Shown here in pieces: positions 1 through 64,000 of a DNA stretch of 64,000 nucleotides. The DNA is from Bdellovibrionales bacterium (lineage in GTDB: Bacteria > Bdellovibrionota > Bdellovibrionia > Bdellovibrionales > JAUICD01), in NCBI GenBank assembly GCA_965262715.1, contig OZ253553.1:1065169-1129168 (forward strand), written 5' to 3'. Positions within the stretch are counted from its first letter, which is position 1. Each line of letters starts with the position of its first letter. A program made the translations under genes and the position numbers. The notes beneath the pieces are model-generated. The model saw nothing but the letters and a program-made list of their open reading frames with translations, did not search any database and had not been told where the DNA came from.

Positions 1-602
1 AGATGATACGAGCATAATGATTTCCTTTTGCTCCATCAAATAACTCTTTAGCTTTGTTAATAATTTTAACTGCAACTGTTCTAAAAGTGTCATCATTCGA
101 TACAAGAGGTAGGTATTTTGAAAAAAGACTAGTTATGTCCTCCTCAAAAATCTTTTTATGGTTATATATCTCCCACCAAATAATTCACAGACTCAAAATG
201 CTGACATATATTATTTAGAAATAACTTAATATAATCAGATATATACAAGAAAACACCTCATTTAGAATAACAATATTATAACTGCTTCTAACCTTCCTAT
301 TGATGGCTTCCCTAGTAAAGAAATGATTCAAATGGTTATGAATGTGAAAGAAAGAGACTTTTATGATCCAATCAATAAAATTCGCATCACTAACTATAGT
401 ACAGCATTTGAAATTCGTACTTTTTGTCAAGTATTAGAGAGAAGTGCCACTAGATGTTTTTCTTTAAATCGGGTCCGTTCAATTCTTTAAACTATTTTCA
501 TCTCATCAAAAATTCAATAATTTCTCTTATAAATAAATCTAAAGTTTATACTAAATTGGACTATATATTGCCATTTTTCATGAAATATGGCAGTATATAG
601 AT

Positions 603-1736
603 ATGTTTTTTAAAAGAATTTTGAACTTAAACAAACTATTAAAACAAAAAAGTCATTTTTTATTAGGCCCACGTTCGACTGGCAAGTCTTTTTGGATGAA
701 AGAATCACTATCTCCAAAATTGTATATCAATCTATTGGAACAAGATACTCTCAGAGAACTTCTCATAAATCCATCACGATTAAGAGAAAGGATTTTAGAT
801 AAGTTTCCACCTCATAGCCTCATTGTCATTGATGAAATTCAAAAAGCTCCTCATTTACTTGACGAAGTTCATTATCTTATAGAAGAACAAAAAATACGTT
901 TTTTATTAACCGGTAGTAGCGCAAGAAAGCTTAAAAGAGGAGCAGCTAATTTGCTTGCTGGTAGGGCCTGGATGACTTATTTTTTTCCTTTAACATGGAG
1001 AGAAATCACTAGCTTTCACTTGATAAAATATCTTAATTTTGGAGGATTACCTCAAGTTTACACTTCAAAGTTCCCCAGAAAAGAACTTAACAGCTATGTT
1101 AATCTTTACATAAAAGAGGAGATACAAGAAGAGGGGCTTATTAGAAAACTTAGTCAATTCCTTATTTTTTTTGATACTTTAGGCCTTGTAAGTGGAGAAG
1201 AATTAAATTATCAAGGATGGAGTTCTGATACAGGTATTCCAAGAAAAACCCTACAAAGTTATGTTCAGCTTTTGCAAGATACTCTTTTAGCCTTTGAACT
1301 GCCAGCTTTTACTAAAACTAAAAAACGTAAAGCTGTTTCTAGATCAAAACTCTATTTATTTGATATTGGTGTTGCTAACTTTTTGGCAAAAAAAGGCCAA
1401 ATTAAGGCAAGATCTAAGGAATTTGGTAAAGCCTTTGAACATTTTATTATCCAAGAGTGCAGAGCTTATAATTCTTATCTAGATAAGAATTGGCAGCTAT
1501 CTTATTGGAGAAGTCATTCACAAATGGAAGTAGATCTCTGCCTTAGTACAGAGTGGGCCCTAGGAATTAAAGGAATAGATAGAATAGCAACACATCATTT
1601 AAAAGGTTTAAAAGCTTTAAAGCAAGAAGGTTTATTTAAAAATTATGGTGTTGTTTGTTTAGAAAAGTACAAAAGACAAATAGATGGTATAACTATATGG
1701 CCATGGCAAGAGTTTTTAAAACATATAAGCCGATAA
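603..1736 (+). CDS. AAA+ ATPase of the AAA_14/DUF4143 type
   Basis: 377-aa ORF; Walker A GPRSTGKS, Walker B-like LIVIDEIQ, C-terminal region typical of DUF4143 ATPases; same architecture as 5616..6722. Confidence 0.8.
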   Translation: MFFKRILNLNKLLKQKSHFLLGPRSTGKSFWMKESLSPKLYINLLEQDTLRELLINPSRLRERILDKFPPHSLIVIDEIQKAPHLLDEVHYLIEEQKIRFLLTGSSARKLKRGAANLLAGRAWMTYFFPLTWREITSFHLIKYLNFGGLPQVYTSKFPRKELNSYVNLYIKEEIQEEGLIRKLSQFLIFFDTLGLVSGEELNYQGWSSDTGIPRKTLQSYVQLLQDTLLAFELPAFTKTKKRKAVSRSKLYLFDIGVANFLAKKGQIKARSKEFGKAFEHFIIQECRAYNSYLDKNWQLSYWRSHSQMEVDLCLSTEWALGIKGIDRIATHHLKGLKALKQEGLFKNYGVVCLEKYKRQIDGITIWPWQEFLKHISR

Positions 1737-1828
1737 AAATTGTATATGACAATATGCGTTTTTATATTAAAACCTATAAAATAGACAATACAAGATAGAG
1801 GGCTTCATATAAGATATATAAGAAAGAA

Positions 1829-1902
1829 GGTGACGTAGCCAAGTGGTTAGGCAGAGGTCTGCAAAACCTTGTACGCCGGTTCGAATCCGGCCGTCACCTC
1901 CA
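1829..1902 (+). tRNA. tRNA-Cys (anticodon GCA)
   Basis: 74-nt cloverleaf read by eye: acceptor GGTGACG/CGTCACC, anticodon stem GAGGT/ACCTT with loop CTGCAAA, T-arm GCCGG-TTCGAAT-CCGGC, encoded CCA. Confidence 0.93.
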
Positions 1903-2135
1903 CTCACCCAATTTATCATTAACTTTAAATCGATGATTATAAAAGCTTTGTATTTGGCATTATTGATCTAAACATTTTTTTAAATCTACTCATAAATAGC
2001 TGTTATTACTGTTAAATCCACCAGATACACTACATCTTCTACTTTTTATACCATTTTATAGTCACTTATGTTAGAGCTTTAAGGTCAATATATCTAGATA
2101 CCTGGATATCTGGATATTATAAAAGGAGATTTATC

Positions 2136-2699
2136 TTGTTATTTTTTCATATAAGAATCATACCTATATTTTTTGTCTTATTCTTTATAGTAAGTTCCAG
2201 TTTGATGTTTTTAGAAAGCTCTAATGCACAAAATAAAGATGAAACCCCAATAGCTGTTAAAGAGACAAACGAAATAGTGATGATGGAACCTTTATTATTT
2301 CAAGCTGTTGAAGAAAATAACCTAGCATCCGTTAAAGACATTCTTATGCGAGGTATTGATCCTAATGTACGCGGTACAAATGGTCAAACGCCATTGATGA
2401 TAGCTGTAAGACTTGAGAATGTGGAAATAGTTCTTGCTTTATTAGATGCAGAAGCAGATCCTAATATGAAAGACGATTCTGGCAACACACCTGTAACTAT
2501 AGCACTTACCAAAATATATGAATCTAGAAAGGGCTTTAATGAAGTAGAACAGGCAGTCAGTGCTTTAAAAGAGGTAAGTACAAAGGACCTATTAAAAATA
2601 TTTACATTTGATATTATAAATAAAGATCTCCTTATGATAATTACAGCTTTAACATCATACGGACCATGTAGAAATGCCCTTTTAGAAAAGCCTTCTTAA
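2136..2699 (+). CDS. secreted ankyrin-repeat protein
   Basis: TTG-start 187-aa ORF; hydrophobic N-terminal signal-like segment; ANK motifs (GQTPLMIAVRLENVEIVLALLDAEADPN, SGNTPVTIAL). Confidence 0.75.
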   Translation: MLFFHIRIIPIFFVLFFIVSSSLMFLESSNAQNKDETPIAVKETNEIVMMEPLLFQAVEENNLASVKDILMRGIDPNVRGTNGQTPLMIAVRLENVEIVLALLDAEADPNMKDDSGNTPVTIALTKIYESRKGFNEVEQAVSALKEVSTKDLLKIFTFDIINKDLLMIITALTSYGPCRNALLEKPS

Positions 2700-2724
2700 T
2701 ATATCTAAGACAGAACGAAAAAAG

Positions 2725-5232
2725 TTAAAAAAACCAACCTGAAGAGGTAGCTGTTTTCCTTGTTTTTATAAAATCCTTTATTTTGATAAGCAAGCCTAAC
2801 AGAAAGGTTAGGATAGATATATAAGCTGCTATTTTCCAGCTAAGGTTTTGTCCAAAATCAAAACGTATTTTGTTTTGTGAAGGGATAATACCTATCATGC
2901 CCGGTGAAACTAAGTAAATAGGATCATTTGCAGAGTTTTTCCAAGAGCCATGATAAGCGAATTTAACGATATGAGGTACATGAAGACAGTTTGTCTCAAA
3001 GTCAAATCCAAAAAAGTCTACGGCAACATTTGTATCACAATCTTTTTGAGTATTGCTTTCAATAGCTTGTTTGAAGTTGTTGACATCAGTACCTACGTTT
3101 ATCAATTGCCATTGATGATTTCCATTATACTGATCAAACCACTCATTCATTTTATGTCTCCAGCCACTTGTTTTTTTAATAATACTTGCAGAGCCATAAA
3201 GAGGTTCTATTAACTGAGGTGGATTTTTTGTTTTATATAAAGTCCAGGGGCCATAGTTTCCATCTTCAATAAGATAGGATGCTTTTTGTATTTTCTCTTT
3301 GCTTTCTTGTGTCGCAAGGATAAGATGCCCCACTCCCATCAATTCGAGTTTTGCATCAAGAGTGTTAATATTGTTCTCTGGACATAAATAAAAAGATAAA
3401 GGGCATTCTTGTATAGTGCTAATTTTATCTTGTAAATAATGAGCTGCTGGTGAAAGTAAATTGGATTCTATGTACAAACCTACTAAAGAGGCTCTAGAAA
3501 TAGAAGATGGCAAAATTCTAAATAACATTTCAATTGCTACTAAATTTTTTGGAGGCTCATATTCAGAAACAATGCGTGGCTTAGATAAGCCAGATTTGAA
3601 ATGTTTATAAAGTTCTTTTGAATCCTGATAGTTTTCTTTAGAATACCATCCTGAATAGTGATATCTAATTTTATCAGGTAACTTGTCTACATGAAAAGAT
3701 GTCCATAGGATACAGAATAAAACTGTTAAAAGAGTAATTGAGTGAAATACAACCTTTTTTGGAAAATAAATCTTTAATAAAAAAGCGTATAAAATTCCTA
3801 TAATAATCGATAGAAAGAGCAATATCGGAGAGATGGCTCGATAGTCTACAAGCCCTATTGCAGGGAATATAAAAAATAAACCTAAATAAACAAGAGAAGG
3901 CAATATCCAAAAAAATAAATGCCTCCATATTTTAGACAGAAAATCAAAAAGACTACCTCTTATCAAAAATGTACAAAAAACAAAAAAACAACTAACAAAC
4001 AGGAATCCAAAAGAGGGATAAAGTGTATGAAGTAAAACATTTAAAAGTGCTAACAAGAAAGAAATAGCTTTTGAAGAGTAATCTTTTAATAAAAATACAT
4101 ATAAAATACTAAAAGGAATTATTAAACACAATAAAGCTGGATAAACAGTTTGATAACTTATAAGCCCTATCTTTGGGAAGGTAGAAGACAGTCCTAAATA
4201 AATAAGAGATGGTAGAATCCAAAGCGATAAATATCCAAAGTTTTTGAGGTAAGAGTTAGAAGGACTTCTTTTTACAAACAAGGCTATAATGGCAAAGTAG
4301 CAAATAAAAAGAGTGGCATACAGAAGATAGAGAATAGGAGATGAAGTAAATGCTGTGATAAAGCTATTAAAACCAGTATATCTGGCATGTGGAGTTATCC
4401 ATTGGGAGTTATCTATCATTGGCCATAAAAACCAAGCAGAAAGCAGCAGTACACTAACACCTGTTAGCACTAAAATCTTTAGCCAGTAAAATACCTGCTT
4501 TTTATCTTTAGCAAAAACCAAAGAGGATAAGAAGAATATAGGAACAATGATAAAGATATAGGCATGGGATAAAGCTGTAGCAGAGAAAAAACAAATAGCA
4601 CTAAAGGAGATTTTATTATTTTTAAGAGCTTCAAATAAAAAACCAAGTCCTAAAAAAAGAAAACAAATTGCATAAGCATAGGTAAAATTTCCATTAACAG
4701 TACTGTAAGCAGACCCATAATAAGGGGAAGTTTCATGATATAAGAAAAGTAAGATAAGCCCTGCAGTTATTAAAGGAGAAGAATTTTTCAATCCTATCTT
4801 TTTTACACAAAAATAAACAGATAAAGGGAGCAAGAAAATAGGTAGAAATGAGCCAATTTTATAAGCCAATCCAAGCTCTATAAAAAACCCCATAAGTCCT
4901 ATTAAGATAAATGGCAATGGAAAATAATGTACGAGGAGTGGCTCACCGGCAAAGTTACCAGGATTCCATAACCGCAGCGTAAAATTAGAAAATCCTATAT
5001 TTTTTAAAAAGTGGACTGTTTGAAAATGTAATCCTAAATCTCCTCCAGTTGGAGGAAGTAAACTAAAAACATCTTTAGTCAGATATGAAGCCGTAAACAA
5101 ACATATTAAAAGCAACCCTAAAGTATTAACAATTTGCTCTGAAGCAAAGACAGTTTTCATCTTTTCTCTAAATACTTTTAAAATCATATAGAAAGGTATT
5201 CTAATTTTGTTTATTAGGTTTAAAGTTGGCAT
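2725..5232 (-). CDS. large polytopic membrane protein, GT-C-like putative glycosyltransferase (paralogue of 11903..14092)
   Basis: 835-aa ORF with many hydrophobic helices followed by a soluble C-terminal domain. Alignable with 11903..14092 (LWNPGNFAGEPLLVHYFPLPF vs LWNPTVSGGEFLLVHYFPFPF; shared C-terminal DCD..VDFFG.DF..PH..KFAYH..DPIYL.SPGMIG). Function inferred from topology only. Confidence 0.7.
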   Translation of the reverse strand: MPTLNLINKIRIPFYMILKVFREKMKTVFASEQIVNTLGLLLICLFTASYLTKDVFSLLPPTGGDLGLHFQTVHFLKNIGFSNFTLRLWNPGNFAGEPLLVHYFPLPFILIGLMGFFIELGLAYKIGSFLPIFLLPLSVYFCVKKIGLKNSSPLITAGLILLFLYHETSPYYGSAYSTVNGNFTYAYAICFLFLGLGFLFEALKNNKISFSAICFFSATALSHAYIFIIVPIFFLSSLVFAKDKKQVFYWLKILVLTGVSVLLLSAWFLWPMIDNSQWITPHARYTGFNSFITAFTSSPILYLLYATLFICYFAIIALFVKRSPSNSYLKNFGYLSLWILPSLIYLGLSSTFPKIGLISYQTVYPALLCLIIPFSILYVFLLKDYSSKAISFLLALLNVLLHTLYPSFGFLFVSCFFVFCTFLIRGSLFDFLSKIWRHLFFWILPSLVYLGLFFIFPAIGLVDYRAISPILLFLSIIIGILYAFLLKIYFPKKVVFHSITLLTVLFCILWTSFHVDKLPDKIRYHYSGWYSKENYQDSKELYKHFKSGLSKPRIVSEYEPPKNLVAIEMLFRILPSSISRASLVGLYIESNLLSPAAHYLQDKISTIQECPLSFYLCPENNINTLDAKLELMGVGHLILATQESKEKIQKASYLIEDGNYGPWTLYKTKNPPQLIEPLYGSASIIKKTSGWRHKMNEWFDQYNGNHQWQLINVGTDVNNFKQAIESNTQKDCDTNVAVDFFGFDFETNCLHVPHIVKFAYHGSWKNSANDPIYLVSPGMIGIIPSQNKIRFDFGQNLSWKIAAYISILTFLLGLLIKIKDFIKTRKTATSSGWFF

Positions 5233-5615
5233 ATCAGGTTAATATCATAATAGTTGATAACATCTAAAAGTTTTTTGGTAATAGTTATCTATAGTAGTAT
5301 TCATCATCCATTAAATCTAAATGTACATTTTTTTAATGCCAATAGAAAGTCTTTTTTATTACACCTTGTTTTTATAGTTAAAAGCTGTAAATATAAAAAA
5401 TTCTAAGTTCTTAAGTCTAAAATTCATTAAATTTTTGATCTTATCTTTTTATTAAAGAATATTTCTTAACAAAGGTTAAAAGTACAGACTATTTTGAAGT
5501 ATGAGTTAAAATAGTCGTATTATATATATAAAAAGACTATCCCAAGACATATTTTTGGAGGCTTATTATAAAACGCTTTATTGAAAAAAATATTATAAAA
5601 GACTTATCTAAAAAG

Positions 5616-6722
5616 ATGGTATTTTTAGGTGGGCCCAGGCAAGTAGGTAAGACAACACTAGCTCAGATGATTTTAAAAAAGTTTCCTTATCGACGATCAA
5701 ACAAAGGGCTTTATCTCAACTGGGATTTTGATGAAGACAGGTATAATATTTTAAAAAAAAGATGGGACGAGGATCACCAGCTTATAGTTTTTGATGAACT
5801 TCATAAATACCCTCGCTGGAAAAATTGGATTAAGGGCTTATTTGATAAAACCTCTCATTTACATCAATTTCTTGTAACAGGTAGTGCGCGACTTGATCTT
5901 TATAAAAGGCATGGTGATTCCCTACTTGGACGTTATCATTATTGGAGACTCCATCCTATAACTTTAGATGAGCTGCCGGCAAAGATGAGTAAGGCAGAAG
6001 GATTTAAAAGATTGATGAGCGTAGGAGGCTTTCCAGAAGTTTTTTTAGATGGTGATGAACAAGAGGCCAAAAGGTGGAGAAGACAACGCTTAGATCGTAT
6101 TTTAAAGGATGATATTAGAGATCTTGAATCTGTAAAGTTAATACAAGACTTAGACTTATTTGTAGATGCTCTTAGAAGGAAGGTTGGACAATTAGTTGTT
6201 TTTTCCAACATAGCTATAGACATTCAAGTTTCTTCTAAAACCTTAAAAAATTGGCTGAATGTTTTAAACCATGTTTACTTATGTTTCTCTATTTGGCCTT
6301 ATACGAGGAATCTTCCAAGAGCTATACAAAAACCACCTAAAGTGTATTTTTTTGATAATGCAGATGTAATATGTGCAGATGATGAAGTCTCTCGATTTGA
6401 AAATGTAGTGGCAACCCACTTATTAAAAAAAATACACTATTTAGAAGACGCTAAAGGATCTAGTTGGGATTTAAGGTATGTCAGAGACAAAGAATTTCGT
6501 GAAGTGGATTTTGTTTTACTTAAAGATAGAAAAGTTTTTGCTCTTATAGAAGTCAAACTATCAGATAGTGATATTTCTAAATCTCTTAAATATTATGCTG
6601 AAAAGTTAAAGCCTAAACATGCTATTCAAATTGTTGCCAATCTTAAACAGGAATACAAAGTAGGTAAATGCCGAGTTTTAACTATTCAAACAGCCCTACA
6701 AACTTTATTTAAAAATGTATAA
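5616..6722 (+). CDS. AAA+ ATPase of the AAA_14/DUF4143 type
   Basis: 368-aa ORF; Walker A GGPRQVGKTT, Walker B-like LIVFDELHK. The frame stays open upstream, and GGAGG at 5557-5561 precedes in-frame ATT 5565 / ATA 5568, so the true start is probably non-ATG around 5565. Confidence 0.8.
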   Translation: MVFLGGPRQVGKTTLAQMILKKFPYRRSNKGLYLNWDFDEDRYNILKKRWDEDHQLIVFDELHKYPRWKNWIKGLFDKTSHLHQFLVTGSARLDLYKRHGDSLLGRYHYWRLHPITLDELPAKMSKAEGFKRLMSVGGFPEVFLDGDEQEAKRWRRQRLDRILKDDIRDLESVKLIQDLDLFVDALRRKVGQLVVFSNIAIDIQVSSKTLKNWLNVLNHVYLCFSIWPYTRNLPRAIQKPPKVYFFDNADVICADDEVSRFENVVATHLLKKIHYLEDAKGSSWDLRYVRDKEFREVDFVLLKDRKVFALIEVKLSDSDISKSLKYYAEKLKPKHAIQIVANLKQEYKVGKCRVLTIQTALQTLFKNV

Positions 6723-6814
6723 AATACATCTAATGTCTATCAAAAATATTAAAAAATCTTTTATCTAAAAATACTGTTGATATCTAGATATAATATAGAT
6801 ATTATATATAATAT

Positions 6815-7099
6815 ATGATTTCTTTTGAGTGGGATGAAGATAAAAATCGACAAAATAGAAAAAAGCACAGGATATGGTTTGAGGAAGCATAAACAGTTTT
6901 TACAGATGATTATGCCAGAGTTTTCTATGATGAAAAACATTCTGAGAAGAAAGATAGATTTCTTATTATTGGTAAAAGCTGTTTTGAGAAAATACTGATT
7001 GTGATTCACTGTTATCATAAAGAGGGACAATTTGTACGATTAATTTCAGCAAGAAAAGCTACATTAAAAGAAAGAAAGTTTTATGAAGAAAGAATATAA
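6815..7099 (+). pseudogene. brnT: BrnT-family (DUF497) toxin gene interrupted by an in-frame TAA
   Basis: Reads MISFEWDEDKNRQNRKKHRIWFEEA*TVFTDDYARVFYDEKHSEKKDRFLIIGKS...ISARKATLKERKFYEERI. The TAA at 6890-6892 sits where BrnT homologues usually have Gln. The 3' end overlaps the brnA start. Confidence 0.7.
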
Positions 7100-7301
7100 T
7101 TTAAAAAAAATGAAAGAAATTCCTAATCCTTATAAGGGAAAAATAAAGAAAAATATTGGGATCAATCTTAGCCTTGAAGTTATCGATTATTTTAAGGAGA
7201 TGAGTAGAAAAAGTGATATTCCTTATCAAAAACTGATTGATATATACCTTAAAGATTGTGTAAAGAAGAAAAGAAAACTTCATCTACAATGGACATCTTA
7301 A
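7083..7301 (+). CDS. brnA: BrnA-family antitoxin (RHH/CopG-like)
   Basis: 72-aa ORF overlapping the brnT 3' end; the segment NLSLEVIDYFKEMSRKSDIPYQKLIDIYLKDCV is typical of the BrnA C-terminal domain. Confidence 0.7.
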   Translation: MKKEYNLKKMKEIPNPYKGKIKKNIGINLSLEVIDYFKEMSRKSDIPYQKLIDIYLKDCVKKKRKLHLQWTS

Positions 7302-7557
7302 GACTATAGTTTTGTTTACGGCATTTGCTGTTCCTTACAAAACTGTATAAAAGGTAATACGGTTATGGAGCCTTTAGAAAAAGCAACCTTTCCTTTATGA
7401 ACTTGATACCAATAGGGTATGTTTGTACGTTCTTTAAAATATTCTATTGCTTTTGAAAATGTTAAATCCAAATATAAAATCTTCTAAATCTCTATCTAGT
7501 TTTGGCATTAGATTGTTTTCTTTATCCATATCTTTACTCCTACTCATTTTAGATAGT

Positions 7558-8096
7558 TTAAAAACATATGCTTTCCTTTAAAAACTTATTATATTCATTT
7601 TCTGCAGGCAAATTTGATGATGACTTTATAAAAGCACTTAGGTTTGTATAAGGTAATTTTCCATATTGATCTATACTTAAAATATGAGCAAAGGCATGTA
7701 TGATAAGGTATTGACTGTTTGTATCATTATAAATCTTTTGAAGATCTTCTGTTAAATTATTTATAATATTTTTTATATTATTTTGTTTATTTTCAACGGC
7801 AAAGCTTCTGTTTATCTGTGCTGATTCTAATTCAATGCCATGAATTTTAATTACTTTCTTAAATCTATCAACAAGATATCCTAACCTCGTTTGTTGTACT
7901 GAACACATAGTATTATCACTTAAGTTATCACCAACTTGTTTAGTAACTAAAACAAGTAAGATTGTAGGAATAGCAATAAAGATATTAAGATTAATCTTTT
8001 TTAGAAATTCAATTTTTTTTTAGGAAAAATAAAAACCTTAAAAACAAGAATGAAACCAATAAAAATAAGTAAAATATAGGAAATGTACTCAGGCAT
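7558..8096 (-). pseudogene. membrane-anchored hypothetical protein, reading frame split at an A9 tract
   Basis: ATG at 8096 opens a 32-codon ORF (MPEYISYILLIFIGFILVFKVFIFPKKK...) that stops at 8003-8001. The 116-aa ORF 7558..7908 is open upstream to 8019 in another frame. The two frames meet in the homopolymer at 8013-8021 (T9 on +), and one extra A would fuse them. Confidence 0.45.
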
Positions 8097-8397
8097 ATGT
8101 TCTAAAAAATCAGTCATAATATCTTAAGTTTTAGTTAAAAGTATTTCTCAATATCTACATGATAATAAACAAGAATATAATTATTAATTGTTATAGTTCG
8201 ATTGTTTATTGACTATTCTGTAAGCAAGATGAATGATTGAGGTGTACCCTTTATTTTTCGGATGATATCTAAAAAACTTAAGTGCTTTGTTCTCAATACT
8301 ATTAAGGATTTGAGAATATTGTTTTAGTTTAAATCGCAATAAAATGAAACATCTTCTAAGTTTTTACATTAAAATAATACAATATGCTATATAAAAA

Positions 8398-9768
8398 CTA
8401 TTGAAAGGATAGTGATTTCATAAGATAAAGAGTTCTATAGGACTTCTTGGTTTGTTTTTGTTCAATAATTGTGAAAAATTGACTAAATATTTTTTCGAAG
8501 TTCTCTTTCGAGTAAAAATCAAATAAGGTTTTATTATCTCTCATATTATTTAAAAGCTTTTGCAGGCGATCATCCCCTCTATCAACAAACTCAATAATTA
8601 AGTATTTGGAAAAACTGGCAAACATTTTAGCTGCCTTTTCATAAGGACAGTTGTTTGAAATACACAAATGATGTATAAATGCTAATACCAAAGAGCAATC
8701 TAAGTTCAGATTATGGATTCTTTCTAAAAATGATGTTCTCTCCTGATTTTCAAAGCCAAAAGCAGGTGTAGGGTTTGTTATATCTAAAAGCACTGGCCAA
8801 ATATTATCTTTATTTGTTTTTTGACTCTCTTTAAAACACTCATTCACACAAGCATAATCAATATCTGATGAAATAAGCATGTTTTTATTATTGGATATGT
8901 GTCTGCAAAGATGTCCATTATTTCCTACTAAATCCCATATTTTTTTAAAATTATTGGATTCTACCCAATCTGATACTATATCAGACTTACTCTTAAAGTA
9001 TTCACTTTCATAACCAGTATGATAATCTCCCCATTCTGTTTGATAATTAGGACATCTTAATTTTTCTAGATAATCTTGCATATAGAGAAAAATATTCATC
9101 AAAGATTTTTTTGATAAATAGACTTCTTTTTTTGTTTTTTCAATACCATGATGTCTACTGATTTGTTTTGAGTGTATATGGATATTGGATTTTATAAAAG
9201 GTGAAAAATGAGTTTTAAGAGGAAGCAATTTACTTGTAAAAGCTAATGGGATTCCATCAATAAAATTTATCAAAGTTTTATGAAATTCATAAGAGCAATA
9301 CTTTATTAAAAGTAAGGGAGAAATAAAATGTCGACAAAACTGAGCAAAACCATACCAAGGCTTACCATCAACATATTTTTCAAAAGAAAGTGTATCTATA
9401 AATATAGGATTTGAACCTAAAAATTGAACATTATAAGAAGATGCATCTTTTAAAATCATGCCATGTTCTAAAGATAGAATATTGATTTTGAGATGAAGAA
9501 GGGCAGCTTGTTTTAACGCTTCAAAAGACCACTCAGAAGGATAAGTAATAAATGGGATAAATTCAGGTTTTATAATTATCTTTTCATCATCTCTGGTCAG
9601 TAATTCATGAGGTATTAATAACTTTTGATCTGCTAATTCTTTGTATAAACTTGATTTTTCAAGCTTGTCAAAGTGAGGAAAATATATAGGATTGATAAAA
9701 CGGCAAAGACCATTTTTGTCAGTAAAAATATACCCATTGGGATCTCTAAATGATGCGGGGTATTTCAT
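8398..9768 (-). CDS. putative SAM-dependent methyltransferase-like protein (N-terminal FRDPNGYIF domain)
   Basis: 456-aa ORF. The N-terminal SFRDPNGYIF...LYKEL...LLIPHELL and C-terminal WDLVGNNGH / LAFIHHL / IIEFVDRGD resemble a class I methyltransferase family seen in polysaccharide loci. The Gly-rich motif is degenerate. Confidence 0.6.
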   Translation of the reverse strand: MKYPASFRDPNGYIFTDKNGLCRFINPIYFPHFDKLEKSSLYKELADQKLLIPHELLTRDDEKIIIKPEFIPFITYPSEWSFEALKQAALLHLKINILSLEHGMILKDASSYNVQFLGSNPIFIDTLSFEKYVDGKPWYGFAQFCRHFISPLLLIKYCSYEFHKTLINFIDGIPLAFTSKLLPLKTHFSPFIKSNIHIHSKQISRHHGIEKTKKEVYLSKKSLMNIFLYMQDYLEKLRCPNYQTEWGDYHTGYESEYFKSKSDIVSDWVESNNFKKIWDLVGNNGHLCRHISNNKNMLISSDIDYACVNECFKESQKTNKDNIWPVLLDITNPTPAFGFENQERTSFLERIHNLNLDCSLVLAFIHHLCISNNCPYEKAAKMFASFSKYLIIEFVDRGDDRLQKLLNNMRDNKTLFDFYSKENFEKIFSQFFTIIEQKQTKKSYRTLYLMKSLSFQ

Positions 9769-9769
9769 T

Positions 9770-10228
9770 TTATTTTGCCACAGTTTGTTTTATAGATTTT
9801 TTAAGAATTTTACCATCACTAATACTCTTTTTAACAGGTCCATCTTCTGTTTCCAAGTAAAAAACATCATCAGGTGATTTATTTTCTAGTATTTCTGTAT
9901 TTTCAGTCAGATAAGTAAAGATATATCAAAATAAGAAGGCATGGCATATCTTGTTGGTTGAACATTTGTATAGAAGGAATTATAAACATAAAATCCCCTT
10001 TAAAATAACTCATCTAAAAAAGGAAGTGATATTTGTTTTTTCTGGTGCAGAATACCTTTCTCCTAATATCTCTAACCCTTTTGGACTAGTGTAACTATCA
10101 AAAAGCAAAAAATACACATTTTGTCTCTTTTTAAAAATCTATTTTGAATCTATTTTATCAGTATATGATTGTACTTTTGATGTGTAATTTAAATTAGCAA
10201 ATAAAGCATTTATAGTTTTATAAAGAGG
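9770..10228 (-). pseudogene. sulfatase/alkaline-phosphatase-superfamily gene remnant (3' part), with nonsense codon and IS256 insertion
   Basis: Minus-strand translation gives F*YIFTYLTENTEILENKSPDDVFYLETEDGPVKKSISDGKILKKSIKQTVAK*, homologous to the C-terminus of 14223..14659. TGA replaces the Arg codon of the other copy, and further upstream the frame is broken and cut by the IS at 10229. Confidence 0.55.
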
Positions 10229-11635
10229 GAGGATGTCCCACGTTTCGGTGAAATTGAAGTTAAGCAGAGCTTGATGTTTTGCTACGCCTGTTTCTATTGT
10301 TAGTCAATAGGTTTAAATTTTCTTCCATTGTATTTAAATCTTTATACCCTTTAATAGCTCTAAACTTTTTTTCAGCTTCAACTAAAGAAGCAGCAGCCCA
10401 TCTCATAACCTGATCTGGAGAACTTCTCCAGTTCTTAACCCTGCTGACTTTATCTCTTACAATAGAAAAGGCAGACTCAATAGGATTTGTAGAAGATAAG
10501 GTTCTCCTTAGCAGTGGAGATACCTTCAACTTGATAACTGTCAGTGTCTCCTCCTTTGCTTCCTTAAGTGAAGCCAATGCTGCATAATTAATCCTGCTTA
10601 ACCAACTCAGTAACTTATTGTATTCTCTCTGAGAAGAATCATAATCATTAAAACCATGCACCATCTTCCAGCGACGCTTAAACTCTAAATGACGTTCCTG
10701 AGGTAAATAACTTAAAACATTCCTCTCCTTGTGGTGAATACAGCGTTGAACTACTGCTCTCTTACCAAAAACTCTATTAATAGCTGTCCTTAAAGATCTG
10801 CTACCATCAATTACAAAAAGGTAAGGCTTATCTGAACGAAGACCTCTTGCTATTAAACTCTCTAATAAGTCCTTGCAAACTTCCCAGTTCTCTGTATGAC
10901 CCTCTCTAAGACCCAGAACTAACTTCTTACCTTCAACTGTGATGCCAAGAGCTACAACCACTGTCCTTGAACCAAAAACAACACCATCAATCATAATTGA
11001 TGAAAACTTATCCTTACTCAGATCACGACCATTTAAAGATTCAAGAAACTTCCTAGATGACTTATTAAAGACTCTGCTCACTGTACTCTTAGAAAGACCC
11101 GTCCCTCCTACAATATCATCAAGAAGTTCATTGTAATTACGACAAGATACCCCTCTCATAGCATGACTCAAAACTTTATCACAAAGTATGTCATACTTTT
11201 GAAGCACTGAATAAGACCGCAGCTTAATATCAGAACCTCCCTTCTCCTTCACCCTAGGCTTCCTCACCTGAAGCCTTTGACCTTGTGCAAGAACACTCCC
11301 AGAATCACTACCCGCTCTGTAATATCTTGTATCACGACCACGAACATGACGCTTACCACACAGTGATAATAACTCATCCTCAAAGAAATCATGGATCATA
11401 TTAATAACCATTGATCTCATGCGATGCTCTAGGATCTCTCGAATCTCATTTGACTCAGATGATAAAACTTGAATTGAATAACCATTCTTACTACTCTTCA
11501 TAATAGCTCCTTTCTGTTATCTATTTCCTGATAAAATAAAAACAGTAAACAACGGCTAGACCACTTAGGATAGCCGGGAGCTCTACTTTCTTCTAATTCC
11601 TATAAGAAAATTTCACCGATCTATGGGACAACCTC
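10229..11635 (-). mobile_element. IS256-family insertion sequence with 8-bp target duplication
   Basis: Imperfect terminal inverted repeats: GAGGATGTCCCACGTTTCGGTGAAATT at the left end, reverse complement GAGGTTGTCCCATAGATCGGTGAAATT at the right end. Flanking direct repeat TAAAGAGG at 10221-10228 and 11636-11643. Confidence 0.85.
10260..11501 (-). CDS. IS256-family (Mutator-type) transposase
   Basis: 413-aa ORF. Motifs MIDGV..., VVALGITVEGKK..LG, FVIDGSRSLRTAINRVFGKRAVVQRCIHHKERNV are typical of IS256 transposases. Visibly higher GC than the surroundings. Confidence 0.9.
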   Translation of the reverse strand: MKSSKNGYSIQVLSSESNEIREILEHRMRSMVINMIHDFFEDELLSLCGKRHVRGRDTRYYRAGSDSGSVLAQGQRLQVRKPRVKEKGGSDIKLRSYSVLQKYDILCDKVLSHAMRGVSCRNYNELLDDIVGGTGLSKSTVSRVFNKSSRKFLESLNGRDLSKDKFSSIMIDGVVFGSRTVVVALGITVEGKKLVLGLREGHTENWEVCKDLLESLIARGLRSDKPYLFVIDGSRSLRTAINRVFGKRAVVQRCIHHKERNVLSYLPQERHLEFKRRWKMVHGFNDYDSSQREYNKLLSWLSRINYAALASLKEAKEETLTVIKLKVSPLLRRTLSSTNPIESAFSIVRDKVSRVKNWRSSPDQVMRWAAASLVEAEKKFRAIKGYKDLNTMEENLNLLTNNRNRRSKTSSSA

Positions 11636-11655
11636 TAAAGAGGAACAGCCCCTAG

Positions 11656-11722
11656 TTAAGCCTTCTTTTTCCGGGATATGGCAATCCAGCATACTGTACC
11701 TAAAATCATGAAATCTGGCATC
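11656..11722 (-). repeat. GC-rich dispersed intergenic repeat, copy A
   Basis: TTAAGCCTTCTTTTTCCGGGATATGGCAATCCAG...ATCTGGCA; shares its core with copy C (31391..31468) and, in reverse complement, with the D/E cores. Confidence 0.5.
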
Positions 11723-11902
11723 AATAATTTGAAGTTTTGTATCTAAAATTTTTTTTTGATCAATGCGATGTTAATATCTAAGTTTAGTAGTTTATTTTGT
11801 AGGTTTACATCTGAAATTTATATTAGTTAATATACAGATACTAGATGTGTTTCAACTTAAGTTTTTACTTGATCATTCTATAAATCGAAAGAGTTTCAGT
11901 GA

Positions 11903-14092
11903 ATGAAATGTGCTTTTTTACTTTTTAAAGTCAAACAGTTTCTTGAAATAAACTGGATAAGTTGGGTTATTCAAGAACGTATTTTAAAAAGACTGTGCCT
12001 TTTCTCTGTTTTTTATTTTGGATGTTTTTGGTTTATCCCTTATATCTTTAAACAATCTCCTGCAGTCAATGGAGATACACACTTTTTAACACTCTATTTT
12101 TTAAAAGATATTGGATTTCCTTCTTTTCATTTGCAATTATGGAATCCTACGGTTTCCGGCGGTGAGTTTCTTTTAGTTCATTATTTTCCATTTCCCTTTC
12201 TTGTTATGGGGGTTATGAGCTTTTTTATGAGCCTTGGGATGGCCTATAATGTAGGTATGATTTTACCTATCCTTGCCCTTCCTTTTTGTATCTATTTTTG
12301 TGTAAAAAAGATGAATTTAAAATCTCCAGCACCCTTAATCGCCTCGGTATTTGTTCTGCCGTGTTTGTATTTAGAATCATTTACTCAAATGGGAGTTAAT
12401 GCAGTTGGATCTGTTCACGGACAGTTTGCACATACTTATGCAATATGTACTCTCTTCTTAGGACTTGGGTTTTTATATGAAGGTTTGAATCAAAACAAAA
12501 TATCTTTTATAGCTATTTGTTGTTTTGTTGCTACAGCTTTATCCCATGCTTATGTTTTTGTTATTATTCCTTTTTTCTTTCTCTCTGTATTATTACTTGC
12601 TGAAAATAAGACTCAATTTAAATCTTGGTTAAAAATATTAATCTTCACAGGTATTTATACAATACTTCTTTCTGCTTGGTTCTTGTGGCCAATGATTGAG
12701 TCTCGTCAGTGGAATACTCCAAGAATGGGTTATGCAGGATATCATTCTTTGATTCATATTTTTTCTCCTATTTTATATCCTATTTATTTTCTTTTTGTTA
12801 TATGCCTTTTCTTCGTTTGTATGAGTTTTATCTATCGAATTATCAAAGAAAAAATATATAAGACTCCTTTTACAAAACACGCCTCACGCTTGTCATCCAT
12901 AAGCCTTTGGAGATTAATGTCTTTTTACATTATACCGGCCTTAGCTTATCTCGGATTGTTTTTTATTTTTCCAAAAATAGGGCTTACAGATTATCGAGCG
13001 ATTCCTCAAATATTGCTTTTTACAATCATAGCTTTAAGCCTTTTTATTTCCTTTACTTTTAGAAAATATTTTGCAAATGCTGCATTTTATGTATTTCTTG
13101 TACTACCATTACCTATCATAATGACATGGACATTTTTCCATATAAAATCATTACCTCAAGCAGTAAGAAACACTTACACAAACTGGGAACAAGAATATAG
13201 GCCAGGTCATTTAGGACGTTTAATTAGGTACAATGTACCAAGAGGGTTATCTAAACCACGTATACTGTGTTTAACTCACCTCTGTTCATTGTTACCCTAC
13301 TTAAATCACAGATCAACGCTGCCAAGTACTTATTTTGAATCTACTCTTCTCTCACCTGAAGTAAGGTACTTAAATGACTATGATTGGGTTGCTCGTGAGT
13401 CTTGTCAAGTTTTTAGCTTCTATCCCTATATATGTCCATCAAATAAGTTGGGATCATTAGAAGCAAAGCTAAAATTAATGGGAGTAGAAAGCATAATTAT
13501 CAACAAAACACAAAAATCAGAAATGTCTAAAACATCAAACCTTGTCAAAATACGCGAATATAATATATGGACATTATATCGTTTTAAAAATCCACCTAGA
13601 TTGGCAGATCCTATTTACGGTACTGCTGATATTAAGCCAAAAACTAAAGATTTTCGATATATAATGAATTTATGGTTTGATAAATACAAAGGAGAAAATT
13701 ATTGGCAAATTATTGATTTAGATCAACCTTCTGTGACAAGTTTTAAAAAGGCTATTGAGAATAATAAACAGAAAGATTGTGATATTGATATTCAAGTGGA
13801 TTTTTTTGGACTTGATTTCAGTACAAGTTGTATTGGTGACCCACATATTTTAAAATTTGCTTATCACTCTGCAATAGAAACCTCTACTAAAGATCCTATT
13901 TATTTGATGTCTCCAGGAATGATTGGCTTTGTGCCTTCTCAAGAAAAGATAAGATTTAATTTTGGGCAAACATTAACATGGAAGTTGGCCAATATGATCT
14001 CTATTACAACTGCCTTACTTATGCTACTTTTAGCAACCTTTTTAAGAAAAAAGAGCATGTCTCTTATTTTGGCAAAATTAAAAAGAACCTGA
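11903..14092 (+). CDS. large polytopic membrane protein, GT-C-like putative glycosyltransferase (paralogue of 2725..5232)
   Basis: 729-aa ORF co-linear with 2725..5232 but lacking its roughly 104-aa internal duplication. Confidence 0.7.
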   Translation: MKCAFLLFKVKQFLEINWISWVIQERILKRLCLFSVFYFGCFWFIPYIFKQSPAVNGDTHFLTLYFLKDIGFPSFHLQLWNPTVSGGEFLLVHYFPFPFLVMGVMSFFMSLGMAYNVGMILPILALPFCIYFCVKKMNLKSPAPLIASVFVLPCLYLESFTQMGVNAVGSVHGQFAHTYAICTLFLGLGFLYEGLNQNKISFIAICCFVATALSHAYVFVIIPFFFLSVLLLAENKTQFKSWLKILIFTGIYTILLSAWFLWPMIESRQWNTPRMGYAGYHSLIHIFSPILYPIYFLFVICLFFVCMSFIYRIIKEKIYKTPFTKHASRLSSISLWRLMSFYIIPALAYLGLFFIFPKIGLTDYRAIPQILLFTIIALSLFISFTFRKYFANAAFYVFLVLPLPIIMTWTFFHIKSLPQAVRNTYTNWEQEYRPGHLGRLIRYNVPRGLSKPRILCLTHLCSLLPYLNHRSTLPSTYFESTLLSPEVRYLNDYDWVARESCQVFSFYPYICPSNKLGSLEAKLKLMGVESIIINKTQKSEMSKTSNLVKIREYNIWTLYRFKNPPRLADPIYGTADIKPKTKDFRYIMNLWFDKYKGENYWQIIDLDQPSVTSFKKAIENNKQKDCDIDIQVDFFGLDFSTSCIGDPHILKFAYHSAIETSTKDPIYLMSPGMIGFVPSQEKIRFNFGQTLTWKLANMISITTALLMLLLATFLRKKSMSLILAKLKRT

Positions 14093-14107
14093 TTTTTTGA
14101 ATATATC

Positions 14108-14206
14108 AAAGTGAGAGAAATATATAGGATTGATAAGGCGGCAAAGACCATTTTTATCAGTAAAAATATATCCATTAGGATCTCTAAACGATGCAGGATG
14201 TTTCAT
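14108..14206 (-). pseudogene. 5' fragment (about 33 codons) of a second copy of the 8398..9768 methyltransferase-like gene
   Basis: MKHPASFRDPNGYIFTDKNGLCRLINPIYFSHFD matches MKYPASFRDPNGYIFTDKNGLCRFINPIYFPHFD; homology ends where the convergent gene 11903..14092 terminates. Confidence 0.7.
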
Positions 14207-14222
14207 TTTATTTTACCACAGC

Positions 14223-14659
14223 TTATTTCACAGATTTTTTAAGAATTTTACCATCACTAATACTTTTTTTAACAGGTCCATTCTCTGTCTCCAAGTAAAA
14301 AGCATCATCAGGAGGCTTATTATCTAATACTTCTTCATTTTCAGTCAGATATGCAAAGATATAACGAAATAGATTCACTGAGCTTTTTATCTCATTTATT
14401 TTAAATTTAGATTGATCTGAATCTTCTTTAGGTTTTCCTAAATGAATAGCTAAAAAAGCATGTTGTCTTTCAATCACTTCTTCCTTTGTGTTTAAAGGAT
14501 ATACTAAGGAACATGAATTAAATATTAAAGGACCATGATCAGAAGCTAAAATCATAATTGCATTTGGATCAACACTCCTTATACTATCAACTAAGATAAG
14601 TATATCCCTATTTGTGTTATGAACCCTTGTGATGTGTTCTAAAAGTTCCATCTCTTTAT
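14223..14659 (-). pseudogene. C-terminal fragment of a sulfatase/alkaline-phosphatase-superfamily protein, 5'-truncated by an IS
   Basis: Contains IMILASDHGP (sulfatase-type SDHG motif). The apparent GTG start and first 4 codons of ORF 14223..14672 lie inside the terminal repeat of the IS903-like fragment. Confidence 0.65.
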
Positions 14660-14877
14660 GGCCTTGTTGCACAAAGATTTAAATAGTTTTTATTTTATTT
14701 ATTTTTTAAGTAAGATTGTTATTTAATATTTTTTTATCAAGCTGAAAGAGAAGAAGGCACAATCATCTGATTAAGGATTTTACATTTAATAAACACTTCA
14801 TTTGCTTGACGATGAAATTCTCTAGAAGATAATTTATCTCCTAATAAAGTTTTAAATCTATACATAGCTGTTTCTGA
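14660..14877 (-). mobile_element. 3'-terminal fragment (about 220 bp) of the IS5-family (IS903-group) element found intact at 58872..60188
   Basis: Reverse complement is near-identical to 59973..60188, including the terminal GGCCTTGTTGCACAAAG; cut off by the IS3 element. Confidence 0.8.
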
Positions 14878-14887
14878 GGTGTACCCT

Positions 14888-15670
14888 TTATTTGGAGGAT
14901 CCGTTCCATAATTTACTCACTGCTGAGATTCCCATTGTTGTTAATTCTCCTGTTTTCCATTTAGCTTCAAATTCATTAGGTGATAAGTAACCTAATGAAG
15001 AATGTCGCCTTTTTTTATTATACATACCTTCGATAAACTTTGGAATACTTCTTAACACATCTTCAAAAGTTTTATATTCACACAGATGAACCTCTTCTCG
15101 TTTTAAAGAGCTAAAGAAAGATTCAACAAATGCATTATCCCAACAATTGGCTTTTCTCGACATACTGATCTTAAAGCCTTTTTCTTTAAGCTTGTAGGTA
15201 TAATCTTTACTGGTGTATTGAACACCTTGATCACTATGATGAATACATCCTTTAGTATCTGATCTCTGATCTAAACTCATCTCTAAAGCTCCTAAACAAA
15301 GATCTGTGTTGATCTCTCTAGAAATAGCCCACCCTACAATCTTCCTTGAAAAAATATCTAAAATCACTGCTAAAAAAACAAAACCATCTTGAATCCTAAT
15401 GTATGTGATATCTGTTACCCAAAGCTGGTTGGGTCTATTCACTTCAATGCCAAAAGTTAAATTCGGATAAACTCGATTTGAATGTTTAGAATCCGTGGTT
15501 GAAACCTTAAAACCTTTGTAAATCAAAGCCTTTAAACCGTATTTCCGCATAATGCGAGCAATCCTCTTGTGGTTGGCTTTAATACTCTTCTCTTGCTCAA
15601 GTTCCAATTGAATACGACGTATTCCATACATCGGGTATTTACACTGTATCCTCTCAATCTGCTCTTTCAA
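14888..15670 (-). CDS. IS3-family transposase OrfB (DDE/rve integrase core), expressed as an OrfAB -1 frameshift fusion
   Basis: Motifs LWVTDITYI, HHSDQGVQYTS, NCWDNAFVESFF. The orfB frame is open upstream to the A7 tract at 15841 (…CKALGLPLSSYYYKRK…). Confidence 0.9.
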   Translation of the reverse strand: MKEQIERIQCKYPMYGIRRIQLELEQEKSIKANHKRIARIMRKYGLKALIYKGFKVSTTDSKHSNRVYPNLTFGIEVNRPNQLWVTDITYIRIQDGFVFLAVILDIFSRKIVGWAISREINTDLCLGALEMSLDQRSDTKGCIHHSDQGVQYTSKDYTYKLKEKGFKISMSRKANCWDNAFVESFFSSLKREEVHLCEYKTFEDVLRSIPKFIEGMYNKKRRHSSLGYLSPNEFEAKWKTGELTTMGISAVSKLWNGSSK

Positions 15671-15741
15671 ATCAAAATCCCTTTGCTCTCGCTCTTGCTG
15701 TGAAATCTTTCTCTTGTAATAGTAGCTACTTAAAGGTAACC

Positions 15742-16092
15742 CTAACGCTTTACACGTTTTTGAAATTGATCCAAATTCTTTCCAGTGATTACCGACGATC
15801 CTACGCTTTTCCTCTGTTGAAGCTCCTTTTTGGCTTTTTTTAAAAACTCGTTTTCTAAGCTGAGCTGTCCTACCTTTGCCTGAAGAGCATATATTTGTCT
15901 CTCTAGAGATCTCTCCCTTGATGAAGGGTTTCCCAAAGGTGTCCCTTGTTGATACTTCTTAAACCACTCTAAGACTGTTTGGCGATGAAGTTGATGCTCC
16001 CGGCAAATCTCTAACAAAGATCTGCCTTCATGCATCGATTTACAAATAGCTTCCTTAAATTCAACATTAAATCGTCTTCTTACTTTGCCCAT
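15742..16092 (-). CDS. IS3-family transposase OrfA (HTH)
   Basis: 116-aa ORF MGKVRRRFNVEFKEAICK...LEICREHQLHRQTVLEWFKKY with a leucine-zipper-like C-terminus; contains the slippery A AAA AAA at 15835-15841. Confidence 0.9.
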   Translation of the reverse strand: MGKVRRRFNVEFKEAICKSMHEGRSLLEICREHQLHRQTVLEWFKKYQQGTPLGNPSSRERSLERQIYALQAKVGQLSLENEFLKKAKKELQQRKSVGSSVITGKNLDQFQKRVKR

Positions 16093-16266
16093 GATCTTCC
16101 TCCTGATCTTATAGCTTTTTATAGCTAAAATTCAGGAATCTCAAGTGAGTTACTTTATCACTTAACTCTCCAGTTTATGGGGTACAGACCACTTTTAATG
16201 AATTTTGTTAAAAATTATAATAAAATTTGTGGAATGTTGAGTCGGAGTATTCTTGAGATAGAGATT

Positions 16267-18792
16267 TTAAAGAGAAATTTTTTGTAATAAACGGATTAAT
16301 ATATTTTTTTGTTGATTCTTTTCTTTTTCAACCAAATCATTTTCAATAACTACACAAGACTTTGCGATTTTATCTTGATTTAAAGATTCAAGTTCTTGAA
16401 GATTGTATTCTTTAATTTTCTGATGGGTTGCAAATAAAAATCCATACCTATGAATAGTAGATAAGGCAAAACGTTTATGATGAAAGTTCCATTTATAAAA
16501 ATGGCACTTTAAAATAAGTTGATTAGAAGGTGAAAGTAATGGCATGTAAACAAAATCAGAATTTTCAAATGTTTTATTAAAACGATGAATAGTTTCACTA
16601 GAAAAAGTAAATCCTATATGAAACCAATGATAAGAACCTTTTATTGGTTTAAGATTAAGTAAAATAGGTAATGGATTAATAAAATCCAATAATAAACCTT
16701 TATCAATCTTATCTAATTTATTGCGAAATACAAGAAGAGCATCATTTAAATAATCTATATAATACACATTGTTTCTATACATTTTGTAATTGAGATCTTT
16801 ATCATTATAAACAATACCTTCAAAGAGACCTTTATACTTATTAGAATGTACTCTTAACTCATTAAGAATTTGATCCATACTTTCTTTGTTTTCTATAATA
16901 AATGGATAGTTCCTATCTCTCACTTTGATACTATGAATTTTATATTTTTGATGTTTAGGTTGATCAGTCATTAATTGATCCTCTTTATAAAATTTAAAAA
17001 TAGCCATTTTTGCTAAAGAAGAAATATTAATAGTAAATAATATTGCTAAAATTAAATAACAAACTCTTTTTATATTTATCATATTTGTATTTATTATTAA
17101 ATAAAAAAGAAAAACAATTAGAAAATATAATAAAGGTTTTTCAGCATCTCCTATTATACAAATTAATATTGACAGCCCTATACAAAAATCAAATAATAAC
17201 TGTCTTATTAGTAAAAAGTTGTTATTTGTTAAAAATGACTTTAATTGATGAAAATAGTAGGAGAGGTTTGAAAGTTTTACTTTATTTGCTAATTTGTTTA
17301 AAAGTGGTTTGGGCTCCTCAATATAATGTTTGAAAAAATCTAAAAGCCTTGTCTTGTTTAGTGACTTTTTTAAAAATAATAAAATAAAAACTCTCACTAG
17401 AAAAAATATAAATGGATAGGCAAAAATATAATTTAAGCCAAAGTAAGCATTTGCTAAAAAAGATGTATTAATAACAAATAATACTGTTAAAATCCAATAA
17501 AACCCTTTCTCAAAATTTATATTTTTAATATTTATTATTAAGTATAAAAAAATAGCTATCAGAAAATATAATAAAGACTTCTCCTTATCATTTACCATGC
17601 CAATTGATAAAGAAACTCCTACACACAAATCAAATAAAAACCATTTAGTAAGTATTGACTTATTCTCTGCTAAAAATATTTTTGATTTATAAAAATAATA
17701 TTTTAAAAATTCTATTGGATTTTTTTCTTTAGGTATCTTTTTAAGCAATTCAGTACATACTCTCATTAAAAAACATACAAATAGATAGATAAAAAAGTAA
17801 TTTAACTCAAGATAAACCTCTTTTTTGGATAAGATAACATGATAAATATCTTGTAGATATCCTATGTATGAATATTGACTTAAAATAAATGTAGAGAGTG
17901 TTAAAAACAAAAATAACGAAATTGAAAAGACTATATATTTAAACCACAATTTAAAAGGTAAAATAAGAAATATTGAAAAAATCAATAAAGACGATGCGAT
18001 AAAAAAATTGAGCTTATAGTTTAAAAGAATATAAGCACAAATAACTTGTATAATTAAAAAAAATATAAACCTATTTTTTTCAATCTGTACAACATTATCA
18101 ATATTTTTTACAAAAAATTTTCTCCAACAAAATAAATGGACAATTTGTAAAAGGAATAACCCCCACAAATGTTTGTTATAACTGCCATTCCACCAATATC
18201 GTGCTTCGATATTGAACATATCGGACATTATCTTTACCTGAAAGATGATAGACAAAATAATAAGCAATAAGGCTATAGGTACAGCTTTTACTATATTGAA
18301 TCTCATCAAATAAAATAAACCAATAATAATCAATGAAAAAAGAATAGATGAAAGCATGGTCATATCAAGAAGGTGAAAAGTATCTGGAAAAGACTCCATA
18401 ATAAGCAGCGAAGTATAATTAAGGCCACCATAGACAAAACCAAAAGGCGTGTGAAAATCTTGATGTAATCTCAAACCATGCTTTATAACATAAGCACTTA
18501 ATTGGGGTATCCATGTATCTGGTAGAAATCCTATCAATAAATAATGTTCACCTAAAAAAATAATTGATAATATGATAGAAAATAAAAGAATAAAACCAAA
18601 ATAAATAGCTATTTGATTTGTTTTTGGAGAAGTTAAGAAATCTTTTAAAAAAATTGAGATCTTTTTAACAATAGAAAATTTGTTAAAGAGATAAATATAA
18701 AATAACAATATAAAAAGACTAAAAATAATTTTGTGCTCAATAATTATTGAGCCTAAAAAAATAAATAGCGATTGAAACATATCTACTTCCAA
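16267..18792 (-). CDS. very large polytopic membrane protein with internal duplication and soluble C-terminal domain, function unknown
   Basis: 841-aa ORF, extremely hydrophobic over the first 600 aa or so; repeat pair around residues 362-451 and 510-599. Confidence 0.65.
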   Translation of the reverse strand: MEVDMFQSLFIFLGSIIIEHKIIFSLFILLFYIYLFNKFSIVKKISIFLKDFLTSPKTNQIAIYFGFILLFSIILSIIFLGEHYLLIGFLPDTWIPQLSAYVIKHGLRLHQDFHTPFGFVYGGLNYTSLLIMESFPDTFHLLDMTMLSSILFSLIIIGLFYLMRFNIVKAVPIALLLIILSIIFQVKIMSDMFNIEARYWWNGSYNKHLWGLFLLQIVHLFCWRKFFVKNIDNVVQIEKNRFIFFLIIQVICAYILLNYKLNFFIASSLLIFSIFLILPFKLWFKYIVFSISLFLFLTLSTFILSQYSYIGYLQDIYHVILSKKEVYLELNYFFIYLFVCFLMRVCTELLKKIPKEKNPIEFLKYYFYKSKIFLAENKSILTKWFLFDLCVGVSLSIGMVNDKEKSLLYFLIAIFLYLIINIKNINFEKGFYWILTVLFVINTSFLANAYFGLNYIFAYPFIFFLVRVFILLFLKKSLNKTRLLDFFKHYIEEPKPLLNKLANKVKLSNLSYYFHQLKSFLTNNNFLLIRQLLFDFCIGLSILICIIGDAEKPLLYFLIVFLFYLIINTNMINIKRVCYLILAILFTINISSLAKMAIFKFYKEDQLMTDQPKHQKYKIHSIKVRDRNYPFIIENKESMDQILNELRVHSNKYKGLFEGIVYNDKDLNYKMYRNNVYYIDYLNDALLVFRNKLDKIDKGLLLDFINPLPILLNLKPIKGSYHWFHIGFTFSSETIHRFNKTFENSDFVYMPLLSPSNQLILKCHFYKWNFHHKRFALSTIHRYGFLFATHQKIKEYNLQELESLNQDKIAKSCVVIENDLVEKEKNQQKNILIRLLQKISL

Positions 18793-18914
18793 AACACAGT
18801 CTTTATATCGTTTTTGAAATAATTTCTTAAATACTTAAGTGGGTATACTCTTTATCTAACTATAAAAAAGAGTCAAAATCTATGTAATGTTTAGAAAATA
18901 GAAAGCAAGACTTT

Positions 18915-19604
18915 TTGATAGGCAAATTTGATAAGGAGGAATTTCTCATTTTTCAAGATATAGATTTAACTGATATTAAAGGTGTACTGGTTGATATTGA
19001 TAATACGCTTTATGATTATAAACCAGCATATAAAAAAGCCTTAGAAAAGTGTTATGAATTTTTTATAAGGGAATTTCAAATCTCTTTTTCTTTTAAAGAG
19101 TTTTCTGAAGAATACACAGAGAAAAGAAGAGAAGTGACAGAGAGATTAAAACCACAAGGGGCATGTCGGTCAAGGTTTTTTGCATTTCAAAGTTTATTTG
19201 AAGATATAAATATCCCTCAAGCTTTTAATAAAGCCTTAGAATATGAGAAGCTTTACTGGGAAAGCTTTATGAAACATATAGCACTTTTTGAAGATGCCTT
19301 ATATTTTTTAAAAAAATGCAAAGAAAAAACCTTATTGGTTTGTGCCATCAGTGATATGCAAGCTTATTTTCAGGTAAGAAAACTACAAATATTAGAAGTC
19401 GATCATTTAATTGACTATTTAGTAACATCTGAAGAGGTGGGATGTGAAAAGCCTGCACCAGTGATTTTTGAAACAGCTTTAAAAAAAATGAATCTAAAGG
19501 CATCTCAAGTTATTATGATTGGTGATGATGAAAAAAAAGACATTCAAGGAGCTAAATCAGTTGGTATAAAATACACATACTGCCTTTCAAGTGACCCAAC
19601 TTGA
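18915..19604 (+). CDS. HAD-superfamily hydrolase
   Basis: TTG-start 229-aa ORF; HAD motif I VLVDIDNTLYDY, motif III-IV EKPAP...IMIGDDEKKDIQGA. Confidence 0.8.
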   Translation: MIGKFDKEEFLIFQDIDLTDIKGVLVDIDNTLYDYKPAYKKALEKCYEFFIREFQISFSFKEFSEEYTEKRREVTERLKPQGACRSRFFAFQSLFEDINIPQAFNKALEYEKLYWESFMKHIALFEDALYFLKKCKEKTLLVCAISDMQAYFQVRKLQILEVDHLIDYLVTSEEVGCEKPAPVIFETALKKMNLKASQVIMIGDDEKKDIQGAKSVGIKYTYCLSSDPT

Positions 19605-19649
19605 CAAGACTACTTATTATAATTTTTGTAGCAAACACCTTACAAATTT

Positions 19650-20366
19650 TTAACACTCTGATACAATATAAACAACACCACCCATACCATAAGTAAAAAT
19701 TTGTCTAACTTTGTAGGGGCCTTGACCTTTTCCTTCAGAGATAAATTCATTAAAAGCACGTCGTACACCTCTATCTTCGCGCCCTTTGTAAGAAAAATAA
19801 TCATCAAGCACAATAAATGTACCTGTCTGTATTATTGATCTACAAAATGAGAGAGCTTGACTTGCACTTATAAAAGTATCGCTATCAATAAAAATGATTC
19901 TAGCTTTTTCAACTTGCATCTTTTGTGGCCCATCTTTTAAAGATTCATTGAAAAATCCAGGAACCAATTGAAATACCACATTACCAGCTACTCGCTTAAC
20001 TCTTTGTTTTACTTTTGATAAACTTGCTGGAAAGTGATCGTCTTTATAGAAAGGATGTTTATCCTCTTCCTCAAGCATACCAAAGCCGGCAAAAGAATCA
20101 AAGCCATAAAATTTTGTATTTGATATATTGGGATTGAACTTAATAAGTTGCTTAAAACAACGGATAGAGTGACAAAAGGAACTACCTGTAAAAACTCCAA
20201 ACTCAAGATAATCTCCCTGAATATCTTCTATTGTAGAAAGATAATGCACTTTCTTGAGAGCATAATACTTTTCTAAATTGTGTATAATAGCAGGGTTTAA
20301 CCATGCAATGAAGGCAGAGGCCCAATTTTGTAAAAATTCTAATTTTGTTAGAAATCCAAAGCTCAC
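19650..20366 (-). CDS. TylF/MycF-type class I SAM-dependent O-methyltransferase
   Basis: 238-aa ORF; GDYLEFGVFTGSSF, IIFIDSDTFISASQAL, GTFIVLDDY are typical of macrocin-O-methyltransferase-like enzymes. Confidence 0.75.
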   Translation of the reverse strand: MSFGFLTKLEFLQNWASAFIAWLNPAIIHNLEKYYALKKVHYLSTIEDIQGDYLEFGVFTGSSFCHSIRCFKQLIKFNPNISNTKFYGFDSFAGFGMLEEEDKHPFYKDDHFPASLSKVKQRVKRVAGNVVFQLVPGFFNESLKDGPQKMQVEKARIIFIDSDTFISASQALSFCRSIIQTGTFIVLDDYFSYKGREDRGVRRAFNEFISEGKGQGPYKVRQIFTYGMGGVVYIVSEC

Positions 20367-20580
20367 TATTAACTACCTTTTTTGACAAATTTTTATATAT
20401 CAAGACCTCATAACCAATAATATATAATCAAGATTATCACTTGAATATTTATTTTGCTATTTAAAATAAAACTCTGTTTGAATTTTAACGAGTAAGAACT
20501 TGAGAGTTCATTTAATTTTATATAAAAAAGATATCAAGAGATTTTTATCCTAAACTATTGGTATTTAGAAAAGCATCACA

Positions 20581-20688
20581 AAAATGAGTTTAGAGGCATC
20601 TCAAATCATTGTGGTGATTAATAATGAAGAAAAAGATATTAAAAGAGTTAAATCAGTTGGCACAAAGTACTTACACTACCTTTTATAA
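20581..20688 (+). pseudogene. degenerate duplicate of the HAD hydrolase 3' end
   Basis: KMSLEASQIIVVINNEEKDIKRVKSVGTKYLHYLL* aligns with KMNLKASQVIMIGDDEKKDIQGAKSVGIKYTYCLS of 18915..19604; the catalytic GDD is replaced by INN. Confidence 0.7.
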
Positions 20689-20794
20689 GTTTGATTTTTG
20701 CTAAACTTTTGGCTGGCAAGTAACTTATTCTATCTCTGTTTTTAGCATGTTAGCTTTTTTATTTTTTAATCAATAGTTGGTTTATACATAGAAT

Positions 20795-21625
20795 ATGTTA
20801 AGTTTGAAGTTAGAGGGGATTAGAAAGATGTTTTTACCAAAGAGCTATACTCCACTACCTCAAGAAACTCTTATAAGAGTTGAAGGAGGCGTAAGACAAG
20901 CAAGACAGTTATTTCTCAAAAATAGGCCTAATAATTTGAGTTTTCTTTTAAAAACTCGTTATCAATGGATGAAGCCTTATCTTGCTGGCAATCATATTTT
21001 TGAATTAGGGTCTGGAGCAGGTTTTAGTAAAATTATTTTAGATGATTCTAGAATTACTTTAACAGATGTTGAAGAATATGAATGGATTGACCAAAAAATA
21101 GATGCTTTAACCCTTCCATTTGAGCCTAATAGTGTTGATGTATTTATCTGCTCTCACATGATACATCATGTGGCTTATCCTGTCACATTCCTAAAAAATT
21201 TAGCAAAATCTCTTAAACCCAATGGAGTCATTTTAATTAGTGAGGTGAACACATCTTTTATTTTTAAAATCCTTTTAAGGATTATGAAACATGAGGGATG
21301 GAATTACAATATTGATGTTTTTGATACAAGCCGTCCAACTAATAATCCTGATGACCCTTGGTCTGCAAATTGCGCAATTCCTGAGCTCTTATGGAGTGAT
21401 GAAAATAATTTTGAGAACGAGATTAAAGAGCTTAAAATTGAAAAAAATGAGTTATGTGAATTTATGATTTTTCCTTTGTCTGGAGGAGTTACCGGTAAGA
21501 TGAAAACTATAAACCTTCCAATAAGTGTGCTAAAAGTTTTACATAATATAGATAATATTCTTATCAAGTTTTTTCCTAAAATATTTGCTTTAGGGAGAAG
21601 AGTTGTGCTTAGGAAAGTGTTATAA
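20795..21625 (+). CDS. class I SAM-dependent methyltransferase
   Basis: 276-aa ORF; motif I ELGSGAGFS, then DVFICSHMIHHV and LKPNGVILISE. Confidence 0.8.
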   Translation: MLSLKLEGIRKMFLPKSYTPLPQETLIRVEGGVRQARQLFLKNRPNNLSFLLKTRYQWMKPYLAGNHIFELGSGAGFSKIILDDSRITLTDVEEYEWIDQKIDALTLPFEPNSVDVFICSHMIHHVAYPVTFLKNLAKSLKPNGVILISEVNTSFIFKILLRIMKHEGWNYNIDVFDTSRPTNNPDDPWSANCAIPELLWSDENNFENEIKELKIEKNELCEFMIFPLSGGVTGKMKTINLPISVLKVLHNIDNILIKFFPKIFALGRRVVLRKVL

Positions 21626-21628
21626 ATA

Positions 21629-23737
21629 ATGAACTTTGAAAAGGTAAAATCATATCATATTTTGTTTTTTGCAATACTCTTTGTAAAAATAGTGCTCGGA
21701 TCAGTTTTGGCTTCAAAAGTCTTAACTGATCTTTTTATCCCCTTCCTTGATTACTTTGTAGAAACTTTCTCTAACCCCTATGATAAATTCCTCAATATAG
21801 GCCCAAAAGATCATTTTCCATATCCAACACTCATGCTCTATATTATGTCCCTTCCTAAAATACTGTTTGGATGGATAGCACCAGAAAATCCTTTTTTTAA
21901 ATTATTCCTCTATCGCCTTCCTCTGCTGATGGCTGATATTGCTATTTTTTTAATTCTTAAAGAATGGCTCAAAGGGCAACTGACATCAAGGCTTATATGG
22001 CTCTACTGGTTATCACCAGTTCTTATTTATATTAGCTATATTCATGGTCAGTTAGATGTGATCCCTATCGCCCTACTTTTTATGAGTTTGTACTTTTTGT
22101 TTAAAGATAGAATTCCAAGTTTTAAAAAAATAAATCTATCAGCCCTCTTATTAGGATTTTCCTTAGCTACAAAAACACATATTGCTCTCGTCTATCCTTT
22201 CTTCTTCCTGTTCCTTATATCTAAAGGAGTACCTTTAAAACATTTGATTGTCTTTGCAGCTGTATCTTTCGGTACGTTTTTTATAGTGAATGCTCCTTAT
22301 ATTTTTGATCCCTCTTTTATTGAAATGGTTTTTCAAAATAGAGGGCAAGAAAAACTCTTTAATGCAATCTTCCAATTAGATGGTCTGCCCATTTATATCA
22401 TCCCCTGTTTAATGCTTCTTTTGTTTATAAGAGGGATATGGATTAAAAGCTATAATCGAGATATCTTTATGATGTTTCTTGGCTTTAACTTTAGTCTTGT
22501 TCTACTATTTATCCCACCTATGCCCGGATGGTATTTTTGGCTGATACCCTTTTTAGCCTATTTTTATATTAGAGCTGAAAATGAAGCCTCACATCTACTC
22601 TTTTTTGGACTACAAGGATTCTATATCCTCTATTTTATGGTTTCAAAAAATGCTGACTATTTAGAAGTTTTTCAGCTTATATCACCAGAAATCATGACAG
22701 AACCAACATTTTATACTCTTCTCTCAAATGTAGGCATTAATTCCAATGCAGTTGTAGGAGTAGTCTTCACAGGCCTACAAACGATACTCTTAATCAACTG
22801 TGTTTTTATTTATAGAAAAGGTTTAGATAGTTATACAAAGCATAAGCTCACTTCTTCACCCTTTCTTGTAGGGATAGGGGGTGACTCGGCTGTAGGAAAA
22901 TCTACACTTGCTGATACCCTTTTAAATATATTCACTCCCTTAAATGCTACAGTCTTAAGAGGGGATGATATGCATAAATGGCAAAGAGGAGATGAAAAAT
23001 GGAATGAATTCACTCACTTAAACCCAAAAGCCAATCAATTACATAAAGAAATCCATTTTTTAAAAAAGCTAAAAGCCGGGCATAAAATCAGTCGAAGGAA
23101 ATATGACCACAATACCGGTCAGTTTACAAAAGAAGCCACTATATCACCTAAAAACTTAACCGTGTTTGAAGGACTCCATCCATTTTATCTCACATCACAA
23201 GCTCGACTGTATGATCTTAAAATATTTGTAAAACCTACAACTGATCTTGTTCATCACTGGAAAATTGTTCGAGATAGACAAGAGAGAGGCTATTCAAAAG
23301 AAAAAATTCTGCAGTCTTTGAAACAAAGAGAACATGATTCTAAAAAATATATACAAACTCAAATAGATAAAGCAGATATTGTGATCGAACCTATACCTGT
23401 AGAAAAAATACAAAATATCGGTGATAAAGAGGAAAAACTTGATGTATATTATAAAATATTGTTATCAAATGATGTGTATATAGAACCTATTATTGAAGCA
23501 CTACAAAATATTGAAACTCTACATATAACACATGAATACACTGAAGAAGCCTATCAATCTGTTATTTTAAAAGGCCACTGCCCTCTAAAAGAAATTAAAA
23601 AAATAGGAAGCCATTACATTAAAGGACTAGAAGGATTAGGGCTGACAATTCCAAGTGAATTGAAAGATTCTTTTGGAGTTTTAATGCTTCTTGTCACCTA
23701 TTATATTTTTGAAAAGGCCGATAATGAAAAAGAATAA
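21629..23737 (+). CDS. fusion protein: N-terminal GT-C/DUF2029-like polytopic membrane domain + C-terminal uridine kinase/phosphoribulokinase-like P-loop domain
   Basis: 702-aa ORF. About 400 aa of hydrophobic helices, then VGIGGDSAVGKSTLADTL (P-loop), LRGDDMHKW, FEGLHPFY, HWKIVRDRQERGYS, typical of the PRK/UDK family. Confidence 0.7.
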   Translation: MNFEKVKSYHILFFAILFVKIVLGSVLASKVLTDLFIPFLDYFVETFSNPYDKFLNIGPKDHFPYPTLMLYIMSLPKILFGWIAPENPFFKLFLYRLPLLMADIAIFLILKEWLKGQLTSRLIWLYWLSPVLIYISYIHGQLDVIPIALLFMSLYFLFKDRIPSFKKINLSALLLGFSLATKTHIALVYPFFFLFLISKGVPLKHLIVFAAVSFGTFFIVNAPYIFDPSFIEMVFQNRGQEKLFNAIFQLDGLPIYIIPCLMLLLFIRGIWIKSYNRDIFMMFLGFNFSLVLLFIPPMPGWYFWLIPFLAYFYIRAENEASHLLFFGLQGFYILYFMVSKNADYLEVFQLISPEIMTEPTFYTLLSNVGINSNAVVGVVFTGLQTILLINCVFIYRKGLDSYTKHKLTSSPFLVGIGGDSAVGKSTLADTLLNIFTPLNATVLRGDDMHKWQRGDEKWNEFTHLNPKANQLHKEIHFLKKLKAGHKISRRKYDHNTGQFTKEATISPKNLTVFEGLHPFYLTSQARLYDLKIFVKPTTDLVHHWKIVRDRQERGYSKEKILQSLKQREHDSKKYIQTQIDKADIVIEPIPVEKIQNIGDKEEKLDVYYKILLSNDVYIEPIIEALQNIETLHITHEYTEEAYQSVILKGHCPLKEIKKIGSHYIKGLEGLGLTIPSELKDSFGVLMLLVTYYIFEKADNEKE

Positions 23738-24608
23738 AATAAAAGAGTTAGCGTTTATGTCAAGAGATATAGGATATGACCCTGCATGTACACAAGGAGG
23801 AGGAGGAAATACATCTGTTAAATTAGACGAGGAGCAAATGGCTATAAAATCCTCTGGAAAAGCTTTAAAAGAAATGACAGAAAATGATGGATATAGCATC
23901 GTCAATTATAAAAAAATAAGAGATTACCTCTACTTATCAGATCAAAATGAACATACCTTCTTACAAGAATTAAAGTCATGTACTGTTGAAGGCTACACTC
24001 GTCCGTCTATGGAAACAGGATTTCATGCCTTACTAGGAGATTATGTCATTCATACTCACTCAGTTTATGCAAATCTATTAACTTGCTGTGAGGAAGGTAA
24101 AGATATAGCCTCTAAGCTTTTTAAAAAAGCCTTCTGGTTGGATTATGTCACGCCAGGTTATGAATTAACACTAGCTATAAAAAAGATTGCTCAAAAAAAT
24201 AGATGGGATGAAGGAATTATTTTTTTAAAAAACCATGGTATCATCGTCGCAGCCCAAACAGCTCAAAGTGTTTTAAATCTTCATAAAGATATTCATACAA
24301 AAATACAAAGTTATTTCAATTTATCTACTAATGCTTTTGAATTTGAAGATACAAAAGATGCTCCTGATTTTGCAAAAAACTGTATGTTATTTCCAGATCA
24401 AGTTGTATATACCTTAAGTGATGCGGAAAATCTCGAAACAACCTCTGCACAAGAAGTATCAGCCGCATATAACTTTGTTTTACAAATATTAAAAGAAAAA
24501 GGATTAACTCCTAGCTTTTTATCAAAAGAAAATATTGAAGTTCTTCTAAATATGGAAAGTGAAAAATATAGGCAAAAAAATCAACCTTATTACATCGAAA
24601 TAAATTAA
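23724..24608 (+). CDS. class II aldolase/adducin-domain protein
   Basis: ORF track frame 23691..24608; likely start MKKNKIKE at 23724. Motifs GGGGNTSVKL, MAIKSSGKAL and HTHSVYAN resemble the aldolase domain of rhamnulose-1-P aldolase-like proteins. Confidence 0.65.
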   Translation: MKKNKIKELAFMSRDIGYDPACTQGGGGNTSVKLDEEQMAIKSSGKALKEMTENDGYSIVNYKKIRDYLYLSDQNEHTFLQELKSCTVEGYTRPSMETGFHALLGDYVIHTHSVYANLLTCCEEGKDIASKLFKKAFWLDYVTPGYELTLAIKKIAQKNRWDEGIIFLKNHGIIVAAQTAQSVLNLHKDIHTKIQSYFNLSTNAFEFEDTKDAPDFAKNCMLFPDQVVYTLSDAENLETTSAQEVSAAYNFVLQILKEKGLTPSFLSKENIEVLLNMESEKYRQKNQPYYIEIN

Positions 24609-24646
24609 TTTACCCCATGTAAAAGTTTCTAATAAGCTTTATTTTT

Positions 24647-24702
24647 TCTGTGATCCAGTAATCGGGCAATCTGAAAACAATACCCGGAATCTGACACCAA
24701 AC
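24647..24702 (-). repeat. GC-rich dispersed intergenic repeat, copy B
   Basis: Reverse complement CAGATTCCGGGTATTGTTTTCAGATTGCCCGATTACTGG resembles the CCGGAATGCCAGATTGCCGG core of copy D. Confidence 0.4.
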
Positions 24703-24755
24703 ATAAAAAACTAATTCTCATTTTTGTAACTATTCCAGGAATTAAACTTCCATTA

Positions 24756-24806
24756 TCATGAAGGAGCAATATATTTGATTCTCTCTTTTAGTGCCTGTTC
24801 ATTCAT
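24756..24806 (-). pseudogene. 16-codon stub of an AbiEii/AbiGii-type nucleotidyltransferase toxin gene
   Basis: An ATGA start/stop overlap with abiEi is followed by MNEQALKERIKYIAPS*. This looks like the usual AbiEii N-terminus; the rest of the gene is absent and replaced by repeat copy B. Confidence 0.5.
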
Positions 24807-25393
24807 GTTGTTGCCGTTAGTACATAGGGGGTAATGTTGAACTTTCGTTTTTTTGCATAGACTTGTAGTTTTCTAATATCTAGTTTGTTTCCACTAGAAC
24901 CTCTAAGCCCCGCCTTCAATGCCTTAATAGCCACCTCAATGCTTAGATAACGAAAAGCATCAACAATTGTCCTTTCAGGATCAAAGATCGATATCTTCTC
25001 ACTTCCTATTTTTATTTCTGTTCTACCAAGCTCAATATCGCGAGTGCGTAGAAACTTTACCTTTGAACGCTTCGGAGCAGTCGTTGCATGAGGTATGGCA
25101 ATCCAATGTACACGAGGAATCTCATCTGTCATATCGTAAATATCCAAAGCAGAAATAAGACAAACTACTCCGTTAGAAACACTCTTTGCTGTTATAAACA
25201 AATCCTCCCATTTAAAATCAACATCCGGTTCAATAGATGGGTTTCTATACACTCCTCTCCCAATTTTTTCGATGAGTCCCCGCTCTATGTAGTAACTAAG
25301 TAGTGCTGGATGTATTCCTATAGCTCGTGCTTCTGATGCACGAAAAAGAGGCTTTTTCAAAAGTTTTTTAAATCTTCTATCTGTGTGTCTCAT
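24803..25393 (-). CDS. AbiEi-family type IV antitoxin/transcriptional regulator
   Basis: 196-aa ORF; LFRASEARAIGIHPALLSYYIERGLIEKIGRGVYR (wHTH), then GVVCLISALDIYDMTDEIP and SIFDPERTIVDAFRY, typical of AbiEi. Confidence 0.75.
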   Translation of the reverse strand: MRHTDRRFKKLLKKPLFRASEARAIGIHPALLSYYIERGLIEKIGRGVYRNPSIEPDVDFKWEDLFITAKSVSNGVVCLISALDIYDMTDEIPRVHWIAIPHATTAPKRSKVKFLRTRDIELGRTEIKIGSEKISIFDPERTIVDAFRYLSIEVAIKALKAGLRGSSGNKLDIRKLQVYAKKRKFNITPYVLTATT

Positions 25394-25404
25394 ATCCTTA
25401 GTTT

Positions 25405-25443
25405 AATAATAAAACCCAGTAAAGTCAACTGGGTTTTATTATT
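25405..25443. promoter_or_regulatory. perfect 15-bp inverted repeat (9-nt spacer) immediately upstream of the abiEi RBS; candidate operator or hairpin
   Basis: AATAATAAAACCCAG-TAAAGTCAA-CTGGGTTTTATTATT; ends 12 bp from the abiEi start codon. Confidence 0.4.
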
Positions 25444-25671
25444 CTTATAAAAGAATAAGCATCTTTTATGGAAAAACCCATAAAAAAGACGTTTTAGAGG
25501 TTTTTTTACAGTTTTTTATCTTCAAGCTTTCGATTTATAATACCCAGTCATAATATTGTAGGATGTAGTATATTAAGACATTAGAAGCCATCTCAAAAAT
25601 GCTACTAGAGATAACAATTTTAGAAAAAATACCAGTTTTGCATTACACAAAACATCCCATGAGATGGCTTC

Positions 25672-25769
25672 TACTCAAAATGAATAGATTTTCTAGGTAC
25701 TGATCCGATGGTTTTTTACCATCAGATCAGTGCCAGAAAGCACGCCAGCGGCGTGGTTCATTTTGAGGA
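25672..25769 (+). ncRNA. solo copy (E5) of the co-varying multi-helix element found in the tRNA-Arg array
   Basis: CTCAAAATGAA..TTTCTAGGTACTGATC-CGATGGTTTTTTACCATCA-GATCAGTGCCAGAAAG-CACGCCAGCGGCGTG-GTTCATTTTGAG; same helix layout as 38487..38598 with different helix sequences. Confidence 0.45.
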
Positions 25770-25969
25770 AGACAACCCTTTTATACAAGAAATTAGAAGC
25801 AATAGGTACAAACGTTTATAGACGAAGATGACCATTGATATACATTGGTAGTTAGATAAAGTTATGAACCACTAGCAATGTTTATCAATTTTTTATTTTT
25901 GAGATCGGTTCTAGTTATGGTTTGATTTTTTAGGATGCATTTTATTATAATAATTTTTAGGAAAACTTA

Positions 25970-26194
25970 ATGAAGATAAAAAAAATAGACTTCACACCCA
26001 ACATGATCATATTAAAAAAAGTCTTATGCAAAAATAAAGAAACATTGGAATTTTACAAGCAACATCAAAAGACCAAAGATATTTTAGAAAAAATAGCTAT
26101 TGCCTTAGACCAGAAAAAAGTATTTAAGACTATTTACTCTTCAACTCAAAATCGTGACATTAATCCTCATACCGTCTGTTCAACAATAAAATAG
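25970..26194 (+). CDS. hypothetical protein
   Basis: 74-aa ORF with no recognisable motifs; coding status uncertain in AT-rich DNA. Confidence 0.35.
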   Translation: MKIKKIDFTPNMIILKKVLCKNKETLEFYKQHQKTKDILEKIAIALDQKKVFKTIYSSTQNRDINPHTVCSTIK

Positions 26195-26230
26195 TGTATA
26201 AAACCATTCAAGATGGGTATAATTTTTTAA

Positions 26231-26851
26231 ATGATATATATTAACCATCGCATTAACAGCATTGAACAACTCAAAACAGTACCACTGCAAAATGGTATCG
26301 AGCTAGATATCCGTTACCACAACAATGACCTTGTACTACATCATGAGCCATTTCACCATCATGAGCATCATCCAGAAAGGTTTGAGGGCCTACTAAAACA
26401 ATGGAACCATAAAGGCTATATTATACTTAATGTAAAGACAGAAGGAATAGAAACAGCTTGTATTAATTTAATGAATACCTACAACATTCAAAACTGGTTT
26501 TTCCTTGATCTGTCCCTACCGTCTCTTGTAAAATATGCTCAGCATGCTGCTAATAATAAAATAGAAGGATTTTCTAAAGAAAATCTAGCCGTGCGTCTCT
26601 CTGAATATGAACCCATCGAACATGCCCTAGCCTTTGCCGGAAAAGCTCAATGGGTCTGGATGGATTGCTTTACCCATTTACCTCTCAATCAAGAGATATA
26701 CAAAAAGTTAAAAGACTCTAGATACAAAATCTGTCTTGCTTCACCAGAGCTTCAAAAACATCCTACAAACCAAATTGAGGTGTTTAAAAATCAAATCAAA
26801 GGATTTGATATTGATGCTGTTTGTACAAAATATCCAGAGTTATGGAGTTGA
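26231..26851 (+). CDS. glycerophosphodiester phosphodiesterase-like (PLC-like TIM barrel) protein
   Basis: 206-aa ORF; the N-terminal INHRINSIEQL...GIELDIRYHNNDLVLHHEP resembles the GDPD/PI-PLC-X catalytic His/Arg...Glu-Asp motif. Confidence 0.5.
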   Translation: MIYINHRINSIEQLKTVPLQNGIELDIRYHNNDLVLHHEPFHHHEHHPERFEGLLKQWNHKGYIILNVKTEGIETACINLMNTYNIQNWFFLDLSLPSLVKYAQHAANNKIEGFSKENLAVRLSEYEPIEHALAFAGKAQWVWMDCFTHLPLNQEIYKKLKDSRYKICLASPELQKHPTNQIEVFKNQIKGFDIDAVCTKYPELWS

Positions 26852-26929
26852 GGTTTTTATAATTAACTCTATAGATTACACACATTTATCAAGGGATATA
26901 GGTAACACATAAATTTAGAGGTTTGTGTG

Positions 26930-27286
26930 TTATTTTTCAGCTTTTTCTTGAAGCTTGCAAATTTCTTGTTTTAAAAGACCTGTGATCTCAGATACCTTTT
27001 CCACACTCATATCAGTCTTAAGTAATTTCAAGGTCATCTCTCTTTGATTTTTTTGCAGTTCTTCTTGTACCTTTTTTTGTACCTCTTCTTGTACTCTTTT
27101 CTGCAGCTCTTCTTGTACTTGTTCCTCTACCTTTTTTCGCACTACACTTGCCATAGTATAATCAAGATCCTCCATAATGTCCTCTTCTCCTAACTCTTTC
27201 TTGACTTCCTCAGAAGCCTTTTTAAATAAATCTTCATCTATTTGTGAGTCATAATTCATAAAATACTGCTTTATGGCTAATAACAC
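26930..27286 (-). CDS. Rpn-family C-terminal-domain-like protein with tandem VQEE(L/V)QK repeats (probable gene fragment)
   Basis: The C-terminus LKLLKTDMSVEKVSEITGLLKQEICKLQEKAEK matches the tail of 33517..34515 (ILKLLKADMSIEKVSEITGLSKQEIRKLQEE); the nuclease core is absent. Confidence 0.5.
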   Translation of the reverse strand: MLLAIKQYFMNYDSQIDEDLFKKASEEVKKELGEEDIMEDLDYTMASVVRKKVEEQVQEELQKRVQEEVQKKVQEELQKNQREMTLKLLKTDMSVEKVSEITGLLKQEICKLQEKAEK

Positions 27287-27317
27287 ATCAATTGAAATTA
27301 AATATTGAAAAAAAGCT

Positions 27318-28055
27318 TTAGAAAATTTTTAATTGGGCTTTCAATTTAAAAATATATTTGAAAGTTCTTTTGATCAATTGGATACGGCCTTTCCAACTCC
27401 CACCACCACCCTTAGCCTCTCCATATAAACGTTTTCTAAACTCAACAGGTAAAGTCTTGACATTATACCCATTGGCTTTGGCTTGATACATAGCATAAAG
27501 ATCAAGAGAAAAATCTGAAGGATAATTTTTTTTCAAATACTTATTATAAAACTCTCTAGAAAATAACTTAGGTTGTGCGTTGATATCTGTTAAGCATTTC
27601 TTTAACACAAACCAAACTACAACCTGCATACCAAAAGTAAAAAAAGATTCTATAAATTGACGATTCTTTCGCTTTCCTTTGATAAAAGTATGATCCTCCT
27701 CTGTATTTAAGTACAAATCAAAAGCCTTTATCACATCATAAGGATCGGTTTGTAAATCAGCATGAGTCCAAGACAACACATCTCCACTAGCCTGACTTAA
27801 AGCATGTATAATATCATGACCATATCCACCACGAGTTTCTGTTAAAATAAGCTTGAACTTTTGAGGATCAAGATGTTCAAATATCCTTTTTAACTCCTCT
27901 GGAGTCTCATCAGTAGAACATCCATCCACTACAAGAACTTCTATATTAGATTTGTCTTTCAAAAGATCATCAAGTTTTGTTAATACTCTTGTTATGTTTT
28001 GAGCTTCATTAAAACAAGGGACCACAATAGATAGTTTTTTAGAGGCTGTCATCAA
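27318..28055 (-). CDS. family 2 glycosyltransferase (Dpm1/polyprenol-phosphate sugar transferase-like)
   Basis: 245-aa ORF; LSIVVPCFNEAQNI, VVDGCSTDETPE, WTHADLQTDP. Confidence 0.8.
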   Translation of the reverse strand: MMTASKKLSIVVPCFNEAQNITRVLTKLDDLLKDKSNIEVLVVDGCSTDETPEELKRIFEHLDPQKFKLILTETRGGYGHDIIHALSQASGDVLSWTHADLQTDPYDVIKAFDLYLNTEEDHTFIKGKRKNRQFIESFFTFGMQVVVWFVLKKCLTDINAQPKLFSREFYNKYLKKNYPSDFSLDLYAMYQAKANGYNVKTLPVEFRKRLYGEAKGGGGSWKGRIQLIKRTFKYIFKLKAQLKIF

Positions 28056-28852
28056 ATAAGCCCATCCTTTTCAGCAAACTCTCTCCAATATGCTATAGTC
28101 CTTTCATAGTTTTCATAATCTTGTGGAGTTCCCCATCCAATATACCTTACATCAAAATATTGAACGTTTAATCCAATATCAATAACATACTGAATAACCT
28201 TATCTACGTAATATTTATCATCTATTGTGTCTTTTCTTTTTATCATGTCTTCTAAGTGTTCTAAAAATATATTTGCATGCTTAAACCAAAACATCCCTGT
28301 AGTGGCATGATCTTTCATGTAATCAGAACTAATAGTTTGTTTAACAGAGATTCCCGATAACTCTTTATGACTTTTATCTTTTAGTTTAAGCCAACTATGT
28401 GCAGAAGGATTGTGTGCTATGTTGTCATCGTTTCTATGACTTATCACTAAAGCATCTGCCCCTATACAAGCTTCTTCAAATACTTTTTTATCATAAGATA
28501 TGCCATTATCACAAGTTCCTATAAAAAGCTCTTCATCACTTTGCAAAAACTCACGAGCTAAAAAACAACCAAAGGCTTGATCCAATCTCATATTATCATG
28601 AATGAAAATTGTGTTTGGAAAAGTATCAAGTATTGCCTTTTCTGTTCCATTTTCCTTATGCAAAGGCAAGTCTACACAAATGATTTTATTTTTAGGGTTA
28701 TGAATCCCAGGAATGTCCTTCATTGCACAAAGTATCATCGGCAACTTTTTTCCACTATATCTGTCTGTTGTTGGGATACAAGCTTTATTTGTAGTGTATC
28801 CTGCATCTGCAAAACGAGATCCCTTACCTCCCATAGGTATCAATATAATCAT
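28052..28852 (-). CDS. sugar nucleotidyltransferase-like (GT-A fold) protein
   Basis: 266-aa ORF; N-terminal IILIPMGGKGSRFADAGY motif; 4-bp overlaps with both neighbours. Confidence 0.65.
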   Translation of the reverse strand: MIILIPMGGKGSRFADAGYTTNKACIPTTDRYSGKKLPMILCAMKDIPGIHNPKNKIICVDLPLHKENGTEKAILDTFPNTIFIHDNMRLDQAFGCFLAREFLQSDEELFIGTCDNGISYDKKVFEEACIGADALVISHRNDDNIAHNPSAHSWLKLKDKSHKELSGISVKQTISSDYMKDHATTGMFWFKHANIFLEHLEDMIKRKDTIDDKYYVDKVIQYVIDIGLNVQYFDVRYIGWGTPQDYENYERTIAYWREFAEKDGLI

Positions 28853-29655
28853 TTATCAAACCCTTTTACTGTATCAATCCAAAATAAATAATCTTGCAGA
28901 TCTTTTGGAGTTCCCCATTGGCAAAAATGAGAAATATCTGAAGAACACCAAACTTTTAAACCATCTTTCACAAGGTAATTATATGGTAAGCTAGCATAGT
29001 ATTCTCCATTGATAGAATCATTAAGAGAAATCATTTTTTGATAATACTTTTTCATAAGACTGCCAGTTTTAAAATAATATGTACCAGAAGAATGCCTTGT
29101 CTTTGTTTTATCTTTCTCCCATGAAAACTTCTCTCGTATTTCAATAAGGTTTTCCTCTACATCTATTCTGCAACTAGCATATAAGTTTTTTGGAGAAAGC
29201 AAATGAGGGTGAAAACCTGTATAACATAAAATAGCACCCTCACAATTTCTTTTTTTAACTTCATCCTTAAAAGCAGGGTAATCCCAATGCATGTAATAAT
29301 CACAATAACTCACAATTACAGACGATTGATCATCTATAAGATTTGAAGCCTGTAAAATATCATTAACAGGTCCCTTTTTTTGCCAATTTTTTATACAGAA
29401 AATCTTAGCTTCTGGTGCTATGCCTTTTAAGGTTGTCTCTACATAATTAAGAGTATCTAAATGTTTTTGTTGGCAGATAAATATAATCTGCTTTTTATCC
29501 CCTGGAAACATATTGACAACCCATTCTATAATAGGTTTATCATGCACCTTAATAAAAGGTTTTAGACAACTATAACCAGCAGCCTTAAAACGATATCCAT
29601 GTCCTGTCATTGGGATAATTATCTGCATTCTTATTGCTCTCTCTATTGATTTCAA
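28849..29655 (-). CDS. sugar nucleotidyltransferase-like (GT-A fold) protein, paralogue of 28052..28852
   Basis: 268-aa ORF; IIIPMTGHGYRFKAAGY...KPFIKVHDKPIIEW. Confidence 0.65.
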   Translation of the reverse strand: MKSIERAIRMQIIIPMTGHGYRFKAAGYSCLKPFIKVHDKPIIEWVVNMFPGDKKQIIFICQQKHLDTLNYVETTLKGIAPEAKIFCIKNWQKKGPVNDILQASNLIDDQSSVIVSYCDYYMHWDYPAFKDEVKKRNCEGAILCYTGFHPHLLSPKNLYASCRIDVEENLIEIREKFSWEKDKTKTRHSSGTYYFKTGSLMKKYYQKMISLNDSINGEYYASLPYNYLVKDGLKVWCSSDISHFCQWGTPKDLQDYLFWIDTVKGFDK

Positions 29656-29745
29656 TGTGTTAATATAATCTTTAAAGGTTTAGATTTATATAATGAACTC
29701 TCTTAATTCTTATAAATCTAAATTCTGATTTCAATAAAAATCTTC

Positions 29746-30711
29746 TTAACTGTTCAAGATATAGGAACAAAAGGTACCTTCCCTTTCAAAATATAGTGAG
29801 TTTCCACTTAGAATTGAAGTTTTTCTAGGATGACTTCTAAGTAATTTAATCATTCTAAAATACATCTCTGAATTTAAACTTGATACTTCTGCACCATGAT
29901 TTAATAGTATCCGAACAATACTTGCAGATTCTCTTACAATAGCCCAATAGAGTGAAGCATGCCCATAATCAGTCGTCGCATATATATCAGCTTTATTTTC
30001 TAAAAGTATGCAAACGGTATTTTCATTCCCACTACTAACAGCAAAATGGAGAGGAGTAATTCTAAAATTATTAATCTCATTTACAACTTCGTTTTCTAAA
30101 AATATGCGAAGTACATCCTTATCGTTACCAAAAGCAGCCCAAATATTCGTAGATCCTCTCATAATACTCCAATAGAGTGAAGCATACCCATAACCAGTCG
30201 TCGCATCTACATCAGCACCATTTTCTAAAAATATACGAGCTGCACCTTCATTCCCGCTGCTTGCAGCAAGATGAAGAGGAGTAACTCCAAAATCATTAAC
30301 CACATCCACATCAGCACCATTTTCTAAGAGGATACGGGCCATACTTTCATTTGGATTCATGGCAGTGAAATGGAGTGGAGTAAATCCAGAAGTATTAACT
30401 GGATTCATATTAGCCCCATTTTCTAAAAGTATGCGAGCTAAACCTTCACCCCAATTCATAGCAGTCAACTCAAGAGGAGTAAATCCAAAAGAATTAACCG
30501 CATTCACATTAGCTCCATCTTCTATAGAATCACGAGCTAGATATTTATTTCCAACACTAACAGCTAAAAAGAGAGAGCGATCTGATGGAGTTAGAGAATC
30601 CTGATCCTGAGCTTTGGCTTGAGCCTGAACTGGAATAGTTAATAACCAGGCTAGAAGCAAAGAAGCTATATTCTTTTGTATTTGCTTCATAAAAACATTC
30701 CTTCTAAACAC
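29746..30711 (-). CDS. secreted ankyrin-repeat protein (about 7 repeats)
   Basis: Signal-like LLLAWLLTIPVQAQA; repeated G.TPLH.A...GNE..ARI.LENGADV units. Confidence 0.85.
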   Translation of the reverse strand: MFRRNVFMKQIQKNIASLLLAWLLTIPVQAQAKAQDQDSLTPSDRSLFLAVSVGNKYLARDSIEDGANVNAVNSFGFTPLELTAMNWGEGLARILLENGANMNPVNTSGFTPLHFTAMNPNESMARILLENGADVDVVNDFGVTPLHLAASSGNEGAARIFLENGADVDATTGYGYASLYWSIMRGSTNIWAAFGNDKDVLRIFLENEVVNEINNFRITPLHFAVSSGNENTVCILLENKADIYATTDYGHASLYWAIVRESASIVRILLNHGAEVSSLNSEMYFRMIKLLRSHPRKTSILSGNSLYFEREGTFCSYILNS

Positions 30712-30835
30712 CTATTTAGCATTTTACAAATACTTGACAAATAACACAACAATATCTAAACCTATGAATGGGATGAATCTTTACCTATAACCACCTGTTT
30801 TTAAAAGCTTATGGGATAGAGGATTTTTGTAAAGA

Positions 30836-31327
30836 ATGGAGAAGGCACTTATTATGAACCTATACCACAGATCAATTACATTTTTTAATATTCTACTAGT
30901 TCTTATACTCACCACAACAAATGTTTCTGCACAAATGAATTCAGATCAGACACCTTGTCCAAGCACACTACTGGATGCAGTTTTAAGAGGAGATTATTAT
31001 GTAGCAGAACTTCTCCTCCTAAACTATGGTGCAGATCCAGATGCCTCTCTTGAAAATTGTCAGGATTTTGAAGAGCTTAATGAATTTCCTGCAAATTCAT
31101 CACTACTTCATATAACAGCCAGACTTTCCAACCATCCCGACTCTTATACTCCCTCTGGGTTTTTTATGATAGATTGGCGTAGAACGATGTACCATCTACT
31201 CGTGTCAAATGGTGCAGATGAAAATGCAGTGGATGCAAGTGAAAAAACACCACAACGCATATTTAATCTAGAAAGACAAAAGCTATATATGAGTTATTCC
31301 ATACCAGAAGGCTATCCCACACATTAA
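30836..31327 (+). CDS. secreted ankyrin-like protein
   Basis: 163-aa ORF; signal-like ILLVLILTTTNVSAQ; degenerate ANK units (LLDAVLRGDYYVAELLLLNYGADPD, LLVSNGADENAVD). Confidence 0.6.
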   Translation: MEKALIMNLYHRSITFFNILLVLILTTTNVSAQMNSDQTPCPSTLLDAVLRGDYYVAELLLLNYGADPDASLENCQDFEELNEFPANSSLLHITARLSNHPDSYTPSGFFMIDWRRTMYHLLVSNGADENAVDASEKTPQRIFNLERQKLYMSYSIPEGYPTH

Positions 31328-31390
31328 GTTTACCTTTATAATTTTGGCTCATGGCACCTTAAATAGTTAATTTTATCAATTAAGGTTTTA

Positions 31391-31468
31391 CCAATTAAGC
31401 CTTCTTTTTATTCCAGGATTCTGGCAATCAAGGGCAATACGGAAACGGTATCTGGCAGCTGATCTCTG
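31391..31468 (-). repeat. GC-rich dispersed intergenic repeat, copy C
   Basis: TTAAGCCTTCTTTTTATTCCAGGATTCTGGCAATCAAGGGCAATACGGAAACGGTATCTGGCAG; shares TTAAGCCTTCTTTTT..CC.GGAT..TGGCAATC with copy A. Confidence 0.5.
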
Positions 31469-31533
31469 TTTTAAATATTTATGAGCCTTTAATTTTACTG
31501 ACTTCTGAGATATCAGATAGGAAATATCCAAAA

Positions 31534-32286
31534 CTAACTCATCAATAGGCCACCATTGACATTTAAAGTATGTCCTGTAATGTAATCAGCTGACCTACTT
31601 AATAAAAAACATATAGGTTCTGCCACTTGTTGAGGTTCTGCTATTTTCTTCATAGGAATTAAAGACAAAAGATCTTCTTGATTGCTTAAGTCTTTTGTCA
31701 TTTCTGTGTTGATAAACCCTGGAGCTACACAGTTAGAGCGAATACCTCTTGGTGCTAATTCTCTAGCTAGAGACTTTGAAAATGCCTCTATCCCTGCCTT
31801 ACTTGCAGCATAGTTGGCTTGTCCTAACTGGCCTATTTGCCCACTCACACTTGTAATGTGTACAAAAGCTCCTTTTCTGGCTTTAAGCATTGTTTTTAAA
31901 AAACATTTAGAGACAAGATAAGAGCCATACAAGTTTATCCTTATTGGAAGATGAAATTCTTCGAAGTTCATCCTTAAAAGGATTTGATCTTGAGTCATCC
32001 CAGCATTGTTCACAACTCCATCAATCTCATGATTAAAACCTTCTAAAACCTTCTTGCAAGCTTTTGTAATAGAATCTTGATCAGTTAAATCCATTTGGAC
32101 AGCAAAAGATCTTGCCTTAGAAGAAGAGAGAGAATTTAGTTCTTCAAGTAAAGCATCTGCCTTTTGTTTGCCTTTATTATATGAAAAGGCAACTTGTGCT
32201 CCTTGAAGTATGGCCTGTCTAACTGTTGCAGCACCAATCCCTCCGCTCCCACCTGTGACGAAAATTTTATGACCTAATAGATCCAT
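31534..32286 (-). CDS. fabG: 3-oxoacyl-[ACP] reductase
   Basis: 250-aa SDR; TGGSGGIG, NNAG, YAASKAG catalytic tetrad context; directly downstream of fabD. Confidence 0.9.
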   Translation of the reverse strand: MDLLGHKIFVTGGSGGIGAATVRQAILQGAQVAFSYNKGKQKADALLEELNSLSSSKARSFAVQMDLTDQDSITKACKKVLEGFNHEIDGVVNNAGMTQDQILLRMNFEEFHLPIRINLYGSYLVSKCFLKTMLKARKGAFVHITSVSGQIGQLGQANYAASKAGIEAFSKSLARELAPRGIRSNCVAPGFINTEMTKDLSNQEDLLSLIPMKKIAEPQQVAEPICFLLSRSADYITGHTLNVNGGLLMS

Positions 32287-32312
32287 TTGATTCCTTTAAT
32301 TTATCAAAAGAC

Positions 32313-33275
32313 TTAATTTATGGTATCTGAAATTTTATCAAAATCTTTTGGAGATTCGATACGAAAGGATTTAGCATTCCGATCAATCTGTCTTAAAAGG
32401 CCAGAAAGAACTTTTCCAGAACCTACTTCAATAAAATTTTGAAATCCTAAACTTCTTAAGTGCTTGATGGTCTGTACCCATTTAACAGGGGCTGTGATTT
32501 GTTCTTTGAGTGCCTGTTTTAAAATAGCCACCTCTGAAGTTTTTTGAGCAGAGGTGTTAGGAACTACATCACATTGAGGTAAGGAAAAATCCATTTGGTC
32601 AATAATAGGTGCCATTTTCTCCTGTGCTGGTAACATCAATGAACAGTGAAAAGGAGCAGAAACCTTAAGAGGTATAAAGTAAGGAGACTTTTTAAAACCA
32701 AGTTCTTCCGGGACAGAAGTTGTTTGTAAAAAAGAAATTGCCTCTTGATGACCACTCAATACCGTTTGTGAAGACGTATTGTAAGCAGCTGGTTCTAAAA
32801 CAATACTTTTTGAAAGCTCTTTATGACACCAACTAAGTAAAGATGAGATTTCTTTTTCTGATAAACCTATACAAGCAACCATGCCTCCTTTACCTGGCCT
32901 GACAGCCTCTTGCATAAAACGCCCTCTTTGTTTTACAGCTTTAACTGCTGTCAAAAAATCGAAAGTGCCAGCAGAAACATGAGCTGAGTATTCACCTACA
33001 GAATGTCCTGCAACGACAGTTTGTGAATGAGAAATAGGAATAATGTCTTTGAGAACTTGAAAAAAAGCAATAGAAGTTGTTAAAAGGGCTGGCTGTGTGT
33101 ACTCTGTCAAGTGAAGTCTGTCTTCTATACCTTTAAAACAAAGCTTTTCCATATCATAAGATAAACTGTCAGAGGCTTGTTGAAAAACTTCTTTAGCTTC
33201 AGGAAATGCCTGAGCAATTTCATGACCCATCCCCACAAATTGACTACCTTGACCTGGAAAAAGAAAAGCCCACAT
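32313..33275 (-). CDS. fabD: malonyl CoA-ACP transacylase
   Basis: 320-aa ORF; FPGQGSQ, active-site GHSVGEY, LKVSAPFHCSLM. Confidence 0.92.
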   Translation of the reverse strand: MWAFLFPGQGSQFVGMGHEIAQAFPEAKEVFQQASDSLSYDMEKLCFKGIEDRLHLTEYTQPALLTTSIAFFQVLKDIIPISHSQTVVAGHSVGEYSAHVSAGTFDFLTAVKAVKQRGRFMQEAVRPGKGGMVACIGLSEKEISSLLSWCHKELSKSIVLEPAAYNTSSQTVLSGHQEAISFLQTTSVPEELGFKKSPYFIPLKVSAPFHCSLMLPAQEKMAPIIDQMDFSLPQCDVVPNTSAQKTSEVAILKQALKEQITAPVKWVQTIKHLRSLGFQNFIEVGSGKVLSGLLRQIDRNAKSFRIESPKDFDKISDTIN

Positions 33276-33516
33276 AAAACTTACCTCACTAATCTATATC
33301 TATACCCTTAGTTTATTTGAGGCACTTTACACCTTATTCTAAGATTTGTCATTATAAACTTATAAAATAGCCTATTTTAAACCCTTTTCACTTAAAAATA
33401 TTTTTTTACTATGAATGTATAAAATCAGGCTTTTGTGTTTGAACCATAAGATAAAATCCAAGTTTTAAAACTTTAAACCCGCTGAAAATCCTTCTATTCG
33501 AGTCTCAACTTGGTAT

Positions 33517-34515
33517 GTGTTTTGCTTATACTTTACTTATAAACCATTTAAGGAGGGTATAAGCAATATGAGGTCCGGTGACAATGATAAAAAACAACTT
33601 TCAAACATTAATGAATTTTTAAAAAAATCTAATTTTTTAAAGTTGACAAATGACGCAGCTTTTAAAGCTTATTTTAAATCAAACAAAAACCTTTTAATAT
33701 CTCTTTTAACGAGTTTTTTACCTCTTCCAAAAAATTCAACAATTGTAGAAGTACAGTTACTTGATTCAGAACTCTCATCACTAAATATCTCATTAGATGA
33801 GAAAAAATCTGATAAGACATTTGTTCTTGATTTATTAGTAAGATTTAAAAGAAAAAGCTTATCAAGTAGTCAAACAGAAACAGTCAATGTAGAGATGCAG
33901 ACCACATCAGAGTCTTATTTTACAGATAGAGTTTTAGCTTACTCCTGTAGAATCTATTCTCAACAATTAAAAAAAGGTAGTGGTTATAATAAATTATTTC
34001 CTGTATATCTATTAGCTTTTACTACTAAAAATCTAAAAGAATTTAAAGGTATTAAAGACTACCATCATATTTGCAATATTCGTCGTACAAAGTCCCCAGA
34101 AGCTCTAATGTCAAGTGGTTTATGCTTTGTTATTATAGAGTTAGGGAAATTTGATAAAAATGTAAAACAATTGTATAATACAAAGGAGTTGTGGTGTTAT
34201 CTTTTAAAAAACTCCCATAAGATGGATTTTTTAGAGTATAAGAGCTTTAAAGAGAAAGGAGGCCAAATGGCAGAAGCAGTGAAGAGCCTTTGGAACTTAT
34301 CTAAAGAAGAAGCTGAAAAAGAATATCTCTATGCCCTTGAAAAGATGGAAAGGGATAGAATTAATGCAGAAAACTCAGCTTATGAGAAAGGTCGACAGGA
34401 GGTGATACTAAAATTACTCAAAGCTGATATGAGCATAGAGAAAGTCTCTGAAATCACCGGTCTTTCAAAACAAGAAATCCGTAAACTTCAAGAAGAACAT
34501 AAGAGTAACAACTGA
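33517..34515 (+). CDS. Rpn-family recombination-promoting nuclease / PD-(D/E)XK putative transposase
   Basis: 332-aa ORF; NDAAFKAYF, FVLDLLV, VNVEMQ (PD-(D/E)XK core), plus the typical C-terminal helical tail; probable start at MRSGD (33568). Confidence 0.75.
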   Translation: MFCLYFTYKPFKEGISNMRSGDNDKKQLSNINEFLKKSNFLKLTNDAAFKAYFKSNKNLLISLLTSFLPLPKNSTIVEVQLLDSELSSLNISLDEKKSDKTFVLDLLVRFKRKSLSSSQTETVNVEMQTTSESYFTDRVLAYSCRIYSQQLKKGSGYNKLFPVYLLAFTTKNLKEFKGIKDYHHICNIRRTKSPEALMSSGLCFVIIELGKFDKNVKQLYNTKELWCYLLKNSHKMDFLEYKSFKEKGGQMAEAVKSLWNLSKEEAEKEYLYALEKMERDRINAENSAYEKGRQEVILKLLKADMSIEKVSEITGLSKQEIRKLQEEHKSNN

Positions 34516-34558
34516 ACTTATGATAAAGAGATATTAAAGATATAATTTACTTTTAACT

Positions 34559-34655
34559 TTTTCTGGGAACCCAGGATCCCGGCAATCCGGTATACAGTTC
34601 CCAGAAACTTCTTTGCCGGAATGCCAGATTGCCGGCCTGCCTATATCCCGGAAAA
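34559..34655 (+). repeat. GC-rich dispersed intergenic repeat, copy D (longest)
   Basis: TTTCTGGGAACCCAGGATCCCGGCAATCCGGTATACAGTTCCCAGAAACTTCTTTGCCGGAATGCCAGATTGCCGGCCTGCCTATATCCCGGAAAA; shares a roughly 25-nt block with one mismatch, TCCCA(G/A)AAACTTCTTTGCCGGAAT, with copy E. Confidence 0.55.
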
Positions 34656-34675
34656 TAAATATATTCTACTGAAAA

Positions 34676-35620
34676 TTAATGAGCTAAAACACGGAAGGTT
34701 TGATAAAATACACCGCTTTTAGTCTTTTTATTTATATCCCTCATATCAGCGTTACAAGTGGTATTTTTAGGACAAACATAATAAGTAAAAAGACGTTTTG
34801 GAATACCAGCTTTAGTCTCACATATCTCACAAAACATTTTTTCTTCACCAGGAAGAGATGATGTTTCATAATTTTTACAATCAATAGCTGGTATTTTCGT
34901 TCTCATTTTTTCACAATTAATCACAGAAAGTCTGTAAACACTACAACACTTTGTAAGTGCATTATTTACCGAGTGTGATGATGGATATATATTTTTTGTA
35001 GCGTCTCGACACGCATTTGTGCACTTGGCATGTTTCTTATAATAAGTAGTTGAGCAATCCTTAGGAGGAAGAGGAGGAGGAGGAGGAGGGTCAGAAAGAG
35101 AGCATGCGTCAAATAAATTAGCCTTTATGCCATCAGCTTGCGTGCTATCCTTATTTGGAATAGGAGGAGTTATTGAAGGCACAGTGGTAAAGGAGGTTGA
35201 AGTGGATACATCTTCAAGCTTCACTAAACAGTACTCTCTTCCACCAGATGATGTGATACAAATATTATTCTGAAGATTATTACAGCCTAGTAGTGCTGTA
35301 CCTTCAAACTTAAATGTTATACTGCCAAAAGGACAGCAAATAATCCCCGCCCCCGGAGTACAATTAATTCGGCCTTTATTATAGGCACCTGCAATAATGG
35401 TGGCAAAATTTTCTATATCTGTTTGCATTATATAGGCTTCTTTAATCCCACTTTGAAACCGAGCATGATTGACTGTATAAATATGGACAGAACTTAAAAT
35501 GGTAAATATCGCAACAGACATAATTACGGCTAGCATCATACCCATAAAACCATCTTCTCTATCCAAATTGTAAAGAAGTTTTATCGATCTATTTTTCACT
35601 TTCTTAAATAGCCATTTCAT
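34676..35620 (-). CDS. cysteine-rich, membrane-anchored or secreted protein with poly-Pro linker (PilX/TadG-like N-terminal anchor, tentative)
   Basis: 314-aa ORF; hydrophobic N-terminal helix MGMMLAVIMSVAIFTILSS; about 20 Cys; PPPPPPLPP tract. Confidence 0.6.
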   Translation of the reverse strand: MKWLFKKVKNRSIKLLYNLDREDGFMGMMLAVIMSVAIFTILSSVHIYTVNHARFQSGIKEAYIMQTDIENFATIIAGAYNKGRINCTPGAGIICCPFGSITFKFEGTALLGCNNLQNNICITSSGGREYCLVKLEDVSTSTSFTTVPSITPPIPNKDSTQADGIKANLFDACSLSDPPPPPPLPPKDCSTTYYKKHAKCTNACRDATKNIYPSSHSVNNALTKCCSVYRLSVINCEKMRTKIPAIDCKNYETSSLPGEEKMFCEICETKAGIPKRLFTYYVCPKNTTCNADMRDINKKTKSGVFYQTFRVLAH

Positions 35621-36003
35621 AAAAGTCCCCTACATATAAAGTATAACACTTTATTGGCTTTATGTCTTTCCAAGGCCCTTGTTTTTTGACAATCTAATAA
35701 CCCAGTTCTCCAATTATCTAGTAACCGGGAAACATCTCTCAGAAACAACTGTTAAATCCCACAACGACAATTTGCTCTTTTAATTTTTAGCTGGCAAAAA
35801 CAAAATACAAACCTTATTTTTAAGGTGAATTCTAATAATAAAAATGTTTCATTTTAGATACACTTAAAGTATAGTTTTTCTCATTACAAAAGACTCAACT
35901 CAAGTACTATAAACCCTTATTTTTGAGATATCTTTCAAATATCTGCTAAAAATTGGCTCAAAAATAAATTTTTAAAATAAATATTGTTTAATGACATAAA
36001 ATT

Positions 36004-36216
36004 CTACTTCTTATTATTATCTTGAGATTTGATTAGGAATAAAATGTGCAATAACCAAACAGTAAACCCAGCCAAAGTACCAATAGCAGCTCCTAAATTT
36101 TCATTTCCTAAACTCTCACCAATAACCTTACCTAAAAACAAACCGGCCACTACTATACCTGTGACCTCAAAACCAAGACCAAGGTATTTTATAAACTTTG
36201 GAGATAAACGAGACAT
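36004..36216 (-). CDS. small two-helix membrane protein, AtpZ/AtpI-like (tentative)
   Basis: Frame of ORF 36004..36255; likely start MSRLSPKFIKYLGLGFEVTGIVVAGLFLGKVIG..AAIGTLAGFTVWLLHI. Confidence 0.5.
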   Translation of the reverse strand: MSRLSPKFIKYLGLGFEVTGIVVAGLFLGKVIGESLGNENLGAAIGTLAGFTVWLLHILFLIKSQDNNKK

Positions 36217-36502
36217 ATGACTACTCTTTATTTTATTTATCTGAAACCTAAGCATTCTACGACTCGAGGTAATCTAGAATCTATCAAACACTACATGACC
36301 ACTTCTGCTTATCTACTAAATTCCTTTAAGAGTCCAATTCAGATAAATAAGAATCAATTCATATTTACTATACCATAAAATATTTCTGTTAGTATAAACC
36401 CATTTTTTTAAAGATCAAATCTATAAAAATAAGATTTAATTTATATGATTTGTATTGTAAATATGTATAAACTATACTTAATAAAGTGATTTTAGGATAA
36501 AA

Positions 36503-38305
36503 ATGCAGGTTCAAAATATTCGTAATTTTTCTATTATTGCCCATATTGATCATGGCAAGTCAACTCTTGCAGATGCACTTTTGAACTTTACAAAATCCAT
36601 TTCTGACAGGGATAAAAAAAGCCAATTTTTAGATAACATGGATTTAGAAAGGGAACGTGGAATCACCATCAAGGCTCAAGCAGTATGCCTGAAGTACAAA
36701 TCTCTCCACAGTGGAAAAGAGTACCAATTCAACCTGATAGATACACCAGGTCACGTGGACTTTTCTTACGAAGTATCCCGATCTCTAGCAGCTTGTGAAG
36801 GGGCACTGCTGGTTGTAGATGCCGCGCAAGGTGTTGAAGCGCAAACCTTAGCCACTGTCTATCAAGCGTTAGACAACGACTTAGCACTTATCCCTATTTT
36901 AAATAAAATTGACCTACCTTCTGCCAACCCTGATGATGTGATCTTCCAAATTGAAAATACTATTGGCATCGATGCTACCGATGCTATTTTCGCCAGTGCA
37001 AAAAACAACACAGGGATTGATAAAATATTAGAAGCTATTGTCGCAAAAATCCCTGCTCCTACTGGTAGTAAAAAAGAACCCTTAAAAGCATTAGTTTTTG
37101 ATTCATGGTTCGACTCTTATCAAGGAGTGGTCGTTTTATGCCGCATTTTTGATGGATACCTTAAAGTAGGAGACAAAATCCGTTTTATGGCCTCATCAGT
37201 TGATTATGAAGTTTTAAAGTTAGGGGTTAATGCCCCCTTTCCTGTTGAAAGACAAATGCTATCTGTTGGTGAAGTGGGTTTTGTCATTTGCGGCATTAAA
37301 AATATCAGAGATGTTCGCGTTGGTGAAACCCTCACCTCAGCTAAAAATCCAACTCCTAAGCCTCTCTCTGGTTTTAAGAAAGTTAAACCTATGATCTTTT
37401 CTGGTATTTTTCCTATTGATTCCACTCATTACCAAAAGTTAAGAGATAGCTTGGAAAAACTATGCCTTAATGATTCTTCTTTGAGCTTTGAACCAGAAAG
37501 CTCTACTGCATTAGGACTAGGCTTTCGCTGTGGCTTTCTAGGTTTACTACATCTAGAAATCGTACAAGAACGTCTTGAAAGAGAATTTAATTTAGAATTG
37601 ATCACCACAGCACCAAGTGTTGTCTACCATGTTTACAAAACAAATGGTCAAATGATACGTCTAGAGAAACCTTCAGATCTTCCAGAAAGAAGTCATATTG
37701 ATCGTATAAAAGAGCCTTTTTTAAAAATCACTATTCATACACCTTCAGATTATTTAGGTGGTATTTTAAAGCTTTGTGAAGAACGTAGAGGCAAACAAGA
37801 AAAGCTTGAATTTATCACTCAAGGTAAAGTTATTGTTGAGTATAAACTGCCCATGAATGAAATGGTCTTAGACTTCTATGATAAACTTAAATCTATTTCT
37901 AAAGGATATGCCTCCATGGATTATGAAGTGATAGGATTTGAGGATTCCGATTTGGTCCGATTAGATATTTTATTAAATGGAGACCCAGTAGATGCCTTAT
38001 CTTTGATCATCCATAAAAATAACTCCTACCATCGTGGACGAGCTCTTACAAAAAAAATGAAGGAACTTATCCCCAAACAGCAATTTCAAGTTGCTATTCA
38101 AGCTGCTATTGGAGCTAAAGTGATTGCTAGGGAAACTATCAGTGCTATGAGAAAAGATGTGACTGCAAAATGCTATGGAGGAGATATAACTAGAAAGCGA
38201 AAACTTTTAGAAAAACAAAAAGCAGGTAAAAAGCGCATGAAACAAATTGGAAGTGTGGAAGTTCCACAATCTGCTTTTTTAGCTATACTCAAAATAGACT
38301 CTTAA
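36503..38305 (+). CDS. lepA: elongation factor 4
   Basis: 600-aa ORF; [29 protein letters not shown], and the LepA-specific C-terminal domain (...[22 protein letters not shown]). Confidence 0.97.
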
Positions 38306-38366
38306 CAGCAAAACATTGATATTTAACTCAGTAATGAATATCCTATTAATAATTCTATTAATAAAC

Positions 38367-38443
<77 letters not shown>

Positions 38444-38604
38444 TCTTCTTGTTTCCCTAACATGTTATAAAAAAACGAAAAGATCCTCCTTACTAAAATG
38501 CATCAGGCTTTCTAGGCTTTGCCCTATTTGCCAAACGGCGTAAGCCAGTTTGGGGGCAATGCCAGAAAGTCACCAGAGGTGAGATGCATTTTAGTGAAAT
38601 AAGC

Positions 38605-38670
<66 letters not shown>

Positions 38671-38831
38671 TCTTCTTGTTTCCCTAACATGTTATAAAAA
38701 AACGAAAAGATCCTCCTTACTAAAATGCATCAGGCTTTCTAGGCTTTGCCCTATTTGCCAAACGGCGTAAGCCAGTTTGGGGGCAATGCCAGAAAGTCAC
38801 CAGAGGTGAGATGCATTTTAGTGAAATAAGC

Positions 38832-38896
38832 CAATTGGATAGAGCATCTGCCTTCTAAGCAGGAGGTTCCAGGTTCAAGTCCTGGTCGAACCGCCA
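38832..38896 (+). pseudogene. partial tRNA-Arg copy (D-loop to CCA)
   Basis: Same extent as 38605..38670 but with the GTTCCAGG T-stem and two substitutions (GAGCATCTGCC, GCAGGAGG). Confidence 0.85.
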
Positions 38897-39063
38897 TCTA
38901 TGAGAAAAAAATTTCCCTAACATGTTATAAAAAAACGAAAAGATCCTCCTTACTCAAAATAAACAGATTTTCTAGGCAATGACCTATTTGCTGAGGGCAT
39001 TAGCCGTCAGGGTCAGTGCCAGAAAACAGCCAGAGGCTGGTTTATTTTGAGTGAAATACAATC

Positions 39064-39096
39064 GGCTTGCAGGTTCAAGTCCTGGTCGAACCGCCA
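39064..39096 (+). pseudogene. partial tRNA-Arg copy (T-arm + 3' acceptor only), T-stem variant
   Basis: GGCTTGCAGGTTCAAGTCCTGGTCGAACCGCCA. Confidence 0.8.
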
Positions 39097-39334
39097 TCTA
39101 TGTTAGAAAAAAATTTCCCTAACATGTTATAAAAAAACGAGAGGTATCTCCTTACTCAAAATAAACGGATTTTCTAGGTAATGACCTAATTGCTGACGGT
39201 AAAAGCCGTCAGGGTCATTACCAGAAAGTGGCCAGAGGCCATCTCAAAAGTCTTAAATTGTTATAAATAACTGTGCTACAAGAGACTTCGGTAACACTTT
39301 CTTCAAGGCAAGAGAAGATATAATTCTATTTTTG

Positions 39335-39415
39335 GCTTCCAGAAAGCAGGCAAACTAACAATTCCCAAAAACTTCTTTGCCGGAATCCCTGACTGCTAAA
39401 ATCCTGGGTAAATAA
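39335..39415 (+). repeat. GC-rich dispersed intergenic repeat, copy E
   Basis: ...TTCCAGAAAGCAGGCAAAC...TTCCCAAAAACTTCTTTGCCGGAATCCCTGACTGCTAAAATCCTGGGTAAATAAAAA. Confidence 0.5.
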
Positions 39416-39421
39416 AAATAA

Positions 39422-39853
39422 TCAATCCACCGGAACGGCATCTAAGAAAAGTGCCTTACTTAACACAGTAAAGAAATTCTGATAATGTACAGGGTCTTTC
39501 ACAGCTCTCTGTCTATGCTCTGCGTTCATTCGTACAAGGGTTCTCTTACCTCTCGATCTGACAGTAATAGTCACAGTTAATCGAGTGCCAGAAAATAACT
39601 TAGTGGCAGTGATCATCCCTATAGATTTATCAGCCTTGTCAATAACAAAGTCCAAGTCCTGAAGAGAAGCCAGTGATGACCTAATCACTTTATCTGTATC
39701 CTGGGTATCGTAAGCTCTAGACTGTATATTTCTCAACTGCACCTGACTCTGCTCCGCAGAAAGCAACTCGTTCTGGGATGTTGAAGCGCATCCAGTGAAT
39801 ATAAAAGGTAAAACAATAACACCAAACACTAAATATAAATTTTGCTTTTTCAT
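39422..39853 (-). CDS. lipoprotein (paralogue of 39850..40407)
   Basis: 143-aa ORF; lipobox IFTGC; shared segment SLASLQDLDFVIDKADKSIGMITA vs VIGVLQDLEFNIDEGDSDLGVFVG. Confidence 0.7.
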   Translation of the reverse strand: MKKQNLYLVFGVIVLPFIFTGCASTSQNELLSAEQSQVQLRNIQSRAYDTQDTDKVIRSSLASLQDLDFVIDKADKSIGMITATKLFSGTRLTVTITVRSRGKRTLVRMNAEHRQRAVKDPVHYQNFFTVLSKALFLDAVPVD

Positions 39854-40407
39854 AAATTCGCCTTATCTAAAAATAATGATTTTGATAACCTAGAAAAAAA
39901 ATCTCTAAAAAATTCAGGACTATCAAGGCTTTCTGCTCGACTTACCTGATTTAAATTGTTCCAAACGATCCTTTGAAAATTGGTCCTCACTAAATAATCT
40001 CCAGTAGAATTCTGACTGTTTGTCTTACCGATAGGATAAATAATAATGGATATACGAAATCTCTGGGATTTCTCTACCACAGCCCGATCATTGCCTCCAA
40101 GAATTTGTAGAAAAAATGAAAGCTGCTGTTTGCTATCAAAAGCAGAACGCGCTTTAGACCCTACAAACACCCCTAAATCTGAATCCCCTTCATCAATGTT
40201 AAATTCTAAATCCTGCAAAACCCCTATCACTGAAGACATCAATTGTTTTCTTTGAACCTTTTCAAAACGCTGGCTTTGAATAGCTCGTTTTTTAAGGGTT
40301 TCCTCGTTAACAACAAAGGCATTCGGATCTAAATGCTGTGCAAAACATCCAGTCATTAAAATCGTTAGAATAAGTAAAGATATAATACGTAAAGAATTTC
40401 TACCCAT
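39850..40407 (-). CDS. lipoprotein (paralogue of 39422..39853)
   Basis: 185-aa ORF; lipobox LMTGC; 4-bp overlap with the downstream gene. Confidence 0.7.
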   Translation of the reverse strand: MGRNSLRIISLLILTILMTGCFAQHLDPNAFVVNEETLKKRAIQSQRFEKVQRKQLMSSVIGVLQDLEFNIDEGDSDLGVFVGSKARSAFDSKQQLSFFLQILGGNDRAVVEKSQRFRISIIIYPIGKTNSQNSTGDYLVRTNFQRIVWNNLNQVSRAESLDSPEFFRDFFSRLSKSLFLDKANL

Positions 40408-40446
40408 AATTTAAGAACTTTCTAAATTCCTTATTTATTGACTTAT

Positions 40447-40821
40447 TTAAAATCGAGATGTGTGATATTTAAAATCTTTAACCTTCTTGTTTTCATCAAA
40501 GTTAATAATGACAGTTAAGGTCCTTTGCTGAGAAGTTCTTCTTTTATTGCTACCACCAATTAAAATAAGAGTCCCATAAGTACTAGATGTAGATACTGAA
40601 CTACTTATTTTATCATATATCCATACTTCATTGCCATCATCATCAGTGCTAACAATATTGGGTGATCCTAAAGCATTTGCAACCTCTGCCCCGCTCATTC
40701 CATTTCTAATTTCTTTCTGTACAGTCCCTACTGTGAGATTGTTACTCTCCTCCATTCCATGTGTACATCCTAACAAAGAAAATAAAAATAACGTCATAGT
40801 CAATATTTTGAAGTGCCTCAT
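40447..40821 (-). CDS. BamE/SmpA-OmlA-like lipoprotein
   Basis: 124-aa ORF; lipobox LLGC; LTVGTVQKEIRNGMSGAEVANALGSPN....GNEVWIYD resembles the SmpA_OmlA fold signature. Confidence 0.6.
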   Translation of the reverse strand: MRHFKILTMTLFLFSLLGCTHGMEESNNLTVGTVQKEIRNGMSGAEVANALGSPNIVSTDDDGNEVWIYDKISSSVSTSSTYGTLILIGGSNKRRTSQQRTLTVIINFDENKKVKDFKYHTSRF

Positions 40822-41118
40822 TTTTACCCTTCCTTTTTTATTATTTTGGTTCTTTATTTTACCTTTATACCTTTGAGTAACTCAAGTATGTATAATTTTA
40901 TTTTTACATATCCATAAAGTCAATCAAATACAAATAAAAGTTACTGACTCTCATTTTATCATAATCTTTGAACTTTTTTTATCATTAGAGATATAATTTT
41001 TACAAAATAGCACATATTTTCATGTTATTTTTACAATAACACCCACAAGCCCTTACTTTTATTTGTTTTTTATGGTAAAAACAAAACTCCCTATATTTAA
41101 ATTTAAAAGGAAAGTATT

Positions 41119-42105
41119 ATGAGATGTTTTTTATTCCTATTGTTATCTATCCATTTGTGCTCCACCGTTTATGGACAAGAAGCAATTACAACATCTTGTG
41201 ATGAATATCCAAGTCTTCGTGAAGAATTTTCAGAAAGTTTGGAAGAATTTAGGACTCGTTTTGATGAACTAAATGATGAACAAAAAAATAATCATATCAA
41301 TGTTTTTGCCTCCATATTATGGTATTGTTCTGATGCCCAAGAATTCAATAGCATTTTATTAGATACATTGGATATCTACTCCACAGAACCCCGTATAAGA
41401 GTATATATACTCAGATTTCTAGAGGCTCTTTCATCTAACTATAAAGAAATAGAAACCTATAATGAAGACAACAATTGGGCAAATCGAGCGACTAATGCAT
41501 CATGGAAACTACTTCTCGTCTATGGAGTATTTAAAATAGCCTTCAGATCGCGATTTGGCTTTTTGGCAAATGTATCGAAATTAAGAGAGTTTATATTTAT
41601 TGGAAGCTCTTCTGTGGCTACAGGAGCTGTTTATGAATGGGCTGAAGAAGACCTAAGTGTGAAGTTTGATCCTTCTGTATTAAGTGCTTCTCTTATTGCA
41701 ATGGAAATGCACGACTTGCAGAATTCCTCTTGCGAGCTTGAAGAAGAGCTTAAAACAACTGATATACCTAGCAAAGAAAGCTTTGACGAGCTAGCATTAA
41801 CACATAAAAGTTTAAGAGATACCTATGCAATGCTTGCAGAAGAAAGGCCTGGCTTTTCTCCCACGCAAAACCTTGATCTCCCCCCTGAAGTAGAAGAAGA
41901 GATTTATGCAGAGTTTTATCATCGATTTATCCAAAATACATGGAAACCAGCTGACCCAGACCAGGAATGTCTGAATAGAGATCGTACTATCAGCTTGGAT
42001 ATGACTAGATGTTACTTAGAAGAAAGCGCAAGAATGTTAAATAATAGTTTTTTTAGCACTGAACCTATACGGTTTGGCTCTGGGTTTGCCTCTTGCCTTA
42101 GATAA
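41119..42105 (+). CDS. secreted hypothetical protein
   Basis: 328-aa ORF with an N-terminal signal-like segment LFLLLSIHLCSTVYGQ; no recognised domain. Confidence 0.6.
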   Translation: MRCFLFLLLSIHLCSTVYGQEAITTSCDEYPSLREEFSESLEEFRTRFDELNDEQKNNHINVFASILWYCSDAQEFNSILLDTLDIYSTEPRIRVYILRFLEALSSNYKEIETYNEDNNWANRATNASWKLLLVYGVFKIAFRSRFGFLANVSKLREFIFIGSSSVATGAVYEWAEEDLSVKFDPSVLSASLIAMEMHDLQNSSCELEEELKTTDIPSKESFDELALTHKSLRDTYAMLAEERPGFSPTQNLDLPPEVEEEIYAEFYHRFIQNTWKPADPDQECLNRDRTISLDMTRCYLEESARMLNNSFFSTEPIRFGSGFASCLR

Positions 42106-42146
42106 GTATTTTAAGTTAATAAGTGATTTGATACCAGTTAGTTATT

Positions 42147-43055
42147 TCATGGTTTGAACTTATAACTGACTGAAATAGGGTATTTTGTTCTATACCAAAG
42201 CAAAGACAAACCAATGATAACCATAAAACTACAAAGTATTTGTCCCATGCTAAAGTATTCTGCAAAAAACCCTAATTGAGTATCTGGTTGACGGAAAAAT
42301 TCAACTATAAATCTTGTCACTCCATAAAAAATCAAATACCCCCCAAGTAATACCCCAGACCTCGACCACTCAGCTATAACAGGTTTGATTTTTTTCTTCT
42401 TCCCTTTTGTTTGCTTATCTATATCCAACATGAGTTTTTTATAACCTGGAGCATGACCTTTTCTCATCTCCCATTTTTCCAACACGATTAACAAGATCAA
42501 GACAGAAAGTCCTTCGCCTAATGCTTGATAAAGTTGAGATGGATGTCTTGGCTCTGTGCCTGCTGTAGGAAAAATTACAGCCCATGGCACATCAGTGATA
42601 CGACCTGCTAATTCCCCATTAATAAAATTACCTATTCTACCAAATATCACCCCTAATGCCGATCCAAAAACAACATTGTCTGCAATATGAAAGAAACTAA
42701 TCCGATACTGCTTTGCCATAAGAAGACAAGCTGCCATAAAACCAATTGCAGCTCCATGATAAGAAAGACCACCCTTCCAAATGGCAATAATATCTCCAGG
42801 GTTATTAAGATAGTTCCAAGGGTCGTAAACAATAACATAAGTGAGCCTCGCGCCAACAATCATGAATAACATAAGATAAGTGATAAGAATTTGAATTTCT
42901 TCTGGATCAAATGCAAATAGGCCTTTTTTCCATCGATAACAAAGAAGCAAATAACCTAAAGAAAAGCCTACAAGGTACATCATTCCATACCAGTGAAAAC
43001 TTAAAGGACCCATTGAAAAGAAAACAGGATCTAGATTATGAGTCCAATAAGACAT
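42147..43055 (-). CDS. lgt: prolipoprotein diacylglyceryl transferase
   Basis: 302-aa ORF; HWYGMMY, GARLTYV, FGRIGNFINGELAGR, EPRHPSQLYQA motifs. Confidence 0.93.
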   Translation of the reverse strand: MSYWTHNLDPVFFSMGPLSFHWYGMMYLVGFSLGYLLLCYRWKKGLFAFDPEEIQILITYLMLFMIVGARLTYVIVYDPWNYLNNPGDIIAIWKGGLSYHGAAIGFMAACLLMAKQYRISFFHIADNVVFGSALGVIFGRIGNFINGELAGRITDVPWAVIFPTAGTEPRHPSQLYQALGEGLSVLILLIVLEKWEMRKGHAPGYKKLMLDIDKQTKGKKKKIKPVIAEWSRSGVLLGGYLIFYGVTRFIVEFFRQPDTQLGFFAEYFSMGQILCSFMVIIGLSLLWYRTKYPISVSYKFKP

Positions 43056-43058
43056 AGC

Positions 43059-43547
43059 TTAACCTTTAAGTTCTTCTCTGGTATCTTTAATGATCAATAA
43101 AATAAAAATCATAATGCCAGTCACAATACAAATATCTGCAACATTAAAAGCAGGCCATGTGTAGTAGTTCTTAAAATGAAAGTCTAAAAAGTCAATCACA
43201 TGCTGAAATCGAATGCGATCAATGTAGTTTCCAATGGCTCCACCAAAAATCAAAGAAAGCGCAATAATCTGTACCTTATCATCATTAGCCACTTTATTAA
43301 GTATAATAAGAATAATAATCATTGCAATTGGAGGAAGAATTAAAAAGAATGTTTCTCTAAAAACAGGATTTGCCTCTGCTAAAAAACCAAAAGCAGCTCC
43401 TGGGTTTCTGACAGATGTGATATTAAAAAAATCCTGAATTATAGTGACACTCTCGCCTAATCGAAAATATGTATAAATATACATCTTACTAAGTTGATCT
43501 AAAGCAATAATAGCTCCAGAAATAGAAATTAAAATAAAATACTTCAT
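43059..43547 (-). CDS. lspA: lipoprotein signal peptidase (signal peptidase II)
   Basis: 162-aa ORF; DQLSK, NPGAAFGF, GGAIGNYIDR, VIDFLDF, FNVAD motifs; classic ileS-lspA linkage. Confidence 0.93.
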   Translation of the reverse strand: MKYFILISISGAIIALDQLSKMYIYTYFRLGESVTIIQDFFNITSVRNPGAAFGFLAEANPVFRETFFLILPPIAMIIILIILNKVANDDKVQIIALSLIFGGAIGNYIDRIRFQHVIDFLDFHFKNYYTWPAFNVADICIVTGIMIFILLIIKDTREELKG

Positions 43548-46450
43548 CGCACAACCTCAGCACATCTAAGACAAATATCTGGCAGCAATTGACCTACTTC
43601 AGCACTAAAACGCCAACAACGAACACACTTATTGCCATCTGCTTTCGAAACCATAACTTCTAGCTCCTCCAAGTCCTTCTCTAACAAAGCAAAAGATAAA
43701 TCCTTAGGAGAATTCACTTGTTTAGATTCTGTCTGTTGGAATTCTGTCTCTTTAGATTCATTACCAGCTAAAATCACTCCAGATACAATAAAAAAATCTA
43801 AAAGTTCATCTTTTATTGATGTTAAAAATTGAAAAAGTAAAGTTTTCCTATTGACATATAAACACACTTTTACCTCTAAGCTAGATCGAATTTGCTTTTC
43901 ATTTCTTAACTCTTCTATTCTTTTACTAACTTTTTTTCTGATGGCAAGAAGTACTTTATATTTTTCCTCTAAGTCGTTCCTATTCCATTCTGGTTGAAGC
44001 TTTGGAAATGGCATTAAAAATACACTCTCTTTATCTTTTTTTCTTATTAAAAAGTCATAAACCTCTTCAGATAAAAAAGACAGTATAGGAGCCATTAACC
44101 TCATTAAGGTGTGCGTTAATTGGAATAAAGCAGTTTGAGCAGATCGCCTTTCTAAACTATTGATTTTATTGACATATAACCGGTCCTTAATAACATCTAA
44201 ATACAAAGAAGACATCTCGACATTAAAAAAATTATTTAAAAGGTGATAAATTTTATAAAAACAATAATCTTCATAAGCTTTTGTAGTTTCTCTGACTAAA
44301 TCATTAAGTTTATGCAAAATCCATTGATCTAAACTTTTAAGCTGATCATAAGGCAATTGATTTTGCACAGGATCATCTAAAAAATCATTGAGGTTTCCTA
44401 ACATGAATCTCATTGTATTGCGCAAACGCCGGTAAGTTTCTGTAAGCCGAGCGAAAGATTCTGGACTACACCCAATATCTTGAGTGTAATCCTCATGCAC
44501 TGCCCAAAGCCTTAAAATTTCTGCTCCTTTTTCTTTAATAATATCTTGAGGATCAACAATATTGCCTTGACTCTTGCTCATCTTAATACCCTTAGCAAAC
44601 ATAACAAAGCCATGAGTCAGTACATTCTTAAAAGGAGCTTGTTTTTCTACAGCAACAGAGGTGAGCAGACTTGTGTGAAACCAACCACGATGCTGATCGC
44701 TACCTTCTAAATAAAGATCAGCAGGAAAAGTCATGTCAGGATGTTTCTTTTGAACAGAAGCCCAACAAACACCACTATCAAACCAAACATCCAAAATATC
44801 ATCACTCTTACGAAAAGAGCTTTGTCCACATTGAGAACATTTCACATCACCTGATAAAAATTCAGAGATAGGCTTGGACCAATAGGTTTCTATACCCTCT
44901 CCTTCTTCTATTGCATCTGCTATTTTATTCATGGATTCTTTTGTATAGTATATATGCGAACAATTATTACAATAAAATATAGGAAGAGGCACTCCCCAAA
45001 GCCTCTGACGTGAAAGACACCAATCAGGACGATCAGCAATCATAGAAGAGATACGCTTTTCTCCCCAATCAGGAAACCAACGTACATTTTTAATAGCATC
45101 TAATGCCATTTTACGTATAGGATGACTTGCATGATCCATAGCAATAAACCATTGCTGTGTAGTACGAAAAATCAACGGCGTTTTACTTCTCCAACAATGA
45201 GGGTAGCTATGTTGAAGCTCTTGATGATGAACTAAATGACCTGATTGTCTAAATTGCTCTATCAATCGAAAATTCGCATCAAAAATACTGACACCTTTAT
45301 ATTCAGGAATCTGATCAGTGTATTTGCCAAATTCATCTACAGGGCTAAATATCTCTAGATTGTATTTTTTCCCCAATAGGAAATCGTCCTCTCCGTGGCC
45401 AGGAGCTATGTGAACAACCCCCGTACCTGCCTCTGTGGTCACATGACGAGATAAAATAATAGGAGATATCTGCTCTAAATACATAACATGATATGTAGTT
45501 ATTCCCTCTAATTGCTGACCTTTAAAAGGCCCTGAAATAAATTTGAGTTTCTTACCTGTTGTATTTTCAAAAGAAGATTTTAAACTGTCAGCAATGACAA
45601 TGTACTCTTGATCAAGCTGATAAACACTATAATCTAACTGTGGATGAACAGCATGCGCTCTGTTAGCAGGAATTGTCCATGGTGTTGTTGTCCAAATCAC
45701 AAAAGCCACTTTTGTAGAAGGCTTGAGGTTGACTTGCAATCTATCCATACCCTCTTTTATATAAAACTTAAGGTAAATAGCAGGACTTTTGTGCTGGCGA
45801 TATTCAATTTCAGCCTCTGCTAAAGCCGTTTGTAAGGCACAACACCAATGCACTGCTTTTGTATCTTGATATAAAACCCCCGTCTTAATAAGTTTTGCTA
45901 GTGTACGTATTTCTTCAGCTTCATACTCCTTCTCAAGAGTCAGGTAAGGATTTTCCCAATCAGCTAAAATACCAAAGCGGATAAACTGTTCTGTTTGTTT
46001 TTGTATCCACTTTTTAGCCTCTTTACGACAAAGCTCACGGATATATTTATGTTGCTCTAATTCATTTTTTGAATGATGAGTGAATTCACCCTTCTGACTT
46101 TCAAGCCTCTTATTGATGATGTGCTCAATAGGAAGACCATGACAGTCCCAACCAGGAACAAATAAAGCCTTATAACCATTCATACTTTTAAATTTGACAA
46201 TAACATCCTTAAGTACTTTATTTAAAACATGTCCCATGTGAAGGTTACCATTAGCATAAGGAGGGCCATCAGTTAGACAAAATGAAGGGCAGTTTTTATT
46301 TTGTTCTAATTGTTTGATGTGAATATCTATATTCTGCCATTTTTGGATAAAATCCAATTCTCGTAATGCAAGATTAGCCTTCATCGGAAAATCTGTTTGA
46401 GGAAAATTTAAAGTGTGCTTATAGCTGTTTTTTGTGACTGATGAACTCAC
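43544..46450 (-). CDS. ileS: isoleucine--tRNA ligase
   Basis: 968-aa ORF; PYANGNLHMGH (HIGH), KMSKSQGN (KMSKS), C-terminal Zn-finger CVRCW...CLRC. Confidence 0.97.
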   Translation of the reverse strand: MSSSVTKNSYKHTLNFPQTDFPMKANLALRELDFIQKWQNIDIHIKQLEQNKNCPSFCLTDGPPYANGNLHMGHVLNKVLKDVIVKFKSMNGYKALFVPGWDCHGLPIEHIINKRLESQKGEFTHHSKNELEQHKYIRELCRKEAKKWIQKQTEQFIRFGILADWENPYLTLEKEYEAEEIRTLAKLIKTGVLYQDTKAVHWCCALQTALAEAEIEYRQHKSPAIYLKFYIKEGMDRLQVNLKPSTKVAFVIWTTTPWTIPANRAHAVHPQLDYSVYQLDQEYIVIADSLKSSFENTTGKKLKFISGPFKGQQLEGITTYHVMYLEQISPIILSRHVTTEAGTGVVHIAPGHGEDDFLLGKKYNLEIFSPVDEFGKYTDQIPEYKGVSIFDANFRLIEQFRQSGHLVHHQELQHSYPHCWRSKTPLIFRTTQQWFIAMDHASHPIRKMALDAIKNVRWFPDWGEKRISSMIADRPDWCLSRQRLWGVPLPIFYCNNCSHIYYTKESMNKIADAIEEGEGIETYWSKPISEFLSGDVKCSQCGQSSFRKSDDILDVWFDSGVCWASVQKKHPDMTFPADLYLEGSDQHRGWFHTSLLTSVAVEKQAPFKNVLTHGFVMFAKGIKMSKSQGNIVDPQDIIKEKGAEILRLWAVHEDYTQDIGCSPESFARLTETYRRLRNTMRFMLGNLNDFLDDPVQNQLPYDQLKSLDQWILHKLNDLVRETTKAYEDYCFYKIYHLLNNFFNVEMSSLYLDVIKDRLYVNKINSLERRSAQTALFQLTHTLMRLMAPILSFLSEEVYDFLIRKKDKESVFLMPFPKLQPEWNRNDLEEKYKVLLAIRKKVSKRIEELRNEKQIRSSLEVKVCLYVNRKTLLFQFLTSIKDELLDFFIVSGVILAGNESKETEFQQTESKQVNSPKDLSFALLEKDLEELEVMVSKADGNKCVRCWRFSAEVGQLLPDICLRCAEVVR

Positions 46451-46617
46451 AGAATCTCCCCTTTCTCAAGCTCTCTCAAAATAATAGAAAATATTTTTTT
46501 TTTGTTTTTTAAAGTTTTTCCCCGCTCAACTTATTATGAACTATTTTCAACTATTAAGTTAAACTCTACAAAAGTCAATAGGAGCGAGGAGATACTGTAT
46601 CCCTAAGAATCAACCAA

Positions 46618-46770
46618 CCTCTCAAGGCAAACCTCTTGAGGCGAGCCTCTCAAGGCAAACCTCTTGAGGCGAGCCTCTCAAGGCAAACCTCTCGAGGCGA
46701 GCCTCTGACCACTTTCTGAGATCATCTTACGCTGTCTGGCAAATAGGACTATGTCTAGGGGCTGTTGCTA
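46618..46770 (-). repeat. three tandem 28-bp units (CCTCTCAAGGCAAACCTCTTGAGGCGAG) abutting a degenerate minus-strand copy (E6) of the multi-helix element
   Basis: Units at 46618-46645, 46646-46673 and 46674-46701. Reverse complement of 46702-46760 reads CCTAGACATAGTCCTATTTGCCAGACAGCGTAAGATGATCTCAGAAAGTGGTCAGAGG; compare CTAGGCTTTGCCCTATTTGCCAAACGGCGTAAGCC...CCAGAAAGTCACCAGAGG in the array. Confidence 0.6.
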
Positions 46771-46909
46771 TTTCAAGATAAGATATTGAAGTTAAGCTAT
46801 ATTTTATTAAAAGCGATCTGTATATGTTATTAGTAACCTTAAATGAGGAAAATTTTTTACTTATAACAATTTAGGGTTTTTAAGATAACTTCTAAAAAGA
46901 AAATAAAGT

Positions 46910-48373
46910 CTATTGTGAGTCATTACCTTCCAACATGCCAAGAGCTAACCTTAAAGCGCGCACACTCCTTTGCACTCTCTCTTCATTTTCAGATATTTGT
47001 ATTTGAGCTAATTGACTTTTCTTACGATATCCATCTATATCCATGATCAAATGATCTGTTTTGCGTTTTAGGCTTAAAATAATTTCATCTTTACTCTTTA
47101 ATAAAGTTGTTTTTTCTTGCTTAACAAGTTCTAACCTATTTTCTAATTCAATTTCTCTAACCCGAACACTTTTTAAATCCTTAGCAAGCCTATTTTTGAG
47201 TTCTTCAACCTTTAATTTGAGAGTATTGTATTCTTTGTTTTTTTGAAAAAGCGATTCTTCTAATAAAGTTCTCTCATCTGATATACCTTCCATTTTTGTA
47301 CGATTTCTTCTTTCCGTAGACTCCAATAAGGAAGATAATTCTTCTATCCGTTTTTTCAAAGTTTCAATTTCTGAAGAAAACTCTGCGTTTTCTTGTCTCA
47401 CGTTAAAAACAGTATTTTCTAACTCATGAATTCTTTCTTGGGCAATTCTAAATTGATCTGCACGTTTTAAAACTACACCAACTGATGCATCTCCCTTAGA
47501 ACTATCATCAGATAATTTTTTAGAAGCAAGCTCTTGAAAATCAAAAAAAGAAGGTTTAACAAAGGAAGAGTTAGAAGGTGTAATAGGAATTGTACTCGTA
47601 TTAGTAAAGTATTCTTTTGATGAAGATGGCTTCTCTGGTGAAGAAGATGACAAATCTGGGCTAGATGAATCTGGGCTAGATGAATCTGAAATATCATCAA
47701 TGAGGGGAACCTCTGGAGTTGCTTGAGGTTGAGAAACTGAATCTTCTGCGTGCTCCATAAATTTAGATAATATTAATGAAGATGTATTTTCATCTGATTT
47801 AGAAAATGTGTCTAAACCTAGGTTAATTCCACCTTCATCTTCCATCAAAATAGAATTCGTAATAACACCTTCTGCTTGTGTTTTATCCTGTAATGATACG
47901 ACATGACTTTCTTCTGCTTCATCTATAACTGCTTCACTTGATAGACTTAATAATTCTTTATTGTCTATGTCCATAGCTATGGATTCAGGATAACTGCTTT
48001 CTTGTACAGCTTCTTCTTGATCCTCTTGGTCCTGAGATGTCATATACTCTTCATTATCCTCTTTTAAAGCAACTTCTTGTTGAACATCTTCCTCTTGACT
48101 AGCTTCATCTGAGAAAATCGTCTTCGTGTTTCCTAAAACAACTGTTGCTTCTGCCTGTGCGTCTAATAGATTATCTAACGGATTAACAACATTTAAATGA
48201 GAGGTCTTCTCATCAGCCATTTGTGTTTTTTCCATTGATTCTGAACTAGTATCTTCACTTTCTTCAGAAGATGATCTTTTTTCATCTTCTAAATCTGTAA
48301 GCATATTAAGTAAAGTTGCATTTGTATCTTTTAAAGACATTAATACCCTGCCTGTGTTTTGTTCATCTCTCAT
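46910..48373 (-). CDS. acidic Ser/Glu-rich protein with C-terminal coiled coil, function unknown
   Basis: 487-aa ORF; low-complexity N-terminal two-thirds (SSPDSSSPDLSSSSPEKPSSS) and heptad-like C-terminal third. Confidence 0.6.
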   Translation of the reverse strand: MRDEQNTGRVLMSLKDTNATLLNMLTDLEDEKRSSSEESEDTSSESMEKTQMADEKTSHLNVVNPLDNLLDAQAEATVVLGNTKTIFSDEASQEEDVQQEVALKEDNEEYMTSQDQEDQEEAVQESSYPESIAMDIDNKELLSLSSEAVIDEAEESHVVSLQDKTQAEGVITNSILMEDEGGINLGLDTFSKSDENTSSLILSKFMEHAEDSVSQPQATPEVPLIDDISDSSSPDSSSPDLSSSSPEKPSSSKEYFTNTSTIPITPSNSSFVKPSFFDFQELASKKLSDDSSKGDASVGVVLKRADQFRIAQERIHELENTVFNVRQENAEFSSEIETLKKRIEELSSLLESTERRNRTKMEGISDERTLLEESLFQKNKEYNTLKLKVEELKNRLAKDLKSVRVREIELENRLELVKQEKTTLLKSKDEIILSLKRKTDHLIMDIDGYRKKSQLAQIQISENEERVQRSVRALRLALGMLEGNDSQ

Positions 48374-48484
48374 TAATTAATTATAAAAATCATCTATGAT
48401 GATTTAATAATAGATGAATGTTGGTTATTCTCCTCTTAAGTATGTTATCGACATATTATCGATAGTATTATAATAATATTGTCT

Positions 48485-48600
48485 TTTTCACTCAAAATGA
48501 ACCGTTTCACTCAAAACAATAGCCTTCTTTTCCACTAAAATGCATCTGACCTCTTGAGGTGAACCTCTTTTCTTATTTTCCTTACAGCATGTTAAGAAAA
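48485..48600 (-). repeat. decayed minus-strand remnant (E7) of the tRNA-Arg-array unit
   Basis: Reverse complement contains TTCTTAACATGCTGTAAGG (cf. TTCCCTAACATGTTATAAA), GGTTCACCTCAAGAGGTCAGATGCATTTTAGTGGAA (cf. GTCACCAGAGGTGAGATGCATTTTAGTGAA), and two more ...TTTTGAGTGAAA ends. Confidence 0.5.
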
Positions 48601-48708
48601 ACCTATCCCTATCCATCTGTTCATTTGAATGAGAAACATTTCTCATTTTGTTACAAAATGTAGGAAATCTTATTTTTTAATAATTGCTTCTTAGAGCTGG
48701 TTTGAAAA

Positions 48709-49827
48709 TTACCTCTGCTTAAACTGAAAAGTATACTGAATAGGTTCTCCATTAAGAATTAAAGGAAAAGACCATAACTTTATATGATCAGTAATACATT
48801 CTTTAAACTCATTCAAATTAATATTAGAGTTTTTATTCATCGCAAGTTTTGCCACACGAATACTTTGGGCCTTACCTTTTTTATCAATTCTCCAAGAAAG
48901 ATAAATATCACCTCTAAATTCAGGAAAGACTTGAAGACCTCTTTCATAACAACGCCTCAATACACCTTCTTCTTTTGACATAAAAGCATTTAAAGCCTCT
49001 TTTTGCTGAACACTAAGACCACCTTTATACCTTATTTTCTCACCCTTAGAAGATAAGCTATCACTTAAAAGAGCTATATCACCAAAACCTTGGCTTTTTT
49101 CTGTCACCTTTGCATAACCACCTATACCTTCAAGTTTATTAGATGTATTTGAAGCTGAAAATATACTTTTATCATATAACTTTTGATCTATCTTATTTTT
49201 AACTTTTTCTGACTCATCTGATAAGTTATCTTCTAGTGAAAATACACTACCTAAATTGATTTTTAATTTTTGAGTATTGTTTTTGATAGCAAATAATTTA
49301 TTTAACTTAGTATTTAATGATGTATTGCTCTTTTGAATACCTGCTACTTCTTTTTCCTCTTCAAATTCCTTAAACGGATTTTCTATAATTAATGTCTTGG
49401 TGTCAGGTTTATGTTGAACAATATCAACTTGAAATTCCTTTTCAATTTGCTGGGTATCTTCTACTGGAACCTGTAAGATAAGACTGATAAAGCAAAATAT
49501 GAAAAAACCAAAAAAACAACCCTGTATACAAAAAGACAGATATTTTAAACCTCGTAAGTCTGTTTTTACGTCATACTGTAATTGCTTTGAATATTCTCCT
49601 TGTTTAAGAGTCCCAATTGAAGGAATAGGCAGTCCTTCTGCAGGAATCACATCTGGTATAAGACTTAAAACTTGTACCGGAATATCTTTATTTGTTTTAA
49701 AAGTTTGATTTGTCCATAATTCGAAGCGACCTGTGTCCATTCTTCTTACAGCAGACAAAGGAACTCTATCACAAAGAATTGCTCTAATCACCTTACCGTT
49801 GTTATTCTCTAAAAATAAATACTTCAT
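48709..49827 (-). CDS. membrane-anchored protein with AgmX/PglI-type (TonB-C-like) C-terminal domain
   Basis: 372-aa ORF; central TM helix (GLKYLSFCIQGCFFGFFIFCFISLIL). The tail LRRCYERGLQVFPEFRGDIYLSWRIDKKGKA...ECITDHIKLWSFP resembles the myxobacterial AgmX/PglI tail. Confidence 0.6.
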   Translation of the reverse strand: MKYLFLENNNGKVIRAILCDRVPLSAVRRMDTGRFELWTNQTFKTNKDIPVQVLSLIPDVIPAEGLPIPSIGTLKQGEYSKQLQYDVKTDLRGLKYLSFCIQGCFFGFFIFCFISLILQVPVEDTQQIEKEFQVDIVQHKPDTKTLIIENPFKEFEEEKEVAGIQKSNTSLNTKLNKLFAIKNNTQKLKINLGSVFSLEDNLSDESEKVKNKIDQKLYDKSIFSASNTSNKLEGIGGYAKVTEKSQGFGDIALLSDSLSSKGEKIRYKGGLSVQQKEALNAFMSKEEGVLRRCYERGLQVFPEFRGDIYLSWRIDKKGKAQSIRVAKLAMNKNSNINLNEFKECITDHIKLWSFPLILNGEPIQYTFQFKQR

Positions 49828-49838
49828 AAAATTTTAAT

Positions 49839-50153
49839 TTAGTACTTTCCTAAAGAATTTCTTATGCGGTCTTTAAAGTCTTCTCTAGGACGTAATATAG
49901 TTTTTAATATTTTATTTTCAACATTTATTTTTTTTTTAGAACTATCATATCTTCCATAAATATCTCTCTTGAAGGATGGAGAGCTAACATCTTCTTCGAT
50001 ATCTTCATCAACATCCTCTTCAATATTTTCCTCTTGTTGGGTAGATAGCTCATCAATTGGGAACTTCATATTTTTACCCACCTTAATATCTAATTGAGCT
50101 AGAACATCATTTGTGTGAAATATTAAAAAACATAAAAATATAAAGTATTTCAT
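49839..50153 (-). CDS. small secreted acidic protein
   Basis: 104-aa ORF; signal-like FIFLCFLIFHTNDVLAQ; located in an operon-like position. Confidence 0.5.
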   Translation of the reverse strand: MKYFIFLCFLIFHTNDVLAQLDIKVGKNMKFPIDELSTQQEENIEEDVDEDIEEDVSSPSFKRDIYGRYDSSKKKINVENKILKTILRPREDFKDRIRNSLGKY

Positions 50154-50231
50154 TTTAATAAACCCCGTAACTATAAGCGTTAGCTAAAAAATATTATACA
50201 TTATACTAACGATTTATATGAAGAACGGATG

Positions 50232-53200
50232 TCATTCTTCTAACATAACTAGTCTTCTCTCCTTTAAATAAAGGACCATAGTTTTATTATCTCGCAGTTC
50301 TTCTAAAGCAATGAGTTTTTCAATATCTTCCTTATTAAAAGGGTTCTTACGTATATCTTCTTGGACCGCTTCTATAACTGAATCACTAGGCTGCGCAACT
50401 TGATTTTCATCATTTTTTACCTGTGTTATGCCTTTTAATATAGACCTAAGATTAGATTTATTCTCTTCTGGCAAATAATTAACTAATAATGATAGATGAG
50501 ATTTGGAAATGATTTGGACATGTTTTGACACTTTAGAAAAATACTCTTCTAATTTATCAAAAATCTGAGAACCATTAAAAAGAGTTTTTAATTGAGATTC
50601 GATGACAGTTGCTTTCTCTTTATAAAGATTAGCTTGCTTTTCTAAAATGGAAAGGTATTCTTTTTTCTGCGATTCTGGTAATTGAGAAGAACTAGCAAGA
50701 GAGGTCAAGTCTTCATAAAGACGTAAAGCTTCTTTCTTAACAAAGTAAAAAGCAATCAGTTGACCAATAAGGTCTTCTGCATTAATCCCTATAAGAGCTT
50801 TTTTCTCCAAGTCTTCAAAAAGCTTAAATCTTTCTTTAATATCATTTTCTATAAAACTGATACCCTTATCTCTGACCTGATGCTGAGATATCTGTCTAGC
50901 TATCACTCCTAATTCTTTTAAAAATCCATCACGCCATACAGCTCTACCTGCATCAGTATTAATAAGTTCTTTTAAAATTTGACCCATTTGCTCTTTATTG
51001 ATGTCATGTATGTAATTATCTAATAAGACATCAGATAATACTTTTGGATTATGCAATAACACCTTTTTATATTGTTTAAAAAAAGATTCTTGATCAGCAG
51101 CTTCTTTAAATAATTTTAAAGCTATATCAAACTTTTTTTGAGAATCATTAGAAAGTTTTAAAAAATCACGATAATATTGCATGTAGTCCTGCTTAGCCAA
51201 TTCAGCAAAAAAAACTTTTCTAAGGATCCATTGATCTGTAGGTAAACTCTCAAGATTAAACTCCTTATTGATTTCATACATCATAGGAAAATCCAGTATT
51301 AACTCTGCTAAGTAAAGCCTTCTTAAAAGAGCAAACTTCTTATCCTCCTCTGATAAACCTTTAACTTTTAACAGTTGATCCACTAACTGAATCTCATCAG
51401 AAACTTGCCGCAATTGACCTAACAAAATGATCTTATTTTTATAATACTTTATTTCTTCATCAACAGCTGTTTCAGAGAAGTTAATGCGACCTAATATTTC
51501 AAGTGCTTTTTGAGGATTCTTAGATAAACCTAAAGCCTGATTCATAATAGAAGTTCTATTAATTTTCATAAAATGAGAGACTTGATTTGGAAACCTTTTA
51601 GCAAATTTAAGGGATATTTTTTCCAACTGCTCATTATCTTTGACCAATACCAAAGCATCTATAGCTAAATAAGCTGATTGAAGCCTAATTTTTTGAGCAG
51701 GGGTATCTTCTTTAGCTTCTATAAGAGCAATAGATACAAACTCCTCAGCTGCTTTTTTATAATCTTCTTGATCATCATAAAGCAGCTTTGCTTTAAGAAA
51801 AGAAACTTTTAACCATTGGCTTTTGTCCTGGCTTAACTTAAGATAAGCTTCATAAGATTCTAGCAGCCACTTTTTGTTTTTAGAAAGCTCTGTCGTTTTT
51901 ATATAACCTAAAAGAAGAACTTCTAAAAACTCAATAGCTTTTTTCTTCTGCTCCTCATTTATTTCAGCTATAAGTTTTCTTTGTATTTTTATAGCATTAT
52001 TGTATTTTTCTCTAGAAATTTCCCACAATTGAAGCTTTTGCGAGATATTTGCAATTTGATAAGTTGCTTCTATATCATCTTTAAAAATCTGCAAATAAAA
52101 CATGTAAGATTTTAAAATATTTGAAAGATCTGATTTATTTGCATCCTTCCAAAGCTTTATATGTTGAGTTATCTGCTTTTTAAATCCCTCACATCTTTCT
52201 TTCTCTTTTAAGTCATTGCAAGCACCTCTATTCCAAAGCTGTGAAATTGCTTCGATGGTTTGAAGAACATCTCCAGGCTGGTGAGTTTCAACAAAAAGTT
52301 GAAAGAGCCAAGTATAAGATTCTAATTTATCCATTTCTCGAGTTTGTTTTGGTAATATTTTCTTCCAAAGAAAAATAGCTCTTTCCTTATTACCAATACG
52401 CATAAGTTCTTTAGCTAGATAAACAACATTATTCACCTTTTGATCTTGGGGGCTAAAATGATACAGCATTTCTATTTCTTTATTTTGAGGATTTTTCTTA
52501 GATAGAAAGGTTACAAGATCTCTGGCAATCTCCCTATGGAATACTTTATCTACCTCTTTTTTACCAGAAGCCGCATCTTTTAATAAAAACTGATTTGGAG
52601 ATTTTAACAATCTAAAAAGATCTTCTACCGCAAGCTTGAATTGACTAAGGTGATAATTACACCAAGCAATTTTATATATAACAAAACCTTTATCTGGAAA
52701 TTCAAACTCTAACGACTTTGAAAAATAATATTTTGCTTTACTAAATTCATTGATTTCATAAAACAGTTCTCCTAAAGCAGCATAGGACTTAGGTTTTAAA
52801 TCTTTCCATCTATTACTACGAATAATTTTACTATAAGCATTAATAGCAGCTTTTTGATTTTCAAATAAACCATTTATATACCCTATTTGAAAAAAAACAT
52901 GTCCCCTCATTTGCAGTGATACCTTATTCTGGATAGATCTATAAAGAGATAAGGCTCGCCTCATATCGGCTCTTCCTGCTGTACACTTTTGACAGCCTTG
53001 AGCTACTTCTGTTGATTGTTTGAGTTGGCCCCTCTTTGTTAATGCATCAGCTAATCTTAAAATCAAAGAAGGTATCATAGGGTCATTAGCTGAAAGACCA
53101 TTTAAGGTTTTATCAAAGTGAGTGATCAATTGATCTATTTCTTTTAAAGAAGCATATCCTAAAGTAGAGTAGGTATAAATTAACGATATAATAATCATCA

Positions 53201-53273
53201 TTTTAATATTTTTTTTCATTATATCATATCCTATTTTTACAGTGTAAAAACTGATCATTGTTGTTTTAACCAC
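50232..53273 (-). CDS. giant TPR/helical-repeat protein with N-terminal signal or anchor
   Basis: 1013-aa ORF; repeated A..Y......F..A...F-type helical hairpins; overlaps the upstream ExbD gene by 19 nt. Confidence 0.7.
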   Translation of the reverse strand: MVKTTMISFYTVKIGYDIMKKNIKMMIIISLIYTYSTLGYASLKEIDQLITHFDKTLNGLSANDPMIPSLILRLADALTKRGQLKQSTEVAQGCQKCTAGRADMRRALSLYRSIQNKVSLQMRGHVFFQIGYINGLFENQKAAINAYSKIIRSNRWKDLKPKSYAALGELFYEINEFSKAKYYFSKSLEFEFPDKGFVIYKIAWCNYHLSQFKLAVEDLFRLLKSPNQFLLKDAASGKKEVDKVFHREIARDLVTFLSKKNPQNKEIEMLYHFSPQDQKVNNVVYLAKELMRIGNKERAIFLWKKILPKQTREMDKLESYTWLFQLFVETHQPGDVLQTIEAISQLWNRGACNDLKEKERCEGFKKQITQHIKLWKDANKSDLSNILKSYMFYLQIFKDDIEATYQIANISQKLQLWEISREKYNNAIKIQRKLIAEINEEQKKKAIEFLEVLLLGYIKTTELSKNKKWLLESYEAYLKLSQDKSQWLKVSFLKAKLLYDDQEDYKKAAEEFVSIALIEAKEDTPAQKIRLQSAYLAIDALVLVKDNEQLEKISLKFAKRFPNQVSHFMKINRTSIMNQALGLSKNPQKALEILGRINFSETAVDEEIKYYKNKIILLGQLRQVSDEIQLVDQLLKVKGLSEEDKKFALLRRLYLAELILDFPMMYEINKEFNLESLPTDQWILRKVFFAELAKQDYMQYYRDFLKLSNDSQKKFDIALKLFKEAADQESFFKQYKKVLLHNPKVLSDVLLDNYIHDINKEQMGQILKELINTDAGRAVWRDGFLKELGVIARQISQHQVRDKGISFIENDIKERFKLFEDLEKKALIGINAEDLIGQLIAFYFVKKEALRLYEDLTSLASSSQLPESQKKEYLSILEKQANLYKEKATVIESQLKTLFNGSQIFDKLEEYFSKVSKHVQIISKSHLSLLVNYLPEENKSNLRSILKGITQVKNDENQVAQPSDSVIEAVQEDIRKNPFNKEDIEKLIALEELRDNKTMVLYLKERRLVMLEE

Positions 53274-53779
53274 TGAGGAGAACCTGATAAAACAACAAAT
53301 TTAATATCAGTGTACCCCGTTTGATTTGCTGCATGTACTATCTCATTTAAGTACCTATACTTTTCTTCTTTATCTGCTTGTATAATGAGGGTCTTTGAAG
53401 ACTTTAAACCTTCTTCAGTGGATTCAAGTAGTGATTGACGTTCTAATAACTCCTCGGCAAGCCTATGTACAAAAACCTCATCTTCTTCAATAAAATATTT
53501 TCCACCTTTAAACTTAACAATAATATGATTCTCTAATTCGATACCATTTTTAGCTGAAGGCAAGTTTATCTCTTGGCTCACATAAGGCATATCCCGTGTG
53601 ACTGAAAAATTTAGTAAAAGATAAACAACAAGAATAGAAAAAACATCAATCAGTGGAGTTAAAATTAAAGAAGACCTTAAATTTTTAGACTTTCTAAATA
53701 AAGACTTACCCTTTAAATAACTCACATCTTGAATGAAACCTTTCCGAGATGTGCTTCCTAAAATAGTATCCTGGATCAT
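53255..53779 (-). CDS. ExbD/TolR-family biopolymer transport protein
   Basis: 174-aa ORF; N-terminal LILTPLIDVFSILVVYLLL helix typical of ExbD/TolR. Confidence 0.8.
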   Translation of the reverse strand: MIQDTILGSTSRKGFIQDVSYLKGKSLFRKSKNLRSSLILTPLIDVFSILVVYLLLNFSVTRDMPYVSQEINLPSAKNGIELENHIIVKFKGGKYFIEEDEVFVHRLAEELLERQSLLESTEEGLKSSKTLIIQADKEEKYRYLNEIVHAANQTGYTDIKFVVLSGSPQWLKQQ

Positions 53780-53914
53780 TTTTTATTTTCTAAATCCTTT
53801 TTAAATTAAGTTAAAAAATCTTTAAAATAACTGTTTGCTATGCCAAACTCATTAAAAATATAAGAAAATAAAATACTTATGCATTCAGATGAAACCATGA
53901 GAAATTCCCTTAGG

Positions 53915-54388
53915 CTAAATAGGTGACAGTCCAAGAAAATGAATTCCCACTTCTTTTAATTGATCCATAAGACTAATAATATCCTCATATCTTGCCTCCG
54001 GATATGGAATGATGATACCCGTTGATAGTTTTGGAACTTGATCTACCAGTATTCTTAGATGTTCTAAGACATCTTTATAATTTAGCTGTAAAACACCATT
54101 TTTATTCACACCTGAAATATGATGAGAATGCAAAGCTTTATCAATATGTGAAGGTGGATTTTGTAATTGTAAAATCACCTGTCCCTCTTCTACCATTTGG
54201 ACCCAAACTGTTATATCTTGATCTTGAACTACTGCAATAGAACCTTTCTTGCCCATGGATTGTTTAATATCTAATGAGGTCATACGTACAAAAATGAATG
54301 TAAGAAGTAAAAAACATATACAGACAGCAAGAAGTCCAATAAAAGAAATCAGGTTTAAATCAAAATCTAGTTCCTTTTTCTGCCTCAA
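53915..54388 (-). CDS. ExbD/TolR-family protein (second copy)
   Basis: 157-aa ORF; DLNLISFIGLLAVCICFLLL helix plus a periplasmic alpha/beta domain. Confidence 0.7.
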   Translation of the reverse strand: MRQKKELDFDLNLISFIGLLAVCICFLLLTFIFVRMTSLDIKQSMGKKGSIAVVQDQDITVWVQMVEEGQVILQLQNPPSHIDKALHSHHISGVNKNGVLQLNYKDVLEHLRILVDQVPKLSTGIIIPYPEARYEDIISLMDQLKEVGIHFLGLSPI

Positions 54389-54392
54389 ACTC

Positions 54393-55127
54393 TTATCCTT
54401 CCATTGTCTGTTGTTTGTATACCAGCTTAGATGAATTCTTAGGAATGGACTCGTAAGTATAACTTAACCAGTTAAAAACCTTCAGAGATCCCTGATGAAG
54501 ATCCTCAGAAAGTAAATTCGTTCTATTTTGTAAAATAGCAAACATAATCAAAGCTGGAATAGCCATAATTAAACCATAAGCAGTTGTGTTCATTGCCTCT
54601 GAAATACCTGCAGATAATAAAAGAGCTTTCTCCTCAAGCTGAACCGTGCCCACAGCAGAAAAAGCTTTGATCATACCTACAATAGTGCCTAAGAGACCTG
54701 CCAAAGTTCCTACATTGCCTAACATAGACAGATAGCCAGTCCTCTTTTCTATACTGGCCTGCTCCTCTAACAAAATCTCATCCATCTTACCTTGAATCTC
54801 ATGTTGACCTCCAAAGTTTATGGCTGCATTGGTTCCAGCAACAACGACCTTATTAATAGGGTCTTCAAAGCCTAAAGCCTTAGCCTTCTTTATAACACCA
54901 TCTAAATTTCCTGTACGAATATCTTTTTCAAATTGAAGTGCTATCCTTTTTTGAGTTACACTACGCTTTACATACAACGACCAAAGTCGATCAAAAATAA
55001 CCACAAAAGAGACCATCTGAATCACAAAAATAAACCACATCCAAAATCCACCTTGGTGAAAAGCTATGGCGATTTGATGAAATATCTCTATTTTATGGAA
55101 TGCCTCTACTGACAATAATGATCCCAT
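54393..55127 (-). CDS. MotA/TolQ/ExbB-family proton channel
   Basis: 244-aa ORF; LSMLGNVGTLAGLLGTIVGMI and GISEAMNTTAYGLIMAIPALI motifs. Confidence 0.88.
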   Translation of the reverse strand: MGSLLSVEAFHKIEIFHQIAIAFHQGGFWMWFIFVIQMVSFVVIFDRLWSLYVKRSVTQKRIALQFEKDIRTGNLDGVIKKAKALGFEDPINKVVVAGTNAAINFGGQHEIQGKMDEILLEEQASIEKRTGYLSMLGNVGTLAGLLGTIVGMIKAFSAVGTVQLEEKALLLSAGISEAMNTTAYGLIMAIPALIMFAILQNRTNLLSEDLHQGSLKVFNWLSYTYESIPKNSSKLVYKQQTMEG

Positions 55128-55562
55128 AAGAAAAACTCCTCTTTAGTATTCTATATAATAATACGTGCAGTCCTTAGATAAATAAAGATATCTCATCAAA
55201 TAAACTCTCTTTAAGACCTACTATAAATAAGCAAAATAGACTTTTATCTCTATATGAATCTCAATTAACCAAGACTTAACCTAGATACATCAATAAATAA
55301 CAGGTTTCTTAGAGAAATAAAGACTGCGTAAGATGAGTTAAATTTGTAAAAGTTGCGTAAGGTCAGTTATAATAACATCTCATAAATTCTAGATTTATAA
55401 CTATGAAAGTTACCTTTATTTCCAAAAAGACCTTAAAACTCTCTCTTTTTTCTTGTAACCTTTTGCTTTTTTCCTATATAAGTTAGGTGATATATCAATT
55501 ACTTGATTTAAATAATCCAAAACGTATAAATATAAAAACAGTTAGAACTATGGAGGTTACAA

Positions 55563-55946
55563 ATGGTAAGTAGAGATATTGGACTTTTAATATTAAGAGT
55601 GGGTTGTGGAAGTATGATATTGCTTTTGCATGGATTACCAAAATTAATGTCTTTTACAGAAAGAATGGATAGTTTTCCTGACCCTCTTGGAATAGGTTCA
55701 GCAGCTAGTATGAGCCTTGTTATTTTTGCAGAGTTTTTTTGTTCTTGTGCTGTGATTCTTGGCCTATGGGTAAGATGGGCCACTCTTCCAATTGTTACTG
55801 CAATGGCAGTTGCAGGGTTTATTTTTCATGCAAATGATCCTTGGTCAACAAAAGAGCTACCGATCTTATACTTTGTCCTATTTTTAGCTCTGTTTTGCTT
55901 AAATGGTGGTAAATACTCTTTGGATAGATTGATTGCCAAGATATAG
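55563..55946 (+). CDS. DoxX-family membrane protein
   Basis: 127-aa ORF with GGAGG RBS; DIGLLILRVGCGSMILLLHGLPKL, four hydrophobic helices. Confidence 0.8.
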   Translation: MVSRDIGLLILRVGCGSMILLLHGLPKLMSFTERMDSFPDPLGIGSAASMSLVIFAEFFCSCAVILGLWVRWATLPIVTAMAVAGFIFHANDPWSTKELPILYFVLFLALFCLNGGKYSLDRLIAKI

Positions 55947-55948
55947 GT

Positions 55949-56785
55949 GTGTGTAATTTGAATATAAGCATGAAATGCCATCTTGGAGTGGGGTTAAGAC
56001 CGCCCCACTATAATGATGTATTAAATCATAAAGCTGTCCATCTCAATTGGTTTGAGGTGGTCTCTGAAAACTATATAGACAGTTTTGGCTATCCTAGAGA
56101 AGTTCTAAGAAGGGTAAGGCAATCTTATGAAGTCGCACTTCATGGAGTCTCTTTAAACATTGGCTCTGCAGATCCATTAAATTTTGAATATCTCAAAAAA
56201 CTAAAGGATCTGTCTAAAGAAATCCAACCTTTTATTATATCAGATCATTGCTGTTTTACAGGAGTGGGTAAATTTAATGGCCATGATCTTTACCCCATAC
56301 CCTATACAAAACAGTCCTTAAAACACATTGTACAAAGACTTGACAAGGTTCAAGAATTTTTAAAAAGAGATATATTGATAGAAAATATATCTACCTACTT
56401 GCAGTTTAAAGAAAATGAATTTACAGAATGGGATTTTTTAAATGAAATGGTGAAGCAATCAGGTTGCAGCTTGCTTTTAGATTTAAATAATTTATTTGTG
56501 AATTCTTTTAATCATAATTTTGATCCTTATCAGTTCTTAAACAATATAAATCTATCTTCTGTTAAACAAATCCATCTAGCAGGATTTACTGACAGAAAGA
56601 CATATTACTTTGACACACACTCCTGTTTAGTTTCTAAAGAAGTTTGGTCTCTTTATAAAGAGTTTTGTAAGAAGGGTTATAAGGCTCCAGTTTTATTAGA
56701 ATGGGATGAAGACATTCCCTCTTTTCAAAAATTACAAAAAGAAGTTCTTAAAGCTAAAAAATATATGAAGATAAGCCAATTATGA
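55949..56785 (+). CDS. DUF692/UPF0276 multinuclear non-heme iron oxidase (MNIO, MbnB/BufB-like)
   Basis: 278-aa ORF; GVGLRPPHY, WFEVVSENY, HGVSLNIGS, ISDHCCF, LIENISTY, LLLDLNNLFVNSFNH, IHLAG, DTHS, LLEWD match the family signature. Confidence 0.88.
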   Translation: MCNLNISMKCHLGVGLRPPHYNDVLNHKAVHLNWFEVVSENYIDSFGYPREVLRRVRQSYEVALHGVSLNIGSADPLNFEYLKKLKDLSKEIQPFIISDHCCFTGVGKFNGHDLYPIPYTKQSLKHIVQRLDKVQEFLKRDILIENISTYLQFKENEFTEWDFLNEMVKQSGCSLLLDLNNLFVNSFNHNFDPYQFLNNINLSSVKQIHLAGFTDRKTYYFDTHSCLVSKEVWSLYKEFCKKGYKAPVLLEWDEDIPSFQKLQKEVLKAKKYMKISQL

Positions 56786-57531
56786 AAAAATCTCTTTTAA
56801 AGCAACAAAAGCAATTTTTATCTCAAGTTATCGATAATACAAAAGTTACAAAAGACATCATAGGAGCTACAAGTCTTTCTGGAAAGCAAGCTATATCTAT
56901 CTATCAAGAAGCTTATTTTGCTCGATTACAAGAAGTCTTGTCAGAAAAGTACGAAAGCATTCGACATATCTTAGGAGATGATAAATTTTACAATATCTCT
57001 CAAAAATATATCAAACAGAATAAGTCTACAGACTACAACTTAGAAAATTATGGTAAAGGATTTAGCAGTTTTTTAAAAAAAGAGCAAAAAATAAAAAAAG
57101 ATTTCCCTTTTTTAATAGGCTTAAGCGAATTTGAAAATCTTATGGATCAAGTTTTTCATGCCCCAACAGAAAAACTTAAAAAATACAATGAGAAAACATT
57201 TCCAAAACTTAAAGGAACATCCCGTTTTAAGTTAGCTTCTTATGTAAAGCTACCTATTTTTCAATACAATATTTATGATATTTGGAAAGCCACTCAAGAA
57301 AATTCTCAAATTGATATTCTATCAATAACTCAATATTTGCTCATTTCTAAAAACAAAAATACTGTTTTTGTTCGAGAAATTGACGGGCTCACATCACATA
57401 TCCTTAAAAGTTCTTTAAAAGGACAAAACCTATCTGAAATTATGAATAGCTATAGAAATATAACCTTTAATGATTTACTATCAAGCTTAGAAAATATTCT
57501 TGATTCTTATATCTTGGTTAAAGTTATTTAG
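56782..57531 (+). CDS. DUF2063-family MNIO partner protein (MbnC/BufC-like)
   Basis: 249-aa ORF with a 4-bp overlap onto the MNIO gene; the N-terminal QQKQFLSQVID...ISIYQEAYFARLQEVL...LGDDKFYNISQKYI pattern is typical of DUF2063. Confidence 0.75.
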   Translation: MKKSLLKQQKQFLSQVIDNTKVTKDIIGATSLSGKQAISIYQEAYFARLQEVLSEKYESIRHILGDDKFYNISQKYIKQNKSTDYNLENYGKGFSSFLKKEQKIKKDFPFLIGLSEFENLMDQVFHAPTEKLKKYNEKTFPKLKGTSRFKLASYVKLPIFQYNIYDIWKATQENSQIDILSITQYLLISKNKNTVFVREIDGLTSHILKSSLKGQNLSEIMNSYRNITFNDLLSSLENILDSYILVKVI

Positions 57532-57543
57532 AACTTCTTTTAT

Positions 57544-58140
57544 TTAAAACCTTTGAGATAACTTAGAAATTTCTTTTTTATTAATGGAGCGATTTTGGAT
57601 AAGGTGCTTTTTGTTGAAAATTTGTGGAGAATATTTTTGTTTACTCTCTATTGTTGCTCCTTCCTCTAGGCAATGAGAACAAATACCATAAAGCTCCATC
57701 AAATGATCCGTTAATTTAAATCCAAAATTTAAAGCTACCTGTTGTTGCAGTCTTTCAATACTTTTATTTTCAAACTCATAAATGGTGTGACAGTTTAGAC
57801 AAGTTAAATGGTCATGATGCTGTTGATTTGCCCATTCATACCTAGCCGGCAGTCCTCCTATACGAATTTCTGTAATATAACCACTTTTTGCTAAGTCCCT
57901 TAAAAAACGATATACTGTGGCAAAACCTATTTCTAAGTCCTCTGCATTCTCTTTTTTTAAGTCCTCAAAAATCACTTTGGCAGAAAAATGATTACCTCTT
58001 TTTAAAAGTGCATGCAATATTGCAAGACGTTGTTTCGTAACCTTTAATCCTAAACTTCTGATAATCTCTGTGATCTCTCTTGATATTTTTTGATCTTTAT
58101 TCGATCTTCTTGGTAAAACCATAAAATCTGATAGAGACAT
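57544..58140 (-). CDS. Fur-family metalloregulator with N- and C-terminal extensions
   Basis: 198-aa ORF; LKVTKQRLAILHAL (wHTH), HHDHLTCLNC...CSHC metal-site motifs; about 45 extra C-terminal residues. Confidence 0.85.
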   Translation of the reverse strand: MSLSDFMVLPRRSNKDQKISREITEIIRSLGLKVTKQRLAILHALLKRGNHFSAKVIFEDLKKENAEDLEIGFATVYRFLRDLAKSGYITEIRIGGLPARYEWANQQHHDHLTCLNCHTIYEFENKSIERLQQQVALNFGFKLTDHLMELYGICSHCLEEGATIESKQKYSPQIFNKKHLIQNRSINKKEISKLSQRF

Positions 58141-58177
58141 AAAATCCCCTTATATTGTCCTCTTATATATCTTTAAA

Positions 58178-58198
58178 TGATAATAATTCTTATTATCA
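58178..58198. promoter_or_regulatory. Fur-box-like 21-bp palindrome upstream of the Fur-family gene
   Basis: TGATAATAATTCTTATTATCA; an AT-rich palindrome close to the GATAATGATAATCATTATC consensus, 38 bp upstream of the start codon. Confidence 0.55.
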
Positions 58199-58386
58199 GA
58201 AAACCCATAGGTCAAGAAGATTCATTCATATAATTTTTATGAGTCAATACAGGTGCTTTTATCTTCTTGCAGTGCATTGAAACTGCTTTTTAAAGTGCGT
58301 GTTGGGTACTTTTGATTTTCTTGGACATTTAACCGACCTTAAGCAATCTTTATAATTTTTAAGAGATTTGTTGTTGTATCTATAAT

Positions 58387-58758
58387 CTATAATTGACGAA
58401 AATCTTTAATTTCTACAAGAGGATCTTCCCCTTTGTAAAAGTAATTGATCACATCTATCCATGTCCAAGGCTCATGAATATTATTTGGAACTTTAGCCCC
58501 TTCCGTAGGACGATTATCATTTGAAGCAGGCCAACCATATTGAGTTAAATAATTGGCTGCATGTTGAGGCATCCCATAACCATGATTATTTATGATTCTT
58601 CTACGACGAATTACCTCAGAATATCTGTTACCGAAGCTTGGTAATGTAATTTTGATTTTCGGATTGGTTGCCTCACAATCCCTCCCTTGCTTATCATTAA
58701 AAAAAGCCAAAATTTTCAATGAATTTACGAAACAAAAGAGGGAATCATGAGTTACCAT
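58387..58758 (-). CDS. hypothetical protein (possibly a gene fragment)
   Basis: 123-aa ORF; no recognised motif; abuts IS-disrupted DNA. Confidence 0.35.
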   Translation of the reverse strand: MVTHDSLFCFVNSLKILAFFNDKQGRDCEATNPKIKITLPSFGNRYSEVIRRRRIINNHGYGMPQHAANYLTQYGWPASNDNRPTEGAKVPNNIHEPWTWIDVINYFYKGEDPLVEIKDFRQL

Positions 58759-58871
58759 AGTATCTTAGAATATATCAATGAATTAGCCAAGTTCTACTTT
58801 GTATCTCAGAAAGCTAAAAAGACTGAGATGCTAAATCATGCTACCGAAATCACCGGACTTCACCGAAAAAC
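58747..58871 (+). pseudogene. N-terminal fragment of an unrelated transposase/integrase-like gene, cut by the IS903-like element
   Basis: MSYHSILEYINELAKFYFVSQKAKKTEMLNHATEITGLHRKTA| resembles the HTH leader (…TGYHRKYA…) of DDE integrase-type transposases; homology ends at the IS terminus at 58872. Confidence 0.45.
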
Positions 58872-60188
58872 GGCCTTGTTGCACAAACATCATTTAGTTT
58901 ATAAGCCAGAGATTTGTGAAAGGCATTTTCCATAGTCCTTAGAGGGCCCCCGTGCCTTGTATTGCTATTATTTTAAGATTTTATTATAGAATAAAATAGT
59001 TTAAGAGATATTTACCCTAAGCCGCTAGCCTAGTCCTATTTCAGAAGTCTTTCACAAATCTCATTCTTAAATTTTTATGCAATAAGATCTTTTATGAGTT
59101 TGATATATCTATTACTTTGATTTTTTGTTTTTAATGATTATAAAATTTACCCATCCCCAACTTTCACAATCACTAAATCAGAAGGAGCTAGAGATGGGTA
59201 AAAATAAAAAAATAAACTGGAGTCTTTATAATAAGTCTCTAGTCAATAGAGGTCAAATCACTTTTTGGTTTTCAGCAAATATCGTCAAATCTTGGTATGC
59301 AAAATGTTCTTCAAAGCAAGGGGGTCAACAAGTTTACTCTGATAAAGCTATTGAAACTCTTAATATATTAAGATTCATATTTGGTTTAAAATTGCGATCT
59401 ACAGAAGGTTTTGCTAAATCCCTAGTTGAACTTATGGGTCTTGATATAGAAATACCTAATTATACAACTCTTTGCAGAAGATTACAGAAGTTATCAGTAA
59501 AACTAGAAAGAAAGCTATCTTCTCACAAGAATCCTCATATTGTCATTGATTCCACAGGTCTTAAAGTTTATGGGGAGGGAGAGTGGAAAGTCCGTCAGCA
59601 TGGGTATTCTAAGAGGAGGACATGGAAGAAGCTACATTTAGCGGTAGATGAGTCAAATTCCCAGATTAAGGCATCTGTTTTGAGTGATAATTCTGTAAAG
59701 GATAATGAGGTTTTTGAAGAGTTATTGACAGGATATGAAGATGAGATAGGCCAAGTTTCAGTTGATGGGGCTTATGACTGTAAGAATTGTTATCAGTTTA
59801 CAAGTGATAGAAGTATAAAATTGGTTGCTCCACCTAGAAAGAATGCTGTGATTAAGAGGCATGGAAATTGTCGGGGATCGCCGCTTCTTAGAGATACTTA
59901 TATTAGAGAAATCAAGAAGATGGGTAGAAAGAAGTGGAAAAAAAAACATAAATATCACAGGAGGTCTATATCAGAAACAGCTATGTATAGATTTAAAACT
60001 TTATTAGGTGATAAATTATCTTCTAGAGAATTTCATCGTCAAGCAAATGAAGTGTTTATTAAATGTAAAATCCTTAATCAGATGATTGTGCCTTCTTCTC
60101 TTTCAGCTTGATAAAAAAATATTAAGTAACAATCTTACTTAAAAAATAAATAAAATAAAAACTATTTAAATCTTTGTGCAACAAGGCC
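58872..60188 (+). mobile_element. IS5-family (IS903-group) insertion sequence
   Basis: Perfect 16-bp terminal inverted repeats: GGCCTTGTTGCACAAA (58872-58887) and TTTGTGCAACAAGGCC (60173-60188). No matching target duplication; unusually long (about 320 bp) left non-coding arm. Confidence 0.75.
59194..60111 (+). CDS. IS5-family (IS903-like) DDE transposase
   Basis: Start MGKNKK after the GAAGGAG RBS. VIDSTGLKVYGEGEWKVRQHGYSKRRTWKKLHLAVD, VSVDGAYD and YHRRSISETAMYRFK closely mirror the IS903 transposase. Confidence 0.9.
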   Translation: MGKNKKINWSLYNKSLVNRGQITFWFSANIVKSWYAKCSSKQGGQQVYSDKAIETLNILRFIFGLKLRSTEGFAKSLVELMGLDIEIPNYTTLCRRLQKLSVKLERKLSSHKNPHIVIDSTGLKVYGEGEWKVRQHGYSKRRTWKKLHLAVDESNSQIKASVLSDNSVKDNEVFEELLTGYEDEIGQVSVDGAYDCKNCYQFTSDRSIKLVAPPRKNAVIKRHGNCRGSPLLRDTYIREIKKMGRKKWKKKHKYHRRSISETAMYRFKTLLGDKLSSREFHRQANEVFIKCKILNQMIVPSSLSA

Positions 60189-60246
60189 TTTTTATACTAT
60201 AAATAAATACTCATAGGCTTATTTTAGATAGAGATATTGGATTTTT

Positions 60247-61158
60247 ATGCAGAAACCTATTCAGATCACTCAAGTTATTGAAGATAGTGCAAAAGAAATT
60301 TATCCTTTTCTTCGCTTTGCTTTTTTTTGGTTATTTTTACTTCTATCTCCCTTTCTACTCAGTAATTTGTTGTTGGTAGCTTTTCCTTCTTTATTTTTGT
60401 TAGAACATGTATTAGTTGTAACTGATGGGTTTGGTTATCTTGTATGGATTATATCAATACCTTACTTGCTACAATGTTTTTACAAAAACAAACCGCCTTC
60501 TTTTATTCAAATCCTTCAGCAACTCAAAGCACATTTTTTCCCAATATTGATTGAGGTATTGAGGATCGCTGGCCGTCTCATTTTTATTGCTTTTCTCCTT
60601 GCAATCATCTTAATTATTCCAGCCTTTATATTTGCTTCCCTTCCTGTGTTTTCCGATCGTCAATTTCTTGCTATTATTTTGAGTCCTATATTTTTTTCAC
60701 TTGTGTTAACAGTCATGTTTGCATTTACTTTTGTGTGGCCACGTTTTTTGTTTATCCCTTTAATTTGTCTATTTAATAAGTCTTATCAAAAAAAACAGAT
60801 TGATGTCCTTGAGTACTCTAAAGTTTTGACTGAAGGCTACAGATCCTCCATCTTTATTTGGATTTTTACTATACTCTTTATTATTAAGTTTCTTAATCTT
60901 TTTCCTTATATCTTGTTTATTCTGCGCTCTCCCCATAGACTTCTCTACCTCGATTTGGAGCTGCCATACGAAGAAATCAGTTCTTTAACCTTAGAAGAGT
61001 GGGTTTTATCATCCTTCTCTTCCTACTTTTTTGTTCCTTTTTCTATTATAGTTTATTATAAGTTCTATATGCTTTTGGAAGGCAGACTTCAAGACTTAGA
61101 CACTGAAGAGCTTAATAAAAAAGAAGGGATAAGTAACTTCTTTAAAGTTCTATTTTAA
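60247..61158 (+). CDS. polytopic membrane protein, function unknown
   Basis: 303-aa ORF with 6 or more hydrophobic helices. Confidence 0.6.
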   Translation: MQKPIQITQVIEDSAKEIYPFLRFAFFWLFLLLSPFLLSNLLLVAFPSLFLLEHVLVVTDGFGYLVWIISIPYLLQCFYKNKPPSFIQILQQLKAHFFPILIEVLRIAGRLIFIAFLLAIILIIPAFIFASLPVFSDRQFLAIILSPIFFSLVLTVMFAFTFVWPRFLFIPLICLFNKSYQKKQIDVLEYSKVLTEGYRSSIFIWIFTILFIIKFLNLFPYILFILRSPHRLLYLDLELPYEEISSLTLEEWVLSSFSSYFFVPFSIIVYYKFYMLLEGRLQDLDTEELNKKEGISNFFKVLF

Positions 61159-61261
61159 ATTTGGTGGATTCAAGTTGTAAGTGCAACTCCTTGCATAGTT
61201 GTTTAAAGGGGGTTAGAGGAATACTCTAATCAATAACTTTACATAACGAAAGGAGTATTCC

Positions 61262-61384
61262 ATGAGTAAGTACACTCATCTAACCCAATATGAGAGATAC
61301 CAAATTTTAGCTTTTTTGAAAAGTGGAAATTCATTACATGAAGACCCTCTGCTGCTAGTAAAAAAGCCTGCCAAAAGACACTAA
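61262..61384 (+). pseudogene. IS30-family transposase N-terminal remnant
   Basis: MSKYTHLTQYERYQILAFLKSGNSL matches the conserved IS30 HTH start (..HLT.EER..I..L...G.S); it diverges and stops after 40 codons. Confidence 0.6.
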
Positions 61385-61678
61385 TGATAACTAATGTATC
61401 TCTAACAAATCAAAAATACAATTTCAATTTCTCTTTAAAAAAAATTCTTTAATCTCTCACAAGATTAAGAAATCCCATTGCATATTAAAAAACAAATAAG
61501 CTTTTATATCTGATTGAAAAGTAGAGTAGAGATAAGATGTTGAATTTATCTCTTTTTTCTGTTTTTTCTTCTGACTTTAAATTACGAGAAGATTGACTAG
61601 GTGATGCCATATCCCTAGTTGCTTTGATAATAGCAAAATACTAAATAACAAACTTAAAAAATAAATGAAAATACAATC

Positions 61679-61815
61679 TACTTAAAGGTTCATGCAATAA
61701 CGGTCTTTCCAATTCAAAATTGAGGGACCATCTTATTTTTAAGAGAGGTACAGCTCTTAGACGTTGTTATTTCAATGATTATTGTTTTTCGGATTGTCAG
61801 TGGAATAATCGTTAA
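61679..61815 (+). pseudogene. fragment of an AbiEii/AbiGii-type nucleotidyltransferase toxin gene
   Basis: HLIFKRGTALRRCYFNDYCFSDC resembles the family motif L.FKGGTAL.KCY...YRFSEDLDF; the upstream part is in another frame with a TGA. Confidence 0.45.
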
Positions 61816-61833
61816 GAAACTGACCTTATCGAT

Positions 61834-62652
61834 TTAGCCATCTGCGAACATGCGCGAGTGGTTAAGTATTGCTGCACCTAGTCCAACGGTTAGAGCATCA
61901 ATAACATCTAAATATTTTTCTCCAGAGTGTTCATTGCAATAGATTTTCTTGATTTCAGTTGGAAGTACCAAAATATCTTCGGGTCTGGCGCAAACGTGAT
62001 GGGCCAAGTACCCTCTTCCAAAAAAGACTTTATTCTCTTCTGTCGTATTAATAATATCTGGTAATTTTATTTTTAAAAGCTGAGATAGCCATTCTTGAAT
62101 TTGATTTCTATATCTCCTAGATAGCTGCTTTGTCCCAACATTAAATACTGGAGCATCCTCCCCGATTCGTTTAAAATTGTAGGAGTGAATATCATAAACG
62201 ACACATTTAGAGAACTTTTGAGTGATTTTTGTTAAAAGCGCATCAAAAATCTTATAAAAGAAAGCGTGTTTTTCTCTGGATACTCTTAAATCGTCTTCGC
62301 TCAATTTTTCTTTCCAAACAGTTTGTCCCCAAGCTTTATCTTCATAAACACACGCATCAGACTTTCTATTGAGATCATATTCATAGCGACTGTCTTTGGC
62401 CACAATCCTAATAGGCATTGAAAAAATAAAATCACCTGTTAAAGGGTCTTCTTCCCTCCACCTCTGAATATCTGTGAGCGCACACTTGCTCTTTAAACTT
62501 TCGCGTAAGTTCGTGCCATGGTGAATGGCAGCGCACACAAAGGGTTGGTATTTATTAATTTCTATAAAAAATGAATTGTCGAAGGATGTACATGAAAAAG
62601 TTCTTTCATTTTCAATGTTTGATAAAATTTCACTGGCCTCAAGTGCTATCAT
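61834..62652 (-). CDS. N-formylglutamate amidohydrolase (FGase)-family protein
   Basis: 272-aa ORF; AAIHHGTNL, EEDPLTG, SRYEYDLNR, VVYDIHSY match the FGase-family metal/active-site pattern. Confidence 0.65.
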   Translation of the reverse strand: MIALEASEILSNIENERTFSCTSFDNSFFIEINKYQPFVCAAIHHGTNLRESLKSKCALTDIQRWREEDPLTGDFIFSMPIRIVAKDSRYEYDLNRKSDACVYEDKAWGQTVWKEKLSEDDLRVSREKHAFFYKIFDALLTKITQKFSKCVVYDIHSYNFKRIGEDAPVFNVGTKQLSRRYRNQIQEWLSQLLKIKLPDIINTTEENKVFFGRGYLAHHVCARPEDILVLPTEIKKIYCNEHSGEKYLDVIDALTVGLGAAILNHSRMFADG

Positions 62653-62673
62653 TTGCCATCCTCTCCAAAATTT

Positions 62674-63714
62674 CTATAATGTTGTCATTTCTCGGTTGTC
62701 GAAACTTCTATGATAATAACTCATATATCGCACCTTGTTTTCAAAAGAATCAATCACCGCATCTGAAAAATTCACTTTCTCAAATTGTTGCGCGCTTCCA
62801 AGACCACCTGGACTAAACACGTTTATTTCCATAAGTTTATTTCCAACAATATCTAGCCCAACTAAGAACATTCCATCTTGAACTAGCTTGGGTCTTACCA
62901 TTTCTGCAAGTTCGAGGTGTTCATCGGTTATAATTGCAGCAGCCTTTTTTCCACCAGCGTGGATATTACTTCGAATATCGTCACCTTGTCGAAGTCGTTG
63001 AAACGCCGCATATTTACCTTTGTGTTTAAGGGGTATTCCATTCATCATAAACAGCCTTATATCGCCCACCGAGGCCGCAGTGAGATACTCTTGGCCAATG
63101 ATATACCCTCCTTTAGACAATGATTCAATAATTTGGTTTAAATTAGACTTGTCGTGTTTGGTTAACTTAAAAACACCAGAACCACCTGATCCTTGCAAGG
63201 GCTTTAGAATGGCTTGACCACCCATTTCATCAATAAAGTCAGTTAACCTTTCACGTTTTCGAGTAATAATGGTTTTTGGTCTAACTTGCTCTGGAAAAGT
63301 CTGGAAATAAGCTTTGTTCATAGCCTTCGAAAGACCGTTTGGATCGTTAAGTACTATAACCCCATGTCTCATGGCGATACGTCCAAAATCTAATCCCGCC
63401 ATTTGTCTCCATAGTTTCTTGTCGTCAGAGGGGTTATTTCTTAACATCAAAATATCTAAGTCATCAACAGTGATATTCTCCGCTCTAGCTTTCGGCCCAT
63501 TAAGATCAGCTAAGTACTGTTCTCCCTTTTTGTAATTTTGTCCTGGGGCCATACGAGCCAAGGCATGTATTTTTTCATCAAGGCCATAGGATAAATCTCC
63601 AACGCCAAAGACCCATGCCTCATGACCTCTTTTCAATGCGCTTATAGCCAATCTTGAGGTGGTGTATCCAGCCCCTTCAGTTATGAAATCGTTGATCAAG
63701 AATCCTACTCTCAT
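62674..63714 (-). CDS. ATP-grasp ligase, glutathione-synthetase/RimK-like
   Basis: 346-aa ORF; pre-ATP-grasp N-domain, ILKPLQGSGGSGVF, GDIRLFMMNG, GLDIVGNKLMEINVFSPGG. Confidence 0.75.
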   Translation of the reverse strand: MRVGFLINDFITEGAGYTTSRLAISALKRGHEAWVFGVGDLSYGLDEKIHALARMAPGQNYKKGEQYLADLNGPKARAENITVDDLDILMLRNNPSDDKKLWRQMAGLDFGRIAMRHGVIVLNDPNGLSKAMNKAYFQTFPEQVRPKTIITRKRERLTDFIDEMGGQAILKPLQGSGGSGVFKLTKHDKSNLNQIIESLSKGGYIIGQEYLTAASVGDIRLFMMNGIPLKHKGKYAAFQRLRQGDDIRSNIHAGGKKAAAIITDEHLELAEMVRPKLVQDGMFLVGLDIVGNKLMEINVFSPGGLGSAQQFEKVNFSDAVIDSFENKVRYMSYYHRSFDNREMTTL

Positions 63715-63725
63715 AGTAATCTCCC

Positions 63726-64000
63726 TTAATTATTGTAAAGGCCTAAGACAGACATGCCTGCCTTTGCTTTCTTTAATCTTTCAATAGCTAAACTATCGTT
63801 TAAAATTCTTGGCCTTAGTGGGGCCGGTTTTAGTATCTTTCTTAATTCAAGCTCTCGAATAATATCAATATGTGAAATGGAAAACTTACCTAGGAAGAAA
63901 GGCTCAAAATCATTACCTTCTTTTAAGTAATCCAATAAATTTATCAATCCTTTTAAGTATACCATGTCTTTTGTAAGACCACCACCTCTAAACACTCGGA
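63726..64000 (-). CDS. C-terminal part of a DUF1704 (MATCAP-type / QEGLA-motif) putative carboxypeptidase; continues beyond the window
   Basis: VFRGGGLTKDMVYLKGLINLLDYLKEGNDFEPFFLGKFSISHIDIIRELELRKILKPAPLRPR matches the conserved C-terminus of DUF1704 proteins; the frame is open to position 64000. Confidence 0.6.
   Translation of the reverse strand, partial: RVFRGGGLTKDMVYLKGLINLLDYLKEGNDFEPFFLGKFSISHIDIIRELELRKILKPAPLRPRILNDSLAIERLKKAKAGMSVLGLYNN

Follow-up and report, generated by a model that had tools for sequence, protein, structure and literature searches.

Three-way-junction repeats dispersed in a low-GC, ankyrin-rich clade of Bdellovibrionales: an apparently undescribed family of structured interspersed repeats

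The tRNA-Arg array of the window and its counterparts in relatives

The window, that is, the whole stretch of 64,000 nucleotides of Bdellovibrionales contig OZ253553.1 that was analysed, carries lepA and, downstream of it, an intact tRNA-Arg(TCT) gene, directly 3' of which four copies of a structured element (E1-E4) form a tandem array with periods of 227, 233 and 202 nt. The units of this array are spaced by 3' fragments of tRNA-Arg of 66, 65 and 27 nt, and a fifth copy (E5) lies by itself elsewhere in the window, all five being on the + strand (Table 1). Five copies had been predicted at these places from the sequence alone, and they were recovered both by a search with the pattern of the P2 arms, which gave exactly five matches against 0.02 expected by chance, and by a covariance model, which found the same five copies and nothing else. 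A weak model match at 25403-25445 corresponds to an ordinary AT-rich hairpin and was rejected as a member of the family. The tandem arrangement of E1-E4 behind the tRNA gene did not figure in the original prediction. An IS3-like element is also present in the window.

Table 1. Features of the tRNA-Arg array and the solitary copy, in window coordinates
Feature	Position	Strand	Description	Evidence
E5	25670..25773	+	solitary full three-way junction	covariance model 78.1 bits; fold z = -10
lepA	36503-38305		upstream of tRNA-Arg	Pfam LepA domains
tRNA-Arg(TCT), intact	38367..38443	+	array head	ARAGORN; Rfam tRNA model 68.7 bits
Spacer and leader, unit 1	38444..38488	+	TCTTCTTG TTTCCCTAACATGTTATAAAAAAACGAAAAGATCCTCCT	
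E1	38489..38600	+	full three-way junction, P1 ACTAAAATGCATC/GATGCATTTTAGT	covariance model 96.2 bits; fold
tRNA-Arg 3' fragment	38605..38670	+	tRNA positions 13-77, 97% identical to intact gene	blastn-short; partial Rfam tRNA model match, 22.6 bits
Spacer and leader, unit 2	38671..38715	+		
E2	38716..38827	+	full copy, core identical to E1	covariance model 96.2 bits; repeat family D2
tRNA-Arg 3' fragment	38832..38896	+	tRNA positions 13-77	blastn-short; Rfam tRNA model 35 bits, model positions 9-63
Spacer and leader, unit 3	38897..38948	+	TCTATGAGAAAAAAA TTTCCCTAACATG...	
E3	38949..39057	+	full; P1, P3 and P4 sequences differ	covariance model 110.4 bits; fold
Short tRNA-Arg 3' fragment	39070..39096	+	tRNA positions 51-77	blastn-short, 27/27 identical
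Spacer and leader, unit 4	39097..39149	+		
E4	39150..39241	+	truncated; P1 5' strand, P2, P3 and P4 present	covariance model (match at 39168-39241, model positions 18-91 only); fold

Each of E1-E4 is preceded by a conserved leader of ~45 nt (TTTCCCTAACATGTTATAAAAAAACGA..GATCCTCCT), the 21-nt core of which, TAACATGTTATAAAAAAACGA, has four occurrences against 0.01 expected. E2 is a recent tandem duplicate of E1, the 227-nt unit 2 being 99% identical to unit 1 (repeat family D2). At the short tRNA fragment between E3 and unit 4, a T-arm variant, GGCTTGCAGG, starts at 39065, and the same variant is found in the related loci L087 and L088. E4 had been counted among the readable copies, and this holds for its P2, P3 and P4; its closing helix P1 is incomplete, as the 3' strand is missing and the element ends with GAGGCCA followed directly by TCTCAAAAG. 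E5 has no leader of the usual kind; in front of it is an inverted repeat, GAAGCCATCTC...GAGATGGCTTC.

Relatives were chosen by means of LepA homologues, giving a clade of ENA assemblies from each of which one 22-kb locus was analysed. In the closest (L087, LepA 95% identical to that of the window), tRNA-Arg is followed by three units with tRNA fragments of 9 and 35 nt between them, and by two copies further on. In L088 (92%) the order after the tRNA gene is unit, tRNA fragment, decayed unit and second fragment, and in L091 (92%) a single leaderless copy, inverted, lies 5 nt after the gene. Two copies occur in L092 (84%) and eight in L090 (83%), and the repeat was not found in the 22-kb loci of L089 (87%) and L093 (76%). 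Across four related genomes the tRNA-Arg locus has 4, 3 or 1 units or else a lone copy, inverted and without leader, and this varied content indicates that it is a recurrent, dynamic site for the repeat.

Taking into account that the same junction between the 3' end of the element and CCAATTGG is found in several units and genomes, an ancestral unit appears to have been duplicated, rather than integration having been repeated. This argues against reading the array as the outcome of serial site-specific integration at tRNA-Arg, with ~227-bp mini integrative elements, or the remnant of an island, whose attP would be the tRNA 3' end, and with the junction acting as an attC-like folded recombination site. 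Such a reading would account for the succession, behind an intact tRNA, of units closed by a tRNA 3' fragment (every unit starts with TCT and ends with GCCA) and for the same arrangement in L087 and L088, with fragments of 9, 35 and ~65 nt; moreover, a duplicated tRNA-Ser 3' end in another locus (L016) indicates that tRNA-targeted integration occurs in the lineage. However, the tRNA fragments are confined to this one locus, none accompanying the other copies in the 79 loci examined of chromosome OZ241865.1 (see below), including those near nine tRNA genes, the window ORFs scanned contain no integrase gene, and attC core sites (RYYYAAC/GTTRRRY) do not occur in the sequence. We consider serial integration highly improbable.

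Fold, covariation and constant features of the element

The unit consists of an optional leader of 40-60 nt and a three-way junction of ~105 nt. P1, the closing helix, has 13-14 bp; P2 and P3 together make a long hairpin in which an A is bulged and the internal loop is asymmetric, and which in most copies has a tip loop of the G..A type; and P4 is a helix of 5-6 bp with an AGA loop (AGA or AGC in the copies of the window). This shared architecture was part of the original prediction and is borne out in each of E1-E5, whose fold z-scores lie between -6 and -10, whether RNA or DNA energy parameters are used and on either strand. The leader is made up of a palindrome, TTCCTTAACAT-N-TGTTAA, and a GGATCC-centred segment, with a consensus that is conserved across the family. 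RNAalifold gave no consensus fold for it, single leaders form weak hairpins only, with hints of covariation, and no sigma-70-like promoter was found in it.

A covariance model was built from 20 diverse seed sequences, on which RNAalifold predicted 41 pairs, 26 of them compensated; used as a search tool, as had been suggested, the model found the family again in the window and in relatives. Among its top 150 matches, 99.6% of the cells are paired and both sides change in 25 of the 41 pairs, with a covariation score of 0.456 against 0.176 for column shuffles (none of 500 shuffles reached 0.456); when, as a control, the partner columns were slid by 1-3 positions, pairing fell to 31-46%. Since this alignment is itself fitted to the structure, the count was redone on a sequence-only HMM alignment of 286 distinct full-length copies, in which 97.6% of the pair cells are Watson-Crick or G.U and all 41 pairs are intact in 186 of the 286 copies, ~10% of copies having at least four broken pairs. 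Shuffling the arms among copies raises the mismatches from 0.21 to 2.77 in outer P3 and from 0.07 to 1.26 in P4. Several columns show three or four pair types, so that more than a few events lie behind the pattern. Thus, the covariation of the helices is genuine, and the compensated helices seen in five copies are upheld in the seed, top-150 and 286-copy alignments, with hundreds of copies.

One detail of the earlier description had to be revised. TTTCTAGG and CCAGAAA, which had been taken for conserved single-stranded motifs, are the two strands of helix P2, and this helix co-varies in the family (TTTCT/AGAAA, TTTTG/CAAAA, TTTTT/AAAAA), with TTTTGAGG/CCCAAAA and TTTTTAGG/CCAAAAA as variants in the wider family.

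Comparison of related genomes allows the changes to be followed in single copies. E1-type copies of the window, L087 and L083 differ by three compensated pairs (C-G to G-C in P1, A-T to G-C in P4, C-G to T-A in P3), and in a copy of L092, at 84% LepA identity, P1 is entirely new and fully paired. The E5 locus has an ortholog in L088, where a deletion has removed the 5' 44 nt of the element and left the 3' half, whose P4 shows uncompensated changes. In two relatives the P4 loop carries a 14-nt insert between CCA and GAGG.

The features that do not vary are the bulged A, the AGA loop of P4, the 3-nt junction between P1 and P2 and the 5' side of the P3 internal loop (A/C-TTT..), and a T.G pair closes P1 in 269 of the 286 copies. 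Read on the + strand, the commonest P3 tip is of the G..A type (GAAA, GATA, GGTA, GTAA, GTGA and others), exceptions being TTTTT in E5 and TCTA in the L092 copy. The + strand gives the more stable fold in 154 of 164 distinct copies, and in the 286-copy alignment G.U pairs outnumber A.C mismatches by 153 to 93 with the conserved closing T.G pair excluded, counts which, like those of covariation, ignore the kinship of copies that form subfamilies and are not independent. These asymmetries are a moderate sign that one particular strand, the + strand, is the folded one, and would fit RNA or single-stranded DNA alike.

The element corresponds to no Rfam family. When the window was scanned with Rfam 15, only tRNA passed the gathering thresholds; with the E-value limit relaxed to 10, no meaningful match overlapped E1-E5, and neither IS605-orfB nor HEARO was matched. 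Taking into account this result and the lack, by eye, of a hammerhead core in the junctions, ribozyme and riboswitch readings were dropped.

Dispersal, nesting and rearrangement of the copies

A pattern scan of one genome per species gave at least 86 loci. Among the matches listed, 79 of the 86 belong to one 2.57-Mb chromosome, OZ241865.1 (MAG: Bdellovibrionales bacterium); of the others, one is in another Bdellovibrionales MAG and six, in unrelated taxa, are due to chance. The 79 loci of OZ241865.1 cover 632 kb, about a quarter of the chromosome, and were analysed together with the seven 22-kb loci of the relatives, the covariance model giving 374 matches in the fetched loci. A sequence-only nhmmer profile found at least 319 full and at least 221 partial non-overlapping copies in the 79 loci, where the copies occupy 46 kb of 632 kb, or 7.3%, with only the junction core counted. 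The repeat is present in six related genomes. The host genomes have a GC content of ~32% and abound in IS elements, ankyrin-repeat genes and Rpn-like PD-(D/E)XK genes. JGI metagenomes were scanned with two patterns; the first gave no matches and the second 19, all of which were rejected by the covariance model as chance, and the repeat was not found in IMG/VR, plasmids or phages. As far as searched, the family appears to be restricted to a small clade of Bdellovibrionales.

Strict-pattern matches are found on both strands (75 on + and 66 on - among the loci listed), and no orientation bias of the copies relative to neighbouring genes was detected. Along OZ241865.1 the split is 61 on + and 31 on - at 0.2-1.0 Mb and 17 on + and 37 on - at 1.0-2.0 Mb, the origin not being locatable from the sampled loci. 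Of 251 copies, just 2 fall within an ORF of at least 150 aa; the copies are almost all intergenic and often lie beside housekeeping genes, and tmk, gapA and thiI are among the genes with copies on both flanks.

This distribution bears on the possibility that the copies constitute a multi-copy family of structured non-coding RNAs, either small or cis-acting, that would for instance stabilise or terminate transcripts or bind proteins, roles that have been suggested for some REP, ERIC and BOX sequences. The multi-helix fold, with its strong covariation and its conserved loops, bulge and junction nucleotides, would suit such RNAs, as would the excess of G.U on one strand and the G..A tip loops of most copies. 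Besides, three genomes have their first copy 8-50 nt 3' of tRNA-Arg and on its strand, so that it would be co-transcribed with the tRNA, and P4 followed by the T-rich 3' strand of P1 scores as terminator-like. However, hundreds of copies are present on both strands irrespective of the orientation of flanking genes, ~40% of them are fragments or chimeras, some are nested in one another, one is inside a coding region, and the copy at the tRNA locus of L091 is inverted. The features of an independent RNA gene (a promoter and terminator of its own, a consistent orientation or context) were not observed: the leader has no sigma-70-like promoter, no U-tract follows P1, and there is no Rfam match at E-values up to 10. 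Since copy number, the lack of orientation bias, fragments and nesting do not fit a single-function RNA gene, we regard an RNA family as quite unlikely. Thus, of the earlier proposal of a structured RNA or DNA element, the structure stands, and the reading as a structured RNA gene gives way to that of a high-copy interspersed repeat.

The family has the behaviour of mobile or recombining DNA, and its copies are often rearranged. In L003, a leader and a full copy are nested in the P3 tip of another copy, followed by three 3' fragments; in L016, 5' and 3' fragments are stacked. Chimeras combine arms drawn from different subfamilies, and breakpoints cluster at the P3 tip and, between CCA and GAGG, at the P4 loop. 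Tandem arrays have periods of 147 (the minimal one), 210 and 227 nt, and an inverted ATGTTAAGGAAA module follows ~40 of 213 copies. Fragments of the 5' and 3' parts are about equally common, so that recombination and deletion fit as well as insertion; retrotransposition, which would leave 5'-truncated copies, was rejected as the main process, 5' fragments being as frequent as 3' ones.

The marks left by classical transposition are lacking in most copies. The longest direct repeat flanking a copy has a mean length of 4.49 nt, against 4.41 +/- 0.07 nt for shuffled flanks (159 copies), and terminal inverted repeats are likewise missing from most copies; the two ends, TTTCCTTAACAT... and ...AGTGAAAC, are not inverted repeats of each other. 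With both features lacking in most copies, a classical MITE does not fit, as had been argued before from the compensated stems. An IS256-like element is inserted in the P3 tip of one copy; as it has its own terminal inverted repeats and an 8-bp target-site duplication, it is a separate element, and an origin of the family from it was discarded, its ends (GAGCTTGTCC...) being unrelated.

Filled and empty sites were compared by means of a stricter search, the first having been swamped by repeats in the flanks, and one usable pair was obtained overall. It consists of filled sites in L036, L037 and L058 and an empty one in L080, all in paralogous Rpn-like genes. The inserted block comprises a GC-rich repeat, a leader and a junction, lies just upstream of the internal SD and ATG of the gene, and is flanked by an 11-nt direct repeat. 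Since the block is composite and the 11-nt repeat leader-like, this sole pair could reflect microhomology rather than transposition. The elements of L036 and L037 are identical except that the whole P3 hairpin has been exchanged.

From these data, the main rival to a mobile element is passive, quasi-palindromic DNA that is not transposing, or never did. It would be propagated by tandem duplication, gene conversion and microhomology-mediated template switching, and its paired arms would be kept by intrastrand templated repair and hairpin swaps instead of by a selected function. Passive recombination covers the arrays, which are common, the swap of a whole hairpin between the otherwise identical L036 and L037, the chimeras with breakpoints at the P3 tip, the junctions at short homologies such as CCTT and GCCA, and the similar numbers of 5' and 3' fragments, and it agrees with the failure to find target-site duplications, terminal inverted repeats or a transposase. 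It does not cover seeding, conservation of unpaired positions or strand asymmetry. Recombination alone would not readily seed several hundred separate intergenic sites, some of them beside housekeeping genes. Likewise, templated repair of the arms would not conserve unpaired nucleotides, and yet the bulged A, the AGA loop and the junction, together with the T.G pair and the G..A tips, are conserved across 83-95% LepA identity; nor would a purely double-strand DNA process yield more G.U than A.C. We therefore judge it unlikely that the family is purely passive.

A mobilising enzyme was sought in the DNA examined. No HUH/Y1 motif was found in any ORF of ~790 kb, nor were tnpA, tnpB or a TnpB candidate, or an integrase, in the ORFs scanned over the same ~790 kb. 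Pfam searches of copy-flanked ORFs and window ORFs gave no RAYT, IS200/IS605, IS91, reverse-transcriptase or tyrosine-recombinase domain, and of the 18 ORFs with copies on both sides, 15 were scanned and none was HUH-like. Rpn-like ORFs frequently lie near a copy (one is present within 300 nt of 11 of 12 of them, compared with 153 of the 374 remaining ORFs), an enrichment owing much to paralogues that share one insertion and so taken only as a lead. The Rpn-like ORFs of the window and of L083 have no copy within 300 nt, and the idea that an Rpn-like gene is part of the unit was discarded.

Taken together, the element appears to be one of a family of structured interspersed repeats, not described before, that occurs in a low-GC, ankyrin-rich clade of Bdellovibrionales. 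We put at about even the chances that this family is a structure-dependent, non-autonomous selfish repeat, REPIN/RPE-like in kind, whose folded + strand is recognised. Its spread as selfish DNA would depend on a factor acting in trans; we infer that a mobilising enzyme of this sort exists, that it would recognise the element as a single strand, and that the + strand would be the active one, either as single-stranded DNA exposed at replication or as a transcript. After landing, copies may be duplicated locally in tandem, and whole hairpins or halves may be exchanged by recombination, and the array behind tRNA-Arg in the window could have arisen through these two processes. Recognition of the fold, as proposed here, would explain why the helix sequences drift while pairing, junction nucleotides, bulge and loops remain fixed.

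A bolder form of the selfish-repeat reading, to which we attach a small probability, would make the family a new class of non-autonomous mobile element in which the signal is the three-way-junction fold of one strand instead of terminal repeats. The enzyme moving it would be one for which no role in transposition is known so far, the expanded Rpn-like PD-(D/E)XK nucleases of these genomes being one candidate, and the element would insert by preference into the hairpin loops of its own copies. Such a preference would explain the nested, 'Russian-doll' arrays.

Structured repeats of the REP, REPIN and RPE type are common in bacteria, and their mode of spread is understood for few of them. The present family is unusually informative, as it offers four independently varying helices, hundreds of copies per genome and several sequenced relatives, some with complete chromosomes. 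It constitutes a natural mutational scan in which the features that matter stand out, namely pairing, the junction nucleotides, the bulged A and the loops of P4 (AGA) and of the P3 tip (G..A). Should an enzyme that reads the fold be identified, it would add to the known modes by which mobile DNA or RNA is recognised. The repeats are also relevant to annotation, since copies occupy at least 7% of the examined regions, create spurious ORFs in arrays and split genes.

Likeness to known repeats and mobile elements

Integron attC sites conserve structure over sequence, have extrahelical bases, fold in a strand-specific manner as single-stranded DNA and occur in arrays of units. The repeat resembles them in its conserved structure, its bulged base and its unit arrays, although it lacks the RYYYAAC/GTTRRRY cores, neither intI nor another integrase was found in the ORFs scanned, and its copies are dispersed on both strands instead of forming one oriented cassette array.

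In the IS200/IS605 group, which comprises element ends, PATEs and the TnpB omega RNA, terminal inverted repeats and target-site duplications are absent, hairpins are recognised on one strand, and a structured RNA overlaps the end of the element. Most copies of the family described here likewise have neither kind of repeat. Neither tnpA nor tnpB was found in the DNA examined, and no conserved short target motif could be defined at the left end of the element, whose position is approximate.

Rickettsia palindromic elements (RPEs), structured repeats 100-150 nt in length, multiply in a bacterium that lives in association with a host and has a reduced genome. They can land inside protein-coding genes, often in frame; to our knowledge, no transposase is known for them. 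The likeness to RPEs is one of description, and in contrast to them the copies studied here are almost all intergenic and belong to a different phylum.

MITEs inherit their terminal inverted repeats and target-site duplications from a parent IS, and the Correia, ERIC, BOX, RUP and bcr1 repeats have been reviewed together with them (Delihas 2011, PMC3184786). Bacterial MITEs and small repeats share with this family a length of 100-170 nt, an intergenic location, hundreds of copies, stable predicted folds, modular or mosaic subfamilies and the occasional insertion in a coding region. They differ from it in that most copies here carry neither terminal inverted repeats nor target-site duplications, and the IS256-like ends are unrelated to those of the element.

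A REPIN is a long hairpin formed by two inverted REPs of 20-40 nt with a conserved head of the GTAG type, and is mobilised by a RAYT (Bertels & Rainey 2011, PMC3116915). The present element is instead a branched three-way junction, with four independently co-varying helices and a leader and without a REP-like head, and no RAYT or HUH gene was found beside or between its copies in the DNA examined. In other respects the two are alike: both are high-copy, extragenic, non-autonomous repeats that occur in clusters and tandem sets, both are defined by a hairpin predicted in single-stranded DNA or mRNA rather than by terminal inverted repeats and target-site duplications, and in both, broken 'singlets' are less well conserved than units that keep the fold.

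Duplicated tRNA fragments and the tRNA-Arg array

Downstream of lepA, tRNA-Arg(TCT) is followed by repeated copies of its own 3' fragments, both in the window, where these measure 66, 65 and 27 nt, and at the lepA loci of two related genomes (L087 and L088). A variant T-arm, GGCTTGCAGG or GGCTTACAGG, is common to the tRNA-Arg loci of the three genomes, and thus the fragment duplications are older than their split. The order and number of the units at this locus vary among them. In the related chromosome OZ241865.1, a second copy of the 3' 31 nt of tRNA-Ser(TGA), together with 23 nt of the flank downstream, lies about 140 nt beyond the first; this duplication adjoins tRNA-Arg(TCT) and looks like a remnant of integration at a tRNA.

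Ahead of the solitary copy E5, an 11-nt inverted repeat (GAAGCCATCTC ... GAGATGGCTTC) stands where the usual leader would be. The 12-mer GCCATCTCAAAA, similar to the 3' end of the tRNA with its flank (GCCA|TCT), is found at two sites of the window, ahead of E5 and at the end of the truncated tandem copy E4. Past E4, the sequence TAAATTGTTATAAATAA matches the leader core at 82% and may be a decayed fifth unit.

Coordinates of features in the window and in related loci (L087, L088 and L090, lepA loci of related genomes; other L handles, loci of OZ241865.1)
Feature	Window	Related loci
tRNA-Arg(TCT) and its 3' fragments	38367-39241	L087:13300-13930; L088:11865-12390
tRNA-Ser(TGA) 3' duplication		L016:5209-5490
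Inverted repeat ahead of E5	25583-25671	
12-mer	25588; 39238 (region 39236-39250)	
Leader-like sequence past E4	39254-39270	
AT-rich hairpin	25405-25443	
AbiEi-domain ORF	24803-25393 (- strand)	
228-aa ORF		L090:9159-9845
P4-loop 14-nt insert		L087:13497-13520 and 16470-16500; L088:12070-12110
IS256-family element	homologue 10263-11501 (- strand)	L007:218-1617; L070:1322-2721
DUF4143/AAA_14 ATPases, ankyrin-repeat proteins and IS3-family transposase, jointly	603-1736, 2136-2699, 5616-6722, 14891-16092, 29746-30711	
Rpn-like genes compared		L036:1380-1900, L037:3580-4100, L058:4016-4536 versus L080:1400-2100 (reverse strand)

Inserts, neighbours and misleading calls

Within the P4 loop of repeat copies in two relatives, a 14-nt insert, GGYTCGCCTCGAGA, is present once or twice, at the position between CCA and GAGG where many 3' fragments of OZ241865.1 start. 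The P3 tip of one three-way-junction repeat is interrupted by a copy of an IS256-family element (1400 bp; Pfam Transposase_mut; TIRs GAGCTTGTCC..., 8-bp TSDs), the TSD being GAGCCGTC. The leader often has on its 5' side a GC-rich tandem repeat (..CCGGGATCTGGGATCCGGCAACCCGGCATCAG..; many OZ241865.1 loci, e.g., L008, L038, L052 and L070), which gives rise to spurious repetitive ORFs (IPDPG... repeats). A 228-aa ORF reported by the source's gene caller, lying wholly inside a tandem array of the repeat whose period of 147 nt is a multiple of 3, is probably a spurious gene as well.

An AT-rich 16-bp hairpin lies just beyond one end of an AbiEi-domain ORF. Its covariance-model matches are weak and fall on both strands, and it was rejected as a family member, being an ordinary hairpin. 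Among the other genes of the window, two code for DUF4143/AAA_14 ATPases, two for ankyrin-repeat proteins and one for an IS3-family transposase (rve domain). Such a content is consistent with life in association with a host and with a genome that carries much mobile DNA.

Rpn-like genes

In three paralogous Rpn-like PD-(D/E)XK genes (L036, L037 and L058, compared with L080, where the block is absent), a repeat block has been inserted exactly upstream of the internal start, dividing the gene into two ORFs. In E. coli, rpn/rpnS are toxin and intragenic-antitoxin genes (PMC10400941), and the Rpn-like genes found here resemble them in possessing an in-frame internal SD and ATG, as well as 4-aa (GIEK-type) repeats.

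Follow-up and report, generated by a model that had tools for sequence, protein, structure and literature searches.

The window (the whole 64,000-nucleotide stretch of Bdellovibrionales DNA analyzed here) contains a short module in which a gene for a DoxX-family inner-membrane protein is followed by those for an MNIO and its DUF2063 partner, and both the profile matches and the coordinates agree with the gene order given in the original prediction (Table 1). The ATG of doxX is preceded by GGAGG at a distance of 7 bp, the start of the partner gene overlaps the stop of the MNIO gene by 4 bp (ATGA), and doxX is probably cotranscribed with the maturase genes. Alternative starts of the MNIO gene are a TTG at 55958 and an ATG at 55970. 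A Fur-family gene lies beyond the partner gene in convergent orientation, as had been described, but the claim that it starts 13 bp after the partner gene does not hold, because the codon found 12 bp past the partner stop is the stop, and not the start, of fur.

Table 1. Features of the module, its surroundings and the remote precursor gene. Positions are those of the window, except for bufA2, which is given in genome coordinates.
Feature	Position	Strand	Remarks
End fragment of dispersed MITE-like repeat	55262..55372	+	Upstream of doxX; terminal ~29 bp tandemly duplicated
27-aa ORF	55403..55486	+	One Cys; judged non-coding
Stretch common to all three orthologous doxX upstream regions	55452..55490	+	CTTGTAA..TTTTGCTTTTTTC..TAAG.TAGGTGA
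DoxX-family inner-membrane protein	55563..55946	+	Pfam PF07681, 50.9 bits (cut-off 23.6)
BufB-type MNIO (DUF692) maturase	55949..56785	+	PF05114, 333.7 bits; NCBIfam BufB NF050167, 335.3 bits (cut-off 310)
DUF2063 partner, BufC-like	56782..57531	+	PF09836, 68.2 bits, residues 8-98
Fur-family regulator	57544..58140	-	PF01475, 113.8 bits; convergent with the partner gene
Fur-box-like palindrome GATAATAAGAATTATTATC	58179..58197		Upstream of fur; 3 mismatches to the 19-bp Fur-box consensus
bufA2	G000:C1:1418675-1419031	-	NF050166, 81.4 bits (cut-off 60); 118 aa

The MNIO is the only one encoded in the genome, which is a single contig. Its score above the BufB cut-off and the PF09836 match of the partner show that the proposed assignment to the bufferin-type MNIOs with a DUF2063 partner was right, while its scores against MbnB of methanobactin (41.8 versus a cut-off of 325), ChrH of chryseobasin (47.4 versus 600) and ApyH of aminopyruvatide (67.6 versus 400) are far lower than required. 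No residue shared by at least 92% of 40 relatives is missing from the enzyme; among those present are H65, D99, H100, E145, D178, N181, H209, D222, H224 and E251, which we take to be iron ligands from what is known of MbnB-type structures. Phylogenetic placement of the MNIO had been proposed along with the prediction, and in the resulting ML tree the enzyme nests among BufBs of the same order whose genes directly adjoin BufA2, with the MNIO of a sister genus (G002) as its sister (support 84/95). The DUF2063 gene sits after the MNIO gene in every examined relative where DUF2063 was detected, and the partner in the window also gives a weak match to the HvfC family, below the cut-off, across residues 36-244.

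What the module lacks is a precursor gene, as had been noticed at the outset: neither a DUF2282 nor a BufA2-type ORF lies within or adjoining it, the flanks and the 435-bp intergenic region upstream of doxX (55128-55562) included. The 27-aa ORF in that region has a single Cys and no ribosome-binding site, just as described, and found no family match in the profile search. Although this ORF does exist and holds one Cys, the idea that it, or another very short peptide from the 435-bp region, is a new precursor seems extremely unlikely. Its start codon has been lost from a related locus (L071) that shares 87% nucleotide identity with the window across the intergenic region, only a 126-bp intergenic spacer is left in another (L069), and the ORF has no counterpart in G002. 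Chance ORFs of this size are abundant in the AT-rich DNA here (64 ORFs of at least 25 aa in the surrounding 9 kb), and a MITE fragment takes up much of the intergenic region. A short precursor from this region is both unsupported and unneeded. The MITE-like terminal motif, TGCGTAAGGTCAGTTA, occurs three times in the window against 0.28 expected, and at least 29 ends of the element are found genome-wide. Comparison of the upstream sequences of the window, L071 and L069 revealed one stretch common to all three (55452-55490), which is a candidate promoter for doxX-bufBC; promoter and terminator scans gave counts near the shuffled expectation.

Of the three alternatives originally offered for the missing substrate, namely, that it is encoded elsewhere, that it is a new precursor, very short or otherwise unconventional, or that it is not a RiPP, the first is the one supported by the whole-genome HMM search for precursors that had been suggested as a check. 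The search found exactly one BufA2-family precursor, encoded ~297 kb from the MNIO gene (E 5e-19, with the runner-up at 0.56), and no DUF2282 protein (PF10048) over the cut-off in the whole genome, where the model gave only a 12-bit chance match; six-frame translation of the genome yielded no relevant EGKCG-repeat, oxazolin-type precursor either. The BufA2 precursor, for which no Pfam match was found, has an N-terminal signal peptide and six Cys, all of them invariant when aligned with 11 relatives. Its gene starts 21 bp downstream of a gene for an NADPH-dependent FMN reductase (FMN_red) and has a strong ribosome-binding site, AGGAGG, in front of it. Rfam searches of the bufA2 locus and the module locus gave only sub-threshold chance matches. 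The adjacency of precursor and MNIO genes that is usual, but not obligatory, in Buf2 systems is not found here, and we consider it likely, with a probability of roughly 0.8, that the module supplies the maturases of a Buf2-type bufferin system from which the precursor gene has become unlinked. A split cluster of this sort is of an ordinary, already described kind.

A non-RiPP substrate is without support and not needed to explain the module. The broader notion that the maturase pair acts on extra or other substrates, such as exported Cys-rich proteins or non-RiPP compounds, and that BufA2 either stays unmodified or is one of several clients, appears quite unlikely. The precursor and enzyme genes are unlinked, and therefore no genetic tie binds the enzyme to a single substrate; moreover, a heuristic genome scan found other exported Cys-rich ORFs, that is, about ten paralogues of ~154 aa with six Cys and a 59-aa Cys-rich lipoprotein (G000:C1:2298432-2298611), and the literature leaves room for stand-alone precursors that stay unmodified (PMC12452194). 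These ORFs, however, resemble no known class of MNIO substrates, the precursor HMM matched BufA2 only, and MNIO and BufA2 co-occur and have been jointly lost in relatives.

The co-occurrence is seen in a survey of 41 genomes, i.e., the genome under study and 40 relatives, in which BufA2 was found in 16, all of which (16/16) also have an MNIO. The bufA2 gene adjoins the MNIO gene in 14 of these 16 genomes of the order, and the exceptions are the genome under study and G002, whose MNIO gene is on contig C95 while contig C66 carries FMN_red-BufA2. In metagenomes, the two halves are ~800 kb apart on a related 2.66-Mb contig (ERZ28763718 ctg124916), which shares the identical synteny at the bufA2 locus, and are located on different contigs in sample ERZ25067264. 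A lone BufA2 was also seen on a 2.1-Mb contig. A relative of the same genus (G001) has neither MNIO nor BufA2 while keeping FMN_red (64% identity) and DoxX, and no remnant of bufA2 behind its FMN_red or of the module was found in it. The presence of one enzyme and one precursor in one contig, together with the fact that this sister species has lost the two unlinked loci jointly, gives good comparative support to the putative maturation in trans.

It might be argued that the breakup of the operon by genome rearrangement left behind a module that is decaying or no longer functional, given that rearrangement of this genome is extensive, that IS and MITE copies abound in it and that G001 has lost the whole system. 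Synteny between the two genomes is indeed broken into blocks of a few genes. This explanation is, nevertheless, very improbable: none of the three ORFs of the module is truncated, the MNIO retains each of its highly conserved residues, and the genes remain intact despite the split in at least three or four diverged genomes (MNIO identity ~52%, DoxX identity 80-94%), which argues for purifying selection. The idea that an IS element directly caused the split was rejected because none of the at least 11 copies flanks the bufA2 locus and because the split predates the genus.

The block of DoxX, MNIO, DUF2063 and Fur genes is conserved in L069 and L071, and the adjacency to Fur had been thought to fit a role in metal stress. 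If Fur directly controlled the module, the latter would be an iron- or metal-regulated unit, and the retention of the convergent arrangement in three related genomes whose outer flanks differ on both sides is in line with such control. Rearrangement breakpoints have, however, very little chance of falling within a convergent junction of 12 bp, G001 and G002 lack the adjacency, and Fur is probably a general iron regulator because its gene is the only Fur-family gene of the genome. In addition, sites with up to six mismatches to the 19-bp Fur-box consensus are absent upstream of doxX and of FMN_red/bufA2, whereas fur itself is preceded by a palindrome with three mismatches, which suggests autoregulation; a plus-strand scan of the genome at up to three mismatches gave only one site. 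Direct control of the module by Fur is, therefore, unlikely, the argument for a metal-stress role is weakened, and Fur is most likely an unrelated neighbor rather than a component of the system.

The position of DoxX as a core member of the cluster is weakened in a similar way. Single-copy DoxX orthologues are found in all five genomes of the family, three of which lack an MNIO, and the protein is kept even where neither MNIO nor BufA2 exists, while more distant orthologues adjoin nifU, HU or uvrC. This distribution, single-copy across the family and extending to genomes without bufferin genes, makes the position of doxX in the window a lineage-specific trait; DoxX is accordingly no ancestral member of the cluster and came to lie beside the maturase genes only in this sub-lineage. 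It is probably not needed for modification.

If the maturases do belong to a split Buf2-type system, the analogy with Caulobacter (PMC11626156) predicts that BufB and BufC would act together on the precursor in the cytoplasm, turning Cys residues into 5-thiooxazoles, and that the modified peptide would then be exported via the Sec pathway to buffer excess copper in the periplasm. Since the precursor gene belongs to a separate operon ~297 kb away, the maturase would have to work in trans, on a substrate that this operon supplies. Two observations count against this explanation: the precursor shares its operon with an FMN reductase and not with a metal-related gene, and no common operator or promoter motif ties the two loci, as the comparison of three orthologous pairs of upstream regions for a shared operator yielded only sigma-70-like TTTACA/TGTAAA words. 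A more speculative and rather doubtful idea is that the bufferin system of the family has been rewired into a stably split, trans-acting form, in which the precursor resides in the FMN-reductase operon and the maturases of the sub-lineage reside behind a housekeeping DoxX gene and by the sole Fur gene, so that the supplies of precursor and maturase would be regulated separately. If that were true, the peptide could serve in redox, quinone or iron-linked stress and not in the copper/SigF response of the model systems. The conserved pairing of FMN reductase and bufA2 is, at least, a small new lead on the regulation or use of bufferins outside the copper paradigm. The search also illustrates that an apparently orphan RiPP maturase can be resolved genome-wide with the right precursor model, that of BufA2; the DUF2282 model misses this precursor altogether.

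Comparison with known systems places the module closest to bufferins. The HvfABCX (oxazolin) system likewise combines an MNIO, a DUF2063 partner and a DoxX-type protein, but the proteins of the module score below the cut-offs for HvfB (230 versus 360), HvfC (45.4 versus 142) and HvfX (47.3 versus 80), and the genome has no EGKCG-repeat precursor. Buf1/gig operons, such as gig of Cupriavidus metallidurans and buf1ABCD of C. vibrioides, are ordered DUF2282-MNIO-DUF2063-DoxX and share the enzyme-partner logic and a DoxX in the cluster, which is dispensable for modification there; in contrast, the DoxX gene here comes first, not last, and is not an ancestral member, and a DUF2282 precursor is absent from the genome. 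With bufferin 2 of Caulobacter vibrioides, bufA2-bufB2-bufC2 (CCNA_03001-02999; PMC11626156), the system has in common a BufB-family MNIO, a DUF2063 partner and a six-Cys precursor with a Sec signal (BUF_6/12Cys / NF050166), and DoxX is absent from that operon as it is from the ancestral operon of the order. The differences are that the precursor gene here is remote from the enzyme genes, behind an FMN-reductase gene, that a DoxX gene is located directly upstream of bufB and that no SigF/NrsF-type regulator is nearby. A survey of the MNIO landscape reported no linkage to MNIO genes for a sizeable share of both the Buf1 and the Buf2 precursor genes, counted 0/864 genomes with Buf_6/12Cys precursors but without an MNIO and suggested that stand-alone precursors are modified by an MNIO from another locus (PMC12452194). 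Unlike those stand-alone precursors, the present case is an unambiguous pair of one enzyme and one precursor in a single-contig genome, with a split that is conserved across a bacterial family and was not singled out in the survey, and it thus lends comparative support to trans maturation, a possibility that the survey only suggested.

The ORF listing and HMM scans established the gene order of the module and bore out the original prediction of a DoxX-MNIO-DUF2063 module beside a Fur-family regulator and without a neighboring precursor: no Cys-rich ORF with a signal peptide was found within or adjoining it. The three genes look like a single transcription unit because only 2 bp separate the end of doxX from the first possible start of the MNIO gene, whose stop codon is overlapped by the start of the DUF2063 gene. 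On the 5′ side, a 435-bp intergenic region is followed by a divergent ExbB-ExbD-ExbD-TPR operon. Elsewhere in the window, two ORFs of 123 and 303 aa, the latter for a multi-pass membrane protein, matched neither Pfam nor NCBIfam, and an IS5-type element (DDE_Tnp_1_5/DDE_Tnp_1) is present in the genome as at least 11 full-length, near-identical copies.

Coordinates of features at the module, at the remote precursor locus and elsewhere; plain numbers are window positions, and G000:C1 is the contig of the same genome.
Feature	Coordinates	Strand	Remarks
doxX	55563-55946		PF07681, 50.9 bits
MNIO (bufB) gene	55949-56785		PF05114, 333.7 bits
DUF2063 (bufC-like) gene	56782-57531		PF09836, 68.2 bits
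fur	57544-58140	-	convergent
Fur box	58179-58197		38 bp 5′ of fur start, 3 mismatches
MITE-like end fragment	55262-55372	+	5′ of doxX
MITE-like end fragment	58330-58400	-	5′ of fur
Sigma-70-like match	55344-55373		TTGTAA-18-TATAAT
Conserved 39-bp stretch	55452-55490		candidate promoter
123-aa ORF	58387-58758	-	
IS5-type element	58921-60188		transposase ORF 59125-60111
303-aa ORF	60247-61158	+	
bufA2	G000:C1:1418675-1419031	-	
Region 5′ of FMN_red	G000:C1:1419653-1420406		promoter-like element
AAA_15/DUF3226 pair	G000:C1:1420407-1422238		L043:10408-12239
MITE-like repeat, full copies (examples)	G000:C1:1503943-1504485, 401168-401701		
~154-aa paralogs (examples)	G000:C1:729482-729946, 734055-734519, 1184423-1184887, 1717487-1717951, 1841827-1842297		
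59-aa lipoprotein (predicted)	G000:C1:2298432-2298611	+	

The MNIO, the only one encoded in the single-contig 2.94-Mb genome, exceeded the curated cut-off of the NCBIfam bufferin maturase model NF050167 (335.3 bits against 310) and fell far under those for HvfB, ApyH, ChrH and MbnB. It has lost none of the residues that at least 92% of 40 homologs share; those kept include H65, D99, H100, E145, D178, N181, H209, D222, H224 and E251, and the His, Asp and Glu residues among them presumably occupy the positions expected for the metal site. Solved structures among its relatives are those of DUF692 and MbnB only. In a maximum-likelihood tree, a placement proposed with the original prediction, the enzyme is sister to that of G002, a genome of a different genus in the same family (support 84/95), and both nest among the BufA2-adjacent enzymes of the order; MNIOs linked to DoxX and KCG-type precursors branch outside this group. 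Other MNIO clusters of the order are unlike that of the window (L057 in G040, L052 in G038, L050 in G031, L049/L051 in G012/G032 and L058 in G014): one is YceI-MNIO-DUF2063 in a genome without BufA2, and several have Lys/Cys-rich signal-peptide precursors with KCxGK or KCADGSCGDKK repeats, some of them also with DoxX and an ECF sigma factor.

When the precursor was sought genome-wide, as had been suggested, the Pfam DUF2282 model returned nothing. In relatives of the same order, small signal-peptide proteins with the motif ECHGxNxCKGxGxC...SCAGxNxCKGKGW directly precede the MNIO, and an HMM built from them gave exactly one significant ORF in the six-frame translation of the genome (E 5e-19; next best, 0.56), located ~297 kb from the module. 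This ORF, preceded by a strong AGGAGG ribosome-binding site, encodes a 118-aa protein with an N-terminal signal peptide and six Cys that scores 81.4 bits against the NCBI BufA2 model NF050166 (cut-off 60); the protein has no Pfam model and was therefore missed in the DUF2282 search. The genome contains no EGKCG-type precursor, and a heuristic scan of it for exported Cys-rich small ORFs gave no other bufferin-like ORF. The genome also encodes a family of about ten paralogs of ~154 aa, in each of which an N-terminal signal-anchor is combined with six conserved Cys (MKLKKTSPRRLLYLLAIVIIGLLGL...). A predicted 59-aa lipoprotein, whose tail is rich in Cys and Gly (…LVGCGSDDCDDGQVKNDAGTCVACGGGGTQPQCSS), was assigned to no family.

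Among the 41 genomes searched (the present one and 40 relatives), BufA2 occurs in 16, all of which also possess an MNIO, and bufA2 adjoins the MNIO gene in 14 of them. The exceptions are the present genome and G002, in which contig C95 carries the MNIO-DUF2063 pair and contig C66 carries BufA2. A 2.66-Mb ENA contig carries DoxX-MNIO-DUF2063-Fur at ~1.54 Mb and FMN_red-BufA2 at ~0.74 Mb, the latter with the same neighbors as in our genome, i.e., rpsU-yqeY and an AAA_15/DUF3226 pair on one side and a 110-aa ORF, murD and mraY on the other. In a second metagenome sample, the maturase and precursor halves lie on separate contigs, and a 2.1-Mb contig has BufA2 alone, adjoining rpsU-yqeY. Both MNIO and BufA2 are missing from the same-genus genome G001 and from the reduced genomes G003 and G004; G001 keeps the FMN reductase (64% identity), and no trace of bufA2 follows its gene. 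Such joint retention and joint loss of unlinked loci, the strongest available argument, suggests that the enzyme pair serves the remote BufA2. Synteny with G001 (L066-L068) is broken into blocks of a few genes, and the lineage has therefore undergone extensive rearrangement.

An NADPH-dependent FMN-reductase gene (FMN_red; PF03358) precedes bufA2 on the same strand in our genome, G002 and the related loci L070 and L074. The spacing, readable in our genome and L070, is 21-41 bp there, and in G002 and L074 one gene abuts the other; the two are probably co-transcribed. The pairing is specific to the family, not being seen at the canonical clusters of the order, where YceI often lies upstream, and we keep it as a lead, apart from the mechanism. 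The AAA_15 ATPase and DUF3226 pair adjoining this operon, which has the same position in L070 and L074, matches the candidate defense system PDC-M38 (A, 291.8 bits; B, 134.9 bits) and AbiLi. A promoter-like element, TTTACA..GTTTA(C/T)ATTA, common to the three loci lies ~60-70 bp 5′ of the FMN_red start in L070/L074 versus ~430-480 bp in our genome, where the extra DNA, with AACATA repeats and GC-rich hairpins, resembles an insertion.

The view of DoxX as a core gene of the cluster proved misleading here. Its single-copy ortholog (50-69% identity) is found in all five family genomes, three of them without MNIO or BufA2; it adjoins nifU, HU or uvrC in G001 and an ENA contig (64% identity) and is on a third contig in G002. 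DoxX is mostly missing from the canonical Buf2 clusters of the order and is also absent from the Caulobacter buf2 operon, and in Buf1 it is dispensable for maturation as well. The DoxX-bufB junction is thus a juxtaposition specific to the sub-lineage of our genome and loci L069 and L071, which probably gives co-transcription.

About 110 bp of the region 5′ of doxX is an end fragment of a MITE-like repeat, ~540 bp long and dispersed in the genome, and has the final ~29 bp in duplicate. This repeat has terminal inverted repeats around TTGCGTAAGGTCAGTTA and at least 29 element ends genome-wide; its copy 5′ of doxX creates the best sigma-70-like match of the spacer. The 27-aa ORF in the spacer was rejected, as its ATG is lost in L071 (intergenic region 87% identical) and it is cut off in L069, where the whole spacer is 126 bp. 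The 39-bp stretch overlapping its 3′ end is conserved in all three genomes and may be a promoter. Rfam gave no family match at the module or bufA2 locus.

The fur gene is the only one of its family in the genome. Its convergent adjacency to the module is retained in L069 and L071 despite different outer flanks on both sides, but a regulatory link between Fur and the module is less likely than incidental adjacency: a good Fur box lies 5′ of fur itself, no site with six or fewer mismatches exists 5′ of doxX or FMN_red/bufA2, and the adjacency is missing in G002 and G001. Since the 12-bp junction leaves little room for rearrangement breakpoints, the adjacency is most likely incidental.

If the mechanism is transferred from Caulobacter (PMC11626156), the cytoplasmic precursor would be bound by BufB and BufC, which would oxidize specific Cys residues to 5-thiooxazoles, and the signal peptide would guide Sec export of a product that would chelate copper in the periplasm. 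The sole departure from this scheme in our genome is that the enzymes are made from one transcript and their substrate from another. A survey of MNIO clusters found a sizeable part of both the Buf1 and the Buf2 precursors unlinked to MNIO genes and proposes that an MNIO from another locus may act on them; genomes with Buf_6/12Cys precursors and no MNIO numbered 0 of 864 (PMC12452194). Because unlinked precursors are reported there, the split bufferin cluster is already a known kind, to which the family-conserved, one-to-one split and the linkage with an FMN reductase are modest additions.
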